Translations under genes and position numbers: made by a program
Notes under the pieces: model-generated
Database searches by the model: none
What the model saw: only the letters and a program-made list of their open reading frames with translations
Told to the model about the DNA's origin: nothing
From: a virus
Lineage: Duplodnaviria; Caudoviricetes
Reading direction: 5' to 3' (one strand)
Virus record (IMG/VR): IMGVR_UViG_3300020045_008695
Location: 1-37,960 of that record
DNA length: 37,960 nt
Part shown: positions 1-37,960 of the stretch, one piece after another
Layout: the number at the start of each line of letters is the position of its first letter
Numbering within the stretch: the first letter of the stretch is position 1

Positions 1-102
1 AACAACCTTGGCTGCAAGATCCTCGTTGCTAATGCTCGTTCCTTGCTCCTCGGCTTTCAGGATAAGCGCTCTGCACACTGCACCAACATTCATCTTAGAC
101 AT
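1..102 (-). CDS. 5' half of small HTH-like early protein spanning the window junction (MSKMNVGAVCRALILKAEEQGTSISNEDLAAKVV...)
   Basis: ATG at 102 with GGAG SD; open to position 1; continues in frame at 37960; aligns with the N-terminal part of 37320..37628 (VGSYSRALIRRAAENKMALSNEDLAAKVV). Not in the ORF track because it is split. Confidence 0.9.
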   Translation of the reverse strand, partial: MSKMNVGAVCRALILKAEEQGTSISNEDLAAKVV

Positions 103-170
103 GTTACACTCCATGTATGCTGTTACTAGCCGCAGCACAGTCGCTTTGGTTTCATTCACAACATGTAGAT

Positions 171-219
171 ATCATATCGCAGTTACAATTGAAAGTACAT
201 CACTGTTACACTTGTTGCA
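171..219 (-). promoter_or_regulatory. TGTAAC-box sigma70-like promoter for the junction gene
   Basis: Minus strand GCAACAAGTGTAACA-gtga-TGTACT-17 nt-TATGAT; same geometry as four other promoters. Confidence 0.7.
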
Positions 220-335
220 CATGTAACGGATGTAACAAGTGATTTGGTCGGGTTTGTTACATGTGTTACATGTGTTACATGTGTTACATGTGTTACATGT
301 GTTACATATGGTTCCAATTTGTTACGCTTGTTGCA
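204..335. repeat. Cluster of about 12 TGT(T/A)(A/G)C(A/G) boxes including a 6x tandem 9-mer (TGTTACATG) at 255-308
   Basis: Boxes start at 204, 213, 222, 231; 255, 264, 273, 282, 291, 300; 320, 329. Spacing within each group is 9 bp. Confidence 0.95.
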
Positions 336-646
336 CTTTTTTCGCCAGGCGGTGGGGGGCCTCGCTGCGCTCGGCCGACAGCACACATAGCACATCACAA
401 ATTTCGGCTCCTAATCAGCACCAAGAGCATCGTACTCTGCTCCAAGCCCGTCGTCCGGCCGAAAAGGACCGATTTTCGTCGAAATAAGGCCGATTTTAGC
501 GCGCTTAAAGGAGCTTTAAACGAATAAAAAACGAAAGTTCGGGTCTGTTTAAGGGCCCTTTTCGGTGTTTAAATTAATTATTTTTATCAAACCGCTTCTA
601 GAGCTTACAATGGCCGATTTTGGATGAAATCTAACGAAATCAGTTG

Positions 647-675
647 CTCCCCCGCTGTCCGCCCCGCGTTATAAT
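647..675 (+). promoter_or_regulatory. Putative promoter of the virion (late) operon
   Basis: Perfect TATAAT at 670-675, 30 nt upstream of the terS ATG; weak -35 (CTCCCC at 17 nt spacing); no TGTAAC box. Confidence 0.5.
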
Positions 676-705
676 CGTGCTGGTGCACATGTACGCGTAT
701 TAAGT

Positions 706-1047
706 ATGAGTGATCTGATCCCAAAACCGAGGCCCAAGTCACCGCTCTCGACCTCCGAGTTGGATATGGACGCCTCGCCTCGCGTTGTAACCAAGCAGTT
801 GCGCGAAGTATTCCGCCAAGCATTCGATAGGCTTGGCGGCGCGGATTGGCTCGTCCAGTTTGCCACTGAGTCTGACCAAAACGCTCGAGTTTTCGTCCAA
901 GCTATCAGCAAGCTCCTCCCGCCGAATATGTCGCCCAAGGAAGATGAGAAGATTATCATCGATGTACCTTGGTTGACGCGCGATCGGCTTAGCTACAAAC
1001 AGACCGAGGATGCTACTATTGTGAGTATCTCCGATGGCAGACACTGA
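706..1047 (+). CDS. terS: Terminase small subunit
   Basis: 113 aa; AFDRLGGADWLVQFA...FVQAISKLLP pattern typical of small terminases; first gene of the packaging operon. Confidence 0.75.
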   Translation: MSDLIPKPRPKSPLSTSELDMDASPRVVTKQLREVFRQAFDRLGGADWLVQFATESDQNARVFVQAISKLLPPNMSPKEDEKIIIDVPWLTRDRLSYKQTEDATIVSISDGRH

Positions 1048-2548
1048 TCGCCTCGCAGCTTCCCCGCGCAATGGGTTGCTGGGCAGTCTGGTCGATACTC
1101 TTCGTGCTTTGCGGTCGAAGGGTACCGATAGGACTATTACAAAGTACTTCCCGGAAGGTCTGTCCCCAGCTGAGTTGTTACTACCTGATGAAGCGTCGCT
1201 CAATGAGCTAGATAATTGGGCTTACGGTAATGCACCAACGCATGTGCCAGATAGGATGCCCCAACTTAAGAGCAACCGCAAAGCAATAGACGTCTTAGGC
1301 GCAGCTGGAGCAGTACCGGTTGGAACGGCCGCTAAAACTGGAGGTGCAGTAGCTGCAAAAGCTGCATTGTATGCAGGTGCATTGCGCAAAGATCTACTGC
1401 TTTCGCATGCTGGAAATACAGACAGGCTACTAAAAACAGGTGAGCTACCTAAAGAGCTCTATAATTTGTCTTTAGGTATTACTAAAGACAAACCAATGCA
1501 GTTCGGTGAGTCAAATGTATTGCTAATACCTCGTGAAGGTGCATTTGACCCCAAAACACAACCTACTTCGCTTACCGCATTTGACGCGTTCACCCCGCGA
1601 AGAGCGCAAGCTGTAGGTTCTGCAGTACAGGATTTGCTACTAGATCCTGGAAACGAAGAATACATGCATGCTTTGCGTGAAGCCGCGCAAATGCGCCAAG
1701 TAGACAGGTTTGTGCCTAGTTATCTTAAAGGTGGCAGAAACAACGAAGGTACTTTAATACCGCTAGTCAGTCAACTCCCCACTTATGGGTCTGGGGGATA
1801 TACATCTGGTGGTGAGCGCATTAAATGGCAGCATAATCCCGCGGATTGGGTCGACCCCCTCAGGTCCGCAGCATATACCAGGTTTCCATCGTTTGAAGCT
1901 TACGAGAAGTCTAAATATGGCGCAGGTCGTCTAGACACAGGGCCTAATAAGAACGCGTTTGAGCTTACGCTTCCTGACTATCTTGCTAGCCACCCAACTG
2001 TTGGCGAAGATTTTGGTTTTGGACATTACCCCGGTAATGCGGAAGAATATCGCCAAGCGCTTACTAGACAGCCAGATAGTCAGTATAGTGATATTCTGAC
2101 AGGTCTGCATGAGCTGCTTCGAAATAGAACAGTGCCACCAAAAATGCGGCAGGATACTATAGATTTACTCAAACTACTGCGCACAAGTAACTCAGATTAT
2201 GGGGAGCTTAAAGCTTGGGGCCCAACAGGTTTGCACCAAGATAACTTTGCAGGAATTATAGCTGATAGTACGCTGCCTGTGAGCGCTTTGAAACAACTGG
2301 AGCGGAGCGCGGGGCGCAGAGGGCTCGCGTTTGATGCAACGCGACTTAATTCAGAGAATCCGTTAATGCAAAAAGGTGCGTTCAATATCGCTACGCAGAT
2401 GCAAGATCTACGTAAGACGGATCCGCTGCCTTTACAACTACATAAGCCTGCTGTTGAGGTAACTGAGATTCCAGATACTATGTTGACGCCTGGAGAACTT
2501 GCAACTTTCAATATGCTGAAACCAGCATGGCCTAGTATTCTTAAGTAA
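1034..2548 (+). CDS. Putative virion-borne effector with an ADP-ribosyltransferase-like (polyvalent-protein type) domain
   Basis: 504 aa, overlapping both neighbours; Gly/Ala-rich N-terminal linker, then LLLSH...LSLGIT...FG...FDP...DAFTP and a C-terminal YGELK...FAGII pattern (H-S-E). The ORF is solid; the function is inferred. Confidence 0.5.
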   Translation: MADTDRLAASPRNGLLGSLVDTLRALRSKGTDRTITKYFPEGLSPAELLLPDEASLNELDNWAYGNAPTHVPDRMPQLKSNRKAIDVLGAAGAVPVGTAAKTGGAVAAKAALYAGALRKDLLLSHAGNTDRLLKTGELPKELYNLSLGITKDKPMQFGESNVLLIPREGAFDPKTQPTSLTAFDAFTPRRAQAVGSAVQDLLLDPGNEEYMHALREAAQMRQVDRFVPSYLKGGRNNEGTLIPLVSQLPTYGSGGYTSGGERIKWQHNPADWVDPLRSAAYTRFPSFEAYEKSKYGAGRLDTGPNKNAFELTLPDYLASHPTVGEDFGFGHYPGNAEEYRQALTRQPDSQYSDILTGLHELLRNRTVPPKMRQDTIDLLKLLRTSNSDYGELKAWGPTGLHQDNFAGIIADSTLPVSALKQLERSAGRRGLAFDATRLNSENPLMQKGAFNIATQMQDLRKTDPLPLQLHKPAVEVTEIPDTMLTPGELATFNMLKPAWPSILK

Positions 2549-3879
2549 TGGCACTGAAGTACACACCGCGTGAGGCGTTCCTCCAGCTTCATAACCGTAA
2601 ACAGCGTTGGGCTACGCTGAACACGCATCGTCGTGCGGGTAAGACTGTAGCGCTGGTGAATGACATCATATTTGGAGCTCTGGAGTGCCAAAAGTACAAA
2701 CCGCAGCTCGCCTATGTCGGCCCCACGTATAGCCAGGCAAAACGAGTTGCTTGGTCGTATCTCAAAGACTATGCTGAGCCGTATCTCTCTAAGCCGCCGC
2801 AGGAAGCAGAGCTTAAAGTTACGCTGAAGAATGAAGCAGTCATCTACGTCCTCGGAGCAGACAACGCAGATACCCTGCGCGGTATGTATCTTGATGGTGG
2901 CGTTGGTGATGAGTACGCACTATTCAAGCCGTCAGTGTTTTCACAAGTTATTCGGCCTGCGTTGTCCGATAGAAACGGATGGTGGATGTTCGCCTCCACC
3001 CCGCGAGGCAAGAATCTCTTCTATGATGTAACACAGCAAGCAAAGAATAACCCGAATGAGTGGTTTTCTTTGCATTTACCCGCAGATACCTCCGGGATTA
3101 TCTCCCCGCGAGAACTGGCAGAACTCCAGAAGGATATGGATCCTGAGGAGTTTGCGCAAGAGTACCTTTGTAGTTTTGATTCGGCATTGAAGGGCGCCAT
3201 CTATGCGTCGGAAGTCAACCTCATGTTCCTTGAGGGTCGAGCTGGCGAAAAAGCGCTCTACGACAAATCTCTCCCAGTTCACTGCGCTTTTGACCTCGGT
3301 TTCACAGACGCCACAGTTTGTATCTGGTTCCAAATCGGACCTGACAATTCCCTCAGGCTTGTTGCGTGCGAAGCTACAACAGGTCAGGACATCTTTTACC
3401 ACATCGACAAAATAAACGAGTTCGCAGGGCGCCTAGGCGACGTGTTTCTCCCCCACGATGCGCGTGCTAAGAATCTACAAACTGGTAAATCTATTGTAGA
3501 GCAGTTTATTGAGCAAGGTATTGTCCCGCGTTTGATCCCTAATCATAAGGTTAGAGACGGTATTTCAGCGGTTCGACGTGTACTTGCAAAAACCTATGTA
3601 GATACTACTGCAACTGGTGACTTGCTTGAAGCTATGAAAGGTTACCGGCGTGAATGGGACGACAAGCATCTTCGGTTTTCTGATGTCCCTGTACATGATT
3701 GGTGCTCGGACTTCTGTGATTGCCTCAGGTATGTTGCTTTGGCATGTGGTTTGCTGGGGTTACGAGCCCTCGCGGACACAAAAGCAGGATCAATTGATGA
3801 TCAAGCCGCCGGGTACAATCTAGAAACCTTATATATGGATAATGCGGCGCGATTTAGGCCTCAACCGAGATTGACATGA
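2548..3879 (+). CDS. terL: Terminase large subunit
   Basis: HRRAGKT Walker A, LRGMYLDGGVGDE Walker B, STPRGKN motif III, DLGFTD and HDWCSDFCDCLRY nuclease motifs. Confidence 0.97.
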   Translation: MALKYTPREAFLQLHNRKQRWATLNTHRRAGKTVALVNDIIFGALECQKYKPQLAYVGPTYSQAKRVAWSYLKDYAEPYLSKPPQEAELKVTLKNEAVIYVLGADNADTLRGMYLDGGVGDEYALFKPSVFSQVIRPALSDRNGWWMFASTPRGKNLFYDVTQQAKNNPNEWFSLHLPADTSGIISPRELAELQKDMDPEEFAQEYLCSFDSALKGAIYASEVNLMFLEGRAGEKALYDKSLPVHCAFDLGFTDATVCIWFQIGPDNSLRLVACEATTGQDIFYHIDKINEFAGRLGDVFLPHDARAKNLQTGKSIVEQFIEQGIVPRLIPNHKVRDGISAVRRVLAKTYVDTTATGDLLEAMKGYRREWDDKHLRFSDVPVHDWCSDFCDCLRYVALACGLLGLRALADTKAGSIDDQAAGYNLETLYMDNAARFRPQPRLT

Positions 3880-5996
3880 GTCAGACTACTAATACTATTA
3901 CCGATCCTAACGATCTGCGGGAGATCACCCCAGTTCAACGTTGGCAGGCAGAGATTGAAGCAGCTGAAAAGGAGCTCAAAAAGTTCCATGAGCGGGCTAC
4001 TGTAGTTAATCGCCGCTTTCTGGATGAGCGGGATATGCTGGACCAATCGCATAAATGGTTCAATATCTTCTTCGCTAATGTCCAAATCCTAGAATCTGCA
4101 TTATACGCACAACTGCCACGGCCTGTAGTGTCGCGGCGCTACATGGATTTTAATGATGATGTAGGTCGTGTAGCGGCTATGATGCTGCAACGAGCTATTT
4201 CAGAAGATTTGGATGATCCTAATGACACTTTTGATGGTGTAATGCGCCATGCGGTCCAGGATCGACTTGTTCCTGGGCTTGCAACTGCGTGGCTTCGTCT
4301 AGAAACTGAGTTCGAGAATCTCACCCCGCCGCCGGAACCTGGAATGGGCGAAGCAGAAGAGGTTCTGGAAGAGCAACTTGGTGAAATAGAGGAAGAAGGA
4401 TCTACACAGCGCATTGCAGATCAAAAAATCTGCCTAGATTACGTGCATTGGAAGGACTTCATCTGGTCGCCATGTCGAGTTTGGGAAGAGCGTAGGTGGG
4501 TCGCGCGTAAAGTATACATGTCGCGCCCAGAATTGATTAAACGGTTTGGTGAGCGTCTTGGTGCAGCTACGCCACTTGATTATCATGTTGTAGATCGTGG
4601 CGTTAATGTTCAAAGCACTACGCCCAATGACGATGTGCTCAAGAAAGCTATTGTCTATGAGATTTGGGACCGGGAAAATCGAGAGGTACTCTGGTATTCT
4701 AAAGGCATGCAGGAGCTCCTCGATACCAAAGAGGACTTCCTTAAACTCCGAGGATTCGAACCGTGCCCCCGTCCGATGTTGGCCAATACCTCTACCAGCA
4801 ATACGGTACCGCGCCCTGATTACTACATGATTCGGGATCAGTATACCGAGCTTGATACTGTAAATAACCGCATTTCAATGCTGGTACAGGCCTGTAAGGT
4901 AGTTGGCACATACGACAAATCTGCGATTGGTGTATCGCGGATGCTGACTGAAGGTTTCGATAACCAACTCATCCCTGTAGATAACTGGGCGATGTTTGCT
5001 GAAAAGGGCGGCATCAAGGGCGCCATTGACTGGCTCCCACTTGAGCAAGTTACGCAAGCGCTACAGCAATTGAACCAGGCCCGGGAAGCCATCAAGGGTC
5101 AAATCTATGAGCTTACAGGAATTGCAGATATTGTGCGTGGAGCTAGCAAGGCGTCTGAGACCCTTGGTGCCCAGCAAATCAAAGCGCAATTCGCTTCTGT
5201 GCGCATCAAGAAGCTCCAAGATGAGACTGCACGCTTTGCATCTGATATCATGCGGATCAAAGCGGAAATCATGGTCAAGCACTTTGAGCCTGAGCTTATA
5301 ATCAAAAAAGCCAATATGATGGCAACTCCAGATATGGAGTTGGTGCCACAAGCTATGGCTTTGCTCAAAGAACCTCTGGAATTTGAATGGCGTGTTGAAG
5401 TTAATGCGGATACTTTGGCACAAGCTGACTACGCTGCAGAACGCGAAGATCGCATGAACTTCATGGGCGTCATGTCCAAATTCATGCAGCAATTTGGCCC
5501 CATGGTCCAATCTGCACCAGCATCGGCCCCGCTATTGTTGACGTTACTTAAGTGGTCTGTGTCCAGCTTCCGCAATGCACAGGATATTGAGGGGTTATTG
5601 GATCGCGAACTAGATCGTATGGTTCAGGAAGCTAAGCAGCCCAAGCCACAGCAGCCTGATCCAGAGATGCTTAAACTGCAAGCTGAACAGCAAATGGCGC
5701 AGCAAGCGCATCAAATGGAGATGCAAAAGCAGCAACTTGAGCTACAAATTCAACAGCAAGAAGCAGCTGCTGAAGCTCGCGCGCGTGAAATGGAGTTTGC
5801 GCTTGAGCAGCAGCGGGCTCAAATGGAAATGCGCTTTGAAGCACAACGCCAGCAACAAGATCTTCAGTTTGAGCAGCTAATGGCTGCAATTAAGCTCCAA
5901 GCACTACAAGAAACCAACGATGCAAAACTTGAGCTACTCCAAGAACAAGCAAGAATCAAAACGCAAAGTGACAATCGAGATAGTGCAGCTAATTAG
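3876..5996 (+). CDS. Portal protein
   Basis: 706 aa directly after terL; IYELTGIADIVRG...ETLGAQQIK portal motif; Q-rich C-terminal coiled coil as in P22-like portals. Confidence 0.9.
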   Translation: MSQTTNTITDPNDLREITPVQRWQAEIEAAEKELKKFHERATVVNRRFLDERDMLDQSHKWFNIFFANVQILESALYAQLPRPVVSRRYMDFNDDVGRVAAMMLQRAISEDLDDPNDTFDGVMRHAVQDRLVPGLATAWLRLETEFENLTPPPEPGMGEAEEVLEEQLGEIEEEGSTQRIADQKICLDYVHWKDFIWSPCRVWEERRWVARKVYMSRPELIKRFGERLGAATPLDYHVVDRGVNVQSTTPNDDVLKKAIVYEIWDRENREVLWYSKGMQELLDTKEDFLKLRGFEPCPRPMLANTSTSNTVPRPDYYMIRDQYTELDTVNNRISMLVQACKVVGTYDKSAIGVSRMLTEGFDNQLIPVDNWAMFAEKGGIKGAIDWLPLEQVTQALQQLNQAREAIKGQIYELTGIADIVRGASKASETLGAQQIKAQFASVRIKKLQDETARFASDIMRIKAEIMVKHFEPELIIKKANMMATPDMELVPQAMALLKEPLEFEWRVEVNADTLAQADYAAEREDRMNFMGVMSKFMQQFGPMVQSAPASAPLLLTLLKWSVSSFRNAQDIEGLLDRELDRMVQEAKQPKPQQPDPEMLKLQAEQQMAQQAHQMEMQKQQLELQIQQQEAAAEARAREMEFALEQQRAQMEMRFEAQRQQQDLQFEQLMAAIKLQALQETNDAKLELLQEQARIKTQSDNRDSAAN

Positions 5997-6099
5997 AACT
6001 TCTAAAGAATCAGCGGGGCAGCTCGCTGACAAGTTTCAAATTACGCAATCTTGGGTTTGTCGTATTAGGAATGGCTTCGCGCATAAGAGGTTAAAATGA
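5920..6099 (+). CDS. Small HTH protein resembling the C-terminal DNA-binding domain of HNH endonucleases (59 aa; alternative GTG start at 5968)
   Basis: Manual translation ...KVTIEIVQLIRTSKESAGQLADKFQITQSWVCRIRNGFAHKRLK; its stop overlaps the next ATG (ATGA 6096-6099); below the ORF-track cutoff. Confidence 0.65.
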   Translation: MQNLSYSKNKQESKRKVTIEIVQLIRTSKESAGQLADKFQITQSWVCRIRNGFAHKRLK

Positions 6100-6428
6100 G
6101 CACGAGGATAACATATGTCTTCCCCTCCGACGGATCAGAACCCTACGTCAAAGGAACAAGACCTATTGAAGACGTTAGAGGAAATAGATATCCTACTATC
6201 CAAGGGGACCTCCCTGACTTCGTTTCTCCGATTGATGGCAGGTTGTATTCTGGTCGGGCTGGGCTGCGCGAACATTGTATTCGCCACGATGTTGTTCCTA
6301 ACGCTGATCTTAAAGGGCTGCCAATGATGCAGACCAACTCAGATTTTCGACGTCCAGAAGATGTACGTCGGGACCGCGCAGCTCGTAAAGAGCAAATTAT
6401 TCATCTTGTTAACCAACATTATAGGTAA
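6096..6428 (+). CDS. Conserved head-module hypothetical protein
   Basis: FVSPIDG...SGRAGLREHCIRH pattern seen in small genes between portal and scaffold; GAGG SD. Confidence 0.75.
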   Translation: MSTRITYVFPSDGSEPYVKGTRPIEDVRGNRYPTIQGDLPDFVSPIDGRLYSGRAGLREHCIRHDVVPNADLKGLPMMQTNSDFRRPEDVRRDRAARKEQIIHLVNQHYR

Positions 6429-6431
6429 ATT

Positions 6432-7514
6432 ATGTCTGACGACCGTCGCGCCGCACTAGAAGCTGCTTTTGAGGCTGCTGAGAATGAAGGAACAGATCCG
6501 GGCACCCAAGCTCTTGAGCAGAATGAAGTTTCTGCGCAAGGAACAAGCTCAAGCGAAGCGCCTCAAGAGAGGGCTGCTCCCCAGGAAGAAGCCCCTGAAG
6601 GAGAACAGGTAGAACCAGAAGCTAAGGCTACTGAAACGCCTGCAGAGGAAACGCCGTCTGAAGAGCCTGCAAAGCCAGTCAAGAGCACTGATACGCCTCC
6701 AGCATCATGGAAGGCGCCACAGCGAGCTAAATGGGCCGCGCTGGATCCAGATATCCGTGCAGAAGTTATGCGGCGTGAACAAGCGCATATGACTGCTATT
6801 GGTGAAGCAGGCAATGCAAAGAACTTTATCAAGCAATTTGGTGAAGTTGTAGCACCGTATGCTCCAAGATTGCAAGCTTTGGGTGCGCACCCGCTTGCTG
6901 CAGTTAAAGGTCTGCTCCAAGCAGACTATATGCTAGCTACGGGGCCAAAGCATCAACGTGCAGAGCTCATTGCAAAACTGATTAAAGACTACGACGTTGA
7001 TATTGCGGCGCTAGATCAAGTGTTGGCTGGGATATCATCGCCAGAAGCTGCAGAAGAAATCAAGCTTCAAAGGCTGCTCGATCAAAAGCTGGCACCGCTC
7101 CAAGAAAAACTTACTCGACAGGAGCAGCGGGAGCTGTATGAGAAGCAGCAACAAGAAGCTGAGCTAGCTAAGCAATTGGAAAAGATTTCTACAGACCCTA
7201 AATTTCCACACTTCGAAGCTGTACGTGACACAATGGCTGATTTAATCGAAATCAGCGCGCGCCGTGGAGTATCATTGGGCCTCGAAGAGGCATATAATCG
7301 TGCTGTTGTTGCGGATCCGAGCCTGTCTAGTTCGCTGGAAGCCGTCCGACAGCAGGAAGCTGTAAAGCAAGCCGCTCTTAGAGCTCAGCGTGCTAAACAA
7401 GCATCATCCTCTGTTAATGGCGCACCAGGCGGTGGTGGTAGTCGGTCACCAGTAGCAAATGATCGTAGGTCAGCTATCGCTGCGGCATTTGAAGCACTCG
7501 GGGGTTCTGCATGA
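6432..7514 (+). CDS. Capsid scaffolding protein
   Basis: Acidic disordered N-terminus, PPASWK...WAAL motif, helical body, position before the MCP. Confidence 0.8.
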   Translation: MSDDRRAALEAAFEAAENEGTDPGTQALEQNEVSAQGTSSSEAPQERAAPQEEAPEGEQVEPEAKATETPAEETPSEEPAKPVKSTDTPPASWKAPQRAKWAALDPDIRAEVMRREQAHMTAIGEAGNAKNFIKQFGEVVAPYAPRLQALGAHPLAAVKGLLQADYMLATGPKHQRAELIAKLIKDYDVDIAALDQVLAGISSPEAAEEIKLQRLLDQKLAPLQEKLTRQEQRELYEKQQQEAELAKQLEKISTDPKFPHFEAVRDTMADLIEISARRGVSLGLEEAYNRAVVADPSLSSSLEAVRQQEAVKQAALRAQRAKQASSSVNGAPGGGGSRSPVANDRRSAIAAAFEALGGSA

Positions 7515-7660
7515 AGTTGTTCACGCGGGCAATCCTTGGGCCAGCATCATTTCCCAAGACGCGAGGCGAGCCAAAGCCACGTAAGTCAAAGCCCACACGT
7601 GCCGATAAAGTACCTTCTAAACCAAAGGTTAAAGTCGGCGCAGGACAACCGAAACCCTAG
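7511..7660 (+). CDS. Possible 49-aa Lys/Pro-rich peptide between scaffold and MCP
   Basis: ATGA overlap with the scaffold stop; MKLFTRAILGPASFPKTRGEPKPRKSKPTRADKVPSKPKVKVGAGQPKP; its TAG abuts the MCP SD. Confidence 0.4.
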   Translation: MKLFTRAILGPASFPKTRGEPKPRKSKPTRADKVPSKPKVKVGAGQPKP

Positions 7661-7671
7661 GAGCCCCCAAC

Positions 7672-8691
7672 ATGGCCTTCGCCAATAGTGCAATCTCAGA
7701 CATTATTGCGACGACGATTCAGTCTCGTACTGGTCAAATCGCTGATAACGTCACCGCAAATAATGCCCTCTTGATGCGCCTTAAGCAGCGCGGAAATATC
7801 AAGACGTTCTCTGGTGGTAATACCATCATGCAAGAATTGTCGTTCGCTTCGAACGGTAATGCTGGCTGGTATTCTGGCTACGAGACTCTGCCCATCGCTG
7901 CGCAGGATGTTATCAGCTCTGCTGAATATACCATCAAGCAAGCGGCCTGCCCAGTCACTATCAGTGGTCTGGAACAACTTCAGAATGCTGGTAAAGAGCG
8001 CATCATTGACCTGATGGATGCGCGCCTAGACGTCGCTGAAGCTTCGATGGCTAACCTCATCGCAGCTGGTCTCTACAGTGATGGTACTGCAGCTAGTGGT
8101 AAGCAAATCGACGGCCTGCTGAAGCAAGTCAGCACCACCCCCACTAATACGGTTGGTGGTATTGACCGTAGCACTTGGTTGTTCTGGAAGAATCAGTATT
8201 ACCGGATGGCTACGGACGGTGGTGCTGCGGTGTCCGCTTCCAATGTGCAGACATATTTTAACAATATGTGGGCACGTTTGGTCCGTGGTAATGATCGTCC
8301 GGACCTGCTCATGGTTGATAATACGCTGTGGGGCTTTTATATGGCCAGTCTGCAGGCCATCCAGCGGTTTACTGGTACTGAAACTGCCAAGCTTGGATTT
8401 GTCAGTGTTAAGTACATGGACGCCGATGTGGTGCTTGATGGCGGTATGCAAATCAACTGGACGTCTACCGGCGCTGCTGGCACGGCTCCGGTTGGTGTGC
8501 CGTCTGCTAGTGCGTACTTCCTCAACACAAAGTACCTGTTCTATCGCCCGCATGCAAGCCGTAACATGGTGCCTCTGTCGCCTGGTCAGCGCTACAGTGT
8601 CAATCAAGATGCTGCAGTGCAAATTCTGGCATGGGCCGGCAACCTTACGTCCTCGGGCCTGCAATTCCAGGGCCGTATGGATAACACCTGA
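7672..8691 (+). CDS. Major capsid protein
   Basis: 339 aa; IADNVTANNALL...FSGGNTI...YSGYETL, KQAACPVTISGLE and WAGNLTSSG motifs; AGGAG SD. Confidence 0.92.
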   Translation: MAFANSAISDIIATTIQSRTGQIADNVTANNALLMRLKQRGNIKTFSGGNTIMQELSFASNGNAGWYSGYETLPIAAQDVISSAEYTIKQAACPVTISGLEQLQNAGKERIIDLMDARLDVAEASMANLIAAGLYSDGTAASGKQIDGLLKQVSTTPTNTVGGIDRSTWLFWKNQYYRMATDGGAAVSASNVQTYFNNMWARLVRGNDRPDLLMVDNTLWGFYMASLQAIQRFTGTETAKLGFVSVKYMDADVVLDGGMQINWTSTGAAGTAPVGVPSASAYFLNTKYLFYRPHASRNMVPLSPGQRYSVNQDAAVQILAWAGNLTSSGLQFQGRMDNT

Positions 8692-8717
8692 TCTGTTAAA
8701 CTTTCAAGGAGATTCAT

Positions 8718-9239
8718 ATGGGTCAAGCAATTCTGGGGATTGTCCCTACTCAAACCTGGCCAGCTACCGCAGGTACATCCACGCCGGCGCCAGGCTTCAA
8801 GCTCGGGCAGCTGGGTGGTTATGACCACCCCACTGCAGGGTACCAAGAGTTTGTCTTCGGACGAGCTAATGGTGCTGTTACTGGTCTGGGCTATCTTTGC
8901 GTTGAGCAAACTGGCTTTGATTTTGCGCTAGCGTCTACGACTTCTACCGCGCCTGGAGCTTCTGGGCATGGTACTCGTTGTGGTGCTGCGCAAGCGGCTT
9001 TGGCGGATAATGAATTTGGTTGGTTCCAAATTTATGGCCTGGGTAGTCTGCGTACGCTGGCTAGCGCAGCGATCGGTACGCGTCTTAATAGCACTGGTAC
9101 TGGTGGTGCGGTCGATGATGACGGTACTGCTAGTTCGGAAGCTATTAATGGCCTCGTGCTGGGCGTAGTGACGGGCGGTGCCCCGGCCACGAACAACAGC
9201 GCGGTCTTCAGCTACCCCACTGTTGGTGCTACGCTGTAA
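8718..9239 (+). CDS. Capsid decoration/minor capsid protein
   Basis: Follows the MCP; AAQAALADNEFGWFQIYG motif; AAGGAG SD; followed by a hairpin. Confidence 0.65.
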   Translation: MGQAILGIVPTQTWPATAGTSTPAPGFKLGQLGGYDHPTAGYQEFVFGRANGAVTGLGYLCVEQTGFDFALASTTSTAPGASGHGTRCGAAQAALADNEFGWFQIYGLGSLRTLASAAIGTRLNSTGTGGAVDDDGTASSEAINGLVLGVVTGGAPATNNSAVFSYPTVGATL

Positions 9240-9252
9240 AGCGTATCTTAGT

Positions 9253-9287
9253 AGCCTGCGTAACTCACAAGGTTACGCAGGCTTTGT
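9253..9287 (+). terminator. Hairpin/intrinsic terminator after the capsid genes
   Basis: 12-bp perfect stem AGCCTGCGTAAC/GTTACGCAGGCT, 7-nt loop, short T tail (probably leaky). Confidence 0.7.
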
Positions 9288-9309
9288 AGTATCTTAACAA
9301 GGAAATGGC

Positions 9310-9882
9310 ATGGAAACCTTGGATTTTGCGATGAATTTTGAAGATAACCAGCAATCTGAAGCTGATAAGCGCTTGTTGGTTTTGTTTTATCGGGACACTA
9401 TTAAAAATACGGCAAAGTCTATTGAGGCTGGACGTCCGGTGTTCGATGAAATTGATCTAGTTAAAATCATCACTCCAGGTTCCCGTGATAGTTTTGTTGG
9501 CGATGCCACGTCTGAGTACCAGACACGGTTCCCCCAACAGTGGGCAAGGTATAAGGCGGGTCTTGAGCAAACCCAGTCTGGCACGCCTTTGTCACAAATT
9601 CCGTGGTTGTCTATCAGTCAGGTTGCTGAGTTTAAGGCTGTCGGCTGTCATACAGTTGAACAACTGGTGGCCATGCCGGATGCCATGTCCCAAAAGTTTA
9701 TGGGGCATCATGCGATTAAGCAAAAGGCGCAAGCATACCTTGAAGCCGCTACGAATGCAGCACCTTTGCTTAAAATGCAGGCAGAACTTGAGAAGCGTGA
9801 TCAACAAATCGCAGAACTTCAGAGCCAAATGCAAGCTATTTTGACTGCGAAGCAAGAAGCAAAGCAGGAATCTAAGGCGTAA
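9310..9882 (+). CDS. Conserved virion-module protein (HhH-like segment plus C-terminal coiled coil)
   Basis: RFPQQWARYK...GTPLSQIPWL...GCHTVEQLVAM pattern; AAGGA SD. Confidence 0.75.
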   Translation: METLDFAMNFEDNQQSEADKRLLVLFYRDTIKNTAKSIEAGRPVFDEIDLVKIITPGSRDSFVGDATSEYQTRFPQQWARYKAGLEQTQSGTPLSQIPWLSISQVAEFKAVGCHTVEQLVAMPDAMSQKFMGHHAIKQKAQAYLEAATNAAPLLKMQAELEKRDQQIAELQSQMQAILTAKQEAKQESKA

Positions 9883-9884
9883 TT

Positions 9885-10604
9885 ATGGCCTACTGGACAG
9901 CACTTGCAGTTCTGAATCAAGTTGCGGGTGAGCTTGGCCTTACGCGTGTAAGTACTATTACAGGACTTACTGATATTCAGTCTGTGCAATTGCTGTCTTT
10001 GTTGAATTCTGCGGGTAATGAGCTGTTGCTTTATTACCCGTGGGAACAACTTACTGAAGAGTGGGTACTTAGTACTGTAGATGGTCAGGCTGATTACGAT
10101 TTGCCTGATGATTATAAGTATTTTACAGATCAAACGCAGTGGGATCGTACTAATCACTGGCCTCTTCTCGGTCCTAAGTCACCCCAAGAATGGGCGTGGC
10201 TTAAGGGAGCGCTCGTAGCCGCGCTCCCCCGTCAAAGGTTTAGGGTCCAAAATAACCAGTTTAAGCTTTGGCCTACGCCTGCAGCAGTTCATACGCTTGC
10301 TATGGAGTATATCAAGTGTAACTGGATTATTTCAGCTGTACCAATTGCAGATACTGCAGCCAGTATGATTGTAGCGGACGAAGATGAACTACAGTATGAT
10401 CCGTGGTTGCTGATTAAGTTTGTAAAATTCAAGTTTTATGAGCTTAAAGGTATGAATACGACTGGTGTAAACGCAGATTTCATGCGTGTATTCAATAACC
10501 TCACTGGCAAAGATACTGGTGCTAAAGTTCTCTCGTTGTCCCCGCAAATTCAGACCCCGTACATCGGACCGTGGTCTATTCCGGACGGCAGCTGGAACGT
10601 TTAA
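9885..10604 (+). CDS. Head-tail adaptor / tail tubular protein A
   Basis: Size, position and the DGQADYDLPDDY...TQWDRTNHWPLLGP motif. Confidence 0.75.
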   Translation: MAYWTALAVLNQVAGELGLTRVSTITGLTDIQSVQLLSLLNSAGNELLLYYPWEQLTEEWVLSTVDGQADYDLPDDYKYFTDQTQWDRTNHWPLLGPKSPQEWAWLKGALVAALPRQRFRVQNNQFKLWPTPAAVHTLAMEYIKCNWIISAVPIADTAASMIVADEDELQYDPWLLIKFVKFKFYELKGMNTTGVNADFMRVFNNLTGKDTGAKVLSLSPQIQTPYIGPWSIPDGSWNV

Positions 10605-12196
10605 TGTTTTCCACCCCACAAATGCAGGGTACTAACACTATTTCTAGTGTTCCTGCACCTATTGGGGGTTTGAACGCACGCGATTCGTTAGTAGCTATGG
10701 AGCCAACTGACGCAATTGTCATGCGTAATTGGTGGCCACAGCCGTACGGGTGCTCTGTGCGCAAAGGTTACCAATTGTGGACTACAGGGCTAGGTGCTAC
10801 GGTTCATTCGCTTGCAACGTTAGCCCTTGCAGATGGTACACAGAACCTGTATGCGTGGGCTGGGACTAATTTCTACAATATTACTACTGCGGAGCTTACG
10901 TCCCCGGCGGCTACTGTATCGGGCCTAACTGATGCACCATGGCAGAGCGTGCAGATGACTAATTCTGCAGGTGCGCATCTAATTGCCCTGAATGGTTTTG
11001 ATGATGCTATTCATGCTACATCAAGCGGTGTAGCACGCATTACGGCAGGCGATGGTATTGTAGCAAATACATGGGCGGGTGTTGATCCGCAGAATTGTGT
11101 CCAAGCAACAGTCCATCAGAGTCGTCTTTGGGTCGTAGAAATTGACACTGCAAACGGCTGGTTCCTCCCGCCTGATGCTGTGCAAGGTACATTCCAAAAA
11201 GTAGATTTTGGGCCTAACTTCTCACGCGGGGGCTTCCTACTCTTTCTGGCCACGTGGACTATTGATGATGGTAATGGTGCTGAAGATCATCTTGTTGCGC
11301 TGTCGTCGCAAGGCGAGGCAGTAGTTTTTGCAGGCACGGACCCCACCGATGATACAAAGTGGGGTCTAAAAGGCGTTTATTATCTAGGTCAGCCTGTTAG
11401 CGGGCGCCGTACGTATACTAAAGTTGGTGGTGACCTTGTTATTCTGACGCAGCAAGGTGCTGTGTCAATGGCAGAAACATTGATTTCTACAAAGGTAGAA
11501 AGTGCAGCTAGCAAACTGAAATCTGATAAGATTCAGTATCTACTTGCTGAATTGACGAGTACTAATGCAACAATATTTGGTTGGCAGACACTATATGCTG
11601 CACCAATCAATATGCTGTTAATGAATGTGCCATCGCTTGCGTCAAGCGGTAATATTCAACTTGCGTCTAATCAGCTAATCAATTCTTGGGCTGAGTTTAC
11701 TGGAATGGACGCTGCTTCATGGGTTGTCCATGAAGACTTGCCGTATTTTGGTGACTACGATGGTAATGTGTATGTTGCCTGGTACGGTAACATTGATGAT
11801 GCAGGCTTTGGTAGTGTTGGTGGTGATGGTATTTCTGCAGAAGTGCAGCAAGCATACACATATTTCAAGTCTGCTGCGCAACAAAAGCAAGTCGGTATGT
11901 ACCGCCCCATTTTTGTAGCTGCGGTGCCATCTACGTTCCAAAGCAACATTGTTTATGATTTCCAAAATACTGCGTATACAATCCCAGATTCAGCAGCACT
12001 AGGTGATGTATCTACTTGGGATAATTCTAATTGGAATACCAGCAACTGGGGCGGCGGTTTGACTGTTCAGCGTAACTGGGTTCAGGCACTCGGTATGGGC
12101 TCTGCAGTATCATTACAAATGTCTCTGCGACCTATTAATGAAACTCTTTGGGTTTCAACAGATTACAGTCATATTACTGGTTGGAGTGTATTCTAA
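10604..12196 (+). CDS. Tail nozzle / packaged DNA stabilization protein (P22 gp10-like, tubular B)
   Basis: PAPIGGLNARD N-terminal motif, beta-rich; start reassigned to ATG 10604 (TAATG overlap). Confidence 0.8.
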   Translation: MFSTPQMQGTNTISSVPAPIGGLNARDSLVAMEPTDAIVMRNWWPQPYGCSVRKGYQLWTTGLGATVHSLATLALADGTQNLYAWAGTNFYNITTAELTSPAATVSGLTDAPWQSVQMTNSAGAHLIALNGFDDAIHATSSGVARITAGDGIVANTWAGVDPQNCVQATVHQSRLWVVEIDTANGWFLPPDAVQGTFQKVDFGPNFSRGGFLLFLATWTIDDGNGAEDHLVALSSQGEAVVFAGTDPTDDTKWGLKGVYYLGQPVSGRRTYTKVGGDLVILTQQGAVSMAETLISTKVESAASKLKSDKIQYLLAELTSTNATIFGWQTLYAAPINMLLMNVPSLASSGNIQLASNQLINSWAEFTGMDAASWVVHEDLPYFGDYDGNVYVAWYGNIDDAGFGSVGGDGISAEVQQAYTYFKSAAQQKQVGMYRPIFVAAVPSTFQSNIVYDFQNTAYTIPDSAALGDVSTWDNSNWNTSNWGGGLTVQRNWVQALGMGSAVSLQMSLRPINETLWVSTDYSHITGWSVF

Positions 12197-14010
12197 TGGG
12201 TTTCCTAAGCAGACTTGGACGTGATATGCGCGGCGGAACTAGCGCGTACAAGAAGTATAATGCGCAGTTTAACAAGTGGATGGATGCTAACCGTAAGCTT
12301 GTAGGCTACGGTTCTTTGTTCATGGGCGACGCCAATAATGAAGCAGGCGCGCCTATGATGACCACCGAAGAGCGCGATAGAGCTAAAGCCATGTGGGTGG
12401 AAACGCTTCCGCCTGAAATTCGTACCAAAGTTTTGCATGAGTTTTCGCAGCATTCGTCAGACATGCGCGCGATTAATAAGTATGGCAGCATAGCAGCTAA
12501 GTCTATTATTGCTGCTGCTGCTGGTGGTGCTGCGCTGACTGCATCTGGTGTTATTGGTGGCCCGGCTGCTGGTGGTGCAAATGCGGGTGGCGCTGGAGCA
12601 AATGCGGGTGGCGCTGGTGCAAATGCGGGTGGCGCCGGAGCTGGTACTGGTGGCGCAGGAAGCCTTACAAGCGGCGGTGCGGGCACTATTACTGGCGGCA
12701 GCGGTTCTATAACTGGTGGAGGTATCGGTGGTACTGGCAGTGGTCTTGGTGTAGGCGGTATAACTAACACAGGTCCTGGTCTGCTTGGTGTAGGCGGCTC
12801 CGGTGGAGTTGGTAGCTCAGTACTTGGTTCTGGGACTATCGGTGCAGGCGTTACTGGCACAGGTTCGGGCCTTGGACTTACCGGCACAGGTACAGGCCTT
12901 CTTGGTGTTGGTGGTGCTGGTGGTTTGGGTTCTGCCGTTGATAACATAGGCAGTGTTGTTAGTAATATGCCTGGAGGTACGACCCCGCCTGGAGGTACGA
13001 CCCCGCCTGGAGGTACGACCCCGCCTGGAGGCACGACCCCACCTGGAGGCACGACCCCACCTGGCGGTACAGGTGGTAACTGGTGGGATGGTTTGCCGTC
13101 CACTATCGGCGGCATGTCCCCCACTGACTTTGCCAAGCTAATTGCTGGGGCGTACGGCATCTATAATTCGGCTACGGGAATGAGGGATCCGCCCCCGCCG
13201 CCTGATTTTAAGAAGCTCTCCGAGGAGCAATACAAAGCTGATATTGAAGCGTATAATAACACGCTCAATGCAAATCGCCCAGATCAAGTAGATGCGCAGG
13301 GTAATACGCTTACTTGGACTAAGGACCCTAAAACTGGTGAATGGGTCCAGAAAGTCCAGTATGGTGCTGGTAATCAAACTATTTTCAACCAGCAAACTGC
13401 TGCTACTATAGAAGCATTGCGAGATATTCAAAATCGCGGGGATTTCAATCCTACGGGGCTACCTAATGTATTAGACGCGCAAGGAAATTCGTCAAATATC
13501 CAGAACGCATGGATGAATCTGTTGAAACCTGATCGCGAACTAGCGCGTCAGGGTGAAATTCAGCGGCTTAAGAATCAAGGTTTGACAGAAGATTCACCCG
13601 CATTTCAGCGCGCAATGCTTCGACTTGATCAAGCCGATACAGATGCGCAAAATAAGGCATTGATTTACGGTACCCAGGAGTACGGTAACCAGTTTACTAG
13701 GTCTTTGCTTGGTAATCAGAACGCGTTTAACCAGTATACTACTGGTTATAATGCGCCGATGTCTACGTACCAAGGACTAATTGGCGCAGGCAATCCACAG
13801 ACTACTTTCGCTAATTATACCGCTGCCGGACCAGCCCCTACACAGAATATTTATAACGCAGGTGCTGATACGTTCACTGCTAGAGTCGGTAATACTAATT
13901 TTAGCAATGCCAATACTAATAACTTGAATCAAGGCCTGTTGACTCTTGCAGCTTCTGCTAATTGGGGTCAAAATGGCGGTTGGAACACAGGTAACCAGCC
14001 GAGCCGCTAA
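12196..14010 (+). CDS. DNA ejection / internal virion protein 1 with a long Gly-rich repeat region
   Basis: TAATG-coupled start at 12196; PPPPPDF...ANRPDQ...GNTLTW and RLKNQGLTEDSPAF motifs; N/Q-rich tail. Confidence 0.7.
   Translation: MGFLSRLGRDMRGGTSAYKKYNAQFNKWMDANRKLVGYGSLFMGDANNEAGAPMMTTEERDRAKAMWVETLPPEIRTKVLHEFSQHSSDMRAINKYGSIAAKSIIAAAAGGAALTASGVIGGPAAGGANAGGAGANAGGAGANAGGAGAGTGGAGSLTSGGAGTITGGSGSITGGGIGGTGSGLGVGGITNTGPGLLGVGGSGGVGSSVLGSGTIGAGVTGTGSGLGLTGTGTGLLGVGGAGGLGSAVDNIGSVVSNMPGGTTPPGGTTPPGGTTPPGGTTPPGGTTPPGGTGGNWWDGLPSTIGGMSPTDFAKLIAGAYGIYNSATGMRDPPPPPDFKKLSEEQYKADIEAYNNTLNANRPDQVDAQGNTLTWTKDPKTGEWVQKVQYGAGNQTIFNQQTAATIEALRDIQNRGDFNPTGLPNVLDAQGNSSNIQNAWMNLLKPDRELARQGEIQRLKNQGLTEDSPAFQRAMLRLDQADTDAQNKALIYGTQEYGNQFTRSLLGNQNAFNQYTTGYNAPMSTYQGLIGAGNPQTTFANYTAAGPAPTQNIYNAGADTFTARVGNTNFSNANTNNLNQGLLTLAASANWGQNGGWNTGNQPSR
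12571..12642 (+). repeat. 21-bp coding tandem repeat (GANAGGA, about 3x)
   Basis: gcaaatgcgggtggcgc recurs with a 21-nt period. Confidence 0.9.
12970..13071 (+). repeat. 18-bp coding tandem repeat (PGGTTP x5 plus a partial copy)
   Basis: cctggagg(t/c)acgacccc(g/a) at 12970, 12988, 13006, 13024, 13042. Confidence 0.95.
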
Positions 14011-15332
14011 TGGACTACGCGACGTCACAAGCTCAAATGCTTCGCCAGCGGCGTCTGGCCGACTTGCTTCGTGCGCAAGTTGAAGCGACGCCTAGCTATA
14101 CAGAGCCCAAAAGCTCCATGGTTAGTGGCTACTATGTAGCGCCTGCCTGGTCTCAGAACCTTGCAGCAGTCGCAGGGCCTATTGCGCAGAGACAACGAGC
14201 AGCGCGCGAAGAACAACTTGCAAATGACCAAGAAGAACAACTTGGTCGGATGATTGCTGAAGCACGGCAGAAGTGGCAACAGCAAGCTCCGGCCATTACA
14301 CCGGGGATGCCTGAGCAAGCCGGTCCGGTAGATCCTAATAATCCGACTGAGCTAGCTGCCACCCCGTCGCGCCTGCCTACGCGAGGCCAGGTACTTCAGC
14401 ATACGCTTGCAGGAATGGATATTCCTGGCAATGAAAAAGCTGCTGTACTTTGGAACCAGGGCATGGGTTCTGAGCTTGAACGTGAGGATAAGCAAACCGA
14501 ATTTGCAGCTTTGCAAAAAGAACGCCTACGCGAAGCTCGTGATCTTCGTATTGCAGCACTTATGCAGCAAGCAGAGCTTCAAGCAGAGCGTCTCGCGCAA
14601 CAAGAACGTCAGAACGTTCGAGATAACGAGACCCGTCTAGCGCATAATCAAACGATGGCAGAGCTGCGTCGCTTGCAAATTGAAGCTATGCGCGATCGTG
14701 CTGCAGCTACAAAAGGACCGAGTGCTGCAGATGCTCGTGCGGCAGCTGTAGATGAGCGTGATAAGCAAAAAGATATTCAAACGCTCAGTAAGCGTATGGA
14801 GCGTATTACGCCTGTACTAGGTACTGCGCAAGAGGTTCAGAATCTTATCGATCAGTACACCGATCCTAAGACTGGTAAAGTTAAGTCAATTCCTGGCATT
14901 GGCTATATAGGTGCATTGCCAGGTTGGGCGCGCTCTGCAGGTCAAGAAGCGGGTTTGATTTCCGGCAAAACTAATGCAAACCGTGCAGTCGTTCAGCGCC
15001 TAATTAACAACATTGTACGTGTACAAGCTGGTTTGTCGCAGACTATTTCTGAACAAGCTAAACAGATTGAAGCGAACCTGTCTAGTGGTTCGTATAGCCA
15101 AGAAGATTTTGTTAAAGCGTTTAATCAGCTGATTCTTGATCTTGAGTACGACCTAGGCAATATCAAAGCTGGTCATAGGCCTGAAGCAGTTGAAGACTAT
15201 CTTACGCGTGGTGGTCGTATGGAGCTACCTAAATCAGGTGTCGCACCATCGCGTTCAGTTGAAGTAACACCTGAAGACGCCAAGCGCGCAAGGCTCGAAG
15301 AATTGCGTGCTAAAGCTGCTGGAGCCAAATAA
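14010..15332 (+). CDS. DNA ejection / internal virion protein 2
   Basis: MVSGYYVAPAWSQNLA motif, Q/A/E/R-rich helices, position. Confidence 0.7.
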   Translation: MDYATSQAQMLRQRRLADLLRAQVEATPSYTEPKSSMVSGYYVAPAWSQNLAAVAGPIAQRQRAAREEQLANDQEEQLGRMIAEARQKWQQQAPAITPGMPEQAGPVDPNNPTELAATPSRLPTRGQVLQHTLAGMDIPGNEKAAVLWNQGMGSELEREDKQTEFAALQKERLREARDLRIAALMQQAELQAERLAQQERQNVRDNETRLAHNQTMAELRRLQIEAMRDRAAATKGPSAADARAAAVDERDKQKDIQTLSKRMERITPVLGTAQEVQNLIDQYTDPKTGKVKSIPGIGYIGALPGWARSAGQEAGLISGKTNANRAVVQRLINNIVRVQAGLSQTISEQAKQIEANLSSGSYSQEDFVKAFNQLILDLEYDLGNIKAGHRPEAVEDYLTRGGRMELPKSGVAPSRSVEVTPEDAKRARLEELRAKAAGAK

Positions 15333-16957
15333 TGGCACTCACCCCACAAGAGCAGGCTGAGCTTGTCGCGCTAGAGGCAGAACTTGGCGAGGCGCCTGAA
15401 GTAGGTAGATTCGAAGGTTTGCGCCGTGGGGCTAATTATGCGCTGAAACGGGCTAGTCGTGGGGTTGCTGATACTGCTGCGTGGTTTGGTAGTGATTATG
15501 CTGGCCGCCCGCTTAAGCAATGGGCAATGTCCAAAGGTCTAGTCCCTTCTGATGAAGAATTGGGAGCTGCTAAACGCGCTTCTGAAGAAGCCGGAGGTTG
15601 GGGCACGGCCGGAGCGGTCGGCGCTGACGTGGCTACACAAATGCTCCCCGGAGCGATGCTTTCAAAGGCCATGCAAGTGGGAAGTCGCGCAGCGCCTGTC
15701 ATTAGTGAAATGGTTGGTAATGCTGGGCTTTCTGCCGCAATGGCTCCAGATGCTGAAAAAGTTGATGCAGCTAAAGGCGGCGCTATTGGTGCATTGGGCG
15801 GTCGTGTACTTTCAAAGGCCCTTGGTGGCCCCCTCCGTAATGCAATGACGGATGATTCCAAGTTGCTTACGGAAGCTGGGATTACGCTTGCACCAGGACA
15901 ACTTGCTGCCGGCACTGGGTCTGGCAAAATAGCGCGTATAGTGCATGGCGCTGAGCGTAGTCTTGCAAAAATACCGATCATCGGTGGCCCCACTAAATAT
16001 AGATATAGCGGAGCTATTGAAGACTATAATAGGCAACAGCTCAATGATATTGTAGAACCGTTTGGCGGTACAGTTAAGTCAAGCGGCCGACAAGGTATTC
16101 AGGAAGCTAGAGATATTATGGAGGCGACTTTGAAAGAAGTCTCTCCAAATATGTACCTGCCCAATGCAAAGGGCATCGATCTAGTTGATAACTTTGTAGC
16201 GCAGTTGCGTAAAGAAGACGCAACGCTCAATGATCGTGTTGCCAAACAGATTCGTGATGTACTTGAGCTTGAAATTACTCCACATGTTGCGGGCGGTGGT
16301 GATGTACCTGGCGACGTGGCATACCAGCTTGGTAAAAAGTTCGATTTCTATGCCAAAGAGTTCCAGTCAAAGAATTCACCAGACACTGTAAAGCTAAATC
16401 GCGCGTTCAAGAAGCTGCGTGATATGTGGTTTGATGGTATGGAAGTCAAAGTAGGTGCTGACCCAGTTTATAAAGACATCATTACTGAGCTGCAAAAGTC
16501 TAAACGTCGCTGGTACAATCTACGCGAGGCGTCTGAGAAGACTACTGAAGGTTTCTTTACACCTGCACAAGTAATTCAAGCTAATAAAGGTACTGCACCG
16601 GACCCTATTACAGCAGCGGCTTCGCATATCTTTCCCAAAACAGCGCCTGAAATCAACGTAGGTTCTAATGCGATTCTGCATAAGATGGTAACCCCTGGGG
16701 GCGTTTCGGGAGCAGCTGCGCTCGGCTCCTATACAGGTCTAGCGGCACTCGGGCCAGTCCTCCCCGCCGTAGCAGCTGGTAGTGCATTGTATACTAAGCC
16801 TGTTTCTAAGTATTTGGCTAAAGGTGCTACGCCTGCAGTAAATATGTTGATGCGTAAGACTGGGCGTGAACTGACCCCAGAAGAACTTGAATTTGCGACA
16901 CAGTTGTCTACAAGCCAGTTGCTTCGGGCTCTGCGTAATAATCGTGAGGAAGAATAA
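15332..16957 (+). CDS. DNA ejection / internal virion protein 3
   Basis: Gly/Ala-rich membrane-like segments, GITLAPGQ motif, position before the tail fibre. Confidence 0.7.
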   Translation: MALTPQEQAELVALEAELGEAPEVGRFEGLRRGANYALKRASRGVADTAAWFGSDYAGRPLKQWAMSKGLVPSDEELGAAKRASEEAGGWGTAGAVGADVATQMLPGAMLSKAMQVGSRAAPVISEMVGNAGLSAAMAPDAEKVDAAKGGAIGALGGRVLSKALGGPLRNAMTDDSKLLTEAGITLAPGQLAAGTGSGKIARIVHGAERSLAKIPIIGGPTKYRYSGAIEDYNRQQLNDIVEPFGGTVKSSGRQGIQEARDIMEATLKEVSPNMYLPNAKGIDLVDNFVAQLRKEDATLNDRVAKQIRDVLELEITPHVAGGGDVPGDVAYQLGKKFDFYAKEFQSKNSPDTVKLNRAFKKLRDMWFDGMEVKVGADPVYKDIITELQKSKRRWYNLREASEKTTEGFFTPAQVIQANKGTAPDPITAAASHIFPKTAPEINVGSNAILHKMVTPGGVSGAAALGSYTGLAALGPVLPAVAAGSALYTKPVSKYLAKGATPAVNMLMRKTGRELTPEELEFATQLSTSQLLRALRNNREEE

Positions 16958-18129
16958 TGCCACGTGACATTTCAGGTAACTACACGCTACCGTCAGGCAT
17001 TAATCCGGTAGTTAGTGGTACACTTATTGACATCGATTGGGCGAATCCGACGCTCGATGATGTTGCGCTTCAACTGAACGGCGTAGTTACGCGTGATGGC
17101 TTGCTTGGGCCTAGTGCGGCCATTAAGTTTACTGCAGGTACTGTTGGTGCTCCAGGTATTACGTTTTCTAGTGATACTGACACGGGTATTTATAGCTCTG
17201 TAGCAAATACAATTGACTTCTCAGTTGGAGGTACGAGGCGCTTATCCATTAGTACGCAAGTACTTACAACGCTTGGCACTGTAACAGTACCGGCTTATTC
17301 GTTTATTGGCGACACTAATACCGGCATCTATGCACCTGCAGCTGATACAATTGGTTTTGCAGTTGCTGGTGCCCAGGTTCTTAAGCTTGATGCTGCAGGG
17401 CTTACATTTACGCCTGTAGCTCTATCAGCAAGTGGCTCTGCAGCATTTCCCGCATATACATTTACCGCAGATGGAACTTCAGGTACGTATCTTGTAAGCG
17501 CGGGTACACTTGCATTTAGTACTGGCGGTGTGAAGCGCGCAGACGTCTCTAACACAGGTTTCGCAGCCACTGTACAGTTTAAAAGCATAGACGGTACTTC
17601 AGGTGCTCCAGGCTATGCGTTTACTAGTGATACAGATACTGGTATATATTCCGTTGCAGCGAATGAATTAGGCTTAGCAACTAGCGGAAATCTATATTTT
17701 GGTATTAAGAGCGATGGGCGTATTTATGGCAGAGCATTACATAATGTAGGTACTATAACTGGTACTACAGATCAGTTTATCGCCTCCGGAACTTTCACGC
17801 CTACTGTAACGCTTAGCACTAATGCTGATGCATCTGTAGCAAATGCTGCGCAGTATTTGCGTGTTGGTAATGTTGTAACTGTTTCTGGTAGTGGAACTAT
17901 TGATCCTACGGCTTCAGGTACTAATACTATATGGCGTCTTTCATTACCTATAGCTTCAGACTTTAGCACGTCTGGTCAGTGTAATGGTGTAGCGTCGATT
18001 AGTGATACTACGCGTTCACCGGGCGCTATTGTTGGTGTGGCAGGTACCGATGATGCACAGATTAACTATCTTTCATCAGGTACAGCGAGCGTAAATTATC
18101 AGTATCATTATACTTATGTCATCGTCTAA
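16957..18129 (+). CDS. Tail fibre protein
   Basis: MPRDISGNYTLP...NPVVSGTLI...WANPTLDD anchor domain; four PxxxFxxDxxxGxY shaft repeats; QYLRVGNVVTV tip domain. Confidence 0.88.
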   Translation: MPRDISGNYTLPSGINPVVSGTLIDIDWANPTLDDVALQLNGVVTRDGLLGPSAAIKFTAGTVGAPGITFSSDTDTGIYSSVANTIDFSVGGTRRLSISTQVLTTLGTVTVPAYSFIGDTNTGIYAPAADTIGFAVAGAQVLKLDAAGLTFTPVALSASGSAAFPAYTFTADGTSGTYLVSAGTLAFSTGGVKRADVSNTGFAATVQFKSIDGTSGAPGYAFTSDTDTGIYSVAANELGLATSGNLYFGIKSDGRIYGRALHNVGTITGTTDQFIASGTFTPTVTLSTNADASVANAAQYLRVGNVVTVSGSGTIDPTASGTNTIWRLSLPIASDFSTSGQCNGVASISDTTRSPGAIVGVAGTDDAQINYLSSGTASVNYQYHYTYVIV

Positions 18130-18134
18130 TAATC

Positions 18135-18404
18135 ATGGAACCATTATTGTCGCAGAATGTCATCAATATGTTATTGGTGGCAGTCTCAACGCTTTTTGGG
18201 TGGGTTTTCAAAGTGCTGTACGACAAACTGCGAGAACTCCAAAATGCCGATATAGTTCTTGCAGAAAAAGTGCAGAACATTGAGGTTCTCGTAGTTGGTC
18301 AGTATGTGAAGCGTACTGAAATGGAAAAGATGTACGAAGCGCTATTTGCTAAACTAGATCGAATTGAAAATAAGCTTGATGGTAAAGCTGACAGAGTGCG
18401 GTGA
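18135..18404 (+). CDS. Putative holin-like membrane protein
   Basis: One N-terminal TM helix followed by a coiled coil ending KLDRIENKLDGKAD; follows the tail fibre. Confidence 0.55.
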   Translation: MEPLLSQNVINMLLVAVSTLFGWVFKVLYDKLRELQNADIVLAEKVQNIEVLVVGQYVKRTEMEKMYEALFAKLDRIENKLDGKADRVR

Positions 18405-18622
18405 CTAGTTGGCAGCGCATCGCAGTTATTTCAGTGCTTCTAGCTGGTGGATTATCAGTGCAAGATCGACCAGTTCAACAGATTTGTCAAGCACCAGTGG
18501 ATGTACCCCGTGATACAGTTACAGGTCAACAAGCTGAGCAACAACCACATGACCCAGATTTGCAGCTGTTACAGAAGCTCTGTGAAGTTCCGCAAGCAGC
18601 GTCAAGCGCGTTAACAAAGTAG
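18401..18622 (+). CDS. Hypothetical exported/membrane-anchored protein
   Basis: GTGA overlap; hydrophobic N-terminus; two Cys. Confidence 0.55.
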   Translation: MTSWQRIAVISVLLAGGLSVQDRPVQQICQAPVDVPRDTVTGQQAEQQPHDPDLQLLQKLCEVPQAASSALTK

Positions 18623-18629
18623 AAACGCC

Positions 18630-18878
18630 ATGTATGATCTAACTACATTGACCTCAGCGCTACGTGCGGCGCCTAAGCGCGTAGCGCCACAAGCCGCACC
18701 AGCCCCCCCGCCCGTTGCAGCAAAGCCTACAATGGACGGACCGCTTATTGAGTTTGTTAGACGCAATGGGCGTACTGAGTCTGTCTATGTTCGTACTAAC
18801 AAATCGGTTAAAGTGCTTCATATTAACCGGGATGATGACGGTAATATTCTCTCGCTCAACCTCAACAGACTCTACTAA
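18630..18878 (+). CDS. Hypothetical protein
   Basis: In operon; Pro/Ala linker and INRDDDGNI hairpin motif. Confidence 0.65.
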   Translation: MYDLTTLTSALRAAPKRVAPQAAPAPPPVAAKPTMDGPLIEFVRRNGRTESVYVRTNKSVKVLHINRDDDGNILSLNLNRLY

Positions 18879-18892
18879 CTAAAGGATTCAAA

Positions 18893-19360
18893 ATGGCACG
18901 CGGTGATATTAAGTGGTTTGCGCAAGCGCTCCAGGATCTTGGTAATAAAATTCATGATATGGACGCGGATGACTTCCGTATGGGCGTAGCTACTAACGCT
19001 ACGGTCCCGGCGATTGATACAGCCGCCCCGCATTGGGGTGGCACAGGTACTACGAACTTCGCCACTAATCAGGTAGGTACAGGTACAGGATATACTGGGC
19101 CCCTTGTACTTGCGACTGAGCAATGGACTCTAGTAACTGGTGGGGTGAAATGGCGAGTTACTACTGATGGAGCTATTGCGCAAGATGCAGGTACTGGCTT
19201 TAGTACTGGCTACTGGGGTATTATTTACAACAATACTGATGCTAATAAGCGTGCTGTTGCATATCTGGATCTCGGAGGACCTGTTGGTAACGTTGCAGGG
19301 CCTATTGACATCTTGTGGAACGGCGCAAATCAGGACGTTCTTGCTTTGACACAGAGCTGA
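18893..19360 (+). CDS. Putative virion appendage structural protein
   Basis: AAGGA SD; DDFRMGV...YWGIIYNNT...AVAYLDLGG beta-sandwich pattern common in phage fibre clusters. Confidence 0.65.
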   Translation: MARGDIKWFAQALQDLGNKIHDMDADDFRMGVATNATVPAIDTAAPHWGGTGTTNFATNQVGTGTGYTGPLVLATEQWTLVTGGVKWRVTTDGAIAQDAGTGFSTGYWGIIYNNTDANKRAVAYLDLGGPVGNVAGPIDILWNGANQDVLALTQS

Positions 19361-19367
19361 GGTACTT

Positions 19368-19850
19368 ATGGCACTCACAACTGTGCAATTACAAGCTTTA
19401 AAGTCTGCTATTGCGACTGAAACAGATCCAGTATTTGTGACGCTACGCGCTACAAATGATGAATCTGGAATGGCGGCCTGGTATAATCTAACGAGCACTT
19501 TTGTTGCATGGAAATCAAAAGTTACACTACTTGAAACAGGTCAAGCATTTAATGGTACGGAATGGGCTGGTATGACGTCAGCAAATCATACCCGGTTGAC
19601 TGACGTTGCTTTGTGGATATCTAGTGGCTACGATGCCGCAAAAGCAGATATTCGGGCTATGTTTAATGATATTTGGTCTGGCGCTGGTGGTACAAATACA
19701 AGGGCAAACCTGCTAACATTGTGGAAGCGATTTGCGACACGCGGTGAGAAAATTTACTGCACAGGTGCTGGATCTGATGCGTCTCCTGGAATTTTTACAT
19801 TTGAAGGCGTATTAACGGCACAAGATATTAGCGATGCACTGAGGGCCTGA
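19368..19850 (+). CDS. Hypothetical virion-cluster protein
   Basis: GAGG SD; MALTTVQLQALKSAI...ATRGEK pattern; tight operon spacing. Confidence 0.7.
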   Translation: MALTTVQLQALKSAIATETDPVFVTLRATNDESGMAAWYNLTSTFVAWKSKVTLLETGQAFNGTEWAGMTSANHTRLTDVALWISSGYDAAKADIRAMFNDIWSGAGGTNTRANLLTLWKRFATRGEKIYCTGAGSDASPGIFTFEGVLTAQDISDALRA

Positions 19851-19852
19851 AT

Positions 19853-20365
19853 ATGGCAACGACTACTATCAACTATGGTTCGTACACGGCAATGACTGTG
19901 ACGAACTTGCAAAGTCTTGCCAATGATTCAAGCGATCCATTTGGTGCTTGGCAATCAGCCCGTGTGTCTAATGTTTCTACACTTGCGCTTGATTATGCGG
20001 TACTTATTGATTTGAGTACAGCTGCAACAACTGCAGCGAATGATAAAGCATCGTATGTTTATATTATCCCCTGGATGACAACAGATGGGGGTACAACTTG
20101 GATTACTGGCGCTAACTTCGGCACTACAACTCTTCCAACAGGTAGTGAAGGTACGTGCTCAATCACCGAGCCAAATTCTATGTTGTTAGCCCGATCTTTG
20201 CCGTATAAGGATACCTCACAGCGCATGGAAGGCGCTTTTTCTATTGCAGCTATTCTTGGGTATATGCCCGACGGATGGAGCCTAGCCATTCGTAATTGCT
20301 CTGGTGCTGCTTTGAGCACAGGCTGCGTGGTAGCCTATCGCTCAATTAAATTTGATACGGCTTGA
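19853..20365 (+). CDS. Hypothetical structural protein (partner of the LamG protein)
   Basis: Thr/Ser-rich beta protein directly upstream of the LamG gene. Confidence 0.65.
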   Translation: MATTTINYGSYTAMTVTNLQSLANDSSDPFGAWQSARVSNVSTLALDYAVLIDLSTAATTAANDKASYVYIIPWMTTDGGTTWITGANFGTTTLPTGSEGTCSITEPNSMLLARSLPYKDTSQRMEGAFSIAAILGYMPDGWSLAIRNCSGAALSTGCVVAYRSIKFDTA

Positions 20366-20371
20366 GCTAAC

Positions 20372-21802
20372 GTGCTGAGTCCTCGGCATCCAATTGCGGG
20401 GCAGCCGCAGGTAGTCCTTCGCATTGCGCCGAGGTGGCTTCCGTATAAGCCAACGCTATGCCTTGTACCCGCTATTCGGGCTGACGTCATTGGCGGTGAT
20501 AGACAGGTCTTTGCCAATGATGCAACGATCAAGGGTGGCGCTTTCGAGTTCCCAGGGACAAACGGCTATGTGAGTTTCGGATCGCGCGCGCTGGTTGATC
20601 CGTGGACGCACACGCTGGTCATGGTGACGCAGCTCGATTCGTTTATCAATTCCTACCCATATATCGCGGCCTATAACACAACGAGCACGCGGCGCGCGGT
20701 GTTCTATTCGAACGATGCCAGTTACTCCGACCTCGTTTTCGTCAAAGCCGACGGCGCCGGCACGGCTGGCACGGTCAATTCAAAAGCTTCACTAAGCGGC
20801 ATTGCCAGCGTAACAGGAGCGCAGCATCGCGTTGTGATGCGCGCAAACGGCGCCACCAGTGCTACAGGCGCGAGCGTTTGGGTCAACGGTGTTGCGGCGA
20901 CAGTCGTAGCGTCAAGTGCGGGTGCGTCGAATAGTGGAGACAGCCTGCTAGGGCAAGCCGCGACCGGATCGCTGACTCTTGACTTCGATGGCCGCATCTG
21001 GTTGTTCGCGCTATTCAATTCAGCGTTGCCTGATGCGCTGTGTCGCGAGCTGTCGGTTAACCCGTGGGCGCTGTTTGCACCAAGTACAAATTTTGTCCCT
21101 ACTTACGTTTCTGCTTCAAGTTCTACTACAATTAATGCTGGCGTAGGTACCTCTACAGCTGAAGGTTTAACTGCTACAGTAGTAACTGAAACTACAATTG
21201 AAGCAAGCATAGGGTCTGCAGTTGCCGAAGGCCTTCAAGCCGCTGTAGTACTTAATACAGATATTGCAGCTGGTGTTGGTAATGCTATCGCTGAAGGGCT
21301 TCAAGCTTCCGTAGTTACTACTACGCGCATAGAAGCAGGCATTGGGAATGCCACAGCAGAAGGGTTGCCGGCTACTGTAAACGTAACTGGTAGCACTCAG
21401 ATCAACGTAGGTGTTGGTACTGCAACAGCTGAAGGTCTTGCAGCTACTGTAGTACTGAACGTAGACATAGCTGCTGGGGTAGGCGAAGCTACTGCTTCAG
21501 GTTCCGCCGCTACTATAGTACTGAATGTAGATATAGCTGCAGGTATTGGTGAAGCTTCTGCTACCGGTCTCCCCGCTACAGTCAATGTAACAACAGCTAC
21601 TTCGATAAGTTGTGGGGTAGGCACTGCAGTAGCATCGGGGCTCCAAGCTACAATAAACGTTACAACGCTTGTGCCCGGTCGACTTGGTAGCTACGGGGAG
21701 GATAAGCATCCTCATGAGCCTGTTTCTAAAACTATAGTTGAAATGGAGGACCAGCTCATACTTGAAGTGGTCCTCGGACTGATTGTTAAGAATCAGATTT
21801 AG
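20372..21802 (+). CDS. LamG/concanavalin-A-like lectin domain protein with a repeated stalk
   Basis: FEFPGTNGYV...HRVVM...VWVNG...LLG...FDGRIWLFALFNSALP LamG signature; eight 22-24 aa IxxGxGxAxAxGLxAxV repeats. Confidence 0.8.
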   Translation: MLSPRHPIAGQPQVVLRIAPRWLPYKPTLCLVPAIRADVIGGDRQVFANDATIKGGAFEFPGTNGYVSFGSRALVDPWTHTLVMVTQLDSFINSYPYIAAYNTTSTRRAVFYSNDASYSDLVFVKADGAGTAGTVNSKASLSGIASVTGAQHRVVMRANGATSATGASVWVNGVAATVVASSAGASNSGDSLLGQAATGSLTLDFDGRIWLFALFNSALPDALCRELSVNPWALFAPSTNFVPTYVSASSSTTINAGVGTSTAEGLTATVVTETTIEASIGSAVAEGLQAAVVLNTDIAAGVGNAIAEGLQASVVTTTRIEAGIGNATAEGLPATVNVTGSTQINVGVGTATAEGLAATVVLNVDIAAGVGEATASGSAATIVLNVDIAAGIGEASATGLPATVNVTTATSISCGVGTAVASGLQATINVTTLVPGRLGSYGEDKHPHEPVSKTIVEMEDQLILEVVLGLIVKNQI

Positions 21803-21953
21803 GCGTCTCTGGCATAGCTACACCAGTTCCTTTATTGAGCTCTTGCACAAAGTGTAGCAGCTTCTTAAAAAGGTTATAAGACTTCTTCAAAGGCTGCTCT
21901 GCTAGAGCATCTAGCAAAATAGTAAGTTCTTCGGCGCTAAGTTCGACTTGCAT
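21786..21953 (-). CDS. Small hypothetical protein (MQVELSAEELTILLDAL...)
   Basis: Likely ATG at 21953 overlapping the upstream gene end; last gene of the minus-strand operon. Confidence 0.6.
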   Translation of the reverse strand: MQVELSAEELTILLDALAEQPLKKSYNLFKKLLHFVQELNKGTGVAMPETPKSDS

Positions 21954-22380
21954 TTTTAACTTTCTGTTTTTCAAGCCAAGCATCAAAAACTTTGCGTCCT
22001 GGATCAGGGCGCTTTCTTTTTTCCGGCTTGACTTTAAGTGTCTTGATCTTCTTCGGTCCATCACTCCGGCTCCCCCACATTAAGTTATCTAAGCGGCAGT
22101 TCTTTTTATTACCATCACGATAAACGATGTGGAGACCTTCGAGTGGTGGACCTTCGAAGGTAATTAGCACTAAACGACCTAAAGATTCACGATGACCTCC
22201 TTTACAAAAGTCAACAGAGTAACCTCTGTCATTAATAATGGGCGGGACAACCTGCCCATTTCGCTTTAGGCGCCCATAGTCACTGACTTCCAGTTCTGAA
22301 GCACCAGCAAAGCCCTCAAAGCAACGTACTTTGCGCCACTCCTCTATAATTGGACGTTCAGACACCGAAATGGCCCTCAC
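21937..22380 (-). CDS. NUMOD4-HNH endonuclease-like protein, catalytically degenerate
   Basis: EEWRKV...EVSDYGRLK NUMOD4; GRLVLITF and IVYRDGNKKNCRLDNLMW lack the usual His residues. Confidence 0.75.
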   Translation of the reverse strand: MRAISVSERPIIEEWRKVRCFEGFAGASELEVSDYGRLKRNGQVVPPIINDRGYSVDFCKGGHRESLGRLVLITFEGPPLEGLHIVYRDGNKKNCRLDNLMWGSRSDGPKKIKTLKVKPEKRKRPDPGRKVFDAWLEKQKVKNASRT

Positions 22381-22409
22381 AATCGGTCAGACTTCGAATT
22401 AAACAGTGT

Positions 22410-22850
22410 TTAAAACAATCTGGGTGGTCCTAAAACGACGACATTTCGGCCAGAAAGTCGCCACAATCGATCGGCGGCGGGCTCTAGGCGCGAAGCGTCA
22501 CTATAATAGAGGTCCGTACAAGGTGTATTGAGCAGCTGCTTGGTGCAACGCATGCAGGGTGCATGAGTTACATAGCAGGACTTAATAGCATCAATGTCGC
22601 GGCACTGGAGCATTGCGTTTTGCTCTGCGTGCACTGCTTCACAAAGATCTGACCCCACCGGAGCGGTAGCACCTGCGCATGGCACGTCTATACAATGGAC
22701 ACAATGCCATGGTACGCCGTTATAACCAGTTGATAGGATTCGGCCCCGCGAATCAACTAGTACGCACCCCACTGATAGTTTGCTGCATGTAGAGCGTCGC
22801 GCTAAGACTTGTGCTACTAGCATAAAGGTCTCATGTATGTCAGGTCTCAT
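22410..22850 (-). CDS. dCMP deaminase family protein
   Basis: RSTC...VGCV, TGYNG, HAEQNA and PCMRC zinc motifs. Confidence 0.95.
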   Translation of the reverse strand: MRPDIHETFMLVAQVLARRSTCSKLSVGCVLVDSRGRILSTGYNGVPWHCVHCIDVPCAGATAPVGSDLCEAVHAEQNAMLQCRDIDAIKSCYVTHAPCMRCTKQLLNTPCTDLYYSDASRLEPAADRLWRLSGRNVVVLGPPRLF

Positions 22851-23251
22851 CCGATACGTCTCCCAATAGCTCTTGCAATTTCAGATTCCGGCCCCACCCA
22901 TCCAGGCGGTTTAACTGCATCATACTTATTACCGCGTTTTGTAGTGCCTCGCTCTTTGCGCATATTAGCATTTTGAACTGCGTTCCAAATGTCATCAAAT
23001 GGCAAGTTCATGATATGCGCAGTACCTAGCGCTACATAAACAATATCTGCAAGCGCATCGGACACCCCCACTATATCACCTGACATAGCAGCATTAAGAT
23101 ACTCATCGAGTTCCTCTTGCATAAACCGGAAGCGCTCGATAACAAATTCTTGCGCCACCAACGAAGGTGTCTTTGAAACAGGTTGCTGCAGAATCTTTTC
23201 ATGAAACTCTGCAACGTCTTGCACCATTTTAGACAGCAAAGGGGTAGTCAA
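22847..23251 (-). CDS. MazG-like / PRA-PH nucleotide pyrophosphohydrolase
   Basis: EELDEY...DALADIVYV...VQNANMRK...KPPGW. Confidence 0.9.
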   Translation of the reverse strand: MTTPLLSKMVQDVAEFHEKILQQPVSKTPSLVAQEFVIERFRFMQEELDEYLNAAMSGDIVGVSDALADIVYVALGTAHIMNLPFDDIWNAVQNANMRKERGTTKRGNKYDAVKPPGWVGPESEIARAIGRRIG

Positions 23252-24065
23252 TTTTCTCTCCGTGTTGGTAGTTGTTAATTTCCAGGTGCTCAGGCTTAAA
23301 GTTATCTAACGAAGCTTCTGGAGACAACGTGTAAGTAGGTAGCCCGTAGTCTGGGGCACTAAGTTGCTTTTTAAACCGCTCTACATGATTTTCATAGATA
23401 TGCGTATCAGCCAGCATAAAAGTTAGTCGCCCAGGCTTCAGGCTTACTTCATCTGCGATTAGGATAAGCAATGCTGCGTATAGAATAATGTCGCTCGGCA
23501 AACCCAGGCACAAATCTACGCTACGCATATAGACAACACAGTCTAGATGCTTGGAGTTACATACATTAAACTGTGCTAGTATATGACACGGGGGGAGGCA
23601 GCCAAGGCTTAGTTCAGCTGGATTCCACGTAGTTAAAATATGCCTCCGGCTATTTGAATCCTCGCGCAAACTTGTAATTAGATTTTCTAGCTGATCAACT
23701 TGCGTTCCATGCAGCCCTGTCCAATAACGCCACTGGGCGCCATACACTTTGCCTACGTGCCAAGCAGCTGGATGATACTTTGCATTTGCGGGCCATGCAG
23801 CGGCATTTGCGTTCCAATAGTTACAACCAAGCATTTGAAACTCTGACAGCAATGAAGCCCCTCGCAAAAATGCAGCAAGTTCACCTAGTATAGGCTTTGG
23901 GAACATTTTACGCGTTGTCAAAATGGGGAACTGTCCACGCAGCAGGCAATTTATATGAATAAAGCTGCCAAATGTTGAGCGCGTAGGACCTGCACGTGTT
24001 TGACGCTTTTCACCGCCAGTTACTACAGCATTAACAAAACCTAAGTAGTCGCTATCAAATGACAT
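23229..24065 (-). CDS. Thymidylate synthase homolog with Asp at the pyrimidine-specificity position (candidate dCMP methylase)
   Basis: FPILTTRK, YGAQWR, SRRHILTTWNP, LPPCH, YMRSVDLCLGLPSD, DTHIYENH. Confidence 0.92.
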   Translation of the reverse strand: MSFDSDYLGFVNAVVTGGEKRQTRAGPTRSTFGSFIHINCLLRGQFPILTTRKMFPKPILGELAAFLRGASLLSEFQMLGCNYWNANAAAWPANAKYHPAAWHVGKVYGAQWRYWTGLHGTQVDQLENLITSLREDSNSRRHILTTWNPAELSLGCLPPCHILAQFNVCNSKHLDCVVYMRSVDLCLGLPSDIILYAALLILIADEVSLKPGRLTFMLADTHIYENHVERFKKQLSAPDYGLPTYTLSPEASLDNFKPEHLEINNYQHGEKIDYPFAV

Positions 24066-24391
24066 TATAACTCCTCCTCAGATTCTATAAAATCAGTAAG
24101 ATCAACTGGCGGCAAATCTAGCTTTGGACCTTGTTCGCGTAGAAATTTAGCGTAGAACACTGCGTAGTTAATTAGATCATACACAGAATCTAATGCACTT
24201 TCATAATTAGGCTTGCCAGTTCTTGCTAGTGAACGTAGTCGCAAAGTTTTAACATGCAACATTTGCACGTAACTTGCATCTTGAAATGGGAAGTAGTCTT
24301 CTAATGAAATACCTGTATTATAATCTTGATGTTTTTTGACTACCATGTCAATAGCTGGTTGAATGAGATTCAAATACGTATTTTTATCCAT
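24065..24391 (-). CDS. Nucleotide modification associated domain 1 (Nmad1/DUF1599-like) protein
   Basis: KKHQDY...KTLRLRSL...ESALDSVYDLINYAVF; start reassigned to ATG 24391 with GAGG SD. Confidence 0.8.
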   Translation of the reverse strand: MDKNTYLNLIQPAIDMVVKKHQDYNTGISLEDYFPFQDASYVQMLHVKTLRLRSLARTGKPNYESALDSVYDLINYAVFYAKFLREQGPKLDLPPVDLTDFIESEEEL

Positions 24392-24404
24392 TGTAACCTC
24401 AAGT

Positions 24405-24432
24405 AAAAGTGGGAAGCGCACTGGCTTCCCAC
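24405..24432 (-). terminator. Intrinsic terminator after 24451..24972
   Basis: 9-bp stem GTGGGAAGC/GCTTCCCAC, 6-nt loop, TTTT on the minus strand. Confidence 0.75.
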
Positions 24433-24450
24433 ATGCTAGTTACAAGTAGT

Positions 24451-24972
24451 TTAAACAGTAGCAGGCTCAGCAGTCGCCGCTTGTTCTGCAGCAGCCTTTT
24501 CAGCAGCGAGCTTCTCAGCAGCTTCAGCTTTTGCCAACAGCTCTTGCGCTTCAGCACGCAATTGTTCCGGGGTCTTACCCGCTTTCTTCCCCATATTCGG
24601 GTTCTTCACAGCCGCGCGGTAATACGCAATGCACCCCATCGTAGTCTTTGCGCCCGGGAACTTTTCCTTGACAGCCGCCAGAACATCAGCGTTCGCAGAG
24701 CCTTCGCGAATCATGTTCTTGGCAAATTCACCCACGCCTTGATTCGGCCCGCGCTTGCCACTCGAGTTATACTTTTGAGCGTCGCTCGAAGAGCTTTCAG
24801 TCGGGGTAACAGTAGTTTCAGTCACAGTCTTTCCTTCTTCCAGGTTTTGAACTGCAGTACGCGCGGCAGCGAGATTCTTGAATTCAGTCACTTCAGGAAC
24901 ACTTTTAGTGACAGCAATGGCATTATAACGGGCAATCAGTTCACGCATAGACAGCTTTTTCAAATCAGACAT
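24451..24972 (-). CDS. HTH-like protein, third paralog of the junction family, with N- and C-terminal extensions
   Basis: VGEFAKNMI...ANADVLAAVKEKF...KTTMGCIAYYR aligns with VGAVCRALI...SNEDLAAKV...F...KTSAACIAWYK; AAGGA SD. Confidence 0.8.
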   Translation of the reverse strand: MSDLKKLSMRELIARYNAIAVTKSVPEVTEFKNLAAARTAVQNLEEGKTVTETTVTPTESSSSDAQKYNSSGKRGPNQGVGEFAKNMIREGSANADVLAAVKEKFPGAKTTMGCIAYYRAAVKNPNMGKKAGKTPEQLRAEAQELLAKAEAAEKLAAEKAAAEQAATAEPATV

Positions 24973-25030
24973 TTTTGGTTCCTTAATTGGTTGTTACGGG
25001 GCTGTAGCAATCACTTGCGACAGTAAAAAT

Positions 25031-25080
25031 ATTATAACACGTCTCGAGACTCTTTATGCGGCTTCGTTACATCTGTTACA
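25031..25080 (-). promoter_or_regulatory. TGTAAC-box promoter
   Basis: TGTAACAGATGTAACG...gTGtTATAAT (extended -10); box-to--10 distance is 1 nt longer than in the others; contains the palindrome GTCTCGAGAC. Confidence 0.75.
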
Positions 25081-26674
25081 CTTTTTCTCCTCTAATGACT
25101 GCTAGGGATTTCAGGTCGGCGAATAACCTGTCTTGTGTTACTGTTTTGTCAGTGATGGCCTTCGCGACTATAGAATCTATAGTTTTGTTCGCGGCAATGA
25201 TGTAATTCATCACAGATTTCGTCTGTCCGCGCCGCAACAACCGGGCAATCAGTTGAATGTATTCTTCCAGATTGTAAGTCAATGAAAACCAGCAAATAGC
25301 GGAGCCGCCAAATTGTAAGTTCAGACCCAACGCAGCTGCAGTGGGCTGTACCAGGAGGACTGCTGTTTGACCCAGGTTCCATTGCTCTACTGCCTCCTGT
25401 AGTTGTTTCCTAGACATACCGCCCCGTATAGCACAAGCTTCCGGGAAAGCACGTTTCAGTCGCGTGTATTCATGTTCAAACTGATATGCCACCATTAGAG
25501 GCTCACCAGCTAGTTCTTCTACTAACTCTTCGAGCCTAGTAATTTTACTAGTATGAATTTCAGAAACAGCATGGTCCCCAAAATAAATAGCCCCACCAGT
25601 ATATTGGCGAAGTTTACTAGTAAGTACAGCAGCGTTCGCAGCAGTGACCACATCTTCTTCAAGCTTGAGAATAAATTCATCTTCAAGCTCTTGGTATTTC
25701 GTCAGCGCTTCCTTCGGAAGATCCACTTCCAGAGTCACATTGATCAGTGGGGGAAGTGTCAGGTAGTCCATCGGATCTAAGTACATCGCCATGTCCGAGA
25801 TAGTCTCTGTCAGTCTCACGGCGTCGTGGTCCTTGATATACCATTTGTACTGCTCCCAACTTTTCTGGTAGAAATACTTCAGCCTGAAATGTGTAATGTA
25901 ACGGCCCAGCCTCTGGCCCAGATCTAGTACATAGCACTGCCCGAAGAGGTCTAGTAAGCCGTTCGCCGCCGGAGTACCAGTTAGACCCCACCTGAATACA
26001 AAACTCGACAAGAGCGGTTTCAAGCTTTTGAAGCGCTTGCTGGTAGTATGTTTCAGCCTCGTCAGTTCGTCGCATAACAAAATTCCAAAATCATGACCCT
26101 TTGCCAAAATTGGTGCAGCCCATGCAATACCATCATAGTTAAGGACTACAATATCGTAATACGGGTCATTTAATACTAAAGCTTTATCTGGACCGTGTGC
26201 TAATCCAACTTTTAGATTTGAAAATTGCCGCCACTTTCTCGGCTCTGACTGCCATGTTGTCAGACATACAGTCAGTGGTGCTAAGAGCAGCATACGTACA
26301 CGAGTCGTCAGCTGCGCATTTACCATACGATATGCCTCTAGCGCCATCGAGCTCTTGCCCATACCTGGCGGTAAGAAGAGCGCACCTGCTGGACGTACTG
26401 CTAGCCATTCTGCACCTCTGAGTTGATACGGCTCAGGCTTCCAGAAACTGGGGAGGAAGCCTTCAATTTGTGGATCAAGTCCAGAAACAGCAAATAATTG
26501 TCCACTTCCTCGCTGATAAAGTTCATAGTCCGCAGCTGTTGCTGTATGTGCTTCTGCAGGCTCGTCAGGCTCTCGCCTAGTCTCTTGAACTCCACAAATG
26601 CTATCTTGCCGTTCGGCGCTAGCAGAAGTCGGTCCGGCCAGCCCCTTCGATTCTCGATCTTTAGAAGTATGCAT
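25076..26674 (-). CDS. SNF2-family helicase (start uncertain)
   Basis: PEPYQ, PGMGKS, CDELT, LTGTP, LGLNLQ and QLIARLLRRGQ motifs. Confidence 0.92.
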   Translation of the reverse strand: MHTSKDRESKGLAGPTSASAERQDSICGVQETRREPDEPAEAHTATAADYELYQRGSGQLFAVSGLDPQIEGFLPSFWKPEPYQLRGAEWLAVRPAGALFLPPGMGKSSMALEAYRMVNAQLTTRVRMLLLAPLTVCLTTWQSEPRKWRQFSNLKVGLAHGPDKALVLNDPYYDIVVLNYDGIAWAAPILAKGHDFGILLCDELTRLKHTTSKRFKSLKPLLSSFVFRWGLTGTPAANGLLDLFGQCYVLDLGQRLGRYITHFRLKYFYQKSWEQYKWYIKDHDAVRLTETISDMAMYLDPMDYLTLPPLINVTLEVDLPKEALTKYQELEDEFILKLEEDVVTAANAAVLTSKLRQYTGGAIYFGDHAVSEIHTSKITRLEELVEELAGEPLMVAYQFEHEYTRLKRAFPEACAIRGGMSRKQLQEAVEQWNLGQTAVLLVQPTAAALGLNLQFGGSAICWFSLTYNLEEYIQLIARLLRRGQTKSVMNYIIAANKTIDSIVAKAITDKTVTQDRLFADLKSLAVIRGEKV

Positions 26675-26742
26675 CCATGTTTCTCCGCTATTTCAACACA
26701 TCTACGCTCAATTATTGATTCTTTTTGCTTTAGTACTTGCAT
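26401..26742 (-). CDS. VRR-NUC domain nuclease
   Basis: ESIIE...GWPDRLLL...FVEFK...LQ; start at ATG 26742. Confidence 0.88.
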   Translation of the reverse strand: MQVLKQKESIIERRCVEIAEKHGCILLKIENRRGWPDRLLLAPNGKIAFVEFKRLGESLTSLQKHIQQQLRTMNFISEEVDNYLLFLDLIHKLKASSPVSGSLSRINSEVQNG

Positions 26743-27386
26743 TTCCCGCCCTTTGTCTTGCTGTAAGGGCACCAACGACATTCCATGGAAGGCGACGGCT
26801 CCCACGCCCGTTCAGTGTACATTGGCGCAGAATAGCCCTCATATTTCTTCTTTAACAAGCTAATCTGGTCCCGTGTATAGGTTTTACGGTACACATCCCC
26901 AGTATCAAGAAACCACATTTCTGCAGTAATTGTATCAACATCAGGGTGCATGCAGAACCCTGCAAGCGCATAAAGCTCCACTTGTTCGGTGGAAGGCGCA
27001 CGGTACTTACCTGACTTGAAATCAATGACAGTAATAGTTCGAGCATCACGCCAGTACGCATCCATCTTTACCCGAAGCCAAGTAGCAGGGCTAAACCAAC
27101 TTTCGAGCTGATTCCAGTCTTTATCAAAGCCTAGTGCTTGTTCAGCTCGGAAGTTCTTTGTTTTAAGCTCGTCGAGTTGCTCTTTCCAAGCCTCAGTATC
27201 AGGCGAGAGCGTAGTAATCCAGCCATTGAGATAGGACTCAATAGTTTCGTGCATAGCTTGACCGCGCTCCATCGCGGGGGAGCTGCCTTGCGCTAGCTTT
27301 TCGATGAATTGGTACTTAAATTTGGCTTTACAAGCGCGAAATACATCAAGCTTACTGAAACCCCAAGGTTCATTATATGACGTCAT
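26730..27386 (-). CDS. PD-(D/E)XK Cas4-like exonuclease
   Basis: FSKLDVFRAC, RGQAMHE, KMD...IDFKSGK, QVELYA and CRWCPY...C (four Cys). Confidence 0.88.
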   Translation of the reverse strand: MTSYNEPWGFSKLDVFRACKAKFKYQFIEKLAQGSSPAMERGQAMHETIESYLNGWITTLSPDTEAWKEQLDELKTKNFRAEQALGFDKDWNQLESWFSPATWLRVKMDAYWRDARTITVIDFKSGKYRAPSTEQVELYALAGFCMHPDVDTITAEMWFLDTGDVYRKTYTRDQISLLKKKYEGYSAPMYTERAWEPSPSMECRWCPYSKTKGGKCKY

Positions 27387-27558
27387 TTACTTTTACTCCG
27401 TGTTTATCAATAAACTTGTTTAGATTAAACTCAAGCTCAGGAGCCCAAGAAGGCCAGTGCGTAGGGTCTAGCGTGTTGAGTGATCTATTTAGAAGCCGCA
27501 GCAGTTCTAGCACTTCTGCGGCATTGAGCTTAATGCCAATTAGTGGTTCTTCGTTCAT
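27373..27558 (-). CDS. Hypothetical protein
   Basis: ATGA-coupled to the polymerase stop. Confidence 0.65.
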   Translation of the reverse strand: MNEEPLIGIKLNAAEVLELLRLLNRSLNTLDPTHWPSWAPELEFNLNKFIDKHGVKVNDVI

Positions 27559-28892
27559 ATTGTAAGCCTTTGTGGTTGTGTGTGCATAACTTGAGTTGTT
27601 AGACCGGTGCCATGGTCATCCCCAGTCATCTCGGCAAAGTTATAACCGCGCTCACCATCACTAGTGATTTTATAGCGCAAAGTGTCTTGAAACGCGTTGT
27701 TCATAGCTTGCTCTAAGCGCAATGCTTCTCGATCCGCGTCTTCAATTGGACATTGAATGACTAGCTGGTCGTGCACTGTCAGTATCAGCTCCCCACTACC
27801 GTTAAGCTCATCATAGTCAATCATAGCTTGCTTAGTTTGATCCGCCGCAGAACCTTGAATCTTGTAATTAGTTAGTCGGTACTCAAATGACTGCATCCGC
27901 CCACCTATGAACGCAGGCTTTGGCGGATAGTAGTACCTTCCGCCGAGTGTCTCAGTTGCTATTTTGCACTTGGCGTCGCTGGTGAGCTTTCGCTGGAACT
28001 CTGCAATTTCAGGGAGAGCTGCGAGGTATCGCTTCTTAATGCCTGTAGCTTCTGCAACGCCAATGTTAAGACTTTCAGCAATTCGTCCCACTCCTGCGCC
28101 GTAAAGAACGGCGAATCCAAGAGTCTTTGCAACTTTTCGAGTAATTCCTGCAATTCCTGCAGCGATGAGGTGGATGTCTTTATTTGGGTCGACACGTAGT
28201 TCCTCCAAGAGTTTACCGTTAGAAAAATGCGCTAAGAGCTTCATTTCTTGCGCGGAATAGTCACGCCCAATCAAGATTTTACCAGGATCGGGTAGAATGT
28301 AACGCCGCATTGAAGGCAGCTCAAATCCAAAATCACGCTCCATTTCGAAGCCCATGGATTTTAGCTGCGCAAGTAGTCCCTCCCACTCAACTGGTATATT
28401 CTGTAAATTGGGGGAGCTGCTGATCCGGCCAGTTCTAGCGCCAGTATCCGTATAGTTACGAATCTGATTCCAGCGCATGAACAAACGACCATTTTGGTTG
28501 TACTGAACTAACCAAGGTTGGAAAAAAGTACGTAAGCAAGTAGCAAGAGAACCACGAATAAGTAGACAGGCAAGAAGCCTCGGATGACCAATTGCGCCAA
28601 TGAGCGACTCTTTTGACGTACTGCGTTTATTAGTTGGTGTACGCGCAAATCCAGTTTCATTAACAAGATTAGCGAGCTCAATAGCATCTGCCAAATCAGC
28701 GTTGCTATCAACATCGAAGCGCCTCCCGCAAATTTCTTGTATTTCTTCATCAAGTTCATCCATCTTGCTGAAGTAGAAGTCAGTATCTTTTTGTAGTTTT
28801 GGCCCATCAAGATTAATACCACGACGTTCCATGTCCATGACAATGGGCATGAGACGAAGCTCTCTGCGATATGCTTCAGGCTTATAGTTCAT
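27555..28892 (-). CDS. polA: DNA polymerase A, polymerase domain (split gene)
   Basis: TGRISSSPNLQNIP; motif A DYSAQEMKLLAH; motif B RKVAKTLGFAVLYG; motif C VHDQ; probable start at 28892 by ATGA overlap. Confidence 0.93.
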   Translation of the reverse strand: MNYKPEAYRRELRLMPIVMDMERRGINLDGPKLQKDTDFYFSKMDELDEEIQEICGRRFDVDSNADLADAIELANLVNETGFARTPTNKRSTSKESLIGAIGHPRLLACLLIRGSLATCLRTFFQPWLVQYNQNGRLFMRWNQIRNYTDTGARTGRISSSPNLQNIPVEWEGLLAQLKSMGFEMERDFGFELPSMRRYILPDPGKILIGRDYSAQEMKLLAHFSNGKLLEELRVDPNKDIHLIAAGIAGITRKVAKTLGFAVLYGAGVGRIAESLNIGVAEATGIKKRYLAALPEIAEFQRKLTSDAKCKIATETLGGRYYYPPKPAFIGGRMQSFEYRLTNYKIQGSAADQTKQAMIDYDELNGSGELILTVHDQLVIQCPIEDADREALRLEQAMNNAFQDTLRYKITSDGERGYNFAEMTGDDHGTGLTTQVMHTQPQRLTI

Positions 28893-29509
28893 TTGGCACC
28901 CCAAGCTTGTGCAACTTCAGCACTCATTTGTAGTTCAGGTTTCTGGTTAAAATGCCACAAATCATCACCCCGCCCACCATTTGTATAGTATTCGTAGAGC
29001 TTCAAAGTACGTTCTACGTCGCCAATGGCGTACTGCCCTACAAGATCTCCAGGTGCTTTACTGATATACGCGCCCCAGTTTTTGTCATTAGCACGAACAA
29101 TTCCATGCCGTATAAGCCATTCCTGAACAGCATCTCGTTCTGTGGGGGGCATGTTCAGAAGCCGCTCGCATAAGGGCTTCAAAGACAATTCGCCAAACGG
29201 ATTTGTCAAAAACGCCATGAGCATTGTGTCATGTACTCTATTCCAGGGGACTTTAATGTCCATTCGCTCTTCAATCACTGCACAATCAAATGGTGCATTA
29301 TGAAAAACAAACTCATTTGCATTGTCTTTTAGATACGTACTGAGTACCATTTGTACATTGCTAAAACTAGTATTATTGCCTATCGGGTGACCCCAAGCGT
29401 GATAGACTGGTGCCTTGCTGGGATCATAAATAGCAAGACCTACTGGTTTAGGTGGATAGTTCGGACGATTATCAATTGCTTCAGTTTCAAAGTCTAGTGC
29501 TATTAACAT
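28889..29509 (-). CDS. DNA polymerase A 3'-5' exonuclease domain (stand-alone)
   Basis: ExoI LDFET, ExoII FHNAPFD, HDTM, ExoIII YAIGD; start reassigned to ATG 29509. Confidence 0.9.
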   Translation of the reverse strand: MLIALDFETEAIDNRPNYPPKPVGLAIYDPSKAPVYHAWGHPIGNNTSFSNVQMVLSTYLKDNANEFVFHNAPFDCAVIEERMDIKVPWNRVHDTMLMAFLTNPFGELSLKPLCERLLNMPPTERDAVQEWLIRHGIVRANDKNWGAYISKAPGDLVGQYAIGDVERTLKLYEYYTNGGRGDDLWHFNQKPELQMSAEVAQAWGAK

Positions 29510-29521
29510 TGATTTTCCAAT

Positions 29522-29842
29522 AAAAAGAGCCTTACGAACAATTTGGGGACTCAGACGCAGTGTCATTTGCTGACTCATGTTCGTAGGGCTTAAACTACCG
29601 GTGTGGCCACTGCGAAGTGCACCGGTAGCGTTGGGACTATGTGGGCAGTTTTACTTCATGCCCAGGAAGTCACACATTGCAGGGAGTACAAATGTTCACT
29701 ACTTTACCGTCAGGTCTGCTAGTGGCCTTTTAACTCCACGTTTCGTACTGCACAGGACTTATTTATCTCACTCGACGCGCCTGCAGACTATCCATTTACC
29801 TGTCAATTTCGCTAGCATCCATACTATGCAGGGTGTGTGAGT
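29522..29842. ncRNA. Candidate structured RNA / leader
   Basis: ~320 nt without a credible ORF, packed with stems (ctaccggtg/caccggtag, tgggca/tgccca, agccttacgaac/gttcgtagggct, ctcac..cctgca/tgcagg..gtgag). Confidence 0.45.
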
Positions 29843-30034
29843 CTACTTCTTGGAGATCAGGACCAGTTGACAGTTATTCCCCACATTATTACAAATACAC
29901 ATATAGTACATACCAGGCGGTGCTTGTGGTGGTTTACCACAACCGCCTACCATGCCTTGCGCATTTGCTTGACTAAACCAGATAACGAGGAATAACGCAA
30001 TGCATACTACAAATAAGAACCGGGTAGCAAGCAT
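29843..30034 (-). CDS. Small secreted Cys/Pro-rich protein (63 aa)
   Basis: Signal peptide ending ANA|Q; mature part GCGKPPQAPPGMYYMCICNNVGNNCQLV with four Cys; GGAGGA SD. Confidence 0.7.
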   Translation of the reverse strand: MLATRFLFVVCIALFLVIWFSQANAQGMVGGCGKPPQAPPGMYYMCICNNVGNNCQLVLISKK

Positions 30035-30035
30035 A

Positions 30036-30728
30036 TCAGTCCTCCAGCTGCGGGTAAGGCTGCATTGCCAACTGATAGGCCTCATCTTGCTTAGCCATCA
30101 GGAGCAACAGATCCAGGTCAGGAGTGTGCTCCTTGATGTTCAGATGAACCTTGAAGAAGCTCTTCTTGTCTTCGACCACAGAGAGCTCAGTAATAAACTC
30201 ACCTGTGAGCTTTCCAGAAGCCTGACAGCGCCCCACCAAAGTATTGACACTATTCAGTGATGTAACAGGAATCTTTGCCGTATACATCGGCGCTGTCTTC
30301 AGCGCAACGCCTGCAGGTACCATGATAACTCGAGCACCTTCACGACAAGCTTTACCTTTACCAGGCGTTGTCGAACCAGGACGCGGCGGCGCTGATCCCC
30401 ACTTATTCTTAGGACACTCTGCACAAGTATCAGCTTGCGGATTCATGGCTTCGGGATGCGGGACGGTGTCATCCAAAGCATAGCACGCAGGAACTTGTGC
30501 ATTATCAGGATCATAAGGGCCGTCGTACCAGGTACGTTCACCGACAGCAGCAAGAATCCGTACATCTGCCTTGTTATTCGGCACCGGCACTCCATCAACT
30601 TTCAAGTTTGCATTCTTGAAAGTAACATAGCTACCGCTAGTGCGCATACCTGCAGCAGCTGCTTGCTGCCGCTCGAGCATCTCTTGGCGACGCTTTTCGA
30701 TTGCGTCCATCGATTCAATATTACTCAT
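30036..30728 (-). CDS. Putative ssDNA-binding / recombination protein
   Basis: PACYA...PQADTCAECPKNKWGS...GKGKAC pattern in the replication module; function inferred from context. Confidence 0.6.
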   Translation of the reverse strand: MSNIESMDAIEKRRQEMLERQQAAAAGMRTSGSYVTFKNANLKVDGVPVPNNKADVRILAAVGERTWYDGPYDPDNAQVPACYALDDTVPHPEAMNPQADTCAECPKNKWGSAPPRPGSTTPGKGKACREGARVIMVPAGVALKTAPMYTAKIPVTSLNSVNTLVGRCQASGKLTGEFITELSVVEDKKSFFKVHLNIKEHTPDLDLLLLMAKQDEAYQLAMQPYPQLED

Positions 30729-30729
30729 T

Positions 30730-31110
30730 TTAGTTCCTAGAGCTTTTAGTCAATGAAATGTCGATATCTTCGACGGCTGCTGTTCCCGGGACTATCTCCG
30801 TGTTCTCATGTGTTTCGCGCCATGCAAGAACTGAGATACGCTTTTGTACAAGATCAAAGCGGTCATTTTCTGCAATGTATCTAAATAACTCATCCCAGTC
30901 TGTAACAATCGGGATAATGGCCCGCTTGATCCCGGCTGTAGCAAAACTACCACTAGCTTTTTGCAGCCCGGTTTGTTCAAGTAAATCTAGAATTTCACCA
31001 CGCAATGTAAACTCTTCCTCTTGCATAGTCTTGACTTTACGTTCAAGATCAAGACGAGCTTCGCGCAATGCATATAGTGCATCAATCTTAGGGCCTAATT
31101 CGTTGCTCAT
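30730..31110 (-). CDS. Conserved replication-module protein (coiled coil plus VTDWDELFRYI...QKRIS)
   Basis: GGAG SD; motif commonly found upstream of the SSB-like gene. Confidence 0.75.
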   Translation of the reverse strand: MSNELGPKIDALYALREARLDLERKVKTMQEEEFTLRGEILDLLEQTGLQKASGSFATAGIKRAIIPIVTDWDELFRYIAENDRFDLVQKRISVLAWRETHENTEIVPGTAAVEDIDISLTKSSRN

Positions 31111-31323
31111 TTAAATCTCCACGATCTTCAAACCAAACACTTGCGGGTAGTATGAATATATATCTCCAGTTTCAGCATCTTTGACGTTCACGCGCCCCGT
31201 ATTACCTGCATGTCGAGGTGAATCAAAGCTGTAAAACTCATAAATTTCATCTTTGAAACTAAGAATCCGCATACCTGGTTTTACTTGTTTCCCACTGTTT
31301 TCTTCTACTACAATATATGCCAT
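31111..31323 (-). CDS. Hypothetical protein
   Basis: ATG 31323 with AAGGA SD; GRVNVK...YYPQVFGLKI. Confidence 0.7.
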   Translation of the reverse strand: MAYIVVEENSGKQVKPGMRILSFKDEIYEFYSFDSPRHAGNTGRVNVKDAETGDIYSYYPQVFGLKIVEI

Positions 31324-31365
31324 TTTAGTTCCTTGAATATTAAACAATGTACTTTGCTCTAAGTG

Positions 31366-31388
31366 TTACTATTACATATTAGCTCCTT
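31366..31388 (-). promoter_or_regulatory. Start-stop element: AAGGAG-5 nt-ATG TAA TAG TAA
   Basis: Read directly; lies ~15-35 nt into the predicted transcript of the 31408 promoter. Confidence 0.55.
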
Positions 31389-31407
31389 ATTTAGTAGTTA
31401 CAATTAC

Positions 31408-31456
31408 ATTATAACGTGGTAGTTCGTTTTAGGGAACTCTTGTCACATTTGTTACG
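31408..31456 (-). promoter_or_regulatory. TGTAAC-box promoter
   Basis: GTAACAAATGTGACA-agag-TTCCCT-17 nt-TATAAT. Confidence 0.85.
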
Positions 31457-31664
31457 CTTTGGGCAGGACGTCAAAGTGCTTATATAATGCAAATTTAGAT
31501 ACTGTGAATCTTACGCTAGGTTGCTTAGTATGCTTTAATGTCACAGACCACTTATGTATTTCTGCAATTTTAAATCCTACATCGGGTGTCGCACCCCGCA
31601 AAATAACAATTTGCCACTGTACTGGTTTCTTTGCAAAGAACCATCTAATCAATGGGATAATCAT
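31452..31664 (-). CDS. Hypothetical protein
   Basis: AGGAG SD, ATGA coupling. Confidence 0.65.
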   Translation of the reverse strand: MIIPLIRWFFAKKPVQWQIVILRGATPDVGFKIAEIHKWSVTLKHTKQPSVRFTVSKFALYKHFDVLPKA

Positions 31665-31891
31665 TTCTTAAGCTCCTGGACACAAACAAGTACAATATGT
31701 GCAGATACACTAGACTCTACAGTTGTAGTTTTACCGTTTATCTCTATATTTACTGTGGGGCCGTAATGTGAGATTTTAGATTTATCTACAGCTGCTTGGC
31801 ATGTTGCTTGCGAAGTCATCACCCATTTTCTAGAAACATCGGTTTTAGTTGGCGATGTAGTTGCAATTATTAGGTATAATATCCAATTCAT
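31661..31891 (-). CDS. Hypothetical protein with a hydrophobic N-terminus
   Basis: AGGAG SD; MNWILYLII...SQATCQAA...VLVCV. Confidence 0.7.
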   Translation of the reverse strand: MNWILYLIIATTSPTKTDVSRKWVMTSQATCQAAVDKSKISHYGPTVNIEINGKTTTVESSVSAHIVLVCVQELKK

Positions 31892-32379
31892 TTCAGCTCC
31901 TGTGCGCCAATGCCGGCTAGAAGTACGCGGGCTACAGCGCAGCGGTTCGCCGCGTAGCCGTGCATTTCTAGTCAGTCGCGCATGTATTCATCGCGCCCCG
32001 CCTGCTCGGCTATCGTGTTAAGCGCTGCAACTGTGTCGCGCAACGCCGCCACCGTAGCGTCACGCGCGGCCTTCAGCGCTTTGATGCGTTTGCGCTGTTC
32101 CAGCATTTCGGCGTCCAACCGCTCCCATTCTTCGCGGGACCATTCGCTGCCGTCGGCGTCGTAGCTGATGCCTTCGCAGAGGTTGTGCAAGCGGTCGGAA
32201 GCAGAGCCTGACTTTCGGCGCAGATCAAGCTCTGCAGTGACGCGCGCAAGCTCTGACTGTAGTGCTTCGATGGTGCCGGCTGCTTCTTCAAGGTAGTGAT
32301 TCGAGGCGCCACCGCCCCACTGGCCGGCGGCGTACTGCTTCCCCATGTAACGCAGCTTCTTGACTAGCTCGCTTGTCAT
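31888..32379 (-). pseudogene. Coiled-coil hypothetical gene interrupted by an in-frame TGA at 31972-31974
   Basis: ATG 32379 (GGAGG SD); the frame stays open 27 codons past the TGA and ends in an ATGA overlap with the next gene. Confidence 0.6.
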
Positions 32380-32480
32380 TGGATGCCTCCCCAATTGCAG
32401 ACGATGTATATGTATGCGGCGACGCCAATGGCTGCGATGACGCCCACGCCGACCAGCAGCCCAAACAAGAAGTCGGTCAT
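32376..32480 (-). CDS. 34-aa single-pass membrane peptide
   Basis: AGGAG SD; MTDFLFGLLVGVGVIAAIGVAAYIYIVCNWGGIQ; ATGA-coupled to the next gene. Confidence 0.7.
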   Translation of the reverse strand: MTDFLFGLLVGVGVIAAIGVAAYIYIVCNWGGIQ

Positions 32481-32520
32481 GACTTCTCCTGTGCTGCGGC
32501 ACTATGCGGCCTATTTGTGT

Positions 32521-33411
32521 TCATACAAGTTCTCCAGTTGTTTCAGTTACACGGAAACTTTGGAATGTTGCAAAACGGGGACGATCCATGACATTATAAT
32601 CAAACCACTTATAGTTAACTACTTTACCAAGGAGCTCTTTTTGATTGCTCCAGTAGTAGCGGCGCTCATCATGCGTCATACGTCCTGGAGATACATCAAG
32701 CAATTGCTTAGTCTTTAGATCACGAACATGCAGTGTCCCCGCCATTCCTGAGGGCACTAGGCCCTCTGCGCGTAGTGACCGTGTACCATGACCTAGAGCA
32801 TCACGCGTGAGCTCATTAGTATTAGTTACACCTTGGCTAATACCTTCGACAGTTCCCTCGCTATCTGAGAACCGCTTGAACTTAATTAGATGTCTTTCGC
32901 TCAATGTACTGCGCCCGTACTTATAAAGACCGTCTGGATCACGAATCATAATCCCTTCGTAACCTTGCGTTAGATACATTGATTCTAGCTCTAGGAATTT
33001 AGTTATATCTTTACAATAAAGCTGGGGGACTAGCTGTAGTCGCGGGTGCTTCACAGTATCTACATGATTGATCCGCGCTGTAAATGGCGCTTTTGGATCA
33101 AGCGCATAATCAAACGCATGGAACTTAAATTCAGGCTGCCCAGCAACGGACATAATGCCAGCTTGCGTTCGATTAAGCACTAAGCCTTGCGTAGGTGAAC
33201 CAACGATCAGCTCCCCATCAAGACCTTCTAAGCGCGGAGCTCGTAGTTCTAACTGAACATGCTGATTTCTAATAGGCTTAAGATTACGCGAAACAGCTAC
33301 CCCGTTTCTGATAATACAACGTATACCATCAAGCTTTGGTGATACAATCACTGGAAATCGCAATTGCTCTACACGCTCGAGCGTTGCTGAGAGCATTGGT
33401 TTGAAGCTCAT
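32521..33411 (-). CDS. ATP-dependent DNA ligase
   Basis: KLDGIR, LDGEL, FHAFD, YEGIMIR and IKFK motifs. Confidence 0.95.
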   Translation of the reverse strand: MSFKPMLSATLERVEQLRFPVIVSPKLDGIRCIIRNGVAVSRNLKPIRNQHVQLELRAPRLEGLDGELIVGSPTQGLVLNRTQAGIMSVAGQPEFKFHAFDYALDPKAPFTARINHVDTVKHPRLQLVPQLYCKDITKFLELESMYLTQGYEGIMIRDPDGLYKYGRSTLSERHLIKFKRFSDSEGTVEGISQGVTNTNELTRDALGHGTRSLRAEGLVPSGMAGTLHVRDLKTKQLLDVSPGRMTHDERRYYWSNQKELLGKVVNYKWFDYNVMDRPRFATFQSFRVTETTGELV

Positions 33412-35429
33412 ATTGCTTCCTTTTTAACAACAACGTAACCATTAATCATCATTTGTGAATTGTTTATTCCGCGCATATACGCAGCTTTCACATGCTCGTT
33501 ACCACCAGTAAGTTGCGGAAGACGCTTGCGTACGCCTACGATTTTATATGGAAAAGTGGGGGAGTTAGCCAACGCAGATAGGCGTCTTGACCACATGTTT
33601 ACGCTTGCAATATCACCGAACTGGGCACCTGAGCGAGCTGCAATGTAATTAGCTGTAATATATTGTTCGCCTGTTTTTTCAAGCACCATTAGCTCGCCTG
33701 CTTCGATTAGATCAAGAATGAAGTCAGTACCTGCATCAGCTTTAGTGAACTGCAAGTTCATAAGCTCTTGAACAGACGCAATATGCTCTGAACCTTCAGA
33801 CTTCATAGACTCAGGCATGGTGGACGTATCTACTTGTTCTTCCCACCAATTACTTGCCATAATCTCAGCTTGCTTTGCTGCTACTTCAGCCAAGATTTGC
33901 ATCTTAGTTTCATAAGGCAGAGGCTTTATCTTATTTACTTTTAAGTAGCAATAGCGCCGTGAACCTGTAGCATCAGATAGTTGATCGTAGCGGTTCGTAG
34001 TACCTACAAAGATATAACCCCGTGGCTCAATGGTGGGGGACTTGCTGTAAGGTATGCGGTACTCGTCCTCAGTTTGAGTGAGAACCTGTTTAACCGTATC
34101 CATTGTCTGCTTGCGGGTTTCGAACACCACGCCTTCAGCAAGATCCACAACAGTAGACCGTGCGAGCATCATACCTTGTGTTCTGTTTGCATCCCCAGCA
34201 GATGATGCTAGCTGTGTACAAGCATAGTAGAATCGTTCGCCCATGAAATCTGAAAGAGTTTCAAAAAATGTAGACTTACCGCAGCCTTGCGGCCCCGCAA
34301 GTATACATACTTTGTCTGCTTTAACACCAGGTTCCAAAATCCGAAGTCCTAGGCCAGTCATTAGTATGCGGCCCCATTCAGACGTCCATTCGGGCCACTC
34401 TGCGGTGAAGTGATCGTGTGCCCACGTGTTTAGGCGCTCTACACCGTCCCAATGTATCTGCCTCAAAGTTTCTTGTACAAGATCTCGTTTCCGGGTGAGC
34501 ATCACCATACCTGCAGCTGCTTTGATAGCACCTGTCTTATAATACGGGGAGATCTGCCCTTGCATATAGCGGATACATTCCGCATCGAAGTGATCTACTT
34601 GGATCCTACTACCACGAAAGATAGGGCCAAGACGCTTATCATAATATACTGTGTCTTCGAAGTAATGCGCTAGCAGCTTCTCAGCATTGAACTCATTGAG
34701 AATCAGTTTCCCCTCATTCAATGAGCAACCAAGTACTGCGTATAGCTGTTTCCGAGACTCTGCTAATGCATCAAACGCTAGTGCATTAAGATCAGAAAAC
34801 TGCGGATTCTCAACGGCTTCAAGCCAATCATCTACACCCTTACCTTCAGGTGGGTACATGACTTGTAGATCGCAGCCAAATTGGCGAAGATGCTCGCGCA
34901 ATGTGGTAGCAGCCATTTGAATGGATGCTTTAGCAAGTATATCACCATCAAAGATAGCTACAACTTGTTTTCCAGGGCGCAGTGTTTCTACAAAGTGCTT
35001 GATAAGCCGTGTGGTACCAATCTCAGTGGGCTCCATGAAGTTCCATGCGCCACCAATACCAATTACAGCTGTCTTGGGCCATTGCTTTAGAAAACGAGCT
35101 GCTTTCTTCTCGCCTTCAATGACATATATGGTGTCCGCTGCTCGTAGCTCTTCGAGCGTCTGATGGGGTGACCACCAGATATCACGTCGCCCCCGTGGCT
35201 GGGTATACTTATCTGTCTTGCGATTGAACCGTTGACGATACATTAGCTCATCGTGATATGGTATCACATACGAACCAGTTAATCCAGACTTCAAATGGTC
35301 AACAGGGTAGGCACCTATATCTTGTGGGGTGAGACCTGATCGAGCCAAGTCTGCGAACATAAACTCAATGGAAATAGGATCATCAACTCGTGCAGGACGG
35401 ACGAGTGTCAATTGTGGCTTTACGCTCAA
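33408..35429 (-). CDS. Primase-helicase: Toprim (DUF3854-like) plus VirE/VapE-type P-loop ATPase
   Basis: IEGEKKA, FDGD, KGVDDW; WDGVERL, GPQGCGKST, YRIPY, GTTN, TGSRR; TTG start with GGAG SD. Confidence 0.88.
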   Translation of the reverse strand: MSVKPQLTLVRPARVDDPISIEFMFADLARSGLTPQDIGAYPVDHLKSGLTGSYVIPYHDELMYRQRFNRKTDKYTQPRGRRDIWWSPHQTLEELRAADTIYVIEGEKKAARFLKQWPKTAVIGIGGAWNFMEPTEIGTTRLIKHFVETLRPGKQVVAIFDGDILAKASIQMAATTLREHLRQFGCDLQVMYPPEGKGVDDWLEAVENPQFSDLNALAFDALAESRKQLYAVLGCSLNEGKLILNEFNAEKLLAHYFEDTVYYDKRLGPIFRGSRIQVDHFDAECIRYMQGQISPYYKTGAIKAAAGMVMLTRKRDLVQETLRQIHWDGVERLNTWAHDHFTAEWPEWTSEWGRILMTGLGLRILEPGVKADKVCILAGPQGCGKSTFFETLSDFMGERFYYACTQLASSAGDANRTQGMMLARSTVVDLAEGVVFETRKQTMDTVKQVLTQTEDEYRIPYSKSPTIEPRGYIFVGTTNRYDQLSDATGSRRYCYLKVNKIKPLPYETKMQILAEVAAKQAEIMASNWWEEQVDTSTMPESMKSEGSEHIASVQELMNLQFTKADAGTDFILDLIEAGELMVLEKTGEQYITANYIAARSGAQFGDIASVNMWSRRLSALANSPTFPYKIVGVRKRLPQLTGGNEHVKAAYMRGINNSQMMINGYVVVKKEAI

Positions 35430-35469
35430 AGCTAGCTCCGTGGTTATTATTCGTCCCCGTTAAAGCAGC

Positions 35470-35496
35470 GGGGTAGCGTTGGTCAGACGCTACCCC
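35470..35496. other. GC-rich hairpin in the primase leader
   Basis: 10-bp perfect stem GGGGTAGCGT/ACGCTACCCC, 7-nt loop. Confidence 0.65.
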
Positions 35497-35567
35497 TACA
35501 GATGCTGCCGGCACAACCACGCGCCACGGAGAGACCGCCAATCGCATTGCACGACAGGCGAACGTAT

Positions 35568-35597
35568 ATTTTATCACACTAGACGACCTACGTACAA
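35568..35597 (-). promoter_or_regulatory. sigma70-like promoter for the primase/ligase operon (no TGTAAC box)
   Basis: TTGTAC-18 nt-TAAAAT with an extended TG. Confidence 0.55.
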
Positions 35598-35639
35598 TCA
35601 TTTTTTCGTATATAGGTCGTGTGCTGTAATAAATTTGAC

Positions 35640-35863
35640 TTATAATCCTATTTGGCGAATCAAAGGCTTCACACCCGTAATCTTAATCTCAGTCTTACTA
35701 AGTCTTTCCAATTGTGCAACCACAATACGAGTTTCGCGGTTTGTAATAGTGCATCGCGCGTAGCCCTCATTCACCATTTGCGGGTGGCAGCAATAATGGC
35801 GGACTCACGAGTATTACAATACCCGCGCCATGCGCCTGCATAGTCAGTTTCAAATTTTCTCAT
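35640..35863 (-). pseudogene. Small gene split by a 1-nt frameshift, or two coupled mini-ORFs (35771..35863 and 35640..35777)
   Basis: MRKFETDYAGAWRGYCNTRESAIIAATRK / MVNEGYARCTITNRETRIVVAQLERL...; one extra A at CGC AAA TGG would fuse them. Confidence 0.5.
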
Positions 35864-36018
35864 ACCGCATCCCACCGTTTGATAAAGTCTTCGAGCCATG
35901 CAGCATCTTCACTGTTACGCGGATCAATCTCATCTGCAGATATGTATTCATAGTCATGCTCTTTGCACCATGCTTCTAACTCAGCTGCAAATTCTTCGAG
36001 CTTAGGCCAATTATCCAT
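35860..36018 (-). CDS. Small acidic hypothetical protein (MDNWPKLEEF...)
   Basis: ATG 36018 with AAGGA SD; YISADE...WLEDFIKRWD. Confidence 0.7.
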   Translation of the reverse strand: MDNWPKLEEFAAELEAWCKEHDYEYISADEIDPRNSEDAAWLEDFIKRWDAV

Positions 36019-36277
36019 ACTTGTATCCTTGTAAAACAGGGAGTTGATGCACATGATTCGCATCTACTTCTTCTATCATCTTTGCGCGTAGTTCTCGCAA
36101 GTCATTATAGAGCATCTCATGACGCCGAGCTTTAGAACGCGCTTCGAGCTCTGTTACTTGCGCATCCACCATAACAACAAACTGATGCAAGATCTGAATA
36201 TCCAGCTCATCTTGTCTAGTGGGGACACGAACAGGAGCCACCCAATGTGGGAACAACTTGTGAAAGATGCCTCTCAT
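36011..36277 (-). CDS. Hypothetical protein
   Basis: ATGA coupling to the upstream gene. Confidence 0.65.
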   Translation of the reverse strand: MRGIFHKLFPHWVAPVRVPTRQDELDIQILHQFVVMVDAQVTELEARSKARRHEMLYNDLRELRAKMIEEVDANHVHQLPVLQGYKYG

Positions 36278-36495
36278 TCTTGAGGCTCTGTTTGTATTAC
36301 AGTACTAGGATCAATCACTTCAATATCTACTCGAAACGCTTCATTCTTTGTTTTAAGCTCGTACGTTGCTATTGTAGCATTATACTCCGTTTTGACGAGC
36401 CTCGCTCTACGCATTGCGGCGTGAAATGCCTCGAGCTCTGCTCCTGACATTTCAGTAACAAAATCCTCGTATCCAATTCGTAGCTTAATTAGCAT
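36274..36495 (-). CDS. Hypothetical early protein
   Basis: GGAG SD; first gene after the 36548 promoter. Confidence 0.7.
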   Translation of the reverse strand: MLIKLRIGYEDFVTEMSGAELEAFHAAMRRARLVKTEYNATIATYELKTKNEAFRVDIEVIDPSTVIQTEPQE

Positions 36496-36547
36496 CGTAG
36501 TTCTCCAAGTTGATAAAGTTCAAGCGTAATTTCACGCCTGAAATTAC

Positions 36548-36596
36548 ATTATACGAAAATAGACGCACGAAGGGAAATCATGTTACATTTGTTACG
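36548..36596 (-). promoter_or_regulatory. TGTAAC-box promoter
   Basis: GTAACAAATGTAACA-tgat-TTCCCT-17 nt-TATAAT. Confidence 0.85.
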
Positions 36597-36795
36597 TTAA
36601 ATCTCCTGCATATGGTACGTAAAGATCGCCAGGTTTTTAGATCTTTGTATTAGTTGTTAGTTTATGTTTACTTGCTGCGTGCGTGATTTATTTATTATAT
36701 ATAATATACGCGCGCGATGGGATACTGGTATCTAAAACAATTTGAAAGTTCTTTATTGTGCGTGCTAGGTGGGATGCACAGTGCACATTGTATGC

Positions 36796-36949
36796 TGCTC
36801 GTAGTACTAATAATTTGTGTAGAGTATGTTGCTCGTAGTGTACTGCATTTTGCTCGTAGCGTGCTGCTCGTGGGGCCGAACTGCGTAGCGCTCTGTGCGT
36901 TGCTCGTGGGGCCTAACTGTATAGCGCTTTGTGCGTTGCTCGTGGGGCC
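36796..36949. repeat. Iteron-like repeats (TGCTCGT x6; the last three in a 36-bp period) between AT-rich tracts; candidate replication origin
   Basis: TGCTCGT at 36796, 36830, 36851, 36865, 36901, 36937; AT-rich at ~36687-36708 and ~37007-37058. Confidence 0.7.
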
Positions 36950-37108
36950 AACAATCTGGCGATTTTACGGTATTTTAGGATCCTATTGTTTACCTGTTGC
37001 GTGCGTGTTTTATTTTTTATTAATATAATATTATATATACATGCATATATAAATATACGAAAGAGTCGACGACGTCGTGCGACAGTCGCGTCGACACGCG
37101 CACATTCG

Positions 37109-37183
37109 TCCTTTTCGCGATCAAAGTGTCGTTTTCGATTCGTTTAGATTTCCTTTTCGTGCTAAAAGTGTCGTTTTTCGATT
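37109..37183. repeat. Imperfect ~32-bp direct repeat, period 42
   Basis: tccttttcgcgatcaaagtgtcgttttcgatt / tccttttcgtgctaaaagtgtcgtttttcgatt. Confidence 0.8.
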
Positions 37184-37269
37184 TTACATATGTACATGTT
37201 GAAACCTTTCGTTGCGCCTAGTGGAGCAAAACCGGGTATTTCTCCCCCACCAGACCAGCGCAAATAGGC

Positions 37270-37299
37270 AAAAAAATGCGCCGGACTAATCCAGCGCAT
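37270..37299 (-). terminator. Intrinsic terminator after 37320..37628
   Basis: ATGCGCTGGA-TTAG-TCCGGCGCAT followed by a T run. Confidence 0.9.
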
Positions 37300-37319
37300 G
37301 CAGTTTTAAGCGCTATGCG

Positions 37320-37628
37320 TTAAGCGCTAAGCTCAATGTCCTCCAGGTTGAGCTCAATGCTCTTCCTACCGGCTCCAGTTTTGGGCAATTGGCCCTTCTT
37401 TCGCATGTCATTTTTGTACCATGCAATGCTCGCTGCAGAGGTCTGCACCTCAACGCCATGTGCTTTGAACTTTGCGACTACCTTCGCAGCGAGATCCTCG
37501 TTGCTCAATGCCATTTTGTTTTCTGCTGCGCGCCTGATCAATGCCCGGCTGTAGCTCCCCACAGTTACGAGGACCGTCTTGGTTTCCGTCAGGGTTTCAG
37601 TGTTCTCCATGCTTTGCGCTTCGCTCAT
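37320..37628 (-). CDS. HTH-like early protein, paralog of the junction gene
   Basis: ATG 37628 with GGAG SD; SNEDLAAKVVAKF...TSAASIAWYKNDMRKKGQL...KSIELNLEDIEL. Confidence 0.88.
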   Translation of the reverse strand: MSEAQSMENTETLTETKTVLVTVGSYSRALIRRAAENKMALSNEDLAAKVVAKFKAHGVEVQTSAASIAWYKNDMRKKGQLPKTGAGRKSIELNLEDIELSA

Positions 37629-37677
37629 GATACTATGCTCCAAGTTCTGCGCAGTAACATCACTGCACAGTAAATAC

Positions 37678-37727
37678 ATTATACATCGTTGGATTTTCGG
37701 AGGGAATCCTTGTTACATTTGTTACAT
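37678..37727 (-). promoter_or_regulatory. TGTAAC-box promoter
   Basis: TGTAACAAATGTAACA-agga-TTCCCT-17 nt-TATAAT. Confidence 0.85.
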
Positions 37728-37774
37728 TTGGTTTTCGGAGCCCGGATTGCATTTGCATATTGGTCGGGGTTGGT

Positions 37775-37807
37775 AAAAGAAGAGCAGAGCACTAAGTGCT
37801 CTGCTCT
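37775..37807 (-). terminator. Intrinsic terminator after the junction gene
   Basis: 12-bp stem AGAGCAGAGCAC/GTGCTCTGCTCT, then TCTTTT on the minus strand. Confidence 0.85.
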
Positions 37808-37810
37808 GTG

Positions 37811-37960
37811 TTACAACTCTACTTCATCCAGGTCAAGCGTGATGCTCTTGGCTTGTGCCTTGCCAATCAACTGACCCTTCTTGCGCATATCTGACTTGTA
37901 CCATGCGATACATGCTGCGCTCGTCTTCACTTCAACCTCGTGCTCTTTGAAGATCCCAAC
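37811..37960 (-). CDS. 3' half of the junction HTH-like gene (...GIFKEHEVEVKTSAACIAWYKSDMRKKGQLIGKAQAKSITLDLDEVEL)
   Basis: 49 codons plus TAA; aligns with the C-terminal half of 37320..37628. Confidence 0.9.
   Translation of the reverse strand, partial: VGIFKEHEVEVKTSAACIAWYKSDMRKKGQLIGKAQAKSITLDLDEVEL

What the first reader, a model, noticed from the sequence alone, without database searches (positions are those of the whole stretch)
22410..24391. Cytosine-directed thymidylate synthase homolog in a four-gene nucleotide cluster: 5-methyl-dC DNA or a dUMP-bypassing route to thymidylate
Seen: the TS motif reads RSVDLCLGLPSD (Asp codon at 23490-23492) where canonical ThyA has RSxDxxLGxPFN. Established: that Asn (E. 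coli N177) confers dUMP specificity, Asn-to-Asp switches TS toward dCMP, and T4 dCMP hydroxymethylase has Asp there. Xanthomonas phage XP-12 replaces C with 5mC using a dCMP methylase. The neighbours are Nmad1, a MazG-like pyrophosphatase (could remove dCTP and supply dCMP) and a dCMP-deaminase-family enzyme (could turn 5m-dCMP into dTMP). I saw no glycosyltransferase or dNMP kinase. Inference: either the genome carries 5mC/5hmC as anti-restriction, or the cluster makes dTMP by methylating first and deaminating second.
Basis: partly seen in the sequence, partly recalled or inferred. Interest (0 to 1): 0.8.

Follow-up and report, generated by a model that had tools for sequence, protein, structure and literature searches.

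The report
Phage 5-methylcytosine DNA gene cassette
An uncultured 38-kb phage carries the same four enzyme domains that phage Xp12 has beside its cytosine-methylating enzyme, so it likely swaps cytosine for 5-methylcytosine in its DNA to evade restriction enzymes and likely makes thymine from the same building block; this strategy is already described, and the one open point is a small gene that may be the pathway's missing kinase.

Summary
Observation confirmed. The thymidylate synthase (TS) homolog at 23229-24065 has Asp192 (GAC, 23490-23492) at E. coli N177 and keeps C146, L143, H147 and D169, the published signature of a dCMP methylase rather than a hydroxymethylase or hydroxylase. All 120 listed closest homologs share the Asp. 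The window's MazG-like and Nmad1 genes match the two halves of one fused gene lying directly upstream of Xp12's TS, which is followed by a deaminase. So this is the Xp12 cassette in a podovirus-like lineage, with a TS only 30% identical to Xp12's. The genome shows no avoidance of palindromes, as expected for protected DNA. New lead: in 63 Asp-type loci, Nmad1 (43), its relative DUF6378 (10) or a P-loop nucleotide kinase (6) sit near the TS, and Nmad1 never occurs with either of the others. Roseophages fuse MazG to a kinase where Xp12 fuses MazG to Nmad1. Nmad1 may be a new all-helical 5m-dCMP kinase (about 30%). Verdict: new member of a known kind.

The parts
23229..24065 (-). Thymidylate synthase homolog, 278 aa, predicted dCMP C5-methylase. 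Catalytic C160 (23586-23588), L157 = E. coli L143, H161 = H147, D184 = D169, D192 = N177D (23490-23492); both Arg pairs, Y94, H207 and Y209 kept
   Evidence: model pLDDT 95.9 with TM about 0.9 to ThyA structures
24065..24391 (-). Nmad1 (DUF1599), 108 aa from an ATG with GAGG upstream. All-helical, predicted homodimer; conserved K20, D23, Y24, K48, R51, D68, D72, Y76. Function unknown; candidate 5m-dCMP kinase
   Evidence: 49% over 74 aa to the C-terminal half of Xp12 QNN97215
22847..23227 (-). MazG-like (PRA-PH family) nucleotide pyrophosphohydrolase with its acidic EELDE...DALAD motif; start is ATG 23227 or TTG 23251. Predicted dCTPase; substrate not shown
   Evidence: 35% over 127 aa to the N-terminal half of Xp12 QNN97215
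22410..22850 (-). dCMP-deaminase-family zinc enzyme, 146 aa, with HAE and PCxxC motifs. Predicted to deaminate a 5-methyl-dC nucleotide to the dT nucleotide
   Evidence: 34% over 98 aa to the Xp12 deaminase
24409..24432 (-). Terminator-like hairpin (9 pairs, then T run) just upstream of the cassette; consensus match only
   Evidence: 3 found, 3.7 expected in shuffles
24451..24972 (-). Conserved unknown gene directly upstream of the cassette, found in 10 of 10 genomes compared. A homolog lies between the helicase and the cassette in Xp12. Role in the pathway not shown
27555..29578 (-). Family A DNA polymerase in two genes (exonuclease 28889-29578, polymerase 27555-28904); would incorporate the modified dCTP

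Best explanation
The four genes are an Xp12-type cassette that likely replaces cytosine with 5-methylcytosine in the phage DNA and likely supplies thymidine from the same methylated pool. Steps: (1) the MazG-like enzyme hydrolyses dCTP to dCMP, removing the competing base and feeding the next step (inferred from family and position); (2) the TS homolog methylates dCMP at C5 using methylene-tetrahydrofolate, recycled by host DHFR (residues shown, activity inferred from tested relatives); (3) 5m-dCMP is phosphorylated to 5m-dCTP by Nmad1 or by host kinases (open); (4) the phage polymerase incorporates 5m-dCTP, and the DNA then resists most type II restriction enzymes (inferred from Xp12); (5) the deaminase converts part of the 5-methyl-dC nucleotide to the dT nucleotide, so no dUMP-methylating TS is needed (inferred).
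For: N177D with L143 and D169 kept is the methylase pattern as stated in PMC13326640 and PMC8670742. All four domains have homologs side by side in Xp12, whose DNA is 100% 5mC and resists 196 of 218 type II enzymes. The window's Nmad1 hits 45 of 50,697 phage records: 44 are Xp12-like siphoviruses, by names that also head the Xp12 TS search, and one is Pelagibacter phage Kolga, which also has an Asp TS. MazG and deaminase both lie within 4 kb of the TS in 55 of 63 Asp-type loci and 0 of 53 Asn-type loci. Published base rate: 104 of 149 deaminases on modified contigs have a TS nearby, against 17 of 277 on unmodified ones; 5 of 7 TS tested made 5mdC. C/G-containing 4-base palindromes are not avoided in the window (mean log2 O/E +0.04, worst palindrome -0.19). 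Median is -0.03 in 14 Asp-type genomes against -0.27 in 35 Asn-type loci, p 3e-4; GC-matched, 13 against 12, p 0.015. Kolga's complete genome has Nmad1-TS(Asp)-MazG but no deaminase, so there the TS cannot be serving dTMP supply through a phage deaminase.
Against: Nothing was measured on this phage. Its TS is only 30% identical to Xp12's, slightly closer to E. coli ThyA (33%), and passes the TIGR03284 thymidylate synthase cut-off that Xp12's misses. It keeps H147, a position found to differ on modified contigs; Xp12 has Pro there. Two of 7 tested Asp-type TS gave no 5mdC. No DHFR is encoded here, while Xp12 has one. The neighbour profiles were seeded from Asp-type loci, so the Asn-type counts may be too low. 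The palindrome test is confounded by host and kinship, and several Asn-type loci also show no avoidance.
Confidence: 0.8

Rival explanations
1. Thymidylate detour only: dCMP is methylated and all of the product is deaminated to dT nucleotides, so the DNA stays canonical or only partly methylated; the MazG enzyme cleans up dUTP or 5m-dCTP.
For: TS and deaminase are tightly linked: 57 of 63 Asp-type loci and 10 of 10 records searched whole. MazG substrate is unknown. About half of the 17 TS near a deaminase on unmodified contigs were not predicted to make dT.
Against: The tested deaminase mSCD-B5 acts only on triphosphates, so 5m-dCTP would be in the pool. Kolga has the Asp TS without a deaminase. 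Palindromes are not avoided. Xp12, with the same domains, is fully substituted.
Confidence: 0.08
2. The TS is a dCMP hydroxymethylase or makes another C5 product, and the DNA carries 5hmC.
For: Asp177 alone does not separate methyl from hydroxymethyl. No DHFR is in the window, and hydroxymethylation does not oxidise folate (established knowledge, recalled). The position-143 rule is only a correlation: Xp12 has Asn there and still methylates.
Against: L143 is kept where T4 gp42 has Asp, and D169 is kept where hydroxylases have Asn. No glycosyl-, carbamoyl-transferase or dioxygenase was found in the window or among 148 further ORFs from 9 relatives. DHFR is also missing near 40 of 53 ordinary Asn-type TS. 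One relative carries an R67-type DHFR.
Confidence: 0.07
3. An ordinary dUMP-to-dTMP pathway (dCTP/dUTP pyrophosphatase, dCMP deaminase, TS) in which the TS tolerates Asp177.
For: Overall sequence and fold are ThyA-like; H147 is kept.
Against: Asn-to-Asp switches preference to dCMP in the cited mutagenesis. The enzyme sits in an all-Asp clade of 37 rows (SH-aLRT 97). The neighbours are absent from Asn-type loci.
Confidence: 0.05

Closest known systems
Xanthomonas phage Xp12 / Pseudomonas phage PaMx74 5-methylcytosine cassette
   Same: Asp177 TS with a deaminase downstream and MazG plus Nmad1 directly upstream; homologous unknown gene and SNF2-type helicase and PolA further upstream.
   Different: TS only 30% identical; the window keeps L143 and H147 where Xp12 has N and P. 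MazG and Nmad1 are separate genes flanking the TS, not fused. No DHFR or ribonucleotide reductase here. 38-kb podovirus-like genome at 48% GC against a 64-kb siphovirus at 68% GC.
MetaGPA / mSCD loci (Yang et al., bioRxiv 10.1101/2024.12.05.627091; PMC8670742)
   Same: Same neighbourhood (TS N177D, dCMP deaminase, PRA-PH, PolA, PolA exonuclease) enriched on cytosine-modified contigs; same proposed route from 5mdCTP to dTTP.
   Different: Whether this exact clade was among the tested enzymes could not be seen (preprint supplements are closed). 5mC selectivity is polyphyletic, with no diagnostic residue given. DUF1599 was not significantly enriched in MetaGPA (1 against 35 contigs).
T4 gp42 dCMP hydroxymethylase and RB69 gp48-type dCMP hydroxylases
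   Same: TS fold, Asp177, partnered with a dCTPase and a kinase.
   Different: They carry D/E at 143 (hydroxylases also N at 169) and come with glycosyltransferases; none of these applies here.
Roseobacter phage RDJL phi1, Rhodobacter phage RcSimone-Hastad, Stenotrophomonas phage AXL3
   Same: Asp TS with deaminase and MazG in one block.
   Different: A P-loop dNMP or thymidylate kinase (PHROG 139 or 761, E 1e-11 to 1e-12) stands where Xp12 and the window have Nmad1; in the first two it is fused to MazG.
Stenotrophomonas phage BUCT555 (closest cultured phage by capsid, 59.5%)
   Same: Similar size, capsid and replication genes.
   Different: No TS is annotated. It has a PurZ-like synthetase, MazG-like and HD genes (a diaminopurine-type block) and a DUF6378 gene beside its polymerase and primase.

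Membership tests
Xp12-type dCMP methylase cassette | TS homolog with Asp at E. coli position 177 | tested here: met
   D192
Xp12-type dCMP methylase cassette | Intact TS catalytic set (C146, R21, R126, R127, R166, S167, D169, Y94, H207, Y209, E58) | tested here: met
Xp12-type dCMP methylase cassette | Linked PF00383 deaminase and PRA-PH/MazG enzyme, and Nmad1 | tested here: met
Xp12-type dCMP methylase cassette | TS in one clade with the Xp12 enzyme | tested here: inconclusive
   Quick tree of 111 rows: window lies in an all-Asp clade of 37; Xp12 and T4 gp42 are long branches that meet, so one origin is neither shown nor excluded
Xp12-type dCMP methylase cassette | Enzyme makes 5m-dCMP; virion DNA carries 5mC in place of C | not testable with these tools
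   Only an indirect palindrome signal
Methyl-selective cytidine deaminases (mSCD) | Preference for 5mC over C | not testable with these tools
   Trait is polyphyletic with no stated sequence marker
dCMP hydroxymethylases (T4 gp42, MilA) | Asp or Glu at position 143 | tested here: not met
   Leu157
5-hydroxy-dCMP synthases (RB69 gp48) | Asn at position 169 | tested here: not met
   Asp184
Canonical ThyA | Asn177 | tested here: not met
   although the TIGR03284 score cut-off is passed
T7 gp1.7 / DUF3310 nucleotide kinases (for Nmad1) | Detectable sequence-profile homology | tested here: not met
   hhalign probability under 1% with 204 Nmad1 and 81 DUF3310 rows
MazG-like all-alpha NTP pyrophosphatases (for Nmad1) | Fold and dimer | tested here: inconclusive
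   Best structural rows include MazG and PRA-PH proteins at Z 6.7-7.2 (63-73 aligned, rmsd 3.4-3.9) and AF_0060 at Z 8.5 (81 aligned, rmsd 3.3), weak for a helical bundle; dimer predicted
MazG-like all-alpha NTP pyrophosphatases (for Nmad1) | Acidic ExxE metal-binding motif on the central helix (motif recalled) | tested here: not met
   Invariant K48 and R51 on that helix; only D68 and D72 on the next

The most novel reading that the evidence does not exclude
Nmad1 (DUF1599) and its relative DUF6378 are a new class of roughly 90-residue, all-helical nucleoside monophosphate kinases built on a MazG-like dimer. They phosphorylate 5m-dCMP and are the unassigned gene for the phage-induced 5-methyl-dCMP kinase reported in 1982. 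They replace P-loop kinases in place: MazG-Nmad1 in Xp12 and PaMx74, MazG-dNMP kinase in RDJL phi1 and RcSimone.
Probability: 0.3. Interest if true: 0.65.

Novelty: new member of a known kind. Interest (0 to 1): 0.38.

Why it matters
If right, full 5mC substitution extends to a large uncultured lineage of 35-60 kb phages, mostly podovirus-like, with a TS clade far from Xp12's. Databases label these genes 'thymidylate synthase', so they are miscounted as ordinary dTMP-supply genes. The deaminases are further candidates for 5mC-selective sequencing reagents. The real open question is step 3: the Xp12 pathway needs a kinase and none is annotated. The gene-slot pattern names a testable candidate, a domain without an assigned function, and a kinase on that fold would be new enzymology.

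Tried and rejected
(1) 'Close relatives lack the deaminase, so the TS must serve DNA modification': an artefact of my ORF filter; 5 of 5 such records have a deaminase when searched whole. Only Kolga stands as a complete deaminase-less case. (2) Nmad1 as a homolog of the T7 gp1.7 kinase domain (DUF3310): no profile similarity. (3) Kolga's Nmad1 tail as an R67-type DHFR: no Pfam or PHROG match. (4) Sequencing runs holding the region: none was listed, which is no evidence either way. (5) Host clue from prokaryote genomes: one distant hit (38%) in a Lentisphaerae bin; not informative. (6) The TS motif in the eLife MetaGPA supplements: 0 hits, but the archive was cut and the part seen held enrichment tables, not sequences. 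(7) Pfam kinase searches of whole genomes are insensitive: PF21448 found 0 of 5 and missed the RDJL phi1 kinase; PF02223 found only AXL3, weakly. phmmer of the RDJL kinase domain against PDB sequences found nothing. (8) A careful tree did not finish; only the quick tree is used, with 30 of 141 rows dropped as at least 85% identical. (9) A locus search with the Nmad1 alignment could not run, so Nmad1's neighbours were not sampled independently of TS. (10) Two papers were not held (T7 gp1.7 kinase; a paper I recalled as defining Nmad1). (11) Promoter scan: 7 sites against 5.6 expected.

Full report
Setting. The window is a whole 37,960-base virus record with structural genes on the plus strand and replication genes on the minus strand. 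Terminase, portal, major head, SU10-type adaptor, ligase, primase-helicase, split PolA, exonuclease, VRR-NUC and SNF2 helicase are found (52 of 154 ORFs scanned). The closest cultured capsids are Stenotrophomonas phage BUCT555 (59.5%) and Myxococcus phages Mx8 and Mx9 (56%). A short tail is inferred from these genes. The host is unknown, and no exact terminal repeat of 16 bases or more was found.

Observation. The four genes are as described and are translationally coupled. Against E. coli ThyA from MG1655, T4 gp42 and Xp12 TS, the enzyme keeps R21, E58, W80, Y94, R126, R127, L143, C146, H147, R166, S167, D169, G173, H207 and Y209, and changes I79Y, Q165M, F176S and N177D. The model has pLDDT 95.9 and TM about 0.9 to ThyA structures. 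All 120 listed homologs (51-61% identity apart from the query itself; 524 hits in all) have Asp at 177. In a quick maximum-likelihood tree of 111 rows the enzyme lies in an all-Asp clade of 37 (SH-aLRT 97). Xp12 and T4 gp42 are long branches, so the number of origins of Asp177 is open.

What the residues mean. PMC13326640 (passages and section 24 read) states that N177D gives dCMP preference, that a hydrophobic 143 goes with methyl and D/E with hydroxymethyl products, and that D169N marks hydroxylases. PMC8670742 (passages and supplements 1-4 searched) found positions 177 and 147 to differ most between modified and unmodified contigs. The window fits a methylase at 177, 143 and 169, and is atypical in keeping H147. 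The 143 rule is not strict, since Xp12 has Asn there.

It is the Xp12 cassette. Xp12 has, in order, a 257-aa 'hydrolase', TS, deaminase and DHFR. The window's MazG gene matches the first half of that hydrolase (35% over 127 aa) and Nmad1 matches the second half (49% over 74 aa). The TS matches at 30%, the deaminase at 34%, and the gene upstream at 52% over 46 aa. Nmad1 hits 45 of 50,697 phage records: 44 Xp12-like phages and Pelagibacter phage Kolga. I scored 143 distinct TS loci, and kept 63 of 81 Asp-type and 53 of 62 Asn-type with enough flank. MazG and deaminase both lie within 4 kb in 55 of 63 against 0 of 53, and Nmad1 in 43 against 1. The profiles were seeded from Asp-type loci, and nine of the loci are GenBank records I chose, so these are not unbiased frequencies.

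Prior art. Yang et al. (bioRxiv 10.1101/2024.12.05.627091; parts 1-3 of 11, sections 20-21 and passages read) report the same neighbourhood on restriction-resistant contigs. They show 5mdC production for 5 of 7 TS and a deaminase that converts 99% of 5mdCTP against 4% of dCTP in 30 minutes, with no activity on monophosphates, and they propose that this supplies dTTP. Xp12 DNA is 100% 5mC and resists 196 of 218 type II enzymes (PMC7653180, passages). A 1982 title on a new thymidylate route in Xp12 infection appears in a reference list (PMC8543423, passages); I did not see that paper. The preprint's supplements are closed, so I cannot say whether this clade was tested. An earlier AI note on another genome reached the same reading; it is not independent support.

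Indirect test on the DNA. A genome protected at every C should have little reason to avoid restriction sites. In the window, C/G-containing 4-base palindromes have mean log2 observed/expected +0.04, the worst palindrome is -0.19, GATC is 1.0 and 6-base palindromes 0.96. Medians are -0.03 for 14 Asp-type genomes and -0.27 for 35 Asn-type loci (p 3e-4; 6-mers 0.91 against 0.84, p 0.005). Restricting to GC of 41-68% gives -0.02 (13) against -0.18 (12), p 0.015. One Asp-type genome (G012) does avoid GATC, several Asn-type loci avoid nothing, and kin are not independent. This is modest support.

No hypermodification. Pfam scans of 148 further ORFs from nine relatives found no glycosyltransferase, carbamoyltransferase, dioxygenase or ThyX. 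That set was 107 ORFs from seven genomes and 41 of 83 candidates from two larger ones; ORFs under 90 aa and repeat members of a cluster were left out. One relative has an R67-type DHFR. Xp15, by contrast, has a carbamoyltransferase next to its Asp TS.

The Nmad1 lead. Among the 63 Asp-type loci, Nmad1 (43), DUF6378 (10) and P-loop kinases (6) lie near the TS. Nmad1 never occurs with either of the others, DUF6378 occurs with a kinase once (Xp15), and 5 loci have none. Over 45 groups at 70% TS identity, helical protein and P-loop kinase coincide once against about 5 expected (Fisher p 6e-4, not corrected for phylogeny). RDJL phi1 and RcSimone fuse MazG to a dNMP-kinase domain (PHROG 139, E 1e-12 and 2e-11) at the spot where Xp12 and PaMx74 fuse MazG to Nmad1. 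Nmad1 and DUF6378 share K-x-x-R and D-x-x-x-D-x-x-x-Y (hhalign 74%, E 3e-5). Nmad1 is four helices (pLDDT 86) with weak best matches that include MazG-family proteins. It is predicted to pair with itself: score 0.72, best control 0.00, contacts agreeing at 96% or more, pLDDT at least 86; the mark was reached by 20 of 30 known pairs and 1 of 23 single chains, and the ligands were not scored. Basic residues replace the acidic metal-binding motif. A phage kinase for 5-methyl-dCMP is cited in PMC10742078 (passage and reference); that it came from Xp12 is my recollection. My profiles find no P-loop nucleotide kinase in Xp12.

Against the lead. There is no homology to the one known small helical kinase domain, T7 gp1.7/DUF3310. 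Two near-complete Asp-type genomes (G011, G012) have no Nmad1, DUF6378 or detectable kinase, so host kinases can apparently do the job in some hosts; RB69 gp48 alone gave trace incorporation in E. coli. Three of nine relatives carry an AAA_33 P-loop protein of unknown substrate elsewhere alongside Nmad1. DUF6378 also sits in BUCT555's diaminopurine-type block, and DUF1599 overall was not enriched on modified contigs. Nmad1 could instead be a second pyrophosphatase or a specificity subunit of MazG, to which it is often fused (PRA-PH found in 28 of 49 longer hits scanned). Searches for Nmad1/DUF1599, DUF6378, gp1.7/DUF3310 and the Xp12 kinase listed no paper whose title or abstract assigns it a function; subscription journals are not covered.

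Verdict. Observation confirmed, interpretation supported, and known in kind. 5mC substitution with thymidine supply from the same pool: 0.8. New member of a known kind, interest 0.38. Nmad1 as a new kinase class: probability 0.3, interest 0.65 if true.

Noticed in passing
window 27555-29578 (-): Family A polymerase is in two genes split at the exonuclease/polymerase boundary; the halves match residues 3-173 and 185-595 of an unsplit relative. Many relatives are split the same way, and in L105 another ORF lies between the halves.
   Followed up: partly
L188 13954-16572 (BUCT555): The closest cultured phage by capsid has a PurZ-like, MazG-like, HD and DUF6378 block beside its replication genes instead of the TS block, so this lineage seems to swap base-substitution modules.
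   Followed up: partly
L277 5983-7637 (Pelagibacter phage Kolga EXVC016S): A cultured SAR11 phage with Nmad1, Asp-type TS and MazG but no deaminase in its 48.7-kb genome; a ready test case for 5mC DNA.
   Followed up: partly
window 24451-24972, 37320-37679, 37811-37960 and 1-159 (all -): Several related small proteins of unknown function (PHROG 17205/34102) with a shared C-terminal motif; at least one copy is in 10 of 10 genomes compared and in Xp12.
   Followed up: partly
window about 260-330: Short tandem 9-base repeat (read as HVTHVT/VLHVLH in two frames) in the non-coding stretch before the small terminase; possible origin or packaging signal.
   Followed up: no
window 1034-2548 (+): 504-aa ORF between the small and large terminase genes with no Pfam, PHROG or NCBIfam match; relatives in 3 of 9 other genomes.
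   Followed up: partly
L002 7004-8772 and 11930-13570: TS, MazG, deaminase and HNH genes occur twice in one contig; real duplication or assembly repeat not checked.
   Followed up: no
L168 984-1655, L170 118-771, L183 3493-4332: Three relatives encode PEP-CTERM proteins, a possible hint at their hosts.
   Followed up: no
L043 7411-8997 and L144 495-1307: Two Asp-type TS fall among Asn-type sequences in the tree, suggesting separate N-to-D switches; L144 has DHFR and a dNMP kinase beside it.
   Followed up: no
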